The notes under the pieces: generated by a model
Told to the model about the DNA's origin: nothing
Database searches by the model: none
The model's input: only the letters and a program-made list of their open reading frames with translations
NCBI GenBank assembly: GCA_000182565.2
Contig: KQ257450.1
Length of the DNA stretch: 64,000 nt
DNA from: Spizellomyces punctatus DAOM BR117
Lineage: Eukaryota
Direction: 5' to 3' (one strand)
Translations under genes and position numbers: made by a program
Shown: positions 1-64,000 of the stretch, piece after piece
Numbering within the stretch: the stretch's first letter is position 1
How the letters are laid out: every line of letters starts with the position of its first letter

Positions 1-956
1 ATAAATCACTGGAATAAGCGTGGTTGAACCCATTGGCAAGAAGGCTAATCATCCAGGTTTGATGCCCATAAGAGTGGTCCTTGCAAGCCAATCCAGCCGA
101 ATTCCGATGACTTCGATACGCTACTCGTATCGATGTATTCACTGGAAATGGTTCTATTTGTTTGTCTTTCGCTTGTACAGTACAACTCATCAAGTAATCC
201 CCTGAAACTTTTAGATTTGAGTTATAGGTATCTGGCTAGTACTTTTTATGCCGCAGACTGTTACCTATAATCTAATTTGCCTGCCTAATCCATATCGACA
301 AACCACCTAGAACTGCATAGTTTTTAAAGCAAATGGTTTTCTGGTGATAAATGTGATGAATGGACAAGTTCAGTATAACACATCCTTTCTTTGATATTGC
401 TTTACATATCACTTGGGTAGTAAGGAACTGAATTCTCCAGCAGAGCCCCACACGTTTGAGCACCGTCAAGAAAAACGCTGTCATTATGCTTTTGAACCAA
501 TTCGCTGTGCAGACCGCATAAGTGGTATACGATATACGACCCATGCGCTGTGCAAACCCCACAAGGAGTATACCACCCCGTACGCTGTCAAGTTTCTCTG
601 ATGTATGCATGCATTTCTGTGGGCAGGGCAATGACCTCGGGTACGGTAACAACGTCTGGGATTGGATAATCGGCAGCCAAGTAGTAAGGTTGAGCACAAG
701 CTCTGCCCATAGATGCAGATTAGGATTTAGAAACCTTGACATTCCCAAGTGATTTGCTCTTTGCATAGCATTTACATAAGGAAACGCAGCAGAGATATCC
801 ACTCGTTGCAAAACTAACTCGGTGACACCTGCTTGGTGCCATCTTGTATCCATTTCTTAAGGTTCCACTGCTGGACATATTCTGTAATGAGATAAATCTA
901 CACAATACGGCAAGGCCTGGGTTACTTCATGTACTGCCCTCGTTCTGAGACACTTT

Positions 957-1150
957 AAAAATGCAGCCAAGTCAATCAATTCCCCGGTCAAGCTCAGCAG
1001 TGGTTCGCGACGAGGACCCTCGCTCTGAGTGTGTTTAAAAATACAGCCCAAGTCGATGAATTCACCGGTGGAACTCAGCAGTGGTTTGCGGCGAGGACGC
1101 TCGTTTCCAGACAGTAAAAATACAGCTCAAGTCGATGAACTCACCGGTCG
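957..1150. repeat. Imperfect tandem repeat, ~79-bp unit, ~2.5 copies
   Basis: aaaaat(a/g)cagc..aagtc.at.aa.tc.ccggt...ctcagcagtggtt.gcg.cgaggac recurs at ~957, ~1037 and ~1116. Confidence 0.75.
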
Positions 1151-1529
1151 TGGTTGAATTCCAATCATTCACACAAAAGGGCGAGTAATTCGTATGGCGC
1201 CCGTTTACATGTCTAATTCACGAGTTGTAGTTATACCCATTTACATGTAGGATATTGGTTCCAATGAGCTTGGTAGATCGGAAATATGGCTACTGGAGCC
1301 CATCGTAAAGGGGGACCTGATTGTAAATAATCGTAGTTATTTTGGTTGTCTAGTAGCAGTATAAGTCAATATTTGCAATCAGGTCTGCGGATGTCCCGCG
1401 ACTAAGATGGAGCGCGATTTGGGGTAAAGTATAATTCGCTTGACCGGTAGGTTACTGACGATCTGCATTCTGATATTACGAGCCAGGAAAGTGAACCGCT
1501 CTTGGTTGAACTAGCGAGAGGCATCGAAG

Positions 1530-1672
1530 CATCGACTTTAGTTATAGGAAAGCGTATAATTCAAATGGAACGACTTGACCGGGAAGTACATTGACTTTAG
1601 TTGTGGAAAAGCGTATCATTCCAATCGAACCGCTTGATCGCGGAGTTCGTCATCGACTTTAGTTTTAGGAAA
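1530..1672. repeat. Imperfect tandem repeat, ~60-bp unit, ~2.5 copies
   Basis: cat(c/t)gactttagtt....gaaa recurs at ~1530, ~1589 and ~1651. Confidence 0.65.
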
Positions 1673-1775
1673 CATTCTTGACTTTCCCAGAAAAGTTCAG
1701 CAGTGGACTGCTTTCGCACGCTTTGATGATGGTTGAGAAAAAAAAAGATTCTTGACTTTCAGAAATGGACTGCGG

Positions 1776-1875
1776 NNNNNNNNNNNNNNNNNNNNNNNNN
1801 NNNNNNNNNNNNNNNNNNNNNNNNNNNNNNNNNNNNNNNNNNNNNNNNNNNNNNNNNNNNNNNNNNNNNNNNNNN
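1776..1875. other. Assembly gap (100 N)
   Basis: Run of exactly 100 N, a placeholder of unknown true size. Confidence 0.99.
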
Positions 1876-2009
1876 ATCTGACTTCTGGGACCACCGCTGT
1901 GAACCGCGCTTTGCGACGTCTGAACAAGGAAAGTGCTCCATCGAGGACTCGCCGAGATTTATCTTTGAGGCATATCAATCTCTCGATGGCCCTACCAGTG
2001 ATAATTCAA

Positions 2010-2945
2010 ATTCGTAAATCAGCTTTATTTGTTGAATACATTGAGAGATTATACGACCAGTTGAGCAGACTACCATGAATGCGCTTTGAGATCGGTGAAA
2101 ATGTACGAAAGTTCCTAGCACAAGCTCACCATCGAGCGCCTGGAAAAAGCCAAGGTTGGGCGGTCTTTAGAAGACTTACCATATGCTCATGGTTTATTTG
2201 GGGTGTAATGTGGCCTAGATGGGTAGCTCACAATGATAGTGGAACCGTTTCAAATAAATCAGACATTACCCTTGATACTTGAAACATCATCTGCCCATTC
2301 AAATGCGAAATCAAACTGTTTAAGATGCACTGGCTCGTCCTCTTTCCAATGGTCAGCCCCCAGATACGGATGCGCCAGAGCTTCCAGGACCGTGATGCCT
2401 TTGACGGCTGAAAAAGAAACCTTTTCAACACCATTGTTCTCTAAGAGGAGCCACCGAGAATTGACCTCGGGACCTACATAGTGCGATACCACTGATACTC
2501 ACTATTTAGTGAATACATTGACAAGATTATATCACAAGTTGAGCGGAAGGACTATCATGAACGCGTTTTGAGACAAGAGCTAGGACAAATGTTCACCGTT
2601 GGGCTGAGGTGAACACGATTCGAGACAGTGACCCTGAGAAAAACTAAATCCGAGTAAACTGCTTTTATTTAATAAATAGATTGACAAGATAGTACCACAA
2701 GTTTAGCAGAGGACTAACATGGATGCGCTTCAAGACCGTTCAGAAACAGCAAAGTTTCTAGGACCATCTTACCATTGACGTTGCGAGACGGACAAAACTG
2801 AGAAAAACTAAATCCGAATAAACTGCTGTATTCAATGAATACATTGACAAGATAATATCAAAAACACATTGAGCAGAGGACTAACGTGGATACCTTTGAA
2901 GACCGCAAAGTTTCTATGACAGTCTCACCATTGAATTACTGTGAA
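2010..2945. repeat. Degenerate ~160-bp repeat, 4 copies; copies 1 and 2 are separated by a MAPK fragment
   Basis: (g)aata(c/g)attga.a.gat.....gtt(g)agc.ga..act...(a/g)tg.a..c..tt recurs at ~2033, ~2511, ~2675 and ~2838. Confidence 0.6.
2262..2430 (-). pseudogene. MAP kinase C-terminal fragment (subdomain XI + CD region), frameshifted
   Basis: LKRFLFQPSK / ITVLEALAHPYLGADHWKEDEPVHLKQFDFAFEWADDVSSIK resembles the MAPK motif RITxxEALAHPY...DEP...FDFxFE; no other kinase subdomains are visible nearby. Confidence 0.7.
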
Positions 2946-3040
2946 CACGGTGCAGAGATGGCGTGGAATACCTGTGGCCCCTGTTCTCGTCCGTTAATTA
3001 TGGGCTTTGATTTTAACGAGATATCAAGTGACAAATCGTA

Positions 3041-3220
3041 TCACTCCTACACTGTTAATCGCCGGGCACCTTTTATGGCACACTGCAACTGAGATTGAAA
3101 CCATGCACTTACCGTGACTGAGAAGATGTGAGCAGTGACTGCGAGCATTTTGATAGAGTAAATCCATTACAATCATTACCTAGATTTTGAGGTGGCCGAT
3201 GATAAACAGTGTAGGAGTGG
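3041..3220. mobile_element. MITE, ~180 bp, with ~20-bp TIRs and TA flanks (Tc1/mariner-like)
   Basis: Left end TA|tcactcctacactgttaatc, right end gataaacagtgtaggagtgg|TA; a homologous segment lies inverted at 39570-39680. Confidence 0.7.
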
Positions 3221-3339
3221 TACATCCAAGTTGGAAATGAAATGATTGGACATGAGTTGTTCCTGAGGGTCGGCTCTGGACGAGTTACGAGAGATATAGT
3301 GTACAATTATTTTTCCTGGGTACGACCGACTTTTACTTT

Positions 3340-3450
3340 TCCTATCCCAACTATATATGAATGTACGTTATCTCTTTAGTACGGTATATTTCCTATCCTA
3401 ACTATATATGAATATACGTTATCTTTCTTTTTAGTACGGTATATTTCCCA
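3340..3450. repeat. Direct tandem duplication, ~51 bp x2
   Basis: ttcctatcc.aactatatatgaat.tacgttatct..tttagtacggtatatttcc occurs twice. Confidence 0.8.
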
Positions 3451-3539
3451 TCTTTACTGTACACCAGATTTGATATAATAGAATTTCTTTTCATCCTATC
3501 TTTATTATTCATGATCTATACGTTTGGGTTAAAAAACAA

Positions 3540-4480
3540 TTCCCAGAGGCCGAGATTTGATCTCAAGACCTGTGCGTTTCTACCATTAAGTGCATGTTAC
3601 CGATACTTTTAAAATAAAGTATTTGCAGTGGAACTGGAGAGGACTCCCCATCTGCCCATGCCACCAAAATTCAACCAACCGAAAACAAAAAAACTTTTTG
3701 CATTAGTCTCAGAGAACCGAGATTTGAAGTCGGCGGTTACGGCAGTGGGACATGTTTCTACGCGCATTACCAATGGTTTACAAATGACTAAGAAAAACAG
3801 ATCGTTCTTGGGTGTCCCAAACTCTGGCATTACTCTCAGAGGACCGAGATTTGAACTCGGAACGGGTGCGCTTGTTACGGCAGTGGACATGGTCCACCGC
3901 GCGTTACCAATGGCTTACGAACGACTAAAAAAAAGATCATTCTTGGGTGTTGGGACGTGGTCCTACACGCCGCGTTACGGCAGTGGACATGGTCCTACGC
4001 GCGTTACGAATGGCTCATGAATGACTAGAAAAAAAGACCCGCCTTTGGTGCCTAGAGGACTCACTGAGATTTGATCCTGGGAGCCATGCGTTTCTACTAC
4101 CAAGGGCATTAAAAAAAAACGTCCCCCAATCACACACCCTCCCCTCCAAAATCATACCATTTAACTTTTATTAACACCATGACGATAGTTGAAAAAAGAC
4201 GGATTTCCCTCGATTCACAAAGGAACAGTTGCGTTTCTAGGTAGGACCATACTCACTGCCGTAACCGCGTTACGGCAGTGGGACATGGTCCTGCGCGCTT
4301 TACCAATGGCTCACCAATGGCCAACAAAAAGCAGATCGTTCGTTGGTGGTGGGGATGGCTGAAAAAAAAAAATCGCTTTTGGGAGTCTAGGGGGATCACC
4401 GAGATTTGATCCTGGGACTCCTGCGTTTCTACCACCAGGCGCACCCGCTGTGAACGCGTTACGAATGGCTAAAAAAAAGT
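3540..4480 (-). repeat. Degenerate composite repeat array containing tRNA T-arm (B-box)-derived segments
   Basis: (c)gagatttga(a/t)c..(g)g at ~3550, 3717, 3844, 4065 and 4399 matches the T-arm of the adjacent tRNA; gttacggcagtgg(g)acatg...cgcgc.ttac.aatgg occurs at ~3736, 3873, 3975 and 4269. Confidence 0.7.
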
Positions 4481-4499
4481 GTTGGGCGGGCGCGTGGAG

Positions 4500-4571
4500 A
4501 GGACTCACCGAGATTTGAACTCGGGACCTATCGATCTGCAGTCGATTGCTCTACCACTGAGCTATAAGTCC
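4500..4571 (-). tRNA. tRNA-Cys (GCA)
   Basis: GGACTTA TAGCTCAGTGGTAGAGC A ATCGA CTGCAGA TCGAT AGGTC CCGAG TTCAAAT CTCGG TGAGTCC T: complete 72-nt cloverleaf, GCA anticodon, U73 discriminator. Confidence 0.95.
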
Positions 4572-4764
4572 CCGTGTTATCACTTCCCATTTCGTATTGC
4601 TCTACCACTGAGCTACAAGTCCGTGCTTACCACTGAGCTATAAGTCCCCGTGTTATCACTTCCCATTTCGTATTGCTCTACCACTGAGCTACAAGTCCGT
4701 GCTTACCACTGAGCTATAAGTCCCCGTGTTATCACTTCCCATTTCGTATTGCTCTACCACTGAT
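4545..4764. repeat. 76-bp tandem repeat (~2.8 copies) built from tRNA-Cys 5' (D-arm/A-box) fragments
   Basis: accactgagctataagtccccgtgttatcacttcccatttcgtattgctctaccactgagctacaagtccgtgctt starts at 4553, 4629 and 4705. Confidence 0.9.
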
Positions 4765-5865
4765 CATTATGACAGTACACCGGAACCTATCGGTCCTGGT
4801 GTCCTGTCATAACTTTTAGCCTACCCCCACCTACACCGTTAATCACCAGGCATCCCAATATGCTCTAATGCGTTAATGCACGCGGTCACTACCGGTCCTG
4901 GTGTACTGTCATAACTTGTCGCCTATCCCCTTCCCTCCTGTACACCGTTAATCACCGGGCATCCCAATATGTACACTCTGGGAAGATCAAACTATTGCCA
5001 TGTTTGGCACGATTCTGGTTCAAGGTGAAGGGAGAGTCCACTTATGATCGTTAATCCAAATTCGTGCCATCCAAATTGCAAGTTTCCTCTGTCCCACGCT
5101 GGAGGACCTCCTCTTCTACATCCCACCCTTTTCATCTGACCTGTGTTTTCCCGACGACACCTTTGGCAGCATTAAATAGCACATTTTTGGCCTGCATATC
5201 ATTTCCACTCCTACCAGACGACACAGATAGTGCATGAGCACTGACCGTTGCCAGATTTTTGTTCTTCTTGTTGCCCTTTCCGGTGGTGTCCGGAATGGTT
5301 CTGATTCCAATCCGTGATCTCTGGCAGAGCTTTACGTATTTATGACAGTCTACGGCATTCAAGATGTTTGACCAATCTTGAACATTGTCAACTCTATCAA
5401 CCCGAATGACATTGCTGCTGCTTGGACTACTTACAAGCAAACTATGCGTGTAAGAGTTTGCGAAGCGGCAAGCAGAACAACAAGGACTAGCAAAACCCTC
5501 CCGCTCTTGGATTTCAACGATTGGTGTGGGGGCGAGCAAAGCTTGGTCAGCAGACGAGTAAATGGTTGCGGTACTTGATTGCCGTACCATGAACTTCTCA
5601 GTCGTGGTCGTGGTCGTGGCTAGCTGCATCAACTCAATTCAATGCACACGGTCACGATAGGTCCTGGTGTACTGTCATAACTTTTAGCCCACCACTCCTA
5701 CACTGTTAGTCACCTTAGTGTAGCTAATGATGAGTATCGTAAGGTTGTATCAAGATTTCAAAACCAACCTTTAACAGTTGATCCTTATGTATTGGAATTT
5801 ATGGTACAGTACGCTCTACTCCATCAACTCAATTCAATGCACGCGGTCACAGATAGGTCCTGATG
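4765..5865. repeat. Dispersed MITE-related fragments
   Basis: ggtcctggtgt.ctgtcataactt...ctacac.gtta.tcacc at ~4792, ~4894 and ~5660; aatgcac.cggtcac at ~4876, 5641 and 5836; the ends match the TIR of the 3041-3220 element. Confidence 0.6.
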
Positions 5866-8029
5866 TGCTACTCCTATCGATGTATTCATCGGACAAGCTG
5901 AGCACTGGTTCGAGGACAAAGCACAGGAGAGCCATTGATGGGTGCGCCTATCGTGTCCAAATGTATCGGTCCGGTTCCTAGCCAGAATTTAGCATTCCCA
6001 TGCTCGCAGGAGGAAAGGCTTAAGGATTCTAAAAAGGGTGTTTCTGTTGGTTGTTTGGGGGCGAGAGGCAACGAAAATTGGATATAGAGTGAGGCGGTGC
6101 GCCGATCGTTTGTCGGGTTCCAGCCAGGTTTTACGCATTCCCGTGCTCACAGGACGGAGATCCTAAAAGAAGGTTTCTGTTGGCTGTTTGGGGGCAAAAG
6201 GAATTGGTTGGACCAGGTGTCACAAATGCGTTCTTTCCCCGTTTCTTTGTGGAAAACACCAGAGACTACTTGGGAATATCGAGTTTTCTGATACCACCAC
6301 GAGACTCGACGGCGTACGAGATCGTATACCAATGTAGACAATTGTGGTGTGCTTGCTGCTTTTTTCGGTGCAAATAGTTAATGCCTTCTATGGCGGTGCT
6401 CTCGTATATGGCTCCGGTGGACCTTTTTATTTCTTTAAACCCAAGCAGCAAATGTCACACTGGTGGGTGATCAGTCCAGCAGATGCGTACGGCCAGGTTC
6501 CTGTTAACCAGAGGTTGGCGGACAAGCAGTTTTTCGGATTTTGAACCATTTTTCGGATTTTGAACCATCACACTGCAGATCAATCGCTCTGACCACTGAT
6601 GAGTCCTACTTTATCCGACAAACAGTGTTCGAATTTGAATTATCACACTGTAGCTCTAACAAATGAGCTATAATTGTATCGAATTTAATGATTGGACTCC
6701 GCAGGTTTTTAATTATTCCTTGCGGGCGAGAAAGGCCAAAGAATCCAAAAAAAGGATGTTAGAGTTGGGGGCGAGAGGCAAAGAGACTTGGTTAGGGGTG
6801 AACCGGGCAGGATTTGGGGGGCGGGCATGGTAATCAGTCCGGTGGTGCATGCGTGCGCGATACATAGAACTCGGCCATTGAATCCACCAGGGATGTCTTC
6901 ATTTGTTATCTGGTATTTGGATAACTCAAAGACCGGTTGGTACTAAAGTAAATTTATTTGTTAAATCACATCCTGTTACTGTTTACACTTTTCGAGAGCT
7001 GTCTGTCTGTCCCCATTATGGGTTCAAAGTCTCATTCCGCAAGGAAGGTGTGCGAGGTAACGTACCAACATTTCTCATCATTTACTGTACACTACTCTTC
7101 CATCCATCTGGCATCATGGATAGAGTTTTTGGCTCGGCACAGAGCCCAGCCGTATGCGGCACCACTCGTTGAATGGGGTGCAGTAGATGCTCGGCAGGTG
7201 CGCCAGCTGCTGGTCAACATTGCAGCCCTGCGTCGTACTCTAGCATCATAGAGGAAGCAAAAATGTGTGAGAGAATCCATAAAAGATTGACATCGTATCG
7301 GCCGACGGGTTGAGTCCCTAACAAAATCTGCTCTACCTTCATGTATACCATGCTCTGATATATCTGGTGTCCTGGATCGACAATGTTTAGCCCACGCAAA
7401 TGCCTTTTTCTCCTTGGACAATACACATCTTCTCACTTTACATCGAGCTTTGTATGCATGCATCCATGTCCGCTCAAGCTCAATGAATCCACTGCCGAGA
7501 TTTGACCTCCATTCTTATTCCCCCCATAAGCTCTCCGTTATATATCCACTTCACCTCGACATGCACAATCTCGCCTTGGTCAGCTCAACTTAATTACACA
7601 CCACCGAGTTACGACCCATTCTTGAATATATCTTTTTTAGTTAGTAAGGATGGAGGTCCAGTCCTTGGGATGGAAGAGTGGGCTAAATGCATTAAAGAAC
7701 CAGCGGTGAGAAAAAACGATATGTACGAACGTTAGTGAGCAGATACGTGGTGACTCTTTCCAGCAAATGGTACTGAGCTTCATAGGGCAACCTTTCATGC
7801 ACAACTTTAGTACCATACTCCCTAATGCACTCGCCATCATCTTGCTCCCTCCATGGATGAACGACAGTTAGAGTGCACTCCGTATGCTATCCACTCGTCA
7901 TATCCTAATGTCGCACTCCACTTATTTCCATGATAAGTGTAAGCAACGCTGCCCCTCCCTTTGCTCTCCACTCGACATAGCTCAATGTCGCTTTCCACTC
8001 TATCTCCATGATGAGTGTACAAGTTATGG

Positions 8030-8145
8030 CCCTACCCGAACCCAAACCTCAACCTGAAACCTAACCCTAGATGCTAACCCGACCGCGAACACTAAACCAA
8101 ACCCTAACCCGGAATGCGACAGGCTAACTCTAATCCAAACCCAAG
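8030..8145. repeat. Degenerate interstitial telomere-like (CCCTAA-variant) tract
   Basis: ccctacccgaacccaaacctcaacctgaaacctaaccctag...ccaaaccctaaccc. Confidence 0.55.
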
Positions 8146-10257
8146 ACATGAGAGGTGAATCTCTATTGCACTCCACCCGAAACCACTCCCATTCTTATTC
8201 CCCATAAGCAACTCTTCTTAATATATCCACCTGCACACCTCACCTCAAGCTCGGGCCAATCAGTTGCAGACAATTCCATACCACAGCCTTACAACTCCCA
8301 AATCTTATCCCCCTAACACAACTCACCCTGATATATCTATTTACATCGGGCTCAAGGCACGCTCAACCCCACTTTTATATATGGGTATCCACATGTCAGC
8401 TTGAGCTCATTTGATGGCCACCGAATTAGGACTCCCAGTCTTAATTCCCATCTACACAATCCAAGCTGAGCATTCGTGTATCTACACCTCAGCTCGAGCT
8501 CAAGACTAGCAATTGCAGACACCACCAAGCTATAACTCTGCGCCTTAATCCTGTCCATACAACCTTGATCTAGTTAGTTGGCTGCCTGATCAGATGGCAC
8601 CAAGGGAAAACTTGACGGTTTAACTTTGATCTCTTCAGTTGCTTGCTTTCTACACATGGCAAATATTCAAAACAAGGTGTTGAATTGTATTTCTGAAATT
8701 ATGCTTATTATCTTGTTCCACAGTACTCTTGCTTTTATTTAGTAATGTTGCGTATTTTCTTGTTGAAATGCTTTTCATCAGGATGGCAATAACTAAGGGA
8801 TCAGCCTTGGCCGCTAAAGCACTAGCAGCTAAATTCACAGTCTCGAGGTTGGTTACGTTTTCAACTAGTTGGACCTTGTCAGTTACTACCATTATTCTGT
8901 GTTCCTGAAGCATTGACACTTCACCTGCTGTTCTATAGATTGTATTCACAATGATTCTTTTCCACTGCTATGCCGACATTCATGATTATCTGGAGTTTCA
9001 GTAATTCTTCTAGTGCCATTTTGATCAACCATGTCATACTGCCATGAAATCTCTTGAGTTGCATAAAAGCATGTTGGGTTATCTTCATGTTCTGATCGAC
9101 TGCAACTCTCCTAGTGCATTACCCCAATTTTGAGACTGCCATCTTGAACAAGGTACAACCATGTCATGCTCGTGCTGACCTTAAGGATATGCCATTGAAT
9201 CTCTCGAGTTGCATAAAGGTCTGTTGGGGTTCCCTTTTTGTTCTGAGTTTTTCTTGTAATTGACCAGAAAGCTACTCTGGCGATGATGCGAAATGCCAAA
9301 AAAAAAGTGCGGCTCAAGTTACAAAAGGATTGAACCTGGTAGGATCAACTACAGCCCATTTTTATGGTGGTCGATCCTTGCATGGCAGAGGCAAGGGCAG
9401 ATCAACTGCCATCTAGAAATATCGCAACCATGAGGAAAATCTTCATTCTTTTAGGTTGCATATCGAGCATTGTTTTGTTGACGGCGTCCATTTTATTACC
9501 CGGAATATTCACACCTGATTTGAAAGAGTGCAAACCCACACTTGCATCGTTCGTGAGCTCTGCAGCAACAAGGGAAAAGACACAACTTTGTACATACAGT
9601 CCATGCTTGTGAAGTGCAGATTTTTTTCTTGCTGTGGTGCGAACTTTGATAATGACAGATGCTAATCGCACTGCTTTCAACGGCACTGCTTTCTGTGTAT
9701 AATGAATACTAGCATCCTGAAAAGTTTTCCATTTCACCATGATCGGTTGATTCGAAAGTAAAAGTACAACGATCGGAGCAAACCCGTCCCGCTGGACATT
9801 CATCGACAAAGCACAACGTGTGCAATGTGTTTGCTTTATCCTCCTTACACACCGTCCAATGATATATGAATGCTTGCTAATGGGCCAAACCTACTACTAT
9901 CATCTGGAGTCAACAACATGTATACCCCATCAAACCCGGGCGTGTTTTCAGCTGCGAAAAGTCTCGTTTATCTGTATATATGGATGGTGCTCCAATGAGT
10001 TTTCTTATGCAATCTAAATTACCAGCCGTGTAGAGCCATGTGTACACTACAAAGTTCACTAATATATATTATGGTAAATGAATTCTGTAGGCAAAGTTTT
10101 CTTATTAGCATATGGTAGTGACTTAATATCATTAAATACAAAGCTGCCTAATGGTCCTTCTGCGGCTTTCAATTCTGACTTTTGCCCTCTTCTCTCTCTC
10201 TCTCTCGCTCTCGCTACGTCTGCTCACACTTGGTCCCAAACACACTGAAATTCCACA

Positions 10258-11050
10258 ATGCGCCAAATCCTGGAAAACTCCCGCTCAGAGGTAACTCCCA
10301 GTAGAGTACCCTACACGATGGCCCTCCGCCAGTCGTATTCCTTGCGGACGTTTCCACATGTGGTACAAGAAGTAGATCAGGCCAGCTTGAGGTTGCTTCG
10401 GGCCACCGTACATCGGACGATTGTTGAGAGATTCACAAGGAATAATCTCGATGTATCTCGGTTGGTGGAACAACTGACCACCTTCCTGTGTCCGCAAGAG
10501 GAGGCCACGACCGAAGACCTCTACCGGTTCCAGAGGCTCTTGGGTGAGCACTTGTTCATCTCGGACAATGACATGGCAGAGGCGTTGCAACTAGAAGAGC
10601 TGGACGAAGCCTACCTCCCAGAGGAAGGTTCTCAAGTCCACCACATCCGCAGCTGGGCCCTTGCTGTGAGTGATATGCAACGGCTCCTCTCCCAGTGGGA
10701 CTTCTCCTTCAATCTTCCACATTGTTAGTCCCCGAATCTTCACTGGAGGAATCCTCACTGGGGAAACTGCTGTCCCCACCTCCACCCTCACTCCCATTCC
10801 CACCCGCACGACCATCCGCATGACCACCCGCATGACCACCCTCACCCACATCTCCACGCACGCCTACGGCCACGGCTTCTCCGTGCCGCCGCGTCAGCCC
10901 AGCCCGATGCAGCGATTCCAAGTGCTGGCCCCTGGTAGGTGGAGACTGTCATCGTATCACTGGGACAGGTGCCTTTTGGATATCCGTTACGGCCGTAGAG
11001 GTAATACACCTGGCGAGGGCTCCACCACACTTGCTCGTCGAACTAGCTTG
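10258..11050 (+). pseudogene. Decayed ORF of unknown family (copy A of an inverted pair)
   Basis: 156-aa ORF, followed by an out-of-frame Pro/Ser-rich tail with TGA stops inside a 12-bp repeat (cccgcaYgacca); an inverted paralog lies at 11085-11578. Confidence 0.5.
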
Positions 11051-11084
11051 ATCTTCATTCGATGAAGGCCCCAATGATACTTTG

Positions 11085-11578
11085 CTACCTCTTCACTTTG
11101 CAAGACGTCGCCGTTTGTCTTCTTTTCATGTCATTTCCCCCAAACTCCTCCACACTGATCTCCAGACCCTTTGGGGCCAGTTGTGCGCGAGCAATGGGAA
11201 AGCCTTCTTCATTTTGCAGCATCCGGTCGCCCTCATCAGGTTCGTCGAACTCCAAAGCCTCTGCTATCTCATTGCCGGAGATGAACAAGTGTGCTCACCC
11301 AAGAGCCGCCGGAACCGATAGAGGTCCTCGGTCGCGGCATCGTCTTGCATGTACGGTGTCAATTGTCCGACCAGTCGAGAAACATCGAGATTATTTGGGT
11401 GAATCCCTCAATAATCGTCCGATGCACTGTAGCCCGAAGCATCCTCAAACTGGCCTGGTCCACTTCTTGGACCACATGTGGATATGTCCGCAATGAGTAC
11501 GACTGGCGGAGGGCCATCATGTAGGGTACTCTTTTGGGAGTTACCTCTGGGCGAGACTTTTCGAGGATTTAGCACATG
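11085..11578 (-). pseudogene. Inverted, more decayed paralog of the 10258 ORF (copy B)
   Basis: Reverse strand reads atgtgcTAAatcctcgaaaagtctcgcccagaggtaactccc...gtaccctacatgatggccctccgccagtcgta... and aligns by eye to 10258-10610 with a stop codon and frameshifts. Confidence 0.75.
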
Positions 11579-12811
11579 GTGGAATTGGTATATAGGAATA
11601 GGTGAGAGAGACAGAGAGCGAGTTGGCCAAGTGGGCGAGAGCAAAGAGAGGAACGGTTTATATCCAAAAAAAAAGAGAAAAACTCAGCCATGCGGATAAA
11701 GGGAAGAGTTGTCTCATGCGCCCCGAACCCTACCATCGCGGGGAAATTGGAATAGCGCGACAACATATTTGGACTTTTGACGGCTGTCACTTGCGTTCTG
11801 AGAAAGCAAATATCATTTTGCCGTCGAAATGTATGTGGTTGGATGGAAGCAGCCCCCAAAGAGGTGAATCTACCATCTCTTCTCACCCGCTGCCTTAGTG
11901 TCAAAAACCCGTTCGCCTAAACAGAACGTGGAATATATCAAAGTGTGGAAGCATTCGATGGCATCAGGCAAATGGTACTAGACGGTATACGAGCACAGCT
12001 TCTACCGCGTAAACTTCAATCGCAAAATCAGAAGACAAGGAAGGTCCTGGAACAGTGCACCTATCCAATGCCGTTAATAATGGTCGGTGTCTCTTGCCCA
12101 TTGTAAGAATCTTTTATGGATAAACAAACATGGCCTTTCACATCGGCCATACTTTATCACATGACAGGTGTCTTAATAGATGCAACTACCGGTATGCAAT
12201 TGCATGTATTGACACACGCTCTGCCGAAAGGCTTGACGTTATGTCAAATTAGCACCATGCTTCACAGTGCAGAACAGGGCAGTCAGGTGCTTCCTGGATG
12301 CTCGTGGGTTAGCTCCTCAAATAATCCTGGCAGGGCGCAGGATGATACCCCATTCAGCAGGGTGGGCAGGGGGTAGGCAAGTTCTAACCCCATCGCACTA
12401 CTGTTGCAGTACTGACAATACACAAAGTAAATACGGTAAATTGCTGCCAGAATTGATGTGTCTGTCATTAACCACGGCCAACACTCTTGCAAAGATTCCA
12501 GGGTTGTGGTCCATGCTTACAAATGGATTACCAAATGGACGGGCAAATAGGTCCGCATATAGATACCCTGATTTTAAACTATGCTTATTATTATTATTTA
12601 TATTTATACTGAATACCCTTCCCTTCAATTCGTGGCATCAATTTACCCAGGATGCGAATATTCGTTGATACCTCGGAATATCGGAGTGCAAATTTAACCC
12701 TGGCGATAAATATTCTTTGATATCTCAAGAGGAATACAATTGCCTGTGCACTAGGAGGCTGCCCTCTTTCTCTATTCTCCTGATTAAGGTGATCCTCTGA
12801 CAATCGTCAAG

Positions 12812-15800
12812 ATGTCACCGATCTACATCATCCTTGTCCTTGTCGCCACTGTGCTGGCCGACGATCCTTGGCCTTCTTGGCCTACCCCATACCCCATGTA
12901 TCAAGGATTGGCGGCCGATGGCACTATATTTCCAAACCCCCCAAATACGAGCACTCCCTTTTTCGTCCCGTACAATGGATCCTGGTCAGCTCCAACTCGC
13001 TCGTTCCCGCTTCCTGCGGTAGGTCCCGCCAGTGATGCCCGGAAGGCGCTTAACAAATCCATCACCCTCCGTGTGGGTGTCTCCGTATATGGGAGCGTTT
13101 GTACACCTGACCTCGACTTTTATTCGCCGCCCGACTGTGATGTACTGACTGAAACGCGAACGGCGACATTGCTGGCCCAAGAAGAGATCAATGCAAATCC
13201 ATTGATTCTGCCGGACGCCAAACTTGAGGTGGTTTTCCTCGGTAAGTACTACAGTTGAGAATAGATGTAAGAGACTCGCTTCTGGGGGTTGTGATGTTTG
13301 CTAAAGAGTCTGTGCCCTGTTTTATTCGTCTCCATCCAGACAATGACTTTCCTGACTTGACAATCCGCTCAACCGTAACGGGCTTTACGGTGGCAAACCC
13401 ACCTTTATCCTTGATGCTGGGATCAAGTCTAGATTCCGACACGATGGTAACAGCTGCATATACCAGCGCCTTCAGCGTAAGTGCAAGCAGCGGGATCCGG
13501 CAAGATAGAGTGCGTTCTAACCTTGGTCTGTCAAATAGTTCCCTCAAATTGGCGTTAGATCGGACTCACCCGTATTCACAGCATATCATGACAACTACAA
13601 GGTGATATTCGCTAGCGCTTTCTGGTCAAATCCTCCCATGCTCTGGACCTGCGCTAATATTTACATCGCTCCATTTAGTATTTTTGGCGCCCCTCCAGTG
13701 GAGGACAGCGTTACGTCAACATGGCTTTGATTGCACAATCCTTTAACTGGAAACAGGTGGGCATCATCGGCGGACAAGATCAGTATTCGACCACGGGTAA
13801 GCTCCATTAATTTGCACTGTGAGCCACTCTTTAATACCTTGGCTTCCAATCATTTCTCATCTGCCGCGGTTTTATTTTACATACAGCTGCCCAACAGCTT
13901 TCGGATGCATGTCATGAAATGGGAATCACAGTCATATCGCAGCTTGCCTTCAAATGGAGTGTGTCAAAAAGGGATCCCACCGCCTGTTATTGTTTAAACT
14001 GTAATACTATGAACCCGGACTGGAATGCGATCAACATGACGACATGCAAGAGAGAGCTTTCTTCAGGATTTGCTCAATTGAAGGGAACGGATCTTCGAGT
14101 GTTTTATGTGCTCATGGGAGGCGAGTACCTGATAGATCCCCTTCTGCTTTATTTTACTGCAAGGTAAAGCCAAGTTCCATTGCATTTAATACTGCGTCTA
14201 GAAATAGTGGCAAAAACAGTGTTGTTAATCGCTTCTTCCCACGTCTACAGCGAATTCGGTTTGGTGGGCGAAGATTATGTCTGGATTACAAACTTGGTAA
14301 AAGAAATGGGTCTTTTCGTTGAACGGTTTTATCGCACGGTGATTTTTGATTTAACCTTTTTTTGTTTATTATTCATCCCACAGCCCGTCAATAACTATCC
14401 TGATCGTTATATGGTCACAAATTTTGGTAAAGACTACCTCCCAAAGTTACGAGGACTGCTGGTACCAGACGATGCACCGACCATGAACGATGAAACCAAT
14501 CCAACAGAAGCGCTACAGCACCTTTTGGGTATATGGCCATCATTCGTTGCGCAGAATTTAGAACGGTAGGAATCTTGTAGTTGGGGGTATGGTCAACGTT
14601 TTTGCGGAGAATGGTGCTTGACTCGTATCTGTGTTCTCTAGCGTTCAGACCAGTGGCTCCATAGGGGATTTCAACGTGCCGTCTCTCCGTATTAGGTACG
14701 TAAATTCTGCATTGGTTACAAGGATGATCAGCTAGTTTGCCAATATTGACAGAATTCTATCCTTTCTAGAGATTACTATGACATTATGTATTATTGTACG
14801 TTGATGCTGGGAGCTCGCAATATTTTTTGTTCTGAACAATGTATATTTTCTCCAGTTGCCAATGCCGTCGATCTAATCCTCAACAGCCAAAACCTTACAA
14901 TGAACGACTGGTATTCCGAGAAGCTTTACAAGCAGCTTACGATAGATGTCTGGAATTCTACTGGATACATTTCGACTACTGGACAGTACATTTTGACAGA
15001 AAATGGCGATAGAGTAATGTAAGTGGGGTTTTGGCGTTCGGTTTCTTGTTCACGGTATGTGCAACGTTTACTCACATATGCATTTTTCTTTTGTTGTCAG
15101 TCCGAGCTTTGTTTACCAAATGGATGGAATTAATTGGGACACATCGCCCGCTATTGCTGCAATTGTTGAAAACACTCTAAAGTTCGAGGGCCATTCCGGA
15201 GCTACATGGTAAAGAAAACCAGTTCCATTACGACTGTAATATGTACTGGCCTTTGTCGCATGCTAAAAGTTTTCTTGCCGCCCTCTTTTGTATCTGATCA
15301 GGTTTGGCAGTCGGTTGACCGTCCCTCCCGACCATCCTATCCTGCACCTACAACAAGTTTCCGTCCACGATGGTCTCGGTGCAACGTTCACAGCCTTATA
15401 CACAGCAGCCATAGCGGTCTGTACGGCAAGTCTTGTCACCATTGTTGTACTGCGAAAGGATAAACGCATGACAAAACGTAGCCCTGTGTTCATTGTCAAT
15501 ATCCTGGTGAGAAAATCCATTCTGTTCGTGATACTTTGTCCCGATCATCTACGATTTTTATCTAATATTGTGGGGTATCTTATAGTTGGGATTAATATGT
15601 GTCTTGGCGACTATATACCCGAATGTCTTTGGTACAACGCCTCAGACATGTGCGATTGAGCGATGGACTCAAGGCATAGGATTTGCGGTGGTCATGGTAC
15701 GTTTGCCGCGCAATTTATTAAACTGATTTGATGGGCAAAAGGTCATGAACGATTGATGCGCTTCTTCTTTTACAGGGAAATGTTGCAGCAAAGGCATACC

Positions 15801-17116
15801 GTATTTGGCGGATTTTTGGTACGAATTTTGTGAATGTTTACTTACCACCACCAACTTTTGACTCATTCCACTCACTAAACCTTAGACAATGCTAAAATGA
15901 AGACCGTCAGTATACCCAATAGCGAGCTGATGAGATTTAGCGGGATTATAATGCTCATCGAAATCGTGAGTATCTCGAGTCCGCGGGAAATAATCACAAG
16001 TGTAAAGGTCTAATTCTACTTTGGGACAGATTCTGTTGGGCATTTGGACTGGCGTGGACTTTCCAGTCGTTCTTATGGAGCAAAGTGGAACAAAGTATAG
16101 ATTCGTATGTGGAGCGCGAAACGAAACGGTCAGCACGGTTCTTACTGCCATTGTCTATGCGTGCAACGCGCTTTTGCTGTTTGGAAATGCGTTTTTGGCT
16201 TGGAAGACCCGGAATGTGGCGACAGACTATGGGGAAGCAAAGCATATTGCGTATACAGTGTAAGGACAGGTTCCAAAGCCTTACCGCGGGTGTGGGGTAA
16301 CACTCACAGCATACCCTCTTTTTGATGATCTCGCAGATATAACGTTGTGGTGATATGTCTCATAGTGGTCCCTCAAGCCTACCTTAGCACCTCCACATCA
16401 GCTACTCTTGCATTCGCAGTGCGATTCTCTCTGTCGCTGGTCGCAATCGTCATAGCATGGGCCTTACTAGTCGGCAGCCATCTTTATATGATCTTTGTTC
16501 CACCTAGCGGAGACCATTTGAACATGAACATTTCCAGCATTGGACGGGCGCCCTTTAATAGTTTGACGAATACAACCGTGACGAGCCTGGCGGATGCATC
16601 TACAGTCAAGGTTTGTTTGGATTCAAAAAAAAAAAAAGATTGGAGTTAAATAGTTTGCAAGAGTATTGACGTGGATGCATTTTTCATTTTTAGTACCTCG
16701 TCGGGGACTTTTCCTTTCGCGATGATTCAAAGTTCTTTAGTGTGTGGAAAAGTTGTCAGCTGCACATTATTGGTGCCTCGCGGTGTTCACTCATGATTCG
16801 ATACTTGTCACAAAATAAGGTATGTAGATGCAGAACGGGGTTTTCCAACAAACTCTTGCACTCATTACATTGCTCTTTTTGTTGGCACTTTTGGTAGACA
16901 CCCGTCCACAATGTTATCGAACTTGCCGACGTAATGGCCGTGGAAAGAAGTAAAGCTGAAGAGGACGAACTAGACACCTTTACCATTCAAACCAAGTCTT
17001 CGAGATTGACTTTCCAGGCCAAAGATGTCAAGGAAGCCAGTTCGTGGGTAGTTATCTTAAAGGCGTTAGTAGAGTCAAAAACACCTGGAAGTAGCGCCGC
17101 TGCAAGCGCAACTTGA
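12812..17116 (+). CDS. Class C (GABA-B/mGluR-like) GPCR: signal peptide, Venus-flytrap/ANF-receptor ectodomain, 7TM_3, C-terminal PH-like domain; multi-exon
   Basis: Signal peptide MSPIYIILVLVATVLA; LAQEEINANPLILPD; GLVGEDYVWIT; KRSPVF; KAYRIWRIF; LLLFGNAFLAWKTRNVATDYGEAKHIAYTV; terminal FTIQTKSSRLTFQAKDVKEASSWVVIL. Confidence 0.85.
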
Positions 17117-19191
17117 TTGATTTTTGGATCTGGGATCGATCTCGACTGTTTCAAGGGCATTTGGAGATTAAGTTTTAATTAGAACTGAATTAAACCTGCT
17201 TCAACACAACATGTCATCAACATGCAGTATAGAAACATAGCTCGTCCCTTCCGTCAGCAGCTTCCGTTGAACTACGAGGTTACGAAAAGTCGTTGCTACT
17301 TCTTTGGTATACCCTGGGGATAGTGCACACGTGGGTTCCATAATCGAAAGGTCGACAACACCATCCTTACGTAGGAAAGCTTGGTAAACCAGCTTAAATT
17401 AAATTTTACCTCATACCTTACTTTACGTTAAGGTTGAATATCCAGATCGCATAGTTACGCGTCAACATCAGGGCATTATAAATTTTCTCGTCATGATTGA
17501 CTGGTAACGATATTCCTTTGGGATACCTAGTGCATATACACATCGAGACTATTTTCTCGAGTTAACATGAACGTTTCCCTATCGTCAATATAATCTCCAT
17601 TGCCCTTAATTCGATCTTTGGTGTTCTCTCAGGAACATATGCAATATTACATAAAAAATGTGTTGTTTTCACCTTCACCATTGAGGTGACTTACTAGTAC
17701 TTTGCGAAACACTTGACGTGTACATACCATGCAGCCCTCCGTAGCGACAATACCAGTCACACGGGAGTGACAGATTAGGTTTGATGATATATTTCCTACT
17801 TACCTATCGACCTTGAAAACAGATATCCATGACACATAAAGAGGTAATCACTCATTCTTTGCTCTCGACAAGGGTACATGGTTTGGGTACACCTATGCTT
17901 TTGATATTTTTCGCTGGGTTAGTACTCGCTTCAACTGACATGTCTGTCATCGTTGTCCTTTCCAAGACATTTAGGTAACTTACCGCAAAGCTAGACAATT
18001 TAAAATGCTGTAAGCTATGAGAGTATGTGAGTGTGGTGATAGCATGCAAGGTAAGTAACCTGCTGGGATCGTCAGAGGAAGCACCTTTTGCAACTAGTCG
18101 CGCAAGATATTACACTTGCTCATTTTGGTTCCGGGTACATAATTACGATAAACATACGTAACATATTTTAAAAGTCAAAAACGCCAGAGAATCGATACAT
18201 CATGGGTGAATCAAAGTACACAGAGACTCATCATAACGACCAAACAAGGAACGTTGCTTACATGTTTTTGCATCTCGCCATTCTTGCCTTACGAACCTGG
18301 GTGATAGGGTTCTCTGTTTCATTCCCCAAAAGTATCGTTTTCAGCCTTGTTGATAATGAAATTTCGATGCATTATCAATGACAGTCAACAATCTCCTCGT
18401 TACCTTTAACGACACTTTCGACATAGGGTATCAAAAACTGACATCTCGTACACCAAAAGTAAAAAAGCCAAGCAAAATTGTATGGATATTTAGACTCCAA
18501 TAAAAAGAACAACCAAGTTTCGAGTGGACTTGATTATAATGAATAGAAACATGTTTTTAATACTCTGCATTTGGGAGTTTGTTGGATTATTTCAAACATC
18601 AAAATACTGGGCAGCGAGAGAATGAGGGGGGTTTTTCCAAAACTGATAAAATATCTACATAAAAAATGGGCAGATGTGCATGGGGTACGACTTTCATTTT
18701 TTTATAGCTACACTGATTTTCCAGGTCTCATACGATTGAATGAGATTTTTCCATTTTATAAACCTCTGTCAGTGAGTCCCCCACAAAGAAAAACGATAAG
18801 ATTTCGATACAATAAGCTGCACCATTTCTGTATGTACGCAACAAAAAAGTACAGGTTCAACCAAATTGTAGTTTCGTGCATTTTGCATGGACGATTTAAA
18901 TGAGAGTAAAATATAATATGTATATACACAATCGATAAACTCTATAAACAAGAGTCTTTTGGTGAGGTTAAATAAATAAAAAACGAAACGTCTACCAAAA
19001 AGACAATGTTTTCGTCAACTTTTCAAAACAACATGGTTTTCATAGTTCTACATTGTACATTGTCCAAACCAAAAATCTTGCTTTTCCCAAAATGTACTTG
19101 TAGGCCATTACAAAGTCTATAGCCATCGTATACAAAAACCTTTATTCAACACGCCACCCCAAAGAAAAACCTCCATCATCAAACCCGCTTC

Positions 19192-22100
19192 TCAAACCTG
19201 CCCCTTGGCAAACCCAATAAAAACCTGCTCAAGCAAACACTGACAAAACACATACTCCCCAACCGACTCCAAAACCTTGAAGACTTCACCAAGGGATTTA
19301 TTCTCCACATCCATTTTCGGAACCGAGTATCGATACATGGTTCCAAATGACTCCACCAATGTCGCATTGGGAAAAATGTGGGATAGGACGGGAGGTGAAT
19401 TGGATGTGATTTCGAGGTGGTAGCCGGATGAGAATCGGGTTTTGAGGTGTTGGGGTGTGCCGATACATACTAGGCGACCAGAGATTTGGATGGCGATGCG
19501 GGTGGAGAGGGCTTCAGCTTCTTCCATAGAATCTATTTTTCAAAAAAATCAAAACTTGTTAATACGCAAAAAATAAAACATAACAAACACACCAGCAAAA
19601 AACTTACGAGTAGTCAAAACTGTCGCTCGATGTCCACTCTTGAGTACACCCCACAATAACCTCTTTGAAGCCGGATCCATACCCGTACTCGGTTCATCCA
19701 AAAACAAGGCAGAAGGATCCCCAACAATCGAAACCGCCAGACTCAATTTACGTTTATTCCCCCCCGAGAGTTGTCCGGCGGGTTTTGACAAGTATTCAGT
19801 TAAGCCTAGTGCGCGTGTTAGGTGGTCGATACGGGTTGGTATGGCGGTGGGTGTTAGGCCTTTGAGTGTTGCGTAGTAGGCAAGGTGTTCGGATACCGTA
19901 ATATGGGGCCATAAAGCGTCAAATTGGGGACAATATCCCACGTGGTGGAATGGGGTTGTTGAAGTGTATATGGAGGTGTGGTGAATGTATACGGTGCCGT
20001 GGGTGGGAGGTATCGCTCCAATGGCGATGGCCAAGGTGGTTGTTTTACCGGCGCCGTTGGGACCTAGGAGGGTAAAGAGGTGGCCTTTGGGTACACCCCA
20101 AGATGTCCATTCCACAGCCGTTTTGTCGTGATAGGTTTTGCGAATGTCGTGGAGGATGATTTCGTCTGTTGTAGATGGTGACTCAATATCGGATGAATGG
20201 GGGAGACAATTGACTTGGTCATCTACACGACGTCGTTCGGCAATGACGTCCACGTCGTCTCGCTCATTGGGATCCATGGAATCATGGCGTTGGGATTCGA
20301 GGGAGCGTTTAAGGGTGGGATCCCACGGTGCAACATTTCGAACTCGAGTCCTCCAGAAATCCAATACGTAAATCCCACAAGCAGCCACACCCAACTGCAC
20401 AAACGCAATCAAAACAGTCGGAAACATGTTTTTATCAAACCCAAAATAATCCGATACGGTCAATGCAGGTGCACCCGGTAAACTATTATGAATCAGCGCT
20501 TCCATGTTGGTATAGTAGAGGACACCTGCGATAGGGTAATACGGATCCAGGACCGCAAAGATATAGTGGCATATTTTGGCTGCAGAGCGAGAAACGAGGA
20601 CGTCGAGGAGGGAAACGAGAATGTAGGGAAAGAGGGTAAAGAGGGAGAGACCGCTGCCGAGAACTGTGCGCGCCGTGTCTTGGGTTTTGAAAAATAGGGA
20701 TAGAAAGTAACTAAAGAGGAGGGCGGAGGGGAGGGCGATGATGAGGGAGATGAAAACAATGGGAAAGGCCGCCCCCGTGAAAGCTGTCAAAGGAATCGCC
20801 CAGATACAGATAATGATAATCACTACCAAAAAGAAATAAAAATATTAAACAATCCGCTACGGACAGCAACAAGAAAGAAAAAAAAAAACACGTTTTGATA
20901 CTCACCAGGCAAAACCATAAACAAACTCAAATCACACAAAAAAGCAGCCCCCCAATAAACCCCCCTCGTCAACCCCATCACATGCCCCAAATACACAATC
21001 TTTGCTTCCCGTTCCCCAACAATCGCAATTCCATTCGCACCAGCCGGCATCCCCAACGCCAAGGCAATCAGTAAAATCGATACATACGATCTCGAATCCC
21101 ATGGGACGCGGGATAAATTCGGGAGGGGTTTAATGGAGGTTGTGATACGTGTTGAGGTCGTTTGGGATAGGATGGCGTTGGAGAGGGTGTGGGCTGTGGA
21201 GGGGAGGGTGGTGGAGGGGGTGGAGGTGTTGTAGTAGAGGGTGGGGAACAAAGTGGTCGAAAAGGAGGAAAGCGCGAATCCGCCTTGGTGGGGAGGGTTA
21301 GCAAGAACCCAGTCTTGCCAATCACCAGAAACGGTTTGGACAGGTGGAGAGATACTAGATGCAATCACATTGGCGTTGCTTGCGTTTCCACTTGGATCAA
21401 AAAAGAGGGTAGGTGTGTCGAGGGTTGTGGGGGTTGTCCCAGAAACGGTACTCGTCATGTCCCCACTGGGAGCAATGAGGAGACCCGCGAGGAGCATGGC
21501 GATGGGGATGATGATGGCGTAGATGAGGGCCCGGATTTCGCGAAAGTAGAGTTTGTAGCGGATGTGGAGGGTCGCGGTAAAGAGGGCGCGAAAGGTGACG
21601 GGTTGTTTATCAGTTTCTAAACAAGAAAAAAAAAAGAATTAAATACGTGATTTATAGATTTCTCAAATGGATTTTCGTCTTTTGTTTTTTACCTTGAAGA
21701 TCCGGTAATGGACCTCCAACATGCCGTTCATCCATGACCGCCTCTTCCTCCGCCCTCCGCTCCATCTCCTCCATTTCAGCACTCTTTAAAAAAACCTGCT
21801 CAAGCGTCGGCATACTCACGCCATACGACTCGATCCCCACCGTCGGTGCAACCCGATCCAAATCGTTAAAAAAGGCCGGAAACGACTTTGTACGATTCGA
21901 CGGGATTTCCCATTGACTGTTTGTTGTCTCGTTCACGTCGGGGGGGTACGTAATGGGTGCATCGGCCAGGTGGGTTTGGAGGAGCTCGCGGACAGCAAGA
22001 CGAACAGGTTTAGTAGCCGGTGCCGAATGGGCGATATCGAGGTGATACCCGATGCCAAACCGTTTCTTTAAAAAGAGGGATGTACCCAAGCATTGGAGTC

Positions 22101-25100
22101 GACCACGGGAGAGAATGGCTTTTCGGTCTGCGAGAATGTCGGCTTCGTCCATAAAATGGGTTGAGAGAAGGGTGCAGCGGGTATGTTTGGACGAGGAAAG
22201 GAGGTCCCAGATTTTGCGGCTAAAAATCGGTTCAACTCTTTTAAAAGTGTGTTCATTTGTTGGCAACCAGTTTTCGAGTTTTTACGTTACCGCGAATAGG
22301 GATCCATCCCCGAGGTCGGTTCATCCAATAACAAAATCTTTGGACGTCCAATCAATGCAATCCCAACGCTCAATTTCCGTTTTTGACCTTACGTATTTCA
22401 GTGTTATAATACTCGTCATTCAGCAAGAAAACAGCACGTCAACATACCTCCACTCAATTCTTTGGCTCTCGCCGTCTTTTTGTCCACCAAGTCCACGTCA
22501 GAGAGGACTTGATCGATGCGCGTATCAACATTCTCGTCAGTCGTAACGCCCACGCCCTTTAATCCAGCAAAGATGCGTAAATGCTCTTCAACGGTCAGCT
22601 CATCATAGAGAATATCGTGCTGGGGGCATACACCTAATCCAAAAAAGAGTGAGCGGTATTTGATGAGTAAAACTTGGAGCGGACGAACAAATGTGCGGAA
22701 CAGCTTACCCATCATTTGACGAATTTGACGCATGTCGGTTTGAATGTCGTGGTTGTAGATGAGAGCTGTTCCGCTGGTGGGCGGGTATAGACCGCACAGC
22801 ATGTGAATTGTGGTGGATTTCCCAGCACCATTGTGTCTAAATATCGGGCACATGAGCATACAAGCCGAGCACACAAGCCAACATTGACCGTAGAAAGGAA
22901 AGAAGCTACAAACCCCAATAATCCAAAGACCTCTCCTTCAAAGATCCCCAAACTCAGACCTCGAACAGCGACTTTTTCCTTATTGGTCCCCTTTTTGACA
23001 CCCGGATGATATACTTTGCGCAAATTGCGTATCTCAATAGCCTTGAACGCTCCATGCGGTTCAGGTTCCACATCTTGTTCGTCCGTATCATCAGGATTCT
23101 CCTCGGCATGCATGACGACGCCCATACTAGATGCTCGGGAAGCCATGACAGAGTACCGGTGCGGCCGGACGAGGGCAACAAATGGAAAGTACCACGGTTT
23201 ACGGATGCCGTATTCGGAGGGTATCACGGCGTCTAGGTAGAGTGCCAGTAAAAAGTAGAATGGGACGGCGAGGGCAAGGCCGAGAACGTAGTAGTTGGCG
23301 CCGGAAGACGAGAGGTTGCTGAATTGGAGGCCTGTGCCAGAGGTTTCAAGCCCGACCGTCTTGTCCATGGTCAATGAGAGCGCCATGGGACTCAGGAGCA
23401 TGGACAGCAAGACACTTGGCCCAGCCGACAGATTAGCGCCCTGTGTTTTTGAAAAGATATTTAGTATAAAAAAACACACGTTGTGTAAAACAAAGAATGG
23501 ACATACGCGAATGGGGATAAAGAGCACGCCGGGGACAATGGACAAAAAGGGGCCGACCACGGTAGCCATTTTGGCTTTTGAGAAAAAGGTGGTCAGAGCG
23601 AATGCCAATGCGACGAGGGAGAGGGTGTAGAGGTAATAAATGATGACGAGGAGCAAAAAATTGGATTGCGGAAGAATGGATGCAAAGTGAATGACCACCT
23701 AAAAGTTTCGAATGAGACACACGGGAGAGAGAGAGTAAGAATAAACACGATTTTAGCTTACCGTGATGAGGAGAACAACGACCAAGAGCGTTCCAGCATA
23801 TGAGACGGCCCACGACAACCAAAACGCAACTGGATGCAACCCCATCATCAGCATGCCCTCTTTAATCTTTTTCTCCTTTTCCGTGACCAGATTAAACAGC
23901 AAGGATGTTAGGAAGGGGGAAAAGGCAATAGTAATGTAAATGGCGGTCTGAGTTGCGCCGCCGTCCGACTGACTGGAAGGGGAGAGGTTGGCAGCTGGGA
24001 GTGGCATTTGCAGCGTGTATGGGCGAATGGTAATGGGGGATCCCGAGATGCGGTGAATGATGGCGCTGTCGACGGCGGCTTGGAGGGTGAGGAGCCCGCT
24101 GGTCAAGTACTTGTCGGTAGCGCATCCCGAGCGATCGCTGGCAGTGGAGCGGCACTGGATGCGGTCTGGGACAGAGTTTGAAGGGAGGGCAGATGCATTG
24201 TAGCGAATGGCGTAGGATGTGGGCGAGGCAAAAATGAGACCTGCGTAGAGGGCTGTGGGGTTTCTAGCGTAAAAGTCTTCTAGGGCCGATTCCGATGCAA
24301 AGGATTGTGTCGTAACGTTGCCTACCAGAACAATAAAAAGAGGGAGGTGTCAATATAGTGTTTACAATGGTGATGATGATGGTGACAAGGAGCAGGAAGA
24401 GAATGAGATGGTCTATCCAAGGAGCAGGAAGAGAACGAGCGCATCCAACGAGCATGCTCCTTGACGAGCGGAGCGAGTCATGGCCCTATCTCAAACCCCA
24501 ACTTGGACCGACACAAGCCGAATCCAACACGGGAGGAGAATGCGATGGCCAATCCAAAGAGCATGCTCCATGACGAGCGGAGCGAGTCATGGCCCTATCT
24601 CAAACCCCAACTTGGACCGACACAAGCCGAATCCAACACGGGAGGAGAATGCGATGGCCAATCCAAAGAGCATGCTCCATGACGAGCGGAGCGAGTCATG
24701 GCCCTATCTCAAACCCCAACCCGAACCCAACACGAACACGAACCCAACTTTAGCCATACCCTAACGAACACGAACACGAACTCTAACCCAACCAAACCCT
24801 AACGAACCCAACCTCAACCCAACCTTAAAACGAACCCTAAACCCCAACCCAATCCCAACTCTAACGAACACGAACCCTAACGAACCCTAACCTGAACCTA
24901 AAGACTCACCAAAATTTGACAAAATGCCTTGAATCTCTCCCACAATGGCATCGAACGGAGACCCTTCTGGAGCATAACCGAGGATGGATCCTAATCCATT
25001 CTGACCCAGAGACAAGCCTGCCTCTAATCTCGGGAATCCTCTCACCTCTCCATAATACTGAGGCTTGCTCAATCCATTAATGGCAATGAGGGGAAGGATA

Positions 25101-25273
25101 AATACGAGAGGAAAAAAGATTTCCGCAAAGACTTGACGCTTGTTTCTCCTTCTGAGCCATTGATTTCTGCGAACGAGGACGCGTAGTTGAGCCCAGATGG
25201 ATGGAATGGGAATGGAACAAGTAGTAGGAGCAGGTATACGATGCGTTGCTTCTAATGATGATGCCTTGTCCAT
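19192..25273 (-). CDS. ABCA-subfamily full-size ABC transporter; multi-exon
   Basis: N-terminal QLRVLVRRN; two NBDs (HNGAGKST...LSGG...[18 protein letters not shown]...LSGGNKRKL...[10 protein letters not shown]); [20 protein letters not shown] motifs. Confidence 0.92.
24443..24720. repeat. 109-bp near-perfect tandem repeat (~2.5 copies) in ABCA intron 1
   Basis: agcatgctcc(t/a)tgacgagcggagcgagtcatggccctatctcaaaccccaac starts at 24451, 24560 and 24669. Confidence 0.92.
24711..24901. repeat. Degenerate telomere-like hexamer tract (CCCTAA/CCCGAA/CACGAA variants) in ABCA intron 1
   Basis: aaccctaacgaacccaacctcaacccaacc...gaaccctaacgaaccctaacctgaacctaa. Confidence 0.7.
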
Positions 25274-25389
25274 GTTCAATGCGTGGTGATATGATCCGTG
25301 TTTAAAGTGCGATCAGAGACGTGGCCGCTGACAAGTGTGGATAGAAGATGGGGATAATATGTATCTAAAACGTGTGTTGCAATAACTTG

Positions 25390-25397
25390 TATGTATG

Positions 25398-25428
<31 letters not shown>

Positions 25429-25696
25429 GTGGGAATTTATATAAAAATGCATAGTCCCCCATCTACTCATTATAAAATATGAGGCAGTGTGTGTAGCCGT
25501 TAACTAATCCCCCGTGGGAAACACAAATGCCAAGTGAAAGTGCAGCAGTAACTCGTATGTGTGCCAAGTGAGAGAAAGAGAGAAAGAATATACCAAAAAG
25601 AAATACGCGTTTGTGTGAAATGCATGTGATAATCAACACAATTGAAATGGCTACAACCAACAACAACAACAACAACAACAAGCCCTCTCTCTCTCG

Positions 25697-25736
<40 letters not shown>

Positions 25737-26220
25737 AGAGAGTAAAGGGTAGTTATAGAGAGAGAGAGAGAGAGAGAGAGAAAAGGGAATTTGTCTAATT
25801 TATTTCTTTTTTCACACACACACACACACATTTACATTTACATTTACTCTCTCTATAACTACTCTCTCTCTCTCTACTCTCTCTCTCTCTCTCTCTCTAT
25901 AACTACTCTCTCTCTACTAATACGTATGAGTATCTAGTAAAAAGTATATTTAAATAATAAACAGTGATGGGCGTGTGTCTCTTGATTTTTTCCACGGGAA
26001 TTTTCCCCCTTTTTTATTATTATTTTACCCTTCTCTCTCTCTTCTTTCTCATAGCAGTTGCAGTAGTAGTAGGCAGGCAGGGCTTGGAGTAGTATTCCCT
26101 TCTTGTTTCTTTTTACACACACACACACACACACAGCTCGAGTTTTTATCAGAGAGACAAGACAAGACACACGCCACGCACACAGGGAGAGAGAGCGACA
26201 GGGCTTTTTTTTTTTTTTCA
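25390..26220. repeat. Microsatellite cluster ((GT)n, (CA)n, (GA)n, (CT)n, (CAA)n, polyT) in the divergent ABCA/SKN7 intergenic region
   Basis: At least 8 simple-sequence tracts are directly visible within ~830 bp. Confidence 0.9.
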
Positions 26221-26236
26221 AAGGCAGATTTCTTTT

Positions 26237-29200
26237 ATGGCGTCCTCATCGGGATCGTCCTCGTCCACGTCGTCATCAGCATCCCCTCCTCTCTCAGCAC
26301 TCCCTCCTTCTCTACACCCACAACAACCACAACCACAACAGTATCCTACGATGCGTCCCCTCCCACCGTATCCGCCTCCTCCTCCTCCTCCTCACTATCC
26401 ACAGGGTTACGCTCAGTATCGTCCTCATCCCCTCATGTCGACGCATCATTCTGCTCCCATCCCTCCACCACCGCCCCCACCCCACGCTCACCACCATCCG
26501 CACATGCACCCATACCCAATGCCCATCCTCCACGGACAATACCCGCCTCCTCCTCCAGTTCATCCACAACAACCACAACAACCACAACAGCCGCAGCAGC
26601 ACTATGTGCACTACCCACAAGGCTCGTCGATTCCACAACCGCGTCCCATACCCAGGCCGCCGCAGCCGCAATCCAGTAATCCCCCATCGCATCATCACCA
26701 CCACCATCACCACCATCCACAACAACAACCGCCAGAACAGCAGCAAGCACCACAATCGCAACAAGGATCGCAGCAACCCTCACAACAGGGACAATCGTGT
26801 GCGGCGGTGACTGGCGGCAGCAGCTGCTCTACTCAACAATCAGAACAACAGATTCATGCCCACGATGCTGCGCACAAGACGAGGCAACCGCATCCCACGC
26901 CCGTCTCGCCCACATCCGCCAAACCTTCTCTCTTGGCCGACGCAAAGAGCCCCACACCGCTACAAGACAATGACGACTCTGACCACATTTCCGGTGCCTC
27001 GTCATCCACTGCATTGACAACAACAACGCCGGCAACAACAACGTCCAGCGGTGTTCCCGATTTTGTCAAAAAGCTCTTTAGAATGCTCGAAGACACATCC
27101 TATGCCGACATTGTCTCGTGGGGTGTACATGGTGATACCTTTGTCGTCAAAGAACCTAATGAATTTGCCAAAAATGTCTTGCCAAAGCATTTCAAGCACA
27201 ATAACCCGGCGAGTTTTGTTCGGCAGTTGAACAAGTATGGCTTTCACAAGATAAAGAGTCAGGACGATGGGAGGCTTTATGGAGATCAGGTAAAAGAACG
27301 AGAGTTTTTTGAATGCTTGAAAAAAACAAGTGCATAAACTTTCACCCTCTTGTCTTTTAGGCTTGGGAATTTCAGCATCCAAATTTCCAGTACAACAAAA
27401 AGGAAATGCTTGAATCCATTCGTCGCAAAACGCCCGCCTCCAAACCAAAGACGGTTGCGACGACAGGCAATGGCCCGGCCTCTGGTGTGCAGGACGCCTT
27501 GACCACCGAGCTGCGCAAAGATACCAATGACTTGCAAACCCAAGTAGACAGTTTGACCAAATTGCAGTCTGACATTGCATCGTATTTGCAAGGACTGAGC
27601 CGCAACTATCGCATGGTGGTCGAAGAGATTCTCAATTTCAGGAAAAACATGGTGGCCCAAGATCAGGTCATTCGCAACTTGGTGGATTACATTGTTGGAA
27701 AAGATTCTGCGAGTAAGTCTACACGGGAAACGATTGCAGCCGTGGTTTGTTTCAAGGTTTCTCACATTGGAACATTATTTTAGACGAAAAGTTTCAGCTG
27801 CCCAACGCATCGCGGATGGGGCTGCCGTCAGCATCAGCAGAAGCGTCCACCGTGGCCGACGAGAGCTCACCTTTTATTACACCGTTTGCCTTTACAAAGA
27901 CGTCGATACCCTCGTCATCACCCCTGTCCCAGGCCTTTAATGGCCTGCAACCCGACCTCAACATGAACACCATCATGAACCCGTCGGCACTGGATTTGCC
28001 AAAAGAGCAGGCCCAAAAACTATTGACAACGTATCAACAAGTCGCACGAGCGAGTTTCCACCAAATGAATGAAATTAGCCGTCATGTCCGGGAGGCCTAT
28101 GGCATGATGCAGACGCCGCCTCCTGGCTTGAGCCCCACGCCAACGGATAATGTGCCCATAGACGCTCGCTCTGGGGAAGGCTTTTTAAATGGAGATGGTG
28201 TCAGCGGACCCAACGTTAGTGGCAGTAGCAGCAGCAGCAGCAGCACGACGGCTGCAAGTAGTAGTACGAGTGCGGGTTTCTCGGCCAGCGCGGCATTTGC
28301 TTCCCAATTGAATTCTCAATTGATGCAAACCCAACAACAAGGCGGATTGACCGTGTTTACCGTGGGTGGATTTGCACCTCGGCGGGACGATGGCGTGGAC
28401 GAAGGAGACAGTTCGGGAACGGGAACGGGGGGATCCCCGCGGCCTCCCAACAGTATGCGCGTCACGAGGGCCACCTTTGTACCTCCTTGGTGAGTTTTTA
28501 TCCTTTGCACATTTGTGCAAAACCATTAACTTTGTATCATATGCCAGGTCTGTTCCACCCAAAGTCCTCTTGGTAGAAGACGATGTGACCTGCCGCAAAC
28601 TCTCGAGTAAATTATTGCAAGTCTTTGGGTGTTCGTTTGATGTTGCCGTGGATGGACTAGATGCTGTGGAGCGCATGAACGTGGGCAACAAGTATGATAT
28701 TGTTCTCATGGTATGTATCTTATCTGTATCGTGTCGTCGTCCGTCATTGTCGTAGTGATTTTTATCAATGTTAGGACATTGTCATGCCAAATTTGGATGG
28801 AGTAACCGCCACAAACCGTATCCGACAATTTGATCAACTGACGCCCATCATCTCCATGACGTCCAATACAACCGAAAATGATTGTATGACGTACCTTGCG
28901 AATGGGATGAACGATATTTTGGCCAAACCCTTTAACAAGCATAGCATGTTATCCATGATTGAGAGGTATGTTTAGGCTGCATGTGACAACATGATGTACA
29001 AAGCTCAAACGAAAATGTACACACTATGTAGATACTGCAACCACCTCGTTGGCCAACGCGCCGCCGCCCTCGGCATCCCCCCCGCCATCGCCCAACGCCG
29101 CCTCCTCCAACCCGAACCCAGCCGCATTGAAGAAGTTGCAGAAGACGAACCCATGGACCTCAAAGACCCCCTCTTTTCTGAATCCAACTTTACCGACATG

Positions 29201-29446
29201 CTCAACATGCCCATGGGCGAACTAGGTGGCCTCGGCATCCAACCCTTTCAATACCTATCCCCATTGGATCTCGACTCTTTTGATGGGTTGAATGCCCCTG
29301 CGAGTGATTCAGAGAGTTCGCTGAGTGGATCTCCAATGGAGAGAGCCGAGATGGAGGAATTGGGGTACGAGTTTTCGGGACGGAAACGAGAGGCTTGTGA
29401 GTTGGGGTTGGCGATTGGGATGGGAGTGAAGCGACGGAGGGCCTGA
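26237..29446 (+). CDS. SKN7: Skn7/Prr1-type transcription factor (P/Q/H-rich N-terminus, HSF DNA-binding domain, coiled coil, response-regulator receiver); multi-exon
   Basis: PDFVKKLFRML...SFVRQLNKYGFHK...WEF (HSF DBD); KVLLVEDD...YDIVLM/DIVMPNLDG...TPIISMTSN...LAKPF (receiver). Confidence 0.92.
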
Positions 29447-30247
29447 GCTGTTTGATTGTTTTTGTTTTTGTGTGTTGTTTTGTTGAGGGGATACCAATGT
29501 TTTATCTTTTTGTTTGTTTGTGGTTTTCTTTTTTGTTTTTGTTCTTGTGGGGGATACGGGGGCGGAAAACTTGAAAACAATGAGAAAAGAAGAAAAAAAA
29601 AAGACGAGGAGGAGGGTTTTTGGATATCGGGGTGGTGTGTTTTCGAATTCTTACTGTAAATGATTTTATCTTTATGTTTTTTTTTTTTTGTGTGTGTGTG
29701 TGTGTGTGTGTGTGCTGTTGTTTTGTCGAGTGTTGATTTGTTCTTTTTAAAAGAATAAAAAAAAAACGATATGGATTTCTTTAATTGTTTTTCTCCATTC
29801 TTCTTTCTGCTTTTTGCCGAACTTTTTTAAACCCATTGAGGGAGTTGTAAATGAAAATTGAATCCGTTGTCCTGTGTTCTACTCATTCGATGTATTCCAG
29901 CAAAATGGGATGCTCAACCGGATGATATATGCTCTCATTACTGCCATCAATAATACGGATTTGTCTTGTCTACAGTATACTTATAAGTGGGATTTTCGTG
30001 AGGGGTTCTAAAGTGTAGGGTATCGATTCCGTTTTGATATTTTATGCGTTCATGAGAGGTTGTGCCTTCCATTGTCCACGCAGAATATTACATACCATGC
30101 ATTGCATACAGTAAAAAGTTGGGTATATAAAGTGTATAGTATGTATTTTACTGCAATCGTATTACAGATAAAAAAAAAAAAATCTCGCCATACACTCAAC
30201 TTTGCATTCCTCACAAACCACCACACCATTCAACACCAATCAAAAAC

Positions 30248-30828
30248 TCATTTAAAAAACCCTCCTTTAAACTTTCCAAACTTGCCGCCCTTCCATTTTC
30301 CTCCCCACTTACCACCCCACTTGGGTCCCTTGAACCCCTTGAATCCCTTCCTCTTCCACTTTTTATCATGTCCAAACCCATGATGCGGACGCAACATACC
30401 CGACAAGGCATACATACCCGCCGCACCACCCAACGCACCAGCCGCCATACCCATCCCACTAGAACCATGGTGTGTCGACATGCCGGGTATCCCCATTGGC
30501 ATTCCCATTGGCTTGGCTTGTTGGTACTGTGGTGCATATTGTTGTTGTTGGTGTTGTTGTTGGGGAATGTATGTACTTGGTTGTGGTGTGTATTGGGGTG
30601 GAGGTGTGTGGTGGGGTGCTGGGTAGGAAGGGGGGTAGTAGGATGGTGGATGGTTTGTGCGGGGGTCGGTCCAGGTTGTTGTTTGGGTTGTCGTGTCTAG
30701 TCGAGATGACATGAGTGATGGGGAATAGGGTGGCGGAAATTCTATTATAACTCACCGACGAAAAAGTAGCGTTGGTAGTTTGGATCCCATTGGGTTATCC
30801 AGCCTGGTGGGAGTGGACGAGAATCCAT
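30248..30828 (-). CDS. Small WW-domain protein (Wwm1-like) with Pro/Gln-rich middle and Gly/Lys-rich tail; 2 exons
   Basis: Spliced LPPGWITQWDPNYQRYFFV/DTTTQTTTWTDPR forms a WW domain; C-terminus KWGGKWGGKWKGGKFGKFKGGFFK. Confidence 0.85.
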
Positions 30829-31039
30829 TATTGAATCTATTTACTGTTCAAGAAACTTTTGGTGGAAGAGGATTGCCAAGATGCAAAAGACAAACGGCGA
30901 GCGTGTTTGGACACCCCGCCCGTGTTTACCACCTTGCGAGGCTGAGTTTTCAACACGTGACAAGTCAATGACACACGCACAAGCGCGTTGGGTTTTCAAC
31001 AGAAACTCTCACATCTGCATTTGTCTATCGCACGCAAAC

Positions 31040-31569
31040 ATGTCGAATAGGTAAAAACCGCAAAATGTCGATTCCACAAACCAATACCACTCACCTTTTT
31101 CATAGATACGACCCAACAGACCGCCTCCTAGACCAAAACGATGAATCCCTATCCAATCTCACCTCAAAAGTCTCGACACTCAAACACGTATGTCCCTTTT
31201 CTCATTCTCACACATGCAAGATTATAAACCATTGCGAGTAGATTTCAATGGACATTTACGATGGAGTCCAAGAGGACCACCGGTAACGTACTCGTCATCC
31301 CATTTCATTAACGCAGTGGTATTCATACTTGTATGTGTAGACGATTAGATGACATTGTAAGTACCCAAACTGTTGAAACATTACGAAATGGACGATACTC
31401 ATGAACCACCTAGTCAACGACATTCACATCAGCGCGGACAGAGGTGATGGCATCTGCTCGACGGCTGCATACGACCTTGACGGTGCGGTATGGGCGGAAT
31501 GCTTGGAAGATTGTTGGGTGTTTGGTAGGGGTTGTGGTTGTTTGGCTTGTATGGAGACGGTGGAGTTGA
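31040..31569 (+). CDS. Bet1/Sft1-like Qc-SNARE; several short exons
   Basis: Spliced MSNR/YDPTDRLLDQNDESLSNLTSKVSTLKH/ISMDIYDGVQEDH...; C-terminal TM IVGCLVGVVVVWLVW. Confidence 0.72.
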
Positions 31570-31675
31570 CGAGTTGTATTGCACAAGTTGTCTGGTATGC
31601 TACTACATCCGACATGACACACACAACATATAATGTATATAGCCAAAAAAAAAAAAAACGAAAAAGAAACTTTTG

Positions 31676-34600
31676 TTAAAATGCTACTTCGTCTTCACCT
31701 GCAATCGGCATGGCAACCCGTTTTGCATCCCGTTTTCGATGGACTTGGCCTATGATGGATTGGAATAATGCGTGGGGGATGAGAGTCTCGATTGTGTCGG
31801 GTGGTAAAGTCGTTAATGTCGTAAACTAAGTCATGTTTCAAAAAACGTGGTGTAAACATGAGATTGAATATGAATAAAAACAATAAAGGGAAACGTACTC
31901 GCTTAAGAACAAGAAACGCGGATTCTAAATGTTTTGTTTGCAGTTCTTTATCCGTCATTCGATTGACTAACCGCATCAACATCGTAGAAGCCACCTAAAA
32001 ACACATACCATCAAAAAAGCATCCCAACACCAATACAAACACCACCAAAAAAACGTACCTTACAAAACTCCTTTTCCCCCTCAGTCCCCCTCAAAAGCAC
32101 CGCCCAAGCCTCCGCAAGACAATGCCCATTATTCTCCAACCCATCAATAAACGCATTGTAAGCTCCACTCTCATCAAATGCCACATGCCATAATTGGGTT
32201 GTGTAGAGGTAGGGGAGGAGGTTCCAGAGTCCTGCATCGGACGTTCCGGTCGTGATACCCAGTGCGCTTGTGATGCGTGTGTCGATGCGGGTTGTGAGGC
32301 CTATATCGTTTGCGAGGGTGTCCACGGCCTTTTAAAATACAGTGCTTTGTTAGTATTGTTATTTGCATTAGGGGGTCAACGATATGTCGTGTAGTTTTTC
32401 TTACCCTGAAGGGCCGCACACCTGCGATATTGGGCGCGTAATGCCGATGCGCCGTCTCAATGCACGCAAAAAGATGACTACATTTTTCCGACAAGACTTT
32501 TTGGACGGCTTCAGAGAGGAGGTGTCGGAATGTGAGGATAAAGCCCAGCGTAATTGTTTTAGAGGTATGGTCCTTGATATCTTTGTAAATTTTTATAAAC
32601 AACATGTTAGATTACATGCCGAAAAATCAAATGACTCGTCAATAATACTTACTTTTAAACTTTTTCAAAATCTCTAAACACCTCGTTTCATCCGTCCATG
32701 ATGCCTTGAGTCTCTCCAATACATCTTGATGTTGCAACAACATATCCTACATAGGCATAAAGAACATCCAATTAAAACAACGCCCTAGAAAAAACACTCT
32801 AACTAAAACCAGAAACAAAAAAAAAGTAACATTACCCTGGTCGCATTCACTAACCCCCCAATCATCCGCACAAACTGCTCATCCATAAACCGTGCACCGT
32901 GTGGACCCACCAATTCGCACAATGCCGAGAGTTCTTACAAAGAAAAAAGAATTAAAAAAGTTGGGGACACAAATAGATATAAATATCAATAAGAAAAATG
33001 TTACCATTGATATCGGTAAATGTTTCGGCTTGCAGGGATAAATGCCCACGACTTAGAAACGCACGACGGTTGGGTGAATAACATATTGTTCCTGTCGTTG
33101 CGCGTGAGCCAATTAGTTCCGAGTACCTTATCAAAAAACAACAAAAAGAAATTAATATAAAATAAAACAAGGCTTTGAGTTAAAGCAGAGGTTGTTTGTT
33201 TACCATGCCATGTAAATAACCAAAAAAGGCTGGTTGGTCCCAATGGGTGGTGGCTTCGATTTAGGTTTTTTGATCGGTTGACTGGCGGGGTAGACCATTT
33301 GATCTGTTTGTGCATCCGCATAATCCCTCGCCCTACGATTTTATAAAGTTTAGTCCGCAAAACGGCATAGTGCTTATTTGAGGGGGACCTTACGCTGTAT
33401 AGTTAACAGCTTCCAATAACACCTCTCGAATTGCCAATGTACAGCTCATTGGAACTACAAAAAACCCCCAAAACATATTAGCACCAACACACCCGTACAC
33501 GCAACAAAAGCAGTTGAACTATACCTAGGTTATCCATAAACCGAACGGCAGAGAGGTACCCCCTCACTTCATTCAAAAACACAGAAGGCCGCTTTACGTC
33601 ATACGATAATCCTTCATCTGTCGGATGACTCCCTCCTAGTCCAGCGAAACCGGATGGACTCGGCGTATCGGGTGTTTTATAAATAGATGAAGTAAGATGT
33701 CTAAAGCACCATCATGAGCTCCAAATAACAAAAAAAAAAAAATAACGTATGTAACATACGATTGGAACCGCTCCGCGAGCGTCTCGAGAAAGAACTCAAT
33801 AGGATGAAATTCAGAGTCGTATACAATGGTCGTGATGGGGTTAGAAAGTGCAAACAGTAGATTTCGCAAGAGTTGTTTCTGTCGTTCCAGACTAGAAATG
33901 AAATTACCAAATCAATCACCCCCATCAAAAAACAAAGGATATAAATAAACTCCATACCTCCTGGCTCCTGGATCCACACCACTCAAAACACTCTCCCACC
34001 CAGGTTTCGCAACAACTTTTTCCGCAGCCTGTTTCTTTTTCTTTTTCCTATCCCCCTTTTGTGAGACGGCTTCTTGTGTCAGTGTTTGATTCGTGTAGGT
34101 GATCATGTGTAAGGCGATATCGTGGGCAAGGCTTCCGGCATATTGACCAAGAATGGAATAAACTTCGGTTGCAAAGAGGACGGAATGGATTGTTAGGTGT
34201 TTAGCCTGTTTTGTTTGGAATATATATGAGTGGAAAAGATACCAAAAAAAATACGGGAAACGAACTTTAAGTACCTCGGCAGGCCACGATGGACTGATAT
34301 TGGACAAGAATTCCTCAGCGAGGGACCCCAATGCCCCTGTATATCGTACCCATTCCGGAAAACCATCCATACATTCCTTCAAATGCTCGTGTAGAGCGTT
34401 TTGGTAAAAGCATAATTCACGTAGACTTGAATGCTGCTCAATGCAATCATCAAAATTGTCCAACCACCTACGGAAATGCCAAGGACGTTTAATATAGTTC
34501 TGCCGCCATACCACAAACGTTCAAGGTAATCCAGTGCTTAGCACACATGTAATACACTACATACCGTGATCGTTCACAGAGATCCGTCATGAGCCATGTA

Positions 34601-36957
34601 ATGTCTGAAATATTGGCGACACCCCCCGCAGAAGGTAATGCCGCGCATACTTGGAAACGAAGCCAGTTGAGTCGTAATGCCTAAATCAAAAGCACACACA
34701 TCAAAACCCAACAATAACAAAAAACCAATCTGAAAATTATGAGCAAACAAATGGGGTTAATAGTTTACCTCTAACCCACCACCATCAATCAACTCCCCCA
34801 TCTCATCCGTCGTAAACATTGTAATCAACCGATGTATTTCCTTTAACAGTATCCCCATGTTCTCCACCTCGAGATCAGGTCCCAAGGCATTATCAATGAG
34901 TTGTAACAGATTTGGAGCGTAAAATTGAGCGATTTGGCTGGCAAAATGGTCTCGGATGACTAGAACAATGTTAGAAATATTTCCTTTAGCACTCAAACCA
35001 AACGAAAATAAACAATGGAAAAAAAAAACAAACTGTGGATGTAAAACATACCATCAACATTTTTGCGTAAACTTTTAGCCAAATCCTTGATAAGCCAAAT
35101 CAACTCTACGACACCAACATCCAACAACCGAACATCCTTTTTCCCTTTTCGTTTCCCCATAGCATCCATATCAAGATGATAAAAGTACCATAAAATCTCA
35201 TCTCGCGCGAATCCCATGGCGCTTGCCACCATCTGCTCCAAAAACACATATTTTAAGAAACATAAATATCAATATCATACATATTGAGACCTTACCGGGA
35301 ATTTACTACAAAGAATCCGACGCTCCCCGCATAGACATAGCATTTGTTTGATTTGGTGTCGGAGGTAGTCTCGTCGTTCTTTATGAAATATCGGGGCGGT
35401 TGTTGCCGTTACGGTGAGCGTATCACTAAAGTACACACACATTTCAACAAAAATTTTAAATAATTTGAAAAGTAGGTTATACCTAACAACCCCCTTCATA
35501 TTCGCCAACTTTTTGTATGCTTTGGAAGAGTGCTCATATTCGCCTATAATATTCAACATCTATTTCAAAGTGTCAGCTGACTTGTTTCATCCATGGCACG
35601 GTAGTCATCACTGTCGTAAATGTTTTTTTTTTTACCTCGTTCCGAACCAAGGGCATTGCATATCCATAGCTTAACCCCTGCTTTAACAACTCGATACAGG
35701 CGGGTTGTTTCCCAACTTCGGATGGACACACCAAAAATCCAATCACCAGAATATTGAATTGGCGATTCATGACGGTCAATCCTCTCAAATGCTACCACAA
35801 CCCCAAAAAATAAAAATAAGAAAACAATAAACAAACAGGACAAACACATAAAACATTACAAAACTATGTAGTATCTAACCTTTTCATCAGGCTCGGGCGC
35901 CTTAATCCCACTCATCTCAGGCGTCAAACTCAAAATCGCCATTTTCCGAAAATTATCGGCAGTCATACACAACCTTTGATCCAAGTCCGGTTTCATCTCC
36001 AATAGCAAGGATATAATCTTTGGTGCGAGTGTTGTGCAATTGTCTTGGATGACTGGTAGTGGTTTCTCATACGTTAATAGGAATTTCGAAAGTCTATAAA
36101 AAAAAAAATCAATAACAGTTTTTGACCTTTTGCTAGTTGTAAAACAGACTCACCTATTGAAATTCCGCTCTGGTTCTCCAAAATCCACCAACCACGCCTT
36201 ACAATACCCAGCAGCAATCAATTTCCGCTCAGGTCCCAAGGACGCCAACATGTAAATAACCGATACATGATCCACAAGTAAATCCAAAAATAAATTGACG
36301 AGATCGGGGTTGATATCAGACTACAAAAAAAAAATAACAACCTCCTCAAAATCAACAACGCTACTTTATTTTCTTTACGCACGATATAATGTTGTTTGTT
36401 ACGAATACTTACACTGAAATTCACAAGATTAATCGAATCTTGCAAAATAACCAAACTAATCTCGACGAAATCCATAGCGGCGACGAGGAGGGTGTAGTAC
36501 GGCCGAAGTTCATCCAATACTTGTACATGAACATCACGAAACGCCTGAGCCCTCGAATCCTACACACATAATAAAAAAAAGCAACCATTAGGAACAAAAA
36601 AATAAAAAAATAAATGTACATGTATATACAAAAAAAAATTCAAGATACCTTGGTCAATTCTGCCAACTCTGGAAACTTTTTCATCATCTTCTTCCAAACC
36701 TCTCCCAAATTCGGATCGTTGAGACATTTTATTTTTTCAAGTGCTGGGCGGGAGGGGGATACGGGTGTGAGAGAGGCACCGTTATAAGTGTACGATACGT
36801 CTGGGGAGCCGCCTTTGGAGAGGATATCGGTCGGTGATGTGAGGGGTGTCGAGACGTCAGAGGCGATGGCATGTTTGGCGCAGTAGAGAGCTGTCAGGAG
36901 CCCGCGGGCGTGGGAGTGGAGAGAGAGAAGATGGTCGGCCCACTTGTTCATGTCCAT
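31676..36957 (-). CDS. NCKAP1: Nck-associated protein 1 (Nap1/Hem), WAVE/SCAR regulatory complex subunit; many exons
   Basis: KWADHLLSLHSHARGLLTALY, RDEILWYFYH, SSLRELCFY, KPGWES, DGLENNGHCLA and ESAFLVL match conserved NCKAP1 blocks. Confidence 0.85.
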
Positions 36958-37312
36958 AGTGTCCGCAACCTACCAATAGTTGAAAAGATAGCAAGTATCC
37001 TCGCAGCGTTGAGCAAACTGTTGAGCGTGTCGCTGATTACGCGACCTATTATTCAAGCATCCACCGGGACACGTGGCTGGCCTCAAAGCTTAAACAACTC
37101 ATGACTTTTTCTCAGTAAACCAGGTGGACCTTTCAGAGGAGGACACACACAAGAACGCACTGCACACACTTTTGTGATGACTCAAAAAGATATATTCAAG
37201 AAGCGAACGGGATATGAAGGTAGGGCAAATTGCACCCAAAATATACAAGTAATTATGGTAATAAAAAACGTCACTCAAAAAGCTATATACAGAAAACCAC
37301 GACCAGGTCCCA

Positions 37313-38638
37313 CTATCGGTACCTCATCACAATCCGTGGCTTGTCTCGTGGCGATCCACAACACACGGACTGGCGAAGTAACGCAGCGGCGTTCGACTGA
37401 AAGTCAGTTCCCTCAAACTCGCCGTCCTCTGCCAAGACAAACGGGTCTTGGACAATCTCCGCCGCAGTGATGCGACGAGACGGCTCTACTTCAAACATCT
37501 TAATGAGAAGCTCGGCTGCGTACGTTACGACCGGACACCATGGATCTTCGTATCCAATCCGTTGGGTGTCGAGATGGTCCTGAATTTTGCGGGTAATGAA
37601 CGAAGTGGTGGAAGAGCGAACGAGTTTCGAGCCGAGGTAGCTCAAGGAGCAGTCTGTGAGGTAGGGTTCCAGCCACTGCCCCATTATGACACCAGCGGAA
37701 TATATGTCGGGTGCGGTACTTGTCGCCGTTCCAGCGTACATTTCGGGTGCAATGTAGCCGGGAGTACCTCTTCCAATTGGATGAACATGGGCGGGATCAC
37801 AGAAGCGAGCAAGACCCCAGTCAATGATGACCAGGTCATCGTTCTCATCCAGCATTAAATTGGATATTGAGAGGTCTAGGTGAGCTAGACCGATTGCATG
37901 CGCTGCTTGAAGTCCGGTCGCGAGCTGTTTGACATACTTTGCCACTTTGACAAGATCAAGCTTGTTACAGTCAAAGCGCTTCAATTCGGGGAAAACGAGT
38001 ACACGTTCGCCGGTAACGGGGTCTTCAAAGGTATCCCGTAATCGCAGCACGTGGGGAAGGTTAGCTTCATTTATCTTTCGAAGGATTGCAAGCTCGTGTT
38101 CCGCAGTCTCGGGACTGTTGAGACGCTTCAGGACGACGGGCTTGTTCCCATCCTGGGTATCATATGCATGCTCAATGGAAGACAACTCAGTGTTGACCTT
38201 TTCAAAAGAAGAGTTGACAGTGTATCTGGATCCAGCTTTTGGTTTTTGTCCTTCTTGCTGAATTTTAAGTTCCAGTTGAATAGCTCTCGAAAGCGCTTGC
38301 CATGTTGCTACAGCGGCGGGCGATTCTGAACGACGAAAGGCTGTGCAACTTTCAAAAGAGCGGGAGGACTCGACACGAAGCATGACGGTGGGTATTGTGG
38401 AAAGGGAAGCGTGCTTGCGAGCGGTGGTTGGGGAGGCGTTGGAAGAACAAGTGCGTGCTTTCTTCAAGGAACTAGTGGACGATGCGCGTTCAGATTTCAG
38501 TGATATGCCGGCAGAGGAACAACACCGACGATCAGTTCGACGGGAAGGTAACGATGATTGTGAGTGGGATCGGACGTGGGAGAGGGGCTCAGCGGGAAGT
38601 GCAACCAGGACAGAGTCGAATGAACAACTACGAGACAT
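37313..38638 (-). CDS. Intronless Ser/Thr protein kinase (non-RD) with Ser-rich N-terminus
   Basis: VVLK, ELAIL, HLDLSISN, IIDWG, GTPGYIAPE, DIYSAG, RITA in a 441-aa ORF. Confidence 0.88.
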   Translation of the reverse strand: MSRSCSFDSVLVALPAEPLSHVRSHSQSSLPSRRTDRRCCSSAGISLKSERASSTSSLKKARTCSSNASPTTARKHASLSTIPTVMLRVESSRSFESCTAFRRSESPAAVATWQALSRAIQLELKIQQEGQKPKAGSRYTVNSSFEKVNTELSSIEHAYDTQDGNKPVVLKRLNSPETAEHELAILRKINEANLPHVLRLRDTFEDPVTGERVLVFPELKRFDCNKLDLVKVAKYVKQLATGLQAAHAIGLAHLDLSISNLMLDENDDLVIIDWGLARFCDPAHVHPIGRGTPGYIAPEMYAGTATSTAPDIYSAGVIMGQWLEPYLTDCSLSYLGSKLVRSSTTSFITRKIQDHLDTQRIGYEDPWCPVVTYAAELLIKMFEVEPSRRITAAEIVQDPFVLAEDGEFEGTDFQSNAAALLRQSVCCGSPRDKPRIVMRYR

Positions 38639-39569
38639 GAAAATGCCAAAACAACGTAAAAGTGCGTATGTGAAAAAAGAACAAGATTAGTGTAGAGTAG
38701 GAAAGGTTCAGCCTCGTCTTTATATTTGTTTGCCGTGTCGATTTGTCCCGATCGTCGTCGGTTGATTCCGCGATGTCCCATCAGAAAAAGATAACAAAAA
38801 TATTCAAGATAACGCAAGCCAGGAACCGAAACCTTGGTATGTCTCAAAGATAAGAGGAACCCCACACCCTTTTCCCCTCCTTTCACATGCGCTCACGCCC
38901 AGCTCATTAATGTGGGGTTTCCATTTCTGGCTTGGGCGCGACAAGAAAATTTACCCAGTGGCGTAGTGTGGGGGGTTATCTGACGTGATACCAGTGTTTT
39001 GCCTTTTGCCTCGTATCCGCAAATTCCAAAATGACTCGTCCTACTGCGGCCATGGCAACTGACTGGAGTCTTCAATTGGCCCCACAAGCTATTTCTATTT
39101 GTGAATGACTGGCTCTCGTACCAAGTGGATAACTTGTGTCGTACTAGCCCTATGGGTCCCTTGTGCGTATGGCATCCCTGTGTGTTTGTGTGTGTGAAGA
39201 AGGGCCAATCTTGTGTAGATAGCGGTCAGACCACAGTCCAGAATCAAAACGACCAAGAACTTTCATGTGCTTTGGAAGGTTGAGGGGGAGGGCCAAGTGG
39301 GGAGAAGCCCAAATCTTTGATCGTGTGACGAAGGGCCCTAATCTCACGTGTGACAGCCGGGGGACAGAACCAAACTTGGCTGAGGCTTACGTATCTCATC
39401 TTTGTGTGACCCTGGCAGCTCGCGGGCCTTTGCTGATAACCGATGAGCGTGATCACATGATTAACGTTAAAGGCTGGATTATGGAATCCAAAGTACGTCA
39501 TATTTACCATTCATGCCATCAACCACTGGCCATCCCAATGTGGAGGTTGAAGTGCATTTAACCCAATCA

Positions 39570-39680
39570 AGTGCACGCGGTGACTGCCCACATCTTATCA
39601 GTCACTTTAACTGCGTGGTTGCAATCTCAGTTGCAGTGTGCCATAAAAGGGTGGTCGGTGATTAACAGTGTAGGAGTGGT
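39570..39680 (-). mobile_element. Partial inverted copy of the 3041-3220 MITE
   Basis: caatctcagttgcagtgtgccataaaagg...gattaacagtgtaggagtg is the reverse complement of ~3042-3145. Confidence 0.75.
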
Positions 39681-40397
39681 GGGACCCCCATATGAATGAA
39701 TTCATAACGCAGAGGACAGTTAACCTACCTACGACGATCTGAACTTTAAGGGTGGTTTTCATGGAAGCATTATTGTGGCTATCTTGCCTCTTGTTTGTGG
39801 TAGCGTTTTCGTCATTATTGAAATAATTTAAACTGTAAACAAGCGGATAGGGACAATGCGCAAGATCCCCGGGTCTTTCAAGGAAAGGGAGTGAAAGGGA
39901 CGCAGATGGAGGGTCCCACTTACCTACCGATTTGGTTCATACCAGTTGCCATTACGATTTAAACCCCCATATCAGCCATTCCACACCACTATATCGGCTG
40001 CAGAGAAACTCTCAGAGTCTCCACACATTAGATCTCGTTGAGACAGTGACTAGAGCTGCCCCATCACACTCCTAGGAAAATTGACCAACGCAGATGAAAG
40101 TTGAGGCTTTGCTCATATAGTTCATTCCCTGCAAATTGCAAGTTTGATTTCCGGTAGGATGCTGAGGCCATCTCACTTTTTGGTCCCAAAGACCTCCATA
40201 GAGACTTCTTTGAGCGAGTGGCCAGTACTACATTGTAGATTAACAAAGCAGGTTAAAAATCGTAGGGACTACTCTTTGCATCTTCTATTTCTGCCTGTGA
40301 CACGTGATCGCTGGCCATCGTGACTTGCACCCTCTGCTCACGTCACAGCGAACACCACCACTTGCTGCCAAACTCAATCTGCAAAACATCTGCGAAA

Positions 40398-41441
40398 ATG
40401 AAGTGGCTCCTGTTGTGTTTCCTCGTCCTCATTGCCACTGCACAAGCACACAAGAATCACAAAAGTCGGGTCGTCGAGTTGACAGATGCTAACTTAGATG
40501 AATTGGTGTCGAACGGTCGATGGGTTGTCGAATTGTGAGTCAAGATCGTCGTGACTTTGAATGTCAAAAGTAAGCCCAGTCTGAATATATTTTCCTGTGC
40601 ACGTTACCTTTCCATAGCTATGCCAATTGGTGCGGCTTCTGCAACAAATTTGCGCCCGAATATGAGAATCTTGCTCGAGACGTTGCGAAAGAGCTGCCAA
40701 CGGTACGCGTTGGACGCGTAGACATTGACCAGAATCCCGCAGCTACATCGCGCTTCATGGTCCAACGGTAAGCGCCTAGGATCCATGTCTGATTGATCTT
40801 GACTGTGGAAATAATTCTTGATCCACGGCAGACTTCCATCGCTGTATTTTGTTGATAATCAGCAAGTTCGTTCGATGGAAGTGACCCGGCAAGCCAGCAG
40901 TATTCTGGAATATCTGAAAGAGGAGAAGTGGCAGGCAGAAAAACCTTGGAACCAGTGGTTGTCGCCTTTCTCGATAGGGTGAGACAGATTTCACATTGAC
41001 TATGCTTCCCTGATCTCCGATTGCTTATTGTTTCCTGGTGAAATGAAGAATGAAGCTGTTGGGTGCTGGTACGTCTGATGCAAATGTCTACACAAGTGTT
41101 TCAATAAGCTAATCTTGCTACTCGGCAGTGGGATCATTTGGACAAAAAATTGTTTCCCTCACCAGTCATTTTAAGGATACGGTCCCGTAAGTAGTGTCAG
41201 GCATACTCGATCACGTCATTAACGCTAAGCAATCCTGCCTGGTTTTCTAGTGCTTGGGGGTTTGTTGCTATTGGCGCCGGGGTTTTGCTGGTATGTGACC
41301 AAAATTTACCGTGTACATGTTTCAATCTGAAATGTCCTGACTTTTTCACTAATCTAGGTGCTAGCGGTACTCGGCCGAGTACTTGCACCCGCACAGCCGT
41401 CCCCTATTCAGCCTCTTAAGGAAGCCAAAAAGACCCAATAA
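40398..41441 (+). CDS. Thioredoxin-related ER transmembrane protein (TMX/PDI-like); multi-exon
   Basis: Signal peptide; VVELTDAN; YANWCGFC; VGRVD; C-terminal TM segment and KKTQ* (KKxx ER-retrieval motif). Confidence 0.85.
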
Positions 41442-41679
41442 ATTATGTCCCCACGTCTCAGCCTACTGATGGCCTTAATACTAGAACACATCCCGGGCTT
41501 GGGGCCATTTACAGCCAAGGAGTGGATTAGTGCCATCCACTTTAAACGGCCGACAATGCCTTAAATTGTTCGAATACTCATTAGCTTATAGCAGTTTTGT
41601 TGCCATGGATGCAGTTATGACTCATCTATCTCATCTGCCATGATCCAGCCAGCTCTTCCTTACCAGATACGGCCCCAGC

Positions 41680-43537
41680 ATGCGCCTTCTTCGGCTTCGT
41701 GGCAGAATACCTGGCTGCTTGAGCGCAAGCAGCCAAGGACGTACTCTACCCGCTTCCCTCGCAGCCTGCCCGCGTATATTTGCACCTCGGCGCTCTTTCA
41801 CAGTTGCAAGGACTTCATGTGCAGCCCATTCCCCCGTTTTAACCGCCGACCGCTATCCACACTTGAAGCGTGACACACGATACAAGGCTCTCACAGATGA
41901 AGATATTGCGTTCTTCAAAAGTGTAATCAAGTCAGACGCGGGGGTGATAACCGCAGATCGTCCCGACGAATTGGAGCCCTTCAATGAGGTTGGTGAACTC
42001 AAATGTTTAGCTTGGTGCTCTCTGTATCGGTCACCATGTGGTGCCTTACCAACTGCACAATCAATAGGACTGGATGCGGAGATTCAGAGGGCAATCAAAG
42101 GTTGTTCTTCGCCCAAAAACAGCCGCTGAAGTGGCGGCGCTCCTCAAGTATTGCAATGAGCACCGTCTGGCGGTGGTACCTCAAGGAGGCAATACTGGCC
42201 TGGTGGGAGGAAGTGTACCTGTCCATGATGAGATTGTTCTTAGTTTGCAGAACATGAACGAAATTAGGAGCTTTGATGAAGTGTCTGGGATCTTGACATG
42301 CGATGCTGGTTGCGTGCTGGAAGTGCTGGATAATTGGTTGGCTGAGCGAGGTTACATGATGCCTCTTGGTAAGTCCTTAAACAAGATTGAGGAGCGATGA
42401 CATTACCAGATACTGATATGTATCTCTCTAAGACTTGGGAGCAAAGGGGAGCTGTCAGATAGGCGGTAACGTTGCGACAAACGCAGGAGGTCTGCGTCTA
42501 TTGCGGTATGGGAGCTTGCATGGCACAGTACTATCAATGGAAGTCGTACTGCCAGATGGTCGGATAGTGGAGCTGGGACAGCCGCTGAGAAAGGATAATA
42601 CCGGCTACGATTTAAAGCAATTGTTCATTGGATCTGAAGGCACGTTGGGTATCATTACTGCCGTTTCCATATTAACACCTCGAAGGCCGAAAGCGGTGAA
42701 CGTTGGTAAGAGCTCTTTTGCTTGTCGTGGTCAGTGGTCAACGTTTTAGCTGACGAAGAAATATATGCAGCAATGTTGGGAGTCAGCACATTTGAAGGCG
42801 TCCAAGAGGTGTTCAAACACGCTAAAGGCGAGCTGAACGAGATCCTCTCTGCTTTTGAATTCTTTGATCATACATGCTTGAACCTGGTTAAACACCATAT
42901 TCCGAACGTCCGCGAACCCTTCACCACCCAAACGCCCTTCTACGTCCTCATAGAGACAAACGGATCCAACAAGGACCATGATGATGAGAAGCTTGCCGTG
43001 TTCTTAGAAAACCTTATGACGGAAGGGGTGGTGGAAGATGGTGCTCTGGCGCAAGATTCGACGCAAGCTGCTGGGATGTGGAGCATTCGAGAAACGATTA
43101 CAGAGTCACTAGCCAAGGAAGGAGGCAACTACAAGTACGATCTAAGTGTTCCTGTTCCTCACCTGTACAGTGTTGTGGAGGAGATGCAAGAGCGGCTCGC
43201 CTCTGTTGGACTATTTGACAAGAATGGATCTGCGACAGGCCGAGTGAAGCATGTGGTTGGGTTTGGTCACATGGGAGATGGCAACCTACATTTGAACCTG
43301 ACCTCTACGGGATGGGCAAAGGACATTGACGAGGCTATTGAACCATTCCTCTACGAAATCATCCAAAAGCATGGAGGTTCCATCTCTGCTGAGCATGGAT
43401 TGGGGCTGATGAAGGCGCCGTACCTTCAATACTCCAAGAGCGAAGCTTTCATTGAATTGATGAGGAGCATGAAATCAGTGTTTGATCCAAACGGCATTCT
43501 GAATCCATACAAGTACTTTCCACCTCTAAGTAAATAG
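41680..43537 (+). CDS. DLD2: Mitochondrial FAD-linked D-2-hydroxyglutarate/D-lactate dehydrogenase
   Basis: [85 protein letters not shown]. Confidence 0.93.
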
Positions 43538-44041
43538 ATACTACAAATCATGGGGATCTGTATGTAGAGTGTGATAATCGCATGTCCAATGAGGTTCTTC
43601 GTCTATTGCAAGTCATGAAACATGTGACTGGAAGTCAGCCCAATTATTATCAGGACTTCGCGGAATTACTGCCACCTGGTGTGCGACATAAAGTTGAATA
43701 TCGATGTTGAAGCAGAAGCATTATCTGCCTGATTCTCATAACATCTGGCCTTGTGTGCCGGTACCAGGCACGCCGATAAATGTCGAAAAGTCAATTGGAG
43801 CTCTCCATTCGGATAGTAAATAGAATGCTTAGATGCAGTCAAAATTGCGGTGTTAATACCCTTAGAATATTTTATCAGAAGGAGATTTAAACAGGAGTTA
43901 TTGTACGCATTCGAATATAATTATATTATGAAAGGTAGGGTTAGGGTTAACGCTCACTGTAAGGTTACGTAACGCCCGCCGACGCGTAACTAACACCACT
44001 GCATTTCACCAAAAGATGGTGAAGTGTAAGAGACGTCAAGA

Positions 44042-45266
44042 ATGCCAATTCTTCATAACGAGCCATTTGCACGAAGATACCATGCACCACTCATATCTAC
44101 GGCCTCATTGCTCGGTGCGCTCGCAGCGATAGCAATCCTCATCCTCCCGTTTATCTTTGCCTATGTTTCTGGATGTGAGTGTCACGGCGGCCTGTTATGT
44201 CACAAGTGTCCATGTATTGACTATATGAATCATTACGATCAGCGTTCTGGTTGAAACAGAATTCATTTAGAGAGCAACCGCAAGTCATGTACAAGCACGA
44301 ATTTATGCTGCTTCTCGAGGGTGTGGATAGAGTGTCCAACAATCCAGTCGCGGTTGTGTGGTCATCAAGTCCCCTGTATAACCAATTACACGAAAGAACT
44401 TCTAGAGTCGCAGCACTACAGGTACTTTCTGAATCTGAAACCTGGTTCGGATACTCCATTGTATTAACATGAACATTGGCATCGTAGACGTCGCAGATCG
44501 ATGTGCAACGGGATGGAAAATATGACTACCTCACTTTCAGCGCATCAATTCCTCTATTACCGACCGAGGCAATAACGCACGTTCGGCTCGCACTTTTCTT
44601 TCAATACTCTCTTTCGGTATGTTCATCCATTTTGTAGAACTCGACATTAACGCTGATTGATAAACATACAGGAAAGGCTACGTCTCCAAATGCAATCAAT
44701 GGCTCTATTCGACTCCTCAACAGCTTTGCCGGCTTCGTCTGTTTATGTCGATGGAGATTTGCGCTTAGTGCAACGAGAGTTGCTGAAACGATATGGAGAT
44801 AATTCTGCCTACAATGTTCCCGTTGTGAATTTCACCAAAGCGTTTGGACCGGATCCTAATGCGTTAACGTGGAGTTCGATTATGGCGGGGTATGCGCGCC
44901 GAGATGGTGGGTACAAGTTTAGTATAGTATCAACTTCCATACAGGTCTTTTCCAAAATACTAACTTTCGAATCCAGTGCGCACTAACTTTGCGTATGAGA
45001 CGCCCATCTGGACAACAGGCAGAGCACCAACAGAGCCATTTACCATATCCGGCCGGGTAGCATATTCGACCGACACGATCCAATACCTTCCCGGGGCATG
45101 GGAGGTACTGAAGAACGGGTGGATTCAGTATCTAGCGTATCTGATACTGGTTGGGGCGGTGATTAGCTGGATTTTGGGTTTTGCCTTCCGAAATCAGGTC
45201 GTTCGAACCGCGGTTCGGGTGGATCAGATGCCACGGTACGGAGGCTTCAAGGCTCATGCTTTTTAG
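44042..45266 (+). CDS. TMEM231: Ciliary transition-zone protein TMEM231; multi-exon
   Basis: EPFARRYHA..., FWLKQNSFREQPQV, RLQMQSMA, DGDLRLVQ, YLPGAWEVLKNGWIQYLA. Confidence 0.85.
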
Positions 45267-45384
45267 CATGCGGTGTGATCATGGCAGTACTGAGACTGTG
45301 ATAGGCTCAGCGTTGAGTGAGAGCAATTGTATTTAGATACAGTGATACATACAATGAGTAATATAAATTTCAAAATCCTAATGG

Positions 45385-46874
45385 CTACCATGCCAGAATT
45401 GCTTGCAATAGAAACCGAATAACATGCACAAACCCAGATAATACTATGAGGGACAATGTCAGCACACCGCAGAGAATCTTCAGGTGATCGAGAACAAGAT
45501 TTTCCCCTGCTAATTCTTGAACTTGGAGAACACGATGTCGACCCACAATCTTTCCAGCAAAAGCAAGAGGAGGAGGGGACACAGGGTCGCTCAAATCCGG
45601 GAGAAGTATGGATTTGCCCACTGGTAATACTATTAGACGGGACGATACAAGCAACCAGTATGAACGTGAACGTACCGTTGGAGCAGTCAGTGACATCCAG
45701 CAGCGATAAATCTTTGCATCGTCGTATTAGTCTCGCTACGGTTGCGTGGGTCAAGCTCCAATTTCCCCGTAGATATATTGATGTGAGATAAGGGAAATAG
45801 ATTGCAACAATCAATAAGTGACTGTTGTCTAATTTGGTATCGCTCAAATCTAAAACTTGGAGTGGAGGAGTTCCGGGATCAATTCCAACCGCCCCGTCCG
45901 TATCTGTTCCAGCGTTCGATCCTGTGACGTGAACATCATATAGGCTGAGCGCCAACGAAGCCGCACTGCACCCTGCAAGATTTAATTGACGTATTGGAAA
46001 TATGGAACGCTTCTTGAACACGTAACACAGCTCCAGTGCTTCAACATCACTGAATGATAAATCCAGATTTTCCAACTGTCCGCAAAGATCCACGATGCTC
46101 ATTAAACCAGCAACGTGCCTGCAGTGCGACAAGCTCAGCGACTTCAACGTCTTTGCGAATACAACCGCCACTTCGACCAGTAAGGTTGACTTTAAGGCGA
46201 AATCGTTTCCAAAGAGGTCTAAGCTTGTCAAGTTCGCATAATACAGGAAAGAAACGTGAAAGGGTGATGGCTTGTGATCGAACACGTGGGAATATCGTCT
46301 AAATCTCATCCGACGAGCTGACCGACGTTCGAAACGAGCGAGAAAGCCCGCGGTCATGCCTAGTTTGAGGTCCACTAGAGTAGGGCACTTTTGCGGTAGA
46401 TCGACGGTTAATGCTACGGCCGATAGTCGTAGACAGCCTGATAGGTTCAAAGATTCAATATTAGGGGTGTACTGCAAGGTATGCGTTAATCTTCGATATC
46501 ATCGCCACAGCCGCCAAATCACTCGATAATCATACCTCGATGATGGAATTGAATACCTCATCAGTTATGCAGCATGCACCAGCAAAACTCAAATGCTGAA
46601 TATTACGCCCATACGATTGCAGAGTCATTTTCGATGCCGCAAAATCATGTAAGTCTTGGTCGTTTCTAATCTTTAGGGAACGGAACACCCGAGGACCTAG
46701 CATATGAGCCCACCGCGAGTTCAACAGTCGCAGTTGTCGCATTTCGTCGCTTGGTATGTACGGCCATACTATCATATCCAGCAATTCCATCGGAAGGCGG
46801 GAAGCGTAATCCGCCGGCGGTGCTGAACTACACCTTGCTGGAGGACTCTCATGATCGTCACAGGCGCATGCCAT
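45385..46874 (-). CDS. F-box/leucine-rich-repeat protein
   Basis: F-box-like SRLPMELLDMIV...LRLLNSRW; LRRs IESLNLSGC, LKSLSLSHC, LENLDLSF, LQVLDLSDT, LSLLDVTDC; start and end are approximate. Confidence 0.75.
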
Positions 46875-47980
46875 AATGATCCTCTGCCACATGCGGTTAG
46901 CGGTCCAGTATACACAAGTCCCCGCAAATGTCAATAAGGCAGTGGCAGACTTGCAAATGGCCACATCAATATCGTCAAAGGGAACTATGAAGCAGAAAAC
47001 CAACGGTTAACAATACGTTATGGTCGCTCAGAAAAAGCGCACGCTCAAACGTCGACCTACATGCGAGCTTGAACCAGAAAACATTTACGAGATAGAGAGG
47101 ATTCAAGCGGATCCGAGCATAGCGATGACTCAGAATCGTCATCAACAACGGGGCACCGAATAGCAGAAATGTCACTCGTGGACGGCGCCGCCGTCCTGAT
47201 ATCACCGCAACATCCACGCGGAGCTCTTTCGCTATATAGCTTGCTATAGTTTTGGTCAGTTCCCACACTAAGAGGCTGTTAGCTATGGATCTGACCATTA
47301 ACAGAATCAATATGTACCGAAATAAATGGAGCAAACAACATTTGACAGCGCAACGAAGTCTAAGAATTGCTGAAGAAATATCGGAAAGTAGCTGGATCTA
47401 TATCCACACTTCAGAATGATGAAATCACAGAGCCGCAAAACAGAGTTTATGCTTACACAGCACTGTAATAGAGCACAATGGCGCACGTCGGGAGAACTTT
47501 TCGTTGTTCGAAAGCGTCAATACCACTATACATGACACAGCATCAGAGGGACCAATACCTACAATTCATGAGGTATTCTATCGATGTGTCGTGAAACCTT
47601 CTACCGGACACTAGCGAGTCGAGGTTGGAGAGCCAGCTGAGGTTAATTGTCGCAGCAAGTGAGAGCTGCGAAACCATTGGTGACAGGATAGACGAGAGTT
47701 CATGCGGGTGATAGTATACAATGACATGCAGGATGCAGCTTTGGTGACGATGCGACGGCAGAAGTCAGTACGTGCATGAGGTGCTTTGTGGTGTCCGCGT
47801 GCTCATGTGCTCATGTGTGGCCGGCAAGATGCTGATATCTGTTTGTCCGTGCGTGACACAACATGAAACCGGTCCATTATGTAATCATGATGGTGGCACA
47901 GCGAATTCCAGACGTCGCTGAAAAGTAAAAACTCAAAAGGTATTGGGAGCCTCTAGTCTATCTGATATATTTGCAAGATC

Positions 47981-49532
47981 ATGTCTAGAGCCCGTCCTTT
48001 GAACCCAAAGCCCATATTTGACGAGGAGCTAGTCCTTGAAGCATTCAGGAAAAACAAGATCAAAGAGTCCAATGCTGCTAAACTTTGGCGTTACCTTATA
48101 CAGCAACCCGAGAAAACTATAGACGAGATTCCCGACTTCCCAAAAGCGGCGAGAAAGCTAATTGATGATGAGTTTGTGATAACGACGTCAAAAGTAATAT
48201 CTCGCACCGATGCAAAGGATGGTAGTACGACAAAGCTACTGATAGAGCTACAGGACGGGCAGCGGGTGGAAAGTGTAATCATGCGTTATGGAGAGGTTGA
48301 ACTGGACTGTTTTCCAGAAGAGGAGGAGAGAAGGAAGAGGCGACGGAGGGAAGGGAATGGAGAAGATGGAGAGGAAATACTGGAGTTTCGATCGAATAAA
48401 CGAGCCACGTTGTGCGTTTCGTCTCAAGTAGGGTGTGCCATGGGGTGTACATTTTGTGCAACAGGAACGATGGGACTTCTTTCAAACTTGGCAGCTGGTG
48501 AGATTATCGAGCAGCTCTATCATGCGAACAAGATTGAGAAAATCCGAAATATAGGTTGGCGCAGTCATTTCTCTCCTTATGATGCTACAACTCATTTTAT
48601 TGACGAATTCTCCTGATTAAGTGTTCATGGGTATGGGAGAGCCACTCGACAATTATAATGCAGTCATGGCAGCCGTCCGAGCCATGGTTGATACTGGCCG
48701 GTTTGGCCTTGCCCCTTCAAGGATATCTGTCTCGACCGTAGGAGTCGTACCTAGAATCCATAGTCTGATCAAGGATGCTCCCAACATAGGCCTGGCGCTT
48801 TCCTTGCATGCACCAAACCAGACCCTTCGCCAGCAAATTGTTCCTACCGCCAAAGCTTGGCATGTGGATAGAATACTTTCCGCTTGTGACGCGTTCATAG
48901 ATCACCAGAACGGGTTGATCAAATCTACGAATCGGCGTCGCCATATTCTTGTTGAATATGTCTTAATCAGGGACGTCAATGACTCCCAAGAAACCGCCCA
49001 CGAATTAGGCCAACTGCTGAAGGGGCGACATGTTCTCTTGAACGTCATTCCATATAATCCAACATCAGTACCGCATGATTACAAGACTCCGAATAGAGAA
49101 GACAGTCGTCGCTTCGTGGAGACGGTGCGGGAATACGGCGTTCATACTCTCTTGCGTCAAACCCTAGGAGCAGATGCAGCCAGTGCTTGCGGTCAGCTAG
49201 TCATTGATAATGGCGGACAAAAGACCAGCGGACAGTGTGGGGACGATAAGGGCACAGGAAATGGAGTCGCCGATCTGGAAGATTTGCTACAGAATACTGG
49301 AGCTGGTAAAAATGGAGTAAAAGTATCCATCAAGTATCGCAAGAAAGCCCCGTCACTCGCCACTCCTACTGGTGTGGAACGAAATCCTCTGGACACACTC
49401 CAATCTGGCACGGCAGCTCTTACCAAGAGAAGGTCACGGCTGAAGGTGGCAACATTGTGTGCTTTATGTATATTATTTGCTGTGGTGCTGGGTAGGGTAG
49501 TCCTAAGATCTCTGGGTTTGGCAACTGTATAG
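47981..49532 (+). CDS. RlmN/Cfr-family radical SAM RNA methyltransferase with C-terminal hydrophobic tail; 2 exons
   Basis: [37 protein letters not shown] (CxxxCxxC), [31 protein letters not shown]. Confidence 0.9.
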
Positions 49533-49743
49533 CATAGAAGATATATTTGCATTATTTCATTTGTAACATAGGCGTGGATAATGAGGGGATGTCTTCTGGA
49601 AAGGAGAATGGGATTTGGAATTACAGGAAGATTTACATAGTGCGGAGCCGATGGGTATTGGCACTAGTACATAGATTCCAACCAATTTAATCATAATTTT
49701 ACTCGATTTAGACTCATGAACTGTGGTTTGATCCAAAAAATCC

Positions 49744-49750
49744 TATATAA
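49744..49750 (+). promoter_or_regulatory. Putative TATA box for the Fanzor ORF
   Basis: TATATAA ~75 bp upstream of the ATG at 49822, inside the element. Confidence 0.4.
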
Positions 49751-49821
49751 GTCATCGTGCCCATTTTCCCAGGCTTTCGTCTTTTTCAGATATCATCAAT
49801 GCCACAGATACAGATATCATC

Positions 49822-51688
49822 ATGCCGCCAAAGAAAAAGCAAAAACTCGAAAAACTCGACAAACCCACCTTACATACCTGCAACAAAACTTCCTTTGCAA
49901 AAGCTTTCCTGCCAAACTACCACCAACGGCTTCTAGATTACATCGCCATCATCCATCAACTTGCCGACCACGCTTCCCACGCTCTCAAATTCTACATCCT
50001 ATCTGCACCATCCTTCACCGTGAACGAGGAGACCATCGAAGCGATTCTCTATCTTCTCAACAAGGGGGAGGCTTGGCATCCAAGAAAGGAAGCAAAGAAG
50101 GCATGGCAGGATTGTTTGCTGCCATATGTTCAACAGTACTGCCAAATCGTCGGCTTCGTTCACCCAAATCTACGAGGCGAGCAGCAATCAGTCAATTACC
50201 TGACAGCGAGTATGATGATGAACCTAAAAGTCAACGTTCAAGAGCATTTCATGCAGATGCTCCTTCAGTATATCAATCTGCAGCTCGATGTGAAGAGACA
50301 GAAGCAACTGCCACTGAAAAGCGATGCACAGAAAGCTTTCTTTACTCGACTATGCTATTTGAAGTCAGTTTTCCTTTTCGAAACCATGCCAGAATCGCTG
50401 GATGACTTGAGCATTCTTGAAAATGAGATTTTTAGAAGAGATCTGGACACTTAACCTGCCATTTCCTGATCAAGACAAGCCACTTGCCTACCTCATTGCC
50501 ATTGACGCGATGTCCTTCTTGCCTGCTTACTGTCGGTTGTCAAGCCTATATGAAAAGCATGGATTTCAACGGTTCAGTGCCATCCCACTTCGCTGCTCCC
50601 TCATCCAAAGCCATATTCGCATCGACACGGTCATTCTCTACGCCCACATCCTCTGCATCACCCGCCAAGGAGCAGAAGCTGTAGAGAAGGTCGATTTATG
50701 GTTGCGTGTCTGTAATCTGCGGAACAAGGCTTTTAGATCTCGCCGCGGTATGCAGTTTGAAGGCTCGATCACAACGGATGGAACCTCAGTGTCTGTATAC
50801 CTAAAGCACCCAGAAGCAGACAAGTATGGAAAGCGCGGAGCGAGAAAGTCAGCAAAGAGTTTAGAGGACGAAGTTAAAGTGCAATACATGGAGAAAAACT
50901 TACCTGCTTGTCGAGCAGCAGAGAATGTCGTTGTTATCGACCCAAACAAGCGCAATATTCTCTACTGCCAAGACAACAGTGGTGTGACATTTCGCTACAC
51001 CGCCAACCAGCGAGCCATGGAGACTGGAAGCCATCGATTTGCAAAAGAACGGCAGCAGATGAAGAAGGAAGCGGGAATTGACCTCATAGAATCATATATC
51101 CCTAGTCACAAGACAATGAACCTCATGGACTTCATGCGCTATCTCCTCGTTTGCCATCATGCAGATTCGGATTGTCGCAAGGAATTCTACTCCCACCCTG
51201 CCCACACGCGATGGAAATGGCACTCCTTCATCAATCAGCAGCAAAGTGAATCAAACCTCATATCCAACTTGTGCAACAAATACGGTGAAAACTTTACCAT
51301 TGTGATGGGTGATTGGAGCGATGCCGGTCGAACTGCAAGATTTCAGACCTCATCAAAGACAAAAGGTTGGCGCACCCTCTTTAAGCGCAACAGGATCAAC
51401 TGCTTCCTTCTTGACGAGTATAAAACCTCATCTGTCTGCCCTCACTGTTCCTCTGGCATTGAAAAAGGCTTCAAAACACGACCTCATTCAAGACCTTGGC
51501 GCCGTCGCGAAGGCAAGATTGAAAAAGTCCATGGATTGCTGGGTTGTACCAACCCTAACTGTCAGCAAGCCTGGACGATGCGCTACTGGAATCGAGATAC
51601 ACTGAGCACCTGCAACATGCTGATGATCGTGCAATCAATGTTGGATGGACATGGTAGATCAGAAGTGTTCAGCCTGTTCCAGCCGTAG
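49822..51688 (+). pseudogene. Fz1: Fanzor1 (eukaryotic TnpB-like RNA-guided RuvC endonuclease, SpuFz1-like), split by a +1 frameshift at ~50429-50433
   Basis: NLS-like MPPKKKQK; ITTDGTSVSV; RuvC-I VVIDPN (D at 50939); IVMGDWS; RuvC-II LLDEYKTSSVCPHC (E at 51416); CTNPNC zinc finger; RuvC-III WNRD (D at 51596); intronless; joins to ~620 aa if one T is removed. Confidence 0.93.
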
Positions 51689-51702
51689 CGTAGCGTAGAT
51701 TA

Positions 51703-51792
51703 GTTTTTCCGAACCGGTTGTCGCCGGTTTATTCCCTGGTGCGGGTGCTAGTGCCAATACCCATTGGCTCCGCACTATTTTGAGTTACCCTT
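51703..51792 (+). ncRNA. Predicted Fanzor omegaRNA: ~75-nt scaffold (51703-51777) plus ~15-nt flank-derived guide
   Basis: Follows the ORF and overlaps the right TIR; hairpins aaccgg/ccggtt (51712-51729) and tggtgcgg..gctagtg/cattggc.ccgcacta; layout matches the SpuFz1 omegaRNA as I recall it. Confidence 0.8.
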
Positions 51793-51918
51793 TTGGATTC
51801 ACCGTACTTCATATGCTTTGGAGGCCAACTTTGGTGTCACGTGAATATACAAGCTCCGTATGTTGTTTGTTGCGACAATTTGGTAGATTCATAACTCATC
51901 GTTAGATCGACACCAATA

Positions 51919-52623
51919 ATGGAACCTATAAACAGCGTGGAGTCAGTAGACGATCCCTACCTGTTATACCCCGAACTTGCCATCGCCACACCTCCAACCT
52001 CACGCATTAGACGGCTTGTCGCTTACGACTGGGCAAACGGCTTTGTTAGCCCATTCAGAGAAACCCCAACCGACGTATGCACGTCATTGGCAGAATACCT
52101 CCGCCTTCACTCTCTAGTTTCTGCTAGAGATAGCTTGTTGGACTTGGGATGCGGGAATGGAGCTTTGCTTTTTGGTGTGGTGAAAGCTCTTGGCCCTGTG
52201 GCGACCTCTTGTTCCCTGGTGGGTCTGGATCTCGACCTAACGTTGGTTGAGGAAGCTGCCAAAACAGCGACAGGGGATGCGATTATACGCAATCAACGAG
52301 TTCAGTTGTTTGTGGGAGATATTGTGAGCCGCAATCCTGTTTCTCAGGTGCATCCACGTTTGAGATCAAACATCGATGGCATCTCCATGGTGTCGACAAC
52401 AACCACTGTTGATACCCTCCTAGATGATGCTTCAGTAATACTGCTATATCTATTACCAGAAGCAATAGGAAAGCTTTTGCCGAGTCTTCGTCATCAAATC
52501 CATCTTGGCAAGTTGGTTGTAAGCATTAAATGGCCATTAACATCTCCGGATTTGGATCTCTCCGAGTTCCTCTGCACACATCAGGATGGATATCTGGTTT
52601 ACAGACGTAGCATTAAGGCTTAA
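51919..52623 (+). CDS. Class I SAM-dependent methyltransferase (FAM173-like), intronless
   Basis: SPFRETP, LLDLGCGNG (motif I), VGLDLD, VILLYLLP, VVSIKWPL. Confidence 0.75.
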   Translation: MEPINSVESVDDPYLLYPELAIATPPTSRIRRLVAYDWANGFVSPFRETPTDVCTSLAEYLRLHSLVSARDSLLDLGCGNGALLFGVVKALGPVATSCSLVGLDLDLTLVEEAAKTATGDAIIRNQRVQLFVGDIVSRNPVSQVHPRLRSNIDGISMVSTTTTVDTLLDDASVILLYLLPEAIGKLLPSLRHQIHLGKLVVSIKWPLTSPDLDLSEFLCTHQDGYLVYRRSIKA

Positions 52624-52680
52624 GCATTTACATCGCGTATGTACATCACAAGCAATCCAACACACGCATTCTCCGGGGTC

Positions 52681-54591
52681 TCAATGCAGACGGTTCTCGA
52701 CATTCACCCCACACTCTGCATACTCCTGCTTCGAGATCCACAGTTGATGGAAGGTCCCTAACGAAGCAAGAATGGAGCCGCCAATCCACGGACTGAAGCG
52801 CCGTTCTGATGTTTGTCCAGCAGCCTGGATTTTCGTTTTAAACTATGTGGTGCAACAGTGATTAGTTTCGTCCGTTTGCTTATAGCAAAAAGAAAGGCCA
52901 ACCTACCCCTGGTGCCGATGATAGGAGTTCGTAATGTACGCGATCTGCAAACCCGGGGAGGAGCGTATTTGCACCCGTCAGCACTACATTAGGATATAGC
53001 TGTGTTCGGAGATCTGGGTCGCAAGAATTTATGCTATTTTGAATTAGCTGGGTAACGCTCAACGGTTGCGGGATGGCTGTATCTGAGGGTTGTTTGGGGT
53101 CCTAGTAACAAATGGCAATACCACGTTAGACAGCTAGATATACTGGTTACGAAAAAATGCTTTGCAACTGACCTGCAACATGAACTTCGGAGTAAAAAGA
53201 GATTCTGTAATTTTGAAACGTTCTATTCCGAAAGAATTATTGTAGCCATCAGGGAATTCAAAGTTCTTCACCGGTCTCTGCGATAACGTCCTAAGAAGTA
53301 TGAGTCAGATAACGTTTTTGGTACAGACAGATCAAACCCACAACATACTTTTCATCAAATTGGAACTCTGACACATGACAAACAGTCTCCTTAAACTCGT
53401 CAATCGCTCGCTAAAAGGTGGATGAATAAAATCGTCCAGAATGACGATCAGCGACACGTAGGCAAGCATACCTCAACAGCCAGATTATGGTAACTCGGTG
53501 CCGTATTTGGCCTGTCTCGTAGGTCATACCGCGCGGGTTGTCCTGCATCCACCGCAGACTTCTTTGAGACAAGATATTGAGGAGTTACAGTTATGCCCAT
53601 TTCTTTGAGGTATAGCTGTGCTTGATTTGAAATGAAATTTCCGGCAAAAGGCTGTTTCTGGATTGCTACATTTACCCCCCATCGGTTAGCCTGTGGTTGC
53701 GCACCCAACTCTCGGTATTCGTCTCACCTTTTTTTAGCACAAATCCATCAACCACTGGTACAGCACTCGTCATAGAGCCCCCAGAGTCTAACACAAGCGC
53801 AGTGGAGCGACCAGCTGCGAATCTGTAATTAAATCAGCTTCGCTGCAGAGAGCACGAAAATGCGAAGACCATCTTCACCTACGCCGAAAGGACAGCACTC
53901 CGTGCAAGATAGAAGCATGGAACGTCATACTTCTCAAATGCTAACTCAATTAGCTTTTCGCGTGATTCTCTAGGATTCCATGACGGCTCGCTCAAGAGAA
54001 GGGGATGTTCGCTGGATTCAACTCGCAGACGTGAAAACGCATGATCCCAAAGCGTCTCATATACGTCCCAATCCTCCACTATGCACATTAATAAGTTGCG
54101 TTCAGAATTTGTGCCAAGAAGTAGAATTTAAAGGCTGGACTCTGAAGTACCGACCTACACCCTCTTTAAGCGGATTCTTGAGTTCCATGTTTTCCCTCCA
54201 GCAATAGATCTCGGTTTCCCCAACGTATCGCTTCGGCTTCCTTCGCTTAGATACAGTCTTTCGGGTCTCCCCGTTTGCATCGGTCATTTCCACATCTCCA
54301 TTTTCCCCTATAAGTCCACCGCTATCTTCCCCTGCTGGCTCATCTACATCCATGGCTTCTACTCCACCATCACCAGGAATTCCGACCCAAGAGGGGTAGA
54401 CAGCCTTTGGAGTATCTTCGCCTGCATACCCAACTTTACTTGTTGACGAGCCAATATCAAATACGAGGGCTGAGACTTCGTCTAATTGACATCACGCGCG
54501 CCAGAGGGCAACTGTTTAACGAAGTGCGCGCTTTCGCGTTTTCTCAACAACGTAAAACATACTGACCTCCACCATATGTTGCCGTTGTCAT
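52681..54591 (-). CDS. ARP4: Actin-related protein 4 (NuA4/SWR1/INO80 subunit); multi-exon
   Basis: [74 protein letters not shown]. Confidence 0.92.
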
Positions 54592-54775
54592 TTTCGCTCT
54601 AAGAACAAAACGTTGGCGAAGTCGAAGCGTGAAAGGCAGTCCCACGGACAGACCAAATGGCGGACCAAATGGATGGAGGACCTGGGACGTTGGACATTGT
54701 TGCCATAGGAATCTCACGTGTTAACCGCGATAGACCCCACGAGAAAGCGTTGACAGTTAACATCATGATAATCAA

Positions 54776-55667
54776 ATGGTGCGCCTAGTTGTCACCGAAA
54801 AAATACGATCGGCCATTGAGCTGGCCTTGTTGGAAGAAGCACTGGATACTTCGCTTGCAGAGAAGCTGAAGCCCTATTCTCAGAGATCGCGTAGTGAAAA
54901 CCGGCCAGATGCGGAAGATCCTGATACAATATCCCACGAGTTGCTTAACGAAGTCTCAAAAGCTCTGCTACACCAGAGAGCGGACGATGGTGCGCTAGTT
55001 CTCGTTAAGATACTTCCTCGATGGGCAAGCGGTGCTGATATTTGCTGATAGATAGACAGGACTTCTACTTTCACGAATTGGTAAAGGGAAGTGAAGTCTA
55101 CATGGACAAACCTAAGCCGAGGGTCAAGGTATGAGATGCGTGGATTTATCCTCTTTCAGTTTGCGGATATCAGATCTCTCATGAGTATTACTCGACAGAG
55201 TCCCGAGCTTATTCAGCTACTGGACGCCATTCGCGCAGATCTTGCCAACAAGGAGTATGCCGAGATGGTTCGCGGTGTGTCCTTAAACCGAGAAGTTCAA
55301 CCTTTAGTGCCTATTGGCGGCGAGCTTCGGAATGCTTTCCGGCAGATTTCTTCCGTAATCAATGTGCTATTCTCCATAGCGGCTACCTTTGCAGCCGTCT
55401 TCTGGGTGTCAGGAACCGTTACTAGAGACGTTGGCATGGTACGGCACTAAATTCATATATCACAAACGTTTTTCATGCCCTAATGTCATTCTTTTGCTAC
55501 AGAGAACGCTCATTGGTCTTTTCGGGGCACTGCTTGTGGCGATAGCCGAGGGATGGTTCTTTGCACGGGATTGGCTGTTTGACGAACCGCCCAATCCATC
55601 CGCCAAGCAGACCCGGCAGCTGAATCTGCCCATTCAGCTGAAAGAGCCCTCGTACCCCAATAGCTGA
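54776..55667 (+). CDS. VMA12: ER V-ATPase assembly factor Vma12/TMEM199; multi-exon
   Basis: ELVKGSEVY, SPEL...LANKEYAEMV, two C-terminal TMs VINVLFSIAATFAAVFW and LIGLFGALLVAIAE. Confidence 0.82.
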
Positions 55668-55806
55668 TAGGGACGCAGCCACTATTTGTATATATTCGAA
55701 GTTTGTCGCGCTCAAATGTCAGATTTAGCGACGAATGTGACTAGAGTGCAATTGAATACCTTTTAAATACAAATGTACATACAAATATCGATAATCTTCT
55801 GGAAGA

Positions 55807-56920
55807 TCATGACGGCAAGGGCACAGCCAAAGCGACTAAGGTTTGCCCATCATCTGCTTTTACCGGACCAGCAGAAAATTGTGGCATATATACGCGCCTA
55901 AAGCGTCCTGTGCGGTTGGGCGTACTACAGTGACGCACATATCCTGACATGAACAGGATCGAGCCTGCTCGCATATTGATTGTGATAGCAGACGGGTTAG
56001 AGTGCGCCAGATATCGCGCTGCTTTCCCAGTATGCAGATAATTGTACGTTTGAAGGTCGTCCTCTTTCTGCTTGGCTGTATCGGAAGGCGGTACGACTGG
56101 GCAGTACGGCTCGACTTTCACGGTGCCATTATGCTAGTGAATGTCCTACATGAGACTTTTTCTCCTTCAAATATCCATTCAACTCACCTCCGAAACGTCA
56201 TCTAACGCAATCCAGCATGCGATGGTTGGAACCGACCGACTTACATCTGACATAAACTGGGAATCCTGATATATTGAGGTGCCGAGCCAATGAGCCAGAA
56301 ATGACATTTGTTTGAATATGAAGTTTTCCAACCTGATGCCATTGGAAGGCTGACTGAGGTCCAGCATGCGGAGGTTTAATAATGTACTGCTCATTAAACT
56401 GAGGGGTGACGAACATGTAGGATTAGTCATTGGACGAGGTGAAAGGTACTGTTTGCTGGGCACCTGCCAAGCACAAGTCTTGGGTGGGAGGTAGCAACAA
56501 CCGTGCATACGGTGCCACCGAGCTTGAGATGATCGAAGCAGCAGGTCCGGAAGCTTCGGTTACCAGACTCCGTCTGCGCTGATATACGTCGTACATCGTC
56601 CGTGCAGCGTGCTCCAGATTATGTACCGGTTCCACCTTAAGGGATTCCGATATCAGAGTGACTCCTGCGGCCTAATATCATTAGTCGCGCACATACAATG
56701 CATCCTAGATCCTCAACAACATCTTCCTCGAGATCATTAAAAAGGGCGTCACATTCTTTTTGAAGAGCTTTCAGATGGTTGCTTGAAAGCGCTGAGGATG
56801 GGTGGTTGGTGGAGAAGGTTGGGTGTTCCTATCATCATCTCCACTGGACCTACCATCCAATACTATTAGGTATCCTGATTCATGAAAACGGGTTATTTCA
56901 GCTTCAGTCAAGAGAGCCAT
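55807..56920 (-). CDS. Phytanoyl-CoA dioxygenase (PhyH)-family Fe/2OG oxygenase; multi-exon
   Basis: LTEAEITRFHESGYLIV, NEQYIIKPP, WHQD (HxD), CWIALDD, GSILFMSGYVRHCSTPN. Confidence 0.85.
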
Positions 56921-57121
56921 GAGGGTGTCAGTGACATTATCGAAAATTCCATTTGCTTGCTTCCTGCATCGTTGGCGAAAGGTCCGCGCTTGTGGCCGAG
57001 GTGGCGCATGTGGCACAACGATCTTACCCAACCACCTTAAGTTCAAGTGTTGCTGGCCTGTGTTCAGCGTTTCCGACCATCCTTCAGTCCATTTGCTGTC
57101 CGTAGAAAGAGAAGTCAAGAC

Positions 57122-58657
57122 ATGATTAAAGGGTTTGGAAGCTTAACTGGAGCAGCTCAACGTGTTGTGTCTGCTTCGTTGGTCAAACCGTGTTTGACCA
57201 ACTCCTTTCGGCGTATGTTGAGCACGTCAGTACAAGAGTGCTTTATAGAGCGTTTAGATGGAAAGGATACAGGTTGGTCTCGCTTTCCCGTAATAGTGTT
57301 TATTTTGATTGTTCAAATATTATCTTCTTGATTTGAGGCATTTCTGTGCTGAATTTTAACCGTCCCGCCGCGAAAAACGCATTGGGCCGTGTGTTTATGA
57401 AGCAGTTTCAGGATGCTCTCGATGAGATGCGCTTTGATGAGTAAGTATCATTCAAAGGAAATATTATGGATGGTCATTTAACGGCCCCAAATACGTCCTG
57501 GATATAGCCAAGTTCGGGTTGTGATAGTCCGAAGCTTGGTCAACAAGGTGTTTTGTGCCGGTGCGGACTTGAAAGTACGGTGATAGTAACTTAAGCTGTT
57601 GTTGAGGCCCTCCTCCGTATTTACTTCTTTCTGAACGTCGCAGGAGCGGGCTACCATGACACCTCCTGAGGTTGCAGGATTTGTGTACGGACTGAGAACT
57701 GCGTTTGGAAATCTTGAGGTGAAATGACATGTTCCCGCTAGTTTTTGAATTTGGCTGAGGCTTGGCATTGAATGCAAACTAGTCATTACCTGTCCCTACC
57801 ATTGCAGCGATTGACGGAGCTGCTCTCGGTGGTGGGCTGGAGGTTGCTCTATCTACGGACATTCGGGTTGCAGGTATCAATCAGTGCGAACCTCCCGGTG
57901 ACTGCTACACCATAGCTCATATTTTTCTTTCAATCCAGGGGCTGGAGCCAAATTGGGGCTACCTGAAACAAGGCTTGCGATTATTCCAGGGTTGGTTCGT
58001 TTTATCCTGTGATTCGCTTTCTCGCTGATGGTGACAGGCTCAACTGGTGTTGCAGAGCTGGGGGCACTCAGCGGCTTCCCAGACTTATCGGCATCCCAAA
58101 GGCGAAGGAATTGATATTCACAGCTCGGACGCTGAACTCGGAAGAAGCGGAGAAAATTGGTAGGGAGACGTCCTCAGAAGTCAACTCAGAATGATTTGTC
58201 TTCTCACACGGTCTTTGCAGGGCTGGTAAACCATGCTACCGCCGGATCGGCGTACAACAAGGCTTTGGAGCTCGCTCGTCAGATCCTTGACAAAGGTGAG
58301 TTCGCAAGTGGTTCCCTTCGATGTCCTCAGCTGATGGCAACATAAACTGCTACACCTCGCGAAATAAATAAAGGTCCGGTGGCTATCAAAATGGCGAAGC
58401 TCGCGATTGACAAGGGTTCTCAAGTGGATATGTAAGGCTTGATCAAAAATTTCTTGGTGAATCACTCTAACGATCATACAAGATCCTCCGGCCTAGCATT
58501 TGAGCAGACCTGTTATGCGCAAGTTATTCCCACAGAAGATCGTCTTGAAGGTACTATTCACCTGCAATGTTACATAGTTTACGTTGTAGCTGATCGTCCC
58601 CGTCCAGGACTGGCTGCGTTCAGAGAAAAGCGGGATCCTATCTACAAAGGTCGATGA
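57122..58657 (+). CDS. AUH: Methylglutaconyl-CoA hydratase (AUH-like crotonase), mitochondrial; multi-exon
   Basis: [78 protein letters not shown]. Confidence 0.88.
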
Positions 58658-59290
58658 ATCTGGGCGCCAAGGCACGGCAAGCGAGCAAGTCCACTATTCT
58701 AGAATCTCAATGGCTCTTATCGAATCCGAGAAGTGCATGATCGCTGATCGAAAGCGCTCAGAGTTGTAATATCCCAACCCATTGATCGGTCTTCACTTCA
58801 AACCACTCATTTCCGGGCCGATCATAACGATACTGGTCATGAGAGGCAATCTTTATATTGGCTACTGTTGCCGTAAAGCCCCCAAAATGGAACGTGAAAA
58901 CTTTACATCCCTGAGCACTCTGAGTGCTGCACAAGGTTACTGACACCACAACCAGTTGATAAAGTATTGCGACAGTTTCCAAAATTGCCCACATCACGAA
59001 ACTCTATTAATATCAACAGCGAAACTCGTCCTAGTGTGGGGAAACCAGGTATGTCCTATGGACAATTTTCATTTCTATATATGCATGACGGGACGAAGCC
59101 GATAATCGTCGATTTCAGTCATGTACGTGGTGCGGCCACTGATAGTCACTGCAAGAGATTCCACAACCAAGATTAATCAAGACCAGGGTCGTCTCTGCCA
59201 ACCAATATGTAGTCGCAACTTGCAATCTGTTCTTCTGGCAATTAAACGCCAAGAACACGTTGCGGTACGAACCCTTTCCAGTGAAATAGC

Positions 59291-59603
59291 TCATTTCTTT
59301 CCGGCTGCTTCTGCTGCCATTTTTGCTGCTTTTGCTGCTTGCTTTTCTTGAAGCATTTTCTTGTCGCTACCAAGTAAACGGTCAGGAATAAGAAATGAAA
59401 GAAAAGTAAAGTTAGAAAGCTTACTGTTCTTTCCGCTGGGCATGCGTCATATCATCCTTTCGCACACCCTTCCCTGAATCCCCAGCCTTCTTTGCCGCCT
59501 TTGCGCGGGCAAGTTCTCGTTGGTTGCCACCTTTGTAAAGAACGGTCAGTGCACCAGTGCAGCATTCCGAGGTAGTTCCCAAGAAGAGAGACTCACGAGC
59601 CAT
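59291..59603 (-). CDS. Small EDRK-rich factor (SERF/4F5) protein; 3 exons
   Basis: Spliced MAR/GNQRELARAKAAKK...HAQRKE/DKKMLQEKQAAK. Confidence 0.85.
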
Positions 59604-59841
59604 TCCACAGTAGTGAGGATGAGAAAACCTATGGCGAGGGTCGGGAAGCTTGGAGGAAACGCCGGGGACTGGCCGCGATGTACAAAAATGCTGAGATCGT
59701 CCGGTAATGGTTGGAGCAAATCTCACAGAAACGCCTAGAAACCCTAAATTTGCTTACCTAAGCAAATGCTCACAATGGTTACTTCCCACGCTCCCATGCA
59801 AGTCTGGGATCGCATCTACTTTCCCACGTTTTGCAACTATC

Positions 59842-60567
59842 ATGCCGAGGTCGACTAAATCTACAGTACTCTTGGGGCATCAGCGCAAAAAGCCATGTCG
59901 CTCTCCGTCAAGCATATCGCGCTTGCCACAAGCCGATAAGAAAGGAACAGTGCCAACCAGGAAGACTGGGCATATAAGCACAGTGAGAGCTGGGAGCCGC
60001 TCTGGTACATCTATAGGTGTGACTACCCCAGCAGATTATCGGACATTGGGTAGGACGACAGATGAAGAGGTAACGCGTTTAAATCTTGGGCTCATAGCGA
60101 CGAAGTAGTGAAATCCTTTGGCGAACAGAAGAATTCTATCGCCAACATCTATGACGAAGAGTGCCGGAATGTTCAGCCTGATGCTCTCTCCCAGTCGCCA
60201 ACTCGGAAGACGAGTTCATCAAGTATATGACAATTGTAAAATTGACCATCCGTGTTCCTTTACCCTAAACTTCATTATGTGCCCGATATAACATTACAGA
60301 CGGTTTGTTACCCGATTCGACGACTCTTTTGGAATGCTTCGACATGGACATCACTTATGGGCCAGCAAGTATCTCGTGTATGTACTGCCGCTTTTTACCC
60401 GCGGCTGAAGACTTACATGTATCCAGTGCGTTGGCATTTCGCGATTGGACCGGTGGCGTCGTGCAGAGAAATTCGGTTTGATGCCTCCAAGATTGATTTT
60501 CGAAATTCTGACGATGCATCATCATGATGTTGTATCAATGACATCCTTGTTCGAGAAACGAGTGTGA
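59842..60567 (+). CDS. POLD4: DNA polymerase delta subunit 4 (p12/Cdm1)-like; multi-exon, including a GC-AG intron
   Basis: Spliced LECFDMDITYGP/CVGISRLDRWRRAEKFGLMPP matches the p12 motif FD...YGPC.G..RL.RW.RA...GL.PP; start is approximate. Confidence 0.8.
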
Positions 60568-60798
60568 AACGTTCATATAGGATGGTCCAAATCGGACCAG
60601 GCAGAGTTTTCGGAACGCGAACGTGGTGTTACTATTACTAGGTCGTTAGATGCGGTTACCTATAAGTTACATGTTGCATAGAGAAACTTCCATATCTGAG
60701 TCGCCTATTCCATTAGGCAGTAAATTGCAATACCCTATTGTTCTAGTCTGTATACAAAGAGATCATAGTCTATTTACACGTATCAACAGCCAATTCTG

Positions 60799-62712
60799 TC
60801 AAATCTCACTGCCATTCCATTTAACAAATCGCGCGTCGATGACCTCCAGGTCCAATTGTAGGAAGCCACCTTTCAGGGCCGGAGCGGCCTCACCACCTTC
60901 TTCTCCCACTTCCGAAGACAACGTTGTGATCAATGAGAATCTCGGGGCACTTTCTTCCTCGCCCGAGCTAGTGTGGCGTTCCGTGACAGGAGATTCGACA
61001 GGTTTTCGGTACGGTAGCAAGTGCATCAAGTCACTAACATTTATAAAAGGGACGGCGTGTCCGTCCTTACCGTCAGCACCATACTCTACTCCATGATCAG
61101 CAGGAACGTGCAGGAATTGCTGGGTGCTGCTTTCATCGTCCAGGTACGCACTACTTTCCATCAATAACCTTTTGCCAACTGCGCGCCCCAACGTATGTTT
61201 TCTTCTCGACACTTTGGTGGCAGCAACTTCTTCACGGAACAACGCGTGCAACTTCGCGAGCTCACTGCGTGACAGTTTGGAAAGACCCAGCTCTGCAGAC
61301 AGCATCCCCAAGAGATCAGCAAATCGGTGATTTAACGGGAGAGAGACGGAGGTTTCAACACGCGGTGCGACAGGGATGTGAGATAGTGGGACAAGGCCAG
61401 ATTCGCTTCGAACAATAGCGGCCGGAGCCGAAGGTGGAAGGTACAAAACACTCGGAGCCGCATCTATGAGATGTATCCCTTTACTGCTACTCGGCACGCT
61501 GGCAACATCGGAGAAAACCTTCCCGGTGATATGCCCTCCGAAATGCGCAGAGGGGGAGAGGAAACCGGGTATGAGGATTAAAGCAAACGAGAAAAAAAAT
61601 GCCTAGGAGATGGAGTATGAGGTTTGAAATTTGTGTTATACTGGATCAAAAGCTCGGTTAAAGCTTACCATAAAAACAGCTCCAATAGCCTTCCTGCCAC
61701 CATCCTCAAACGGCCCTATCGATTCTAGTATGCGACGTGACAATACTCCTCCTTCGAAATCAGAGCATCGTGCGCACAGATTTGATAATTTTCCTCTCAG
61801 GTTCATGTTCTCTTCTGTCAACGCCTTATTTCGCATTCCCAAATCGGCGATTTTTGCCTTCAGTTCAGCATTTTCATTGGAAAGCTTCTCCGCATAGGTT
61901 TCCAGCATCTGTTGCTGCTCTCGTTTTCGCTTCCGCGATTCCAGCGCAGCCGCTCTGTTCTTTATCAACCGCTGCGTACGCTTATCTGCTGGGGTCAGAT
62001 GATGATTGAGATCAGGAAACGCGGTGGCGGGTGGGGACGGTTGGTGGAACGCTGTCGTGGCCGGACCATTTTGATGGTTATTTCCAGGTTTTGGCACCGG
62101 CAATTTCGGTAGTATCAATGGCCCCACGGCTATCGGCTTTGCTTCTACTTCATCCGTTTTGATGTAAACTAGTGGCTGGCTTTCATGTTCTTCTTTCTCC
62201 ACCTTCTGTTCGCCAGACACAGAACAGTTTACAAACTTCCAAGATACTGAGTTATCAGAGCCGGTCACAGCGGGTATGGGTATATCGACGAGGCTGTCAG
62301 GGGACTTCAGACATGGAGTAAATTCTTGCAGCAACGGTGGTGGTGGAGATAACAGGTTTGCTAGTTGGGCCTGTGGATGAGAACCAGTTGGTATAAGCAA
62401 ACCATAACGCAAAGGTAACTCCGCTAAGCCCAACTCCACCTCATCAAAGTCTAGTCTCCAGTTGGGGGTAGGTGAGGCCACAGAAGATGCAGACGAAGGC
62501 GACGACGGTGTGAAGCCGCATATCTCGCTCCTTGGACTTTTCGGGGATGTCAGGCAAGCAGCGGACAGATATTTAACTGTATTGTCGGCACAATGTTCTT
62601 TCTGATCGCTGCCTAAATTCTGAGGTTCCTGTCCTTCCAAGACATCTTCGTTTAAGAAAGATCGAAAGAGCTCGTCGTCCGCAGCAGGGCAGAAAGTAAG
62701 CTCCGCTTCCAT
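60799..62712 (-). CDS. Membrane-tethered bZIP transcription factor (ATF6/CREB3-like topology); 2 exons
   Basis: KRTQRLIKNRAAALESRKRKRE plus leucine zipper; hydrophobic AIGAVFM/AFFFSFALILIPGFL across the intron; long C-terminal domain. Confidence 0.78.
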
Positions 62713-63005
62713 GTTACGAGAAGAGATATTGCAGCAGTATTAAGCGCAAAGGAACGATAAGGATGTGACGCTATCAGAGAATGTCAATGTTCAAATATTA
62801 TGGTTAGATCTTTCATGAACCTTCCTCAACGACTGTCCTTCACACTTGAACAGATCCCCAAACAGCAGCGCCAAACAGTCTCAGCCTGTCCACGTGACGG
62901 CACCCTGTTCTGTGTGTCACGAGCGTCCCAGCGCCATTTCATTATACATTCGCACTGTATGGAATATAAGATACATTATATTATAATAAAATAGATCTGG
63001 TAGCA

Positions 63006-63567
63006 TCAATCGTCCTCCGCCTCCTCTTCTTGTCGTCGTTTAGCTATGTCCGCAAAATGCGTGGGATACTGTGTACCGACTTTGGTTCGAAGGGCTCTAA
63101 TCGGCACTTACTTCAGATTGCTAGAGCAGCGTTATCCTTAAGCATAAGTCGCTGTACCTTATTCTCTTGAAAATAATGTCCAAGTCCCCTTTCATGTCTC
63201 GGAGTAGTCGTGTGTGGTTTTCCAGATTCTTAGCACATTGAGCATAGCGTACGGCAGAGAAGTCGTTAAACTTCGTAAGACTGTGATTGGTGCTTTGCAA
63301 GGTTTGCAACCTTTGAGGGGATAAGAATGTGAGAGAACTATCAGCGCGCACTTCGTATTAGAAACACACGCCGTACGTTTCTCCCTGACATTCCAAGATC
63401 TTCGACATGGTTGCGTCGTCCACCATGTCGCAAAGCATGCTGGTCAACTTTTTCGGTCCAGAAGGAGCAGAGTTCTCCAGGATGCTGCTCGAGCTTGACC
63501 CCGATCGGGTCATGCATGTGTCCAGCCGAGGCGGATTTGCAGTTGTTTGTTCAAGTGGCGAGTCCAT
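63006..63567 (-). CDS. KXD1: KxDL-motif protein (BORC/BLOC-1 subunit KXD1); multi-exon
   Basis: TNHSLTKFNDFSAVRY...HTRLLRDMKGDLDIIFKRIR/ALRTKV...YP. Confidence 0.82.
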
Positions 63568-63661
63568 TCTGAAGACCTAACGTTGATTATCCCAGCACGA
63601 TTCGATCGTGGCTGCGCGTCTTTCCTGACACTGGCTGACGCAGCAAAAAGTAGTTTCAGCA

Positions 63662-64000
63662 ATGTCGCGACGACGAGTAGGAATACACGGCCTGCAGCAA
63701 CAAGCCCGCACAAATGCCGAATTCCAAAGAGCGGGAGAGGCACTTGCACACCAACAGCTAGAACAGGTGAGATGTTGCAGCATTGCCAAAGAAATCTCCC
63801 TTTTCCTTGCACTCAGACATCCATTATTAGCTGAAAACGCAGCTGTCAGTGTTCAAAACAAATCTAGAGGACTTTGCTCGCAAATACCGAAAAGATATCA
63901 AGCGTGACCCAAAGTTTCGGATGCATTTTCAGCGAATGTGCACGAATATTGGCATTGACCCACTCGCTTGTATGTGACCACGTCGACACTTGAGTTTTTT
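63662..64000 (+). CDS. SNF8: ESCRT-II subunit Snf8/Vps22 (5' part; runs off the window)
   Basis: MSRRRVGI...; QLSVFKTNLEDFARKYRKDIKRDPKFRMHFQRMCTNIGIDPLA. Confidence 0.9.

Follow-up and report, generated by a model that had tools for sequence, protein, structure and literature searches.

A probable degenerate SPu-1 copy in Spizellomyces punctatus: a twice-broken Fanzor1 gene with its transposon ends and omegaRNA region retained

Does the locus SPPG_00246 of Spizellomyces punctatus DAOM BR117 still encode an RNA-guided nuclease, or has it kept the ends and guide RNA of a Fanzor element whose gene is lost? An earlier note on this DNA had described a complete locus encoding a programmable DNA endonuclease. 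We have analysed the locus within the window (the whole 64-kb stretch, from contig KQ257450.1) and conclude that it is very probably a degenerate SPu-1 copy, in which the nuclease gene is inactivated while the ends, TAM, omegaRNA and guide are intact.

SPu-1, the prototype Fanzor element and the first Fanzor family described, was published in 2013 as an element about 2100 bp long that ends in 33-bp TIRs, has putative TA TSDs and is present in 17 full-length copies of which 9 are intact (PMC3627910). RNA-guided cutting, the omegaRNA and the CATA TAM of SpuFz1 were shown in 2023 by Saito et al. (PMC10432273), where the SpuFz1 complex cuts dsDNA carrying 5'-CATA beside the guide match and the S. 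punctatus genome is given as holding 134 ghost loci beside 42 Fz loci, of which 19 are full-length. The structure of the family's nuclease was published in 2023 as well. The earlier note allowed that the present copy might be undescribed. It is in print as record NW_015971537.105 in Supplementary Data 1 of the same paper, identified here because three things agree with it: a neighbouring protein of 234 aa, the 142 nt that separate inverted repeat and CDS, and the DNA as printed. Both inverted repeats are annotated in the record, together with an fz match in two pieces. Family, mechanism and the locus itself are therefore already known. What is added here is the state of the copy: two frame breaks, CpG-biased private changes and a well-formed omegaRNA, making it one example of Fanzor decay with the RNA and the ends kept.

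The element and its ends

The element measures 2136 bp (49640-51775) and holds one intronless gene with an omegaRNA-like region at its right end. A repeat search returned inverted arms of 34 nt (49637-49670 and 51745-51778) that are 94% complementary, within which the 28-bp TIR cores, left on the plus strand (49640-49667) and right on the minus strand (51748-51775), match at 27 of 28 positions. The single mismatch of the right repeat relative to the left is G to A inside a CG. A 25-nt end pattern, allowing ≤3 mismatches, matched only the two ends of the element in the 64-kb window, and 0 of 100 shuffles gave two or more matches. The ends coincide with the published 30-nt 'end' features (PMC10432273), which at an offset of 48579 fall at 49638-49667 with the TA included (1059..1088 of the record) and at 51748-51777 (3169..3198). 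The unique flanks are joined to the inverted repeats with 0 differences in contigs of two runs (X1, X3). The left inverted repeat, compared by eye, equals that of the SpuFz1 locus save for a few bases.

TA stands on either side of the element (49638-49639 and 51776-51777). CA at 49636-49637 precedes the left TA, giving CATA at 49636-49639 on the plus strand; a conserved CA upstream of the 5' inverted repeat and CATA as the TAM are both features of the SPu-1 family (PMC10432273). In size, family-type TIRs and upstream CA, the element thus has the form of SPu-1. The right TA (51776-51777, plus strand) is a putative target-site duplication, in keeping with the 'putative TA TSDs' of PMC3627910. 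The flanking TA is invariant in all published copies compared, and in occupied sites alone a duplication and the termini of the element look the same; a duplication would be favoured by the CATA TAM. No second right end or omegaRNA was found in the 64-kb window at ≤3 mismatches, a threshold that ghost ends, differing at 7 positions (PMC10432273), could escape.

The neighbours of the element are a gene for a radical-SAM 23S rRNA methyltransferase on one side and a methyltransferase-like gene on the other. The domain of the radical-SAM gene is spread over two frames (Pfam), which fits an intron-bearing neighbourhood; the earlier note had described one intronless gene in an otherwise intron-rich genome. 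The earlier account of the 2136-bp element, its 28-bp TIRs and the TA on both sides is borne out by the repeat search and the sequence, and its placing of the inverted ends, TA, CATA, omegaRNA and guide is in line with the published anatomy.

A Fanzor1 gene of the SpuFz1 family, broken twice

The gene spans two frames, seen as ORFs of 210 aa (49822-50454) and 421 aa (50423-51688). Alignment and phmmer divide it into a first part of 203 codons in frame 1 (49822-50430, plus strand), covering the N-terminal WED and REC, and a second part of 418 codons and a stop in frame 2 (50432-51688, plus strand), covering REC, WED, RuvC and the zinc-finger NUC. Against the SpuFz1 structure (8GKH) phmmer gave E values of 1.4e-106 for the first ORF piece and 2.4e-233 for the second, and the two pieces match adjoining residues of the MBP fusion (396-610 and 608-1026). 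The read-through protein shares 518 of 619 aligned residues with SpuFz1 (83.7% identity); with its nearest paralogue the identity is 89.5% (552/617). S. punctatus DAOM BR117 accounts for 23 of the 75 homologues found.

The published catalytic residues of SpuFz1 are E541, D383, N385 and D606 (PMC10432273). In the alignment D383 corresponds to the D of IDPN (context VVVIDPNKR), E541 to the E of DEYKTS (FLLDEYKTS) and D606 to the D of NRD (YWNRDTLST), and N385 is also kept. All six TAM-contact residues are retained in the alignment. A C4 zinc finger follows [TS][TS] (KTSSVCPHC ... GCTNPNC), as in the motif defined in PMC3627910, and corresponds to SpuFz1 cysteine for cysteine; the RuvC triad and zinc finger of the earlier note are thereby placed on SpuFz1 residues. 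The N-terminus reads PPKKKQKLEKL, a putative NLS.

A profile built from 26 relatives and searched against the PDB matched Fanzor1 structures only, those of Spu, Parasitella and Guillardia; at E up to 1 it reached no chain of TnpB or Cas12. Neither ORF piece matched Pfam at E up to 1, the protein had no NCBIfam TnpB match, and PF07282 (OrfB_Zn_ribbon / Cas12f1-like TNB) was matched by just 3 of the 26 relatives. The homology check proposed in the earlier note, against TnpB, Fanzor and Cas12, held for the SpuFz1/Fanzor1 structures, by phmmer and profile, and found nothing on the TnpB/Cas12 side; the link of SpuFz1-type proteins to the TnpB/OMEGA superfamily rests on the published structure and phylogeny, not on the present profiles. 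By descent the gene is a Fanzor1 of the SpuFz1 family, as the note had proposed, though it is not intact.

The first frame break (50428-50437, plus strand) is one net extra base within ATTTTTAGAA, at a place where paralogues read ...ENEILEEIW... uninterrupted. The published record carries the same letters here; the first piece of its 'fz' feature covers aa 18-214, and its SPPG_00246 CDS (1931..3109) is placed 3' of the break (PMC10432273). The second lesion (51670-51680, plus strand) removes a net 4 nt and leaves the protein ending LFQP-stop where the family ends R(G/S)VPAVA-stop; another frame at 51676-51693 reads VPAVA* when set by eye against SpuFz1 DNA. This lesion near the 3' end of the gene is absent from the earlier description, and 'complete' does not describe a locus whose gene is broken by net +1 and net -4 and has no uninterrupted full-length ORF.

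The first break might be an artefact of sequencing or assembly at a short T-rich run; the copy would then encode a full-length, active Fanzor1 and the locus would be complete. We regard this as unlikely. It is true that a single net base is at issue, that the 622-codon read-through has no internal stop besides the two lesions, and that the catalytic triad, N385, the six TAM-contact residues and the zinc-finger cysteines are all retained; the lack of internal stops means that the decay is recent or that the first lesion could be an assembly error. However, besides the identical letters and the downstream CDS of the published record, no insertion or deletion at 50428-50437 is listed in 4 runs. 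Coverage there is thin: in the bin 50391-50471 the X3 contigs reach a depth of 30.8, but X3 is perhaps the assembly's own data, X1 and X10 have none and X22 RNA has about 1. The second lesion near the 3' end also stands against an error, as do changes in the protein itself that point to relaxed constraint.

These changes include R157Q, R268C and R481Q relative to SpuFz1, at three of the four residues listed as guide-RNA-backbone contacts in PMC10432273. Together with the two breaks, their loss means that the earlier statement that the element encodes a programmable endonuclease fails for this copy. The copy has 18 private amino-acid changes, 12 of them from Arg and 10 of these to Gln, Cys or His, a class counted 0-2 times in each of 8 control paralogues. 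As judged from the sequence, the excess is a mark of CpG decay. Across the whole element CpG depletion is not significant, since the observed/expected ratio of 0.80 (window median 0.91) is equalled or undercut in 84 of 310 sliding windows; the methylation-decay signal is carried only by the private substitutions. In Spizellomyces 5mC is confined to transposons (PMC12695648), and frameshifts and CpG-type arginine loss are what would be expected of a 5mC-methylated, silenced transposon.

The annotated product of the locus raises a further reading. Gene model SPPG_00246 (50510-51688, plus strand) starts 3' of the frameshift and gives an N-terminally truncated protein of 392 aa, to which product P0001 is 100% identical. 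That such a model exists and contains the RuvC and zinc-finger parts could be taken to mean that the host has recruited a working truncated protein for another role. The model starts inside REC, however, and lacks R96, Q129, Q130 and N133, the N-terminal WED/REC readers of the TAM. The 203 codons upstream are still open and 85-90% family-like, so that the truncation appears as a by-product of the frameshift; the locus retains both transposon ends; and the RNA depth across the ORF would be 0-0.6 in the sense direction, provided that the sense strand is the one read by the first mate. We consider recruitment very improbable.

Equally, little speaks for an autonomous or Tc1/mariner-type transposon with an overlooked transposase, which we think most improbable of all. 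TA flanks are a mariner hallmark (PMC3627910), and residues 119-207 of the second ORF piece gave a weak phmmer match to the DNA-binding domain of Tc3 transposase (1u78, E 0.0046). Yet that stretch lies in the WED/RuvC part and aligns fully to SpuFz1, and the Fanzor gene takes up the 2136 bp. In agreement with the earlier note, which saw no transposase ORF, two further ORFs examined in the element, one of 229 aa in another frame and one of 82 aa on the antisense strand, gave no match in Pfam. In the S. punctatus genome, Saito et al. report no transposase bounded by the Spu-1 inverted repeats (PMC10432273). The element resembles non-autonomous Tc1/mariner elements in its TA flanks and terminal inverted repeats, and other Fanzor1 elements ride confirmed mariners (PMC3627910); it differs in that no DDE transposase is found within it (Pfam) or reported with these ends in the genome, and its membership of the superfamily is putative. 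The mobilisation in trans of the earlier note is a hypothesis.

The omegaRNA region and the guide

Fanzor1 omegaRNA consists of a 75-nt scaffold and a 14-15-nt guide from the flanking DNA, transcribed from the right end (PMC10432273). Here the 75-nt scaffold (51703-51777, plus strand) runs from just past the stop codon to the end of the TA, taking in the right inverted repeat. By eye it lines up with all five published S. punctatus omegaRNAs, which diverge from one another exactly after ...CGCACTA, and it carries 4 differences found in none of the five. The predicted fold of the region has two stem-loops, one with an 8-nt loop, and a z score of -3.84 that none of 200 shuffles equalled. The putative guide region, 14-15 nt of flanking DNA (51778-51792, plus strand; PMC10432273), is preceded by ACTA and not CATA.

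RNA reads of run X22 reach a depth of 1885 at 51687-51767 and drop to about 3 where the bin includes the guide. Most of the reads in the peak align to 51705-51741 only, departing from the sequence to the left and right; their source is other copies of the element. Among the reads mapped, neither omegaRNA nor mRNA from SPPG_00246 itself was seen. The family omegaRNA contains a GGTTCAAT-like motif that looks like a T-arm; a tRNA was rejected, as neither Rfam (E up to 1) nor ARAGORN gave a match over 49400-52000. A search of the 64-kb window with the 14-nt guide returned the guide itself and one site with 2 mismatches at 14344, which lies within chance, since two or more matches arose in 13 of 100 shuffles.

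Possible service in trans and relation to known systems

RNA-guided, TAM-dependent cleavage is a property of SpuFz1 (PMC10432273) and for the present copy is putative at most. Most likely, the copy is dead as regards its protein, while its omegaRNA might still function in trans. Its natural target would be the unoccupied insertion site, where CA-TA is joined directly to the right flank. Cutting there, guided by the RNA, would allow the element to be copied back by homologous repair, as has been demonstrated for bacterial TnpB (PMC10690162; discussed in PMC10432273), and the occupied site would be spared because its guide sequence follows ACTA, not CATA, at the right end. Such a copy could be served in trans by intact paralogues, as the protein-less ghosts are. 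We know of no Fanzor for which homing has been demonstrated, and of no transposase for SPu-1.

Ghost Spu-1 elements, of about 550 nt, have the inverted repeats and the omegaRNA without the Fz gene, and omegaRNAs from ghosts worked with SpuFz1 in human cells (PMC10432273). If its protein is dead, the present copy would be functionally alike, consisting of ends and an omegaRNA for an Fz made elsewhere. It differs from ghosts in keeping a near full-length gene; its inverted repeats are those of Fz loci, and stem 2 is predicted to carry the canonical 8-nt loop in place of the 3-nt bulge of ghosts. We speculate that such a copy is on its way to becoming a ghost, its gene killed by methylation-driven CpG decay and small indels and its ends, CATA and omegaRNA functional; this is possible, though less likely than not. 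Were it true, an intact paralogous Fanzor1 would guard and re-copy the locus in trans, and loss of the protein and retention of the RNA would be separable steps in the origin of the 134 ghosts.

The arrangement also recalls TnpB of IS200/IS605 elements (e.g. ISDra2), an RNA-guided RuvC nuclease with the guide RNA encoded at the right end, a guide taken from the flanking DNA, a TAM that is the left-flank sequence and a donor site protected by the missing TAM at the right end (ACTA here). In contrast to TnpB, the host here is a eukaryote, the N-terminus is NLS-like and the REC domain is larger. IS605 elements end in hairpins, whereas this element has inverted repeats with TA flanks and no known TnpA partner.

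The closest known system remains the SPu-1 element with SpuFz1, from which the copy is set apart by its two frame breaks and three arginine losses; this locus is not among the five S. punctatus loci whose omegaRNAs are tested in the table of PMC10432273. The stretch from the left inverted repeat to the ATG is 154 nt here against 212 nt at the SpuFz1 locus, about 58 nt shorter by eye. Within it, upstream of the ATG, lies a TATA-like motif, CTATATAAG (49743-49751, plus strand), a candidate promoter element; the SpuFz1 locus has a similar TATATAAA at the matching place (by eye).

A catalogued Fanzor1 locus

The Spu-1 element (49640–51775, 2136 bp, its ends formed by the inverted repeat) is occupied by a single gene, split over two frames as open reading frames (ORFs) at 49822–50454 (210 aa) and 50423–51688 (421 aa); two other ORFs tested within the element had no Pfam match. 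Neither Fanzor ORF piece matched Pfam or NCBIfam, and both match 8GKH, the solved S. punctatus Fanzor1 (SpuFz1), over adjoining residues (E 1.4e-106 and 2.4e-233). A database search gave 75 homologues at E ≤ 1e-10, 23 of them named S. punctatus DAOM BR117 and the remainder largely from other chytrids or without a named source. A read-through of the gene, with X placed where the frame breaks, shares 89.5% identity with the nearest paralogue, P0002 (552/617 residues), and 83.7% with SpuFz1, P0005 (518/619 residues). The earlier note was thus right to assign the gene to the Fanzor1 family. A PDB search with a profile of 26 relatives returned the three Fanzor1 structures as its sole matches and neither TnpB nor Cas12 at E ≤ 1. 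The TnpB/Cas12f zinc-ribbon family of Pfam is matched by just three of the 26 relatives, so the link to TnpB comes from the published structure and phylogeny, not from the present searches.

Nearly all family members (P0001–P0073) carry a precomputed Pfam accession, PF26935.1, in the protein database; this match is absent for the window's pieces and for SpuFz1 in the Pfam copy searched. A weak phmmer match to the DNA-binding domain of Tc3 transposase (PDB 1u78, E 0.0046) covers residues 119–207 of the second ORF piece (50777–51043) and is worth mention given the mariner-like TA flanks of the element. It is probably spurious, because the stretch can be aligned throughout with the WED/RuvC region of SpuFz1.

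SPu-1 of S. punctatus is the prototype Fanzor element, described as ∼ 2100 bp long with 33-bp TIRs, putative TA TSDs and 17 full-length copies, of which nine are intact (Bao and Jurka, PMC3627910). Saito et al. (PMC10432273) count 42 Fz loci, 19 of them full-length, as well as 134 ‘ghost’ loci that lack the protein. The downstream neighbour's peptide led to the record ‘NW_015971537.105 - Loci with Fz’ in Supplementary Data 1 of that paper, which shows the genes SPPG_00244 and SPPG_00247 on its flanks, as in the window, together with two ‘end’ features as inverted repeats with spacing equal to the window's, a Fanzor match in two pieces (aa 18–214 and 210–635 of SpuFz1) and a truncated gene model, SPPG_00246, whose 392-aa product is P0001. 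Its DNA letters are those of the window wherever compared, frameshift region included. The locus is an already catalogued member of the best-studied Fanzor family.

Ends, omegaRNA and target site

A repeat search of the window placed the inverted-repeat arms at 49637–49670 and 51745–51778 (34 nt, 94% complementary); the 28-bp core matches at 27 of 28 positions, as first reported. A 25-nt end pattern (≤ 3 mismatches) occurs at only two places in 64 kb, both of them element ends, and not one shuffle out of 100 contained two matches. TA stands on both sides (49638–49639 and 51776–51777), with CA before the left TA, so that the left flank reads CATA. The neighbours of the element are a radical-SAM gene, whose stop lies 105 nt before it, and a methyltransferase-like gene, whose ATG lies 142 nt after it. 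From the left inverted repeat to the Fanzor ATG (49668–49821) there are 154 nt versus 212 nt in the SpuFz1 locus (by eye); a TATA-like motif is retained there, and a short local repeat, CAGATATCATCA...CAGATATCATCATG, immediately precedes the ATG.

According to PMC10432273, Fz inverted repeats are 30 nt long with a conserved CA upstream, the omegaRNA consists of a 75-nt scaffold and a 14–15-nt guide from the right end, and the TAM is 5′-CATA. By eye, 51703–51777 aligns with all five S. punctatus omegaRNAs of the table in that paper; all five are common through ...GGCTCC(C)GCACTA and divergent after it. Sister copies thus do end at the boundaries drawn in the earlier note, which had named the opposite outcome as a refutation. 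The guide is predicted at 51778–51791 or 51778–51792 (+). The 90-nt omegaRNA region is predicted to fold into a pair of stem-loops, of which the second carries an 8-nt loop, a feature of canonical omegaRNAs (PMC10432273); its minimum free energy of −33.3 kcal/mol (z −3.84) was equalled by none of 200 shuffles. Four differences in the scaffold are absent from all five omegaRNAs of the table (by eye): the 5′ T-run is longer by one T, the GGTTCAATCCC stretch has two substitutions (C to T, A to T), and a CG of the right inverted repeat has a C-to-T change that is the sole mismatch between the two repeats. The positions of the inverted ends, TA, CATA, omegaRNA and guide agree with the published model, which bears out the anatomy first described.

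At the right end the guide is preceded by ACTA, not CATA. Since any TAM-base mutation abolishes cutting (PMC10432273), we infer that the occupied site would be immune and that the target would be the empty site, CA-TA followed by the right flank. The same reasoning favours a true target duplication for the TA, because an empty site without the leftover TA would have no CATA.

Lesions in the Fanzor gene

A complete locus encoding a programmable endonuclease, as originally claimed, is contradicted for this copy by two frame breaks. The first (50428–50437) is one net extra base in ATTTTTAGAA, where paralogues read ENEILEEIW. The second (∼ 51670–51680, placed partly by eye) removes a net 4 nt; the ORF terminates in LFQP-stop, and the family's VPAVA-stop is readable in another frame. 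This second break was absent from the earlier note. The copy is degenerate, and a full-length nuclease cannot be made from the locus as it stands. The copy may still donate an omegaRNA and be served in trans.

In the alignment this copy retains the catalytic residues (D383, N385, E541 and D606; PMC10432273), the cysteines of the zinc finger and each of the six TAM-contact residues. R157 is changed to Q, R268 to C and R481 to Q, which are three of the four residues listed in PMC10432273 as guide-RNA backbone contacts. We counted 18 private changes at columns that do not vary across six or more S. punctatus paralogues; 12 are from Arg, and in 10 Arg is replaced by Gln, Cys or His, transitions at CG. 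Changes of Arg to Gln, Cys, His or Trp number 0–2 in each of eight control paralogues. As 5mC in Spizellomyces is reported to be restricted to transposons (PMC12695648), deamination of methylated CG is the likely cause of the private Arg changes. Long decay is argued against by the 622-codon read-through without internal stop and by the unremarkable CpG observed/expected of the element (0.80; 84 of 310 sliding windows are as low or lower).

Elsewhere, the lowest CpG observed/expected of the window is found at 6800–10300 (0.53–0.62 versus a median of 0.91). This region may be an old methylated repeat; two ORFs in it, at 7092–7511 (−) and 9402–9887 (−), had no Pfam match. The 100 N at 1776–1875 are an assembly gap.

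Sequencing reads at the locus

Four runs (X1, X3, X10 and the RNA run X22) were aligned to the window at 97% likeness. In X1 and X3, contigs run from the unique left flank into the left inverted repeat, and one X1 contig runs from the right inverted repeat into the right flank; each shows 0 differences, so both data sets contain the insertion. No insertions or deletions were listed in the four runs, with a depth over the frameshift bin of 30.8 in X3 (word depth; this run is maybe not independent of the assembly), ∼ 1 in X22 and zero in X1 and X10.

RNA reads of X22 peak 1885 deep at 51687–51767, on the omegaRNA scaffold, with the first mate on +. Of 5211 aligned reads, 5149 fit in part only, and ∼ 2700 match 51705–51741 alone and diverge on either side. 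Because of this two-sided divergence, the abundant RNA looks as if it stems from the right ends of other Spu-1 copies or of ghosts, not from this locus. A C/T split at 51715 (1611/4198 reads) is in line with the variation among the published omegaRNAs of the table. Over the 5′ part of the Fanzor ORF (49743–50147) the first mate of X22 lies nearly all on − (depth 5–38 versus 0–0.6); at the neighbouring gene's 3′ end and in the omegaRNA region it lies on +. Depending on the library type, the reads at 49743–50147 are sense mRNA or else antisense RNA at the level of the family, and paralogue cross-mapping is likely to lie behind them.

Follow-up and report, generated by a model that had tools for sequence, protein, structure and literature searches.

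Flanks of a frameshifted Spu-1 copy in Spizellomyces punctatus place the Fanzor1 TAM and a predicted guide target on either side of the element

One Spu-1 (SPu-1) element of the soil chytrid Spizellomyces punctatus, the organism of the first Fanzor description, is inserted such that the CATA of the SpuFz1 TAM adjoins its left end, and the predicted guide of its omega-RNA runs outward from its right end. The element is 2136 bp long and lies on the + strand at 49640-51775 of the window, i.e., the whole 64-kb stretch of DNA that was analysed. If the TA found on either side of it is a target-site duplication (TSD), the unoccupied site would read CATA followed directly by the guide match, and would be a target for SpuFz1. 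The reading that explains the whole best, and which we consider probable, is that of a Spu-1 copy with the published geometry of its family, for which the empty site is a target and homing is the likeliest role. The observation on which this is built, made in a first-pass annotation, is real and had been correctly read, and it brings nothing new in principle: the element and its TAM have been published, as have the conservation of the CA, the putative duplication of the TA and the logic of a TSD within the TAM. What the locus does offer is a clean and fully specified test substrate, with one empty-site sequence for which cleavage is predicted and two occupied junctions predicted to remain uncut, as well as an illustration of the question of the role of Fanzor in eukaryotes.

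The left flank ends in GATTTACATA and the element starts at 49640 with GTGCGGAGCC, the adjoining CATA (49636-49639, +) being made up of a CA (49636-49637) and the left TA (49638-49639). On the other side the element ends at 51775 with GGCTCCGCAC, its outermost bases being CCGCAC (51770-51775), and these are followed by the right TA (51776-51777) and then by a flank that starts at 51778 with TTTTGAGTTACCCTT (51778-51792). The TA is the sole direct repeat at both junctions, and the first-pass annotation, which had put CATA directly left of the element and TA on both sides of it, was accurate to the base. The ends themselves are 28-nt terminal inverted repeats (TIRs), the left arm at 49640-49667 (+; an exact match) and the right arm at 51748-51775 (−), which differs from the left by a single mismatch (27/28). 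Exactly these two matches to the repeat were present in the window, a number reached in 0 of 100 shuffles, and no second copy or ghost element was found in the 64 kb, the element's own two arms being all that matched. Counting the flanks, the inverted repeat is 34 nt long with 94% identity (49637-49670 and 51745-51778), because the flanks read A-TA and TA-T. The inferred empty site would as a result contain the palindrome ATAT, which could come from a target preference for AT-rich palindromes or have arisen by chance (1 in 4). In its size and repeats the element resembles the Spu-1 family, whose members are ~2.1 kb long with inverted repeats of 30-33 nt, and it has the flanks of that family as well, i.e., a TA on each side and a CA upstream of the left repeat.

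The TIRs, the family description and the gene that the element carries together mark it as a non-autonomous TIR element of the Spu-1 type. The gene is a Fanzor1 in two pieces, both of which match the solved Spizellomyces punctatus Fanzor1 (PDB 8gkh). The N-terminal piece (49822-50454, +, 210 aa) aligns to residues 2-205 with an E-value of 1.4e-106 and ends at a premature stop after a frameshift, and the C-terminal piece (50417-51688, +, 423 aa), in the +1 frame, contains the RuvC catalytic residues and matches with an E-value of 1.5e-233, values that indicate close kinship to a solved, active Fanzor1. The pieces abut at SpuFz1 residues ~205-215, and the ORF list and the 8gkh alignments place the shift at a run of five T residues (50429-50433, +). 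The intact single ORF of ~633-638 aa typical of Spu-1 is thus replaced here by 210 and 423 aa in different frames. At the T5 run none of 30 reads of a ChIP DNA run (X22) had a base missing, and one X2 contig (depth 7.9, with two other differences) had one T fewer and is probably a sister copy.

Despite its division the gene has kept all ten of the residues on the list taken from the published SpuFz1 structure (10/10 identical), namely the TAM contacts R96, Q129, Q130 and N133 in the N-terminal piece and R291 and Y345 in the C-terminal piece, and the catalytic D383, N385, E541 and D606, also in the C-terminal piece. The protein is ~81% identical to SPPG_07727 (638 aa), whose length, together with the ten residues, fits the numbering of the solved protein, and among the many named paralogues retrieved by the database search identity was as high as 85%. 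The search also retrieved the protein of the window itself, on a contig of 2,242,449 bp on which other proteins are named as those of S. punctatus DAOM BR117. Since the Pfam search produced no family for either piece, the identification relies on the PDB and homologue searches; the homologues carry the precomputed family PF26935. Judged from its sequence, with two abutting ORF pieces, their 8gkh matches and the paralogues, the element at 49640-51775 is a frameshifted copy of Spu-1 and its gene a paralogue of SpuFz1, the nuclease for which RNA-guided, TAM-dependent cleavage of dsDNA has been demonstrated (Saito et al. 2023, PMC10432273), in a family in which the same paper describes partial copies. 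Two other features of the locus were noted. A 12-nt direct repeat, CAGATATCATCA, occurs twice within 49787-49822, 24 nt apart, the second copy ending on the A of the Fanzor ATG. The neighbouring genes gave a weak radical-SAM match upstream of the element and weak methyltransferase matches downstream of it.

The scaffold of the Spu-1 omega-RNA is 75 nt long and its variable guide 14-15 nt (Saito et al. 2023, PMC10432273), so the position of the guide depends on where the scaffold ends. That position was determined with a register test, in which the scaffold nucleotides named in the published structure were compared with the window and eight other registers were tried. With scaffold nt 75 on 51777, the A of the right TA, nine of nine named nucleotides from A29 to A75 matched, and in the eight other registers at most two of the nine named 3'-half nucleotides did so. 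In the 5' part of the scaffold eight of nine named nucleotides matched at an offset of +1, within stem-loop 1, which suggests that Spu-1 copies differ there by a small indel. By this register and the fold described below, the predicted scaffold, which comprises stem-loop 1, a linker and stem 2, occupies 51703-51777 (+), and the guide therefore begins at 51778, i.e., at nt 76. A guide start right after the right TA was what the first-pass annotation had predicted, and the register bore this out. The predicted 15-nt guide, TTTTGAGTTACCCTT (51778-51792, +), is read outward into the right flank and occurs only once in the 64-kb window.

Folding of the RNA from 51703-51792 gave two hairpins with an energy of −33.3 kcal/mol (z −3.84), and 0 of 200 shuffles were as stable; together with the 9/9 register ending at 51777, this two-hairpin fold is what is expected of a Spu-1 scaffold. 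In this fold stem 2, which is built from the right TIR and includes the right TA, has the terminal UA paired at its base. By sequence, register and the published TSD, the right TA would thus be both the putative 3' copy of the duplication and U74 and A75 of the scaffold, an arrangement with precedents: a 2026 review (PMC13565253) assigns the 5' TSD to the TAM and places the 3' TSD inside the scaffold in Fanzor structures, and a duplication within the scaffold is also stated for insect-virus Fanzor1 (Yoon et al. 2023, 10.1101/2023.08.09.552727). A search of Rfam over 49500-52000 gave no matches at E-values up to 1. The outer bases of the right TIR recur, inverted and subterminal, as GGTGCGGG at 51737-51744; in the predicted RNA the TIR pairs with this copy to form stem 2, which gives the right end of the element a nested hairpin that is absent from the left end.

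RNA reads were abundant over the scaffold: sense depth was ~0-1 along most of the Fanzor ORF, rose to 3.9 and then 18.9 in the pair of bins just upstream of 51623, reached 1364 and 1196 in the pair spanning 51623-51824, and was 0 beyond 51825. Since 2184 of 2271 reads at 51704 had other letters and 3974 reads diverged after 51741, most of the scaffold reads derive from sister or ghost loci and are not evidence of this copy's expression. Within 51700-51741 thousands of reads share just ~40 nt with this copy, their loose ends starting at 51700-51711, and the 3974 reads that diverge after 51741 continue with a common different sequence. These short shared stretches fit ghost-type omega-RNAs with a different stem 2, described by Saito et al. 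(2023, PMC10432273) as the most abundant species. At the other end of the element, RNA run X21 had reads antisense to the Fanzor ORF at a depth of 46-93 over 49704-50006 (16 in the next bin, to 50107), versus 0-15 in sense; in the first bin (49603-49703) sense exceeded antisense (152 and 72). The upstream + strand gene is read in sense. Most of these 5' antisense reads had sister-copy letters (e.g., 138/150 at 49723), indicating a signal that is family-wide and not that of this copy. In the ChIP DNA run X22, depth was ~1-4 per strand at 49300-49602 versus 46-91 per strand at 51825-52300, a strong asymmetry across the insertion, for which the immunoprecipitated chromatin mark may be responsible.

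Saito et al. (2023, PMC10432273) determined the TAM of SpuFz1 with an 8N library to be 5'-CATA, found that any single mutation in it abolishes cleavage, and located the cuts after bases 16/17 and 20/21. The first-pass annotation had given the TAM as CATA, in agreement with the published measurement. The same study found a CA to be conserved upstream of the 5' repeat across Fanzor loci and 134 ghost loci. In the window CA precedes 471 of 6619 TA sites, counted on both strands (7.1%), and a CA at one locus alone is weak evidence; its meaning comes from the published conservation and from the independently measured TAM. In the occupied allele, the right junction presents ACTA before the guide match and should escape cutting, since ACTA has two mismatches to the TAM and one is enough to abolish cleavage, and the left junction has CATA with no guide match. 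The occupied allele is predicted on both counts not to be a target, as the first-pass annotation had held.

Given a guide that starts at 51778 and a CATA on the left, an empty site with a single TA would be CATA plus guide match, a legitimate SpuFz1 target, conditional on the TA being a duplication. In the mechanism proposed, the TAM of the nuclease would be made up of the CA and the left TA; the scaffold would end with the right TA, and the guide would be the 15 bases downstream of it. The geometry, with the TAM on the left and a guide that matches the right flank, is then that of restorative homing, provided that the empty site has a single TA. An element-free copy of the locus would be cut, as we infer to happen in vivo, and then be repaired from an occupied copy, by analogy with the TnpB of IS605, and the nuclease for the frameshifted copy at 49640-51775 would be supplied in trans by intact paralogues. 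The earlier interpretation was supported in part: the TAM, the guide start, the uncut occupied junction and the kept TAM-contact and catalytic residues all stood, but the nuclease gene of this copy is frameshifted. The portion of the self-target claim that concerned excised alleles holds only with scarless excision. Cut-and-paste DDE transposons usually excise with a break or a footprint, not scarlessly, and with a footprint that kept the last bases of the element, the guide match would once more be preceded by ACTA-like bases. For gene-drive-like spread, in turn, an occupied and an empty copy must share a nucleus, i.e., on a sister chromatid or in a heterozygote.

That homing is the true function of the Spu-1 Fanzor is a proposition by analogy, and one that we regard as evenly poised. 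Restorative homing has experimental support for TnpB and IscB only, according to the 2026 review (PMC13565253), and our literature search found no paper showing homing by any Fanzor. It may be that the geometry is real and serves something else, the CA-TA representing the target preference of an unknown trans-acting transposase, e.g., for an AT-rich palindrome, and the Fanzor either cutting other sites by means of the large repertoire of ghost guides or having no current role. This we consider rather unlikely, with points to be weighed on both sides. Fanzor has no established biological role according to Saito et al. (2023, PMC10432273), who found no transposase inside the Spu-1 repeats and suggest that Fanzor may act on other transposons in trans. 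The flanks lengthen the inverted repeat by one base on each side, A-TA...TA-T, such that the empty site would read A-TA-T, and neither excision nor an empty allele was seen in four sequencing runs. Moreover, DDE excision leaves a double-strand break (2026 review, PMC13565253), so a nuclease adds little to what excision already does. A symmetric element with TIRs and TAs, however, gives no obvious reason for a CA on one side only, and that one-sided CA completes exactly the TAM that was measured independently in a random library.

The homing reading depends on the TA being a duplication, for which the literature gives two accounts. Bao and Jurka (2013, PMC3627910) describe "putative TA TSDs" for Spu-1, and Saito et al. 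(2023, PMC10432273) count the TA within a repeat of 30 nt. Were the TA part of the element, with no duplication, the empty site would read ...TTTACA followed by TTTTGAG..., a site that lacks CATA and is no target, and the self-target logic would therefore fail. The 30-nt repeats and the word "putative" both speak for this possibility, but the TAM would then be matched at none of the alleles of the locus: if the TA leaves with the element, the guide match in the empty site is preceded by TACA, and nothing explains why the CA is conserved. The measured TAM is exactly CA plus TA, and the review (PMC13565253) counts the 5' TSD in the TAM. We therefore regard a TA belonging to the element as improbable and, because the random-library TAM equals the conserved CA plus TA, infer that the TA is very probably a target-site duplication.

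The sequencing runs were searched for a joint from 49639 to the right flank, which would represent an empty allele or an excision, and none was found in the four runs (38- and 60-nt reads as well as contigs), a weak piece of evidence because reads of these lengths are short and contigs drop rare variants. Among the joints listed for the four runs there were two, both internal to the element, at 51196-51300. By the 31-letter rule the right junction alone was bridged by a contig (X1, 51735-52300, 0 differences), the contigs at the left junction extending just 24 letters into the element. In all four of the sister-copy junction contigs among those listed (there were 218 further loose ends) the TA adjoins GTGCGG. 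Two of these have CATA, one TATA and one TCTA, a tiny sample set against the 218 further loose ends, and left and right ends are indistinguishable in these contigs, as they enter only the near-identical arms; the 2:2 split for CATA would be expected from mixed left and right ends.

Chance as the origin of the CATA at the junction, which a frequency of 7.1% for CA before TA and the visibility of a single locus would allow, is very improbable and was rejected on the conservation of the CA across the Fanzor and 134 ghost loci (Saito et al. 2023, PMC10432273). Under homing from a duplicated TA, the asymmetry itself may have a meaning: if only insertions behind a CA can be restored by the Fanzor, the flanks of Spu-1 and ghost elements would record homing, and the one-sided CA on a symmetric, TA-flanked TIR element for which the genome has no known matching transposase would be a survivorship mark of RNA-guided homing in a eukaryote. 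We offer this tentatively, as possible and somewhat on the unlikely side. If it were true, the present locus, with its broken nuclease gene and its intact TAM, scaffold and guide, would be a passenger that depends, as the ghost loci do, on nuclease supplied in trans, and would lend itself naturally to a first direct test of homing.

A transposase was sought in the element, and relatives of the element in other collections. The ORF list of the element contains nothing longer than 105 aa beyond the two Fanzor pieces and an overlapping frame of 229 aa, and the window contains no further match to the TIR; by this list and the TIR search, the DDE transposase of a Tc1/mariner-IS630-like transposon was seen neither in cis nor in an autonomous partner with matching TIRs. 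A metagenome scan with the single Fanzor protein gave 30 pattern matches, none of which was confirmed, and a scan with an alignment of nine sequences gave seven loci at 29-46% identity, with no convincing TIRs around the gene at any of the seven. The best candidate TIR pair among them (locus L005) was dropped, its right arm lying in apparent coding sequence. Scans for the TIR pattern in two viral and prokaryotic collections (viral_contigs and genome_contigs) returned 0 matches in each.

Of the systems described, the closest is that of the Spu-1 loci of S. punctatus DAOM BR117 themselves (PMC3627910; PMC10432273), which are reported from the same organism and have in common with the window copy a length of ~2.1 kb, TIRs, flanking TAs and a CA on the left, as well as a SpuFz1-type protein and a 75-nt scaffold that ends at the right TA. 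The window copy differs in that its ORF is split by the frameshift, its two TIR arms differ by one base, and its stem-loop 1 is offset by one base from the published scaffold numbering (8/9 at +1). Further afield, the Fanzor elements of an insect virus and of molluscs (Yoon et al. 2023, 10.1101/2023.08.09.552727) are likewise described as non-autonomous TIR elements with the duplication and the TIR in a stem of the scaffold, but they have a 4-nt TTAN duplication versus the 2-nt TA of Spu-1, as well as other hosts and another TAM. The likeness extends to the bacterial system from which the homing analogy is drawn, i.e., the TnpB-omegaRNA of IS200/IS605 elements (10.1101/2023.03.14.532601; PMC13565253), in which, as here, the TAM lies directly against the left end of the element, with the guide running into the right flank. 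In both IS605 and Spu-1 the element-free site joins the TAM to the target and the occupied site parts them. IS605, as the review describes it (PMC13565253), is without TIRs or duplications and is excised scarlessly by an HUH transposase, whereas Spu-1, for which no transposase is known from these sources, has TIRs and flanking TAs, and in its case half of the TAM would be the duplication itself.

Follow-up and report, generated by a model that had tools for sequence, protein, structure and literature searches.

A copy of the SPu-1 transposon in the chytrid fungus Spizellomyces punctatus carries, behind a broken nuclease gene, a short stretch of DNA that folds into two hairpins. Is this stretch the gene for the scaffold of an omegaRNA, and could a copy in such a state still put that RNA to use? 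The copy occupies positions 49638–51777 (2,140 bp) of the 64-kb stretch of DNA that we analysed (the window), between a radical-SAM-like open reading frame (ORF; 48621–49532) and a methyltransferase-like ORF (51919–52623). Its left terminal inverted repeat (49638–49667, plus strand, 30 nt, with pairing that reaches 49670) and its right terminal inverted repeat (51748–51777, minus strand) pair with one mismatch over 30 nt and show 94% complementarity at 34 nt. The 30-nt repeat pattern matched the window twice, at the two ends of the element (0 matches expected from 100 shuffles), and the 64-kb window therefore holds one SPu-1 copy and no further copies or ghost elements. With a slash marking the edge of the element, the junctions read ...TTTACA/TAGTGCGG... 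on the left and ...CCGCACTA/TTTTGAG... on the right, with TA at both element ends and CA before the left repeat (CA/TA...TA/). The letters across the left junction, CATA (49636–49639, plus strand), are made up of the conserved CA (49636–49637) and the terminal or duplicated TA, and are identical to the published TAM of SpuFz1.

The element at 49638–51777 has the features of an SPu-1 transposon, namely a length of about 2.1 kb, 30–33-bp repeats, TA ends and the preceding CA. In their description of SPu-1, Bao and Jurka (2013, Mob DNA; PMC3627910) present it as the prototype Fanzor1 element, about 2,100 bp long, encoding about 633 aa in one ORF, with putative TA duplications and with terminal inverted repeats of some 33 bp, and the window copy resembles theirs in its length of about 2,100 bp, its repeats of about 33 bp and the TA at both ends. 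They counted 17 full-length copies with intact ORFs in nine; the copy at 49638–51777 falls in the class without an intact ORF. Their description differs from the present one in proposing a methyltransferase role, which predates the discovery of the RNA. The account of these elements by Saito et al. (2023, Nature; PMC10432273) counts 42 loci at which a Fanzor gene is present in full or in part, alongside 134 'ghost' elements that have no ORF, describes the CA as conserved upstream of the 5' repeat, and states that the transposase for SPu-1 is not known. With one copy in the window, the terminal TA is here a putative target-site duplication (TSD).

The Fanzor1 gene of this copy is split. An uninterrupted ORF of about 630–640 aa was not found in the element, which has instead two ORFs in different frames of the plus strand: an N-terminal piece of 210 aa (49822–50454) that starts MPPKKKQK, and a C-terminal piece of 423 aa (50417–51688) covering part of REC, WED, RuvC and the zinc-finger nuclease lobe. 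Residues 4–420 of the latter aligned with residues 607–1026 of SpuFz1 (PDB 8GKH, 8gkh_P; 85% identity, E 1.5e-233), with a further match to Parasitella Fanzor 1 (PpFz1, 9cf0_P; E 8.5e-43), and eight of the best ten protein hits after its own product in a large protein collection were from S. punctatus DAOM BR117. A Pfam search of both ORF pieces returned no significant family, and the identity of the element is therefore taken from the PDB sequence search; Fanzor homologues of the window protein carry precomputed PF26935. The alignments place the window protein among Fanzor1 proteins (SpuFz1 clade) over WED, RuvC and the zinc-finger lobe, at 82–86% identity to its sister paralogues. One of these, P0005 (638 aa), has the correct residue at each checked published SpuFz1 position, so we identify it with the characterised SpuFz1.

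Two lesions account for the split reading. At the first (50429–50433, plus strand), there are five T where the paralogue frame requires four: the 210-aa piece can be aligned with the SpuFz1 paralogues from residue 1 to about residue 220 and then runs out of frame, reading ...LENEI at the frame exit where five paralogues read LEEIW. An intron was considered as an explanation for the change of frame and rejected, as the paralogues, which have one T fewer, are read without interruption. This lesion is taken from the assembly sequence, in which an error is possible; the contigs over 50429 in two contig sets (one in X1 and one in X3) are one letter short, and because they carry other differences they probably represent paralogues. 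The second lesion (51660–51693, plus strand) involves the paralogue tail VPAVA-stop, which lies in another frame from that of the 423-aa ORF, and we therefore place the lesion near 51660–51670. The initial annotation had located the hairpins after the stop codon, and they do lie 3' of the stop that this copy uses (51686–51688); that stop is not the ancestral one, which is at 51691–51693.

Beyond its frame lesions, the window copy has private changes in 43 of 534 columns (those in which four or more of the other five sequences share a residue), and 13 of these replace R with Q, C, H or W, against 23–44 private changes with 2–5 of that kind in each of the five paralogues. The four RuvC metal-binding residues (D383, N385, E541 and D606) and all six TAM-reading residues are kept. 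Four conserved nucleic-acid contacts, R157, R268, R414 and R481, are lost, all of which are kept in P0005 and the four paralogues compared. To judge by its sequence, this SPu-1 copy is decayed, with a broken nuclease gene in which the catalytic residues remain. Furthermore, 28 of 40 listed variant sites are A or T here and G or C in sister reads or contigs, with 9 showing the reverse, a bias that, together with the 13 arginine replacements, would fit a GC-to-AT decay signature across 49638–51777 of the kind left by cytosine deamination (C to T).

The right end of the element has a fold that its left end lacks. The 75 nt at 51703–51777 (plus strand) are predicted to form a 5' single strand, two hairpins and a 6-nt linker, which we read as an omegaRNA scaffold: an 8-nt 5' single strand that includes UCC at 51708–51710, stem-loop 1 at 51711–51730 (core AACCGG/UUGUCG/CCGGUU at 51712–51729), the linker AUUCCC at 51731–51736, and a 41-nt stem 2 at 51737–51777 with an 8-nt loop at 51754–51761, all on the plus strand. 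In stem 2, TGGTGCGG(G).GCTAGTG (51737–51753) pairs with CATTGGC(T)CCGCACTA (51762–51777), so the right terminal inverted repeat provides its distal part and 3' arm, and in the predicted fold U35–A75 and G36–U74 close the stem using the terminal TA. The minimum-energy fold of 51703–51777 coincides with the centroid and reaches −32.4 kcal/mol (z −4.25), with an equally good fold in 1 of 200 shuffles; together with its flanks (51689–51795) the region folds at −37.6 (z −3.75). Both the short hairpin and the long hairpin built with the right repeat, as the initial annotation had drawn them, are thus present.

The mirrored left end (49638–49712, minus strand) folds at −9.4 (z +0.45), with 129 of 200 shuffles equally good, and the mirror of the 41-nt stem 2 reaches −6.5 against −21.6 for stem 2 itself. 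The reason for this specificity is that the repeat includes neither stem-loop 1 nor the 5' arm of stem 2 (UGGUGCGG). The suggestion that the left end lacks the internal pairing arm therefore stands as regards the fold, with the qualification that the repeat's own 6-bp self-pairing (UAGUGC/GCACUA) forms at the left end too. The minus strand of the scaffold also folds (−25.1, z −2.71), because the complement of any hairpin folds. A 37-nt scaffold core matched the window once at up to three mismatches. A search of 49000–52500 against Rfam gave no match at E ≤ 1, and the scaffold receives no automatic annotation because it has no Rfam family.

An RNA of this description is in print for the same element family in the same genome. 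Using small RNA-seq at four loci, Saito et al. report an 88–90-nt RNA that extends 14–15 nt into the variable flank and co-purifies with SpuFz1 in an RNP pull-down; they further describe RNA-guided in vitro cleavage of double-stranded DNA beside the TAM 5'-CATA, abolished by any single change to the TAM, and a 2.7 Å cryo-EM structure (8GKH) showing a scaffold of 75 nt (two stems with a linker) together with a 15-nt guide (PMC10432273). The fold at the right end and its reading as an omegaRNA module were thus already published for SPu-1 in 2023. The figures that the initial annotation gave (75 nt of scaffold, about 90 nt of RNA, about 15 nt of flank) equal the published ones, its placing of an omegaRNA scaffold in the right end is borne out by homology to the sister copies, and its guide read from the flank, different for each insertion, is what was described for those copies (PMC10432273). 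Binding and use by the Fanzor1 protein are likewise published for sister copies (PMC10432273) and would extend to this locus by homology.

We compared the window scaffold with the 18 nucleotides named in the published description (U5, C6, C7, U16–G20, G22, A29, C32, C34, U35, G37, C40, G70, A72 and A75; PMC10432273), and not with the full published RNA sequence. Seventeen of the 18 match if the offset shifts by one between nt 20 and nt 29, and 12 or 9 match with a single offset (nt 1 at 51703 or at 51704, respectively). The sole mismatch is G22, which is C in the window copy. This pattern would fit a window copy that is 1 nt shorter in the 3' half of stem-loop 1. The linker (A29–C34), U35, G37, C40, G70, A72 and A75 fall at their places in the predicted fold. 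A further paper on the SpuFz1 omegaRNA of Spu-1 (SPu-1) is that of Xu et al. (2024, Cell; PMC11423790).

The window scaffold shares with the SpuFz1 omegaRNA its genome, its element family, its position from stop codon to right repeat and its 75-nt length; the two stems, the 6-nt linker, the 8-nt loop of stem 2 and the 17 of 18 named nucleotides are also common to both, as are the CA before the left repeat, a TAM-compatible junction and a guide predicted to be read from the flank. It differs in belonging to another paralogue (82–86% protein identity) whose ORF is broken, in the C at G22 and in the 1-nt length difference in stem-loop 1. According to Saito et al., an 8-nt loop separates canonical from ghost RNAs, and the ORF-less ghost elements yield working omegaRNAs in trans (PMC10432273). 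Like a ghost Spu-1, the window copy has a right-end omegaRNA module that would need protein in trans. Unlike the ghosts, which as described there are about 550 nt long and ORF-less, differ at seven repeat positions and have a 3-nt bulge for the 8-nt loop, it is full length and has the canonical 8-nt loop.

Parallels also extend to the omegaRNA (reRNA) of TnpB in IS200/IS605 elements such as ISDra2, which likewise is read out of the 3' end of the nuclease gene, across the right end and on into the flanking DNA, with a TAM that equals the transposon target motif at the left end and with cutting of the empty site. Unlike that RNA, the Fanzor1 RNA as described lies entirely 3' of the stop codon, lacks a pseudoknot and contains the 3' TA in its scaffold, and the Fanzor1 element has inverted repeats and no known transposase (PMC10432273, PMC13565253). 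In the terms of a 2026 review, the TAM as read includes the 5' TSD, and the 3' TSD forms part of the scaffold (PMC13565253).

The 5' part of the scaffold recurs in distant relatives. One metagenome scan gave 19 loci, eight of them with 44–55% protein identity, and five of the eight (L002, L003, L005, L006 and L008) had enough 3' flank, L002 and L003 being identical there. All five distinct sequences, that of the window included, have a stop codon, a U-rich run ending in UCC and then a 5–7-bp hairpin; the loops in this set are UUGUCG, UUCACG or AUGACG(C) (WU[GC][AU]CG type), and the stem letters vary by locus. RNAfold alone predicts the stem-loop 1 hairpin in four of the five, the arbitrary 120-nt stretch taken at L006 folding otherwise. 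In a model-fitted alignment of the five sequences, 74.3% of stem 1 cells pair compared with 55.9% in shuffles (matched by 0 of 500), and five of seven pairs changed on both sides (31 of 500 shuffles); covariation for these five sequences in the fitted alignment was 0.671 compared with 0.286 when shuffled (0 of 500), and 0.600 with a +1 slide. Such apparently compensatory change of stem 1 in uncultured relatives is supportive, not decisive. The conserved UCC and loop G agree with the published C6–G20 contact (PMC10432273). A covariance model (R1) gave six matches in 141,119 bases, which are its source sequences and the L003 duplicate.

Stem 2 was comparable with L008 only, whose stem 2 is longer and closed by the same UGGUGCG/CGCACUA; the L008 element has CATA at its left junction and a right end reading ...CGCACTA. 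This locus (L008:2844–3417) contains a 572-nt, internally deleted relative (2846–3417) with a left repeat at 2849–2874, which keeps the last ~144 Fanzor codons followed by UCC, stem-loop 1 and a long stem 2, and which by its make-up appears to be a ghost-like element in an uncultured relative. Three other relatives of about 46–50% protein identity (L002:4326–4434, L003:2600–2708 and L005:2808–2896) have an extra hairpin that follows stem-loop 1 and precedes the terminal stem, and their right ends read AATACTA. Neither a repeat search nor local alignment found left repeats of L002, L003 and L005 on their contigs, so their right boundary (...AATACTA) is only a guess.

We next turn to the RNA reads. 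X22 is an RNA run with the same species label, of raw reads up to 60 nt, of which about 6 in 100 were read; it is not documented as a small-RNA library. Its first mates covered the 3' end of the upstream plus-strand gene (bins 49400–49581) at a depth of 9–23 on the plus strand and 0 on the minus strand, and because that gene is covered only so, a first mate on the plus strand means sense. Mean depth in the bin 51675–51765 was 11,982 with the first mate on the plus strand and 25.8 on the minus strand, and the pile is therefore on the strand of the predicted RNA. The preceding bin (51584–51674) stood at 38 and the following one (51766–51856) at 4.87, with nothing beyond 51857.

By the letters they carry, the reads in this large plus-strand pile are from sister loci. 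Of 30,706 placed reads, a partial fit is seen in 30,490 and a likeness of just 90–95% in 22,405, and plus-strand reads have C in 9,592 of 11,317 at 51704 and in 6,326 of 6,425 at 51699; at 51704 and 51765 the sister reads mostly have C where the window copy has T. Reads diverge from the window copy before 51705, 51700 and 51695 (12,827, 4,019 and 5,966 reads, respectively) and after 51741 (10,782 reads). These data show that abundant, strand-specific RNAs have stem-loop 1 and the linker in common and that the similarity between copies starts near 51695–51705; RNAs of ghost elements probably make up most of the pile on 51705–51741. Plus-strand depth at 51765 was 40, with the paralogue letter in 28, and coverage of the junction and the guide (51778–51792) was not demonstrable in X22; the mean depth of 4.87 in 51766–51856 is explicable by reads stopping near 51777. 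No begin or end places of RNA were called from this run.

The other runs are in part contig-only sets, which cannot show RNA ends. A possible RNA run (X24) has one 87-nt contig of the sister type (51700–51741, three differences). Contigs that bridge flank and repeat without a difference cover 49400–49663 (X1 and X3) and 51735–52100 (X1), and these may be the assembly's own source. After 51741, the commonest X22 RNA with stem-loop 1 and the linker follows a consensus (10,782 reads, agreement 0.74) unlike the main continuation in X3 and X24, which resembles a ghost form that bears the repeat; expression may be dominated by a single sister locus or by a few. Over the 5' part of the element (49673–50036), X22 reads lie mainly on the opposite strand (first mate on minus 72–215, on plus 1–83), which suggests antisense transcription across the 5' region of SPu-1 copies, with reads that are mostly, it is probable, from paralogues.

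Together, our results make us highly confident that 51703–51777 is the omegaRNA scaffold gene of an SPu-1 Fanzor1 element. How far the gene is alive at this locus is a separate matter. The scaffold may be intact simply by descent in a dead relic, with the copy silent or its RNA unused and the 'guide' mere flank, and we regard this as a substantial possibility, if a little short of an even chance. The two frame lesions, the 13 private arginine replacements against 2–5 per paralogue in five, and the loss of four conserved contact arginines all speak for a relic, as do the lack of positive read evidence for the junction and guide in X22, with a depth of 40 at 51765 (28 of the paralogue type) and of 4.87 in 51766–51856, and the precedent of intact ORFs in just nine of the 17 full-length copies counted by Bao and Jurka (PMC3627910). 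What a relic explains less readily is that the full fold and 17 of the 18 named nucleotides have been kept and that the listed differences within the scaffold (51704 and 51765) fall outside the reported protein-contact parts, with 148 further differences beyond those listed. Ghost elements without any ORF are moreover described as giving working omegaRNAs in trans (PMC10432273), and X22 was sampled at about 6 in 100 and is not documented as small RNA.

It is very improbable that the hairpins are instead a DNA-level feature of the transposon end, such as a transposase site, or the 3' UTR or terminator of the Fanzor mRNA. In favour of this reading, the inverted repeat supplies the 3' arm of stem 2 and has to serve transposition as well, and the minus strand folds too (z −2.71); yet the left end lacks stem-loop 1 and the 5' arm that stem 2 has, both of which are outside the repeat, the strand-specific pile begins near 51695–51705 and not with the ORF (38 rising to 11,982 between bins), and the RNA of sister copies is reported to have been sequenced, co-purified with the protein and seen at 2.7 Å (PMC10432273). 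A chance fold beside the repeat, unrelated to Fanzor biology, has only the general ease of finding hairpins in its favour and can be rejected with near certainty, given the z of −4.25 with 1 of 200 shuffles as good, the recurrence of the 5' module after the stop codon in relatives of 44–55% protein identity, and the nucleotide-by-nucleotide match to the published RNA.

Taking 51703–51777 as an omegaRNA scaffold gene, we can set out how its RNA would work. As shown for the sister copies, a plus-strand RNA of about 90 nt begins about 10 nt past the Fanzor stop, crosses the right repeat, the final two letters of which (UA) close stem 2, and then reaches 14–15 nt into the flank. The parts bound by the Fanzor1 protein are the 5' UCC, stem-loop 1, the linker and the base of stem 2; the 3' end, which comes from the flank, pairs with DNA beside 5'-CATA, and the cut is made by the RuvC site. 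At the window locus, the published 14–15-nt extension predicts a 15-nt guide at 51778–51792 (plus strand), TTTTGAGTTACCCTT, from the host flank between the element and the methyltransferase-like ORF; as RNA it would read UUUUGAGUUACCCUU. This guide has one exact match in the window, and three other matches with 2–3 mismatches are at chance level. It starts with UUUU (51778–51781) directly after the scaffold, which could stop transcription before the guide if RNA polymerase III makes the RNA.

If one TA were kept, the empty site would have the sequence CA-TA-TTTTGAGTTACCCTT, a TAM followed by the target, and the RNA would thus direct cutting of the unoccupied allele, with repair copying the element back. 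In the occupied locus the guide-matching target follows the four bases ACTA, which would spare the element from being cut. For this locus the homing step would need the TA to be a target-site duplication, which is putative in the published account of SPu-1 (PMC3627910). As the nuclease gene is broken, the RNA would depend for any action on protein made by intact paralogues, and trans-supplied protein is the role proposed in print for ORF-less ghost elements (PMC10432273). That the omegaRNA of this broken copy is still made and loaded in trans onto a paralogue Fanzor, which would cut the empty allele at CATA followed by TTTTGAGTTACCCTT, is a tentative proposal that we consider possible but rather doubtful.

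The RNA, its structure, the guide rule and the TAM were published in 2023 (PMC10432273), and the link between TSD and TAM has since been reviewed (PMC13565253); added here are the decay of the window copy, the sister origin of its RNA pile and the stem-loop 1 changes in relatives. The locus illustrates that inference from sequence by itself can recover a real RNA-guided system, and the result can be used to annotate correctly a decayed SPu-1 copy with an intact guide module. If the trans-acting proposal were true, a dead nuclease gene would be held in place by its relatives' enzyme, and full-length pseudogene copies together with ghosts would form a shared guide pool that parasitises a few coding copies. 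The native role of Fanzor is called unknown in the account of Saito et al. (PMC10432273), and a supply of guides in trans by broken copies would bear on the part that Fanzor plays for its transposon in the native host.
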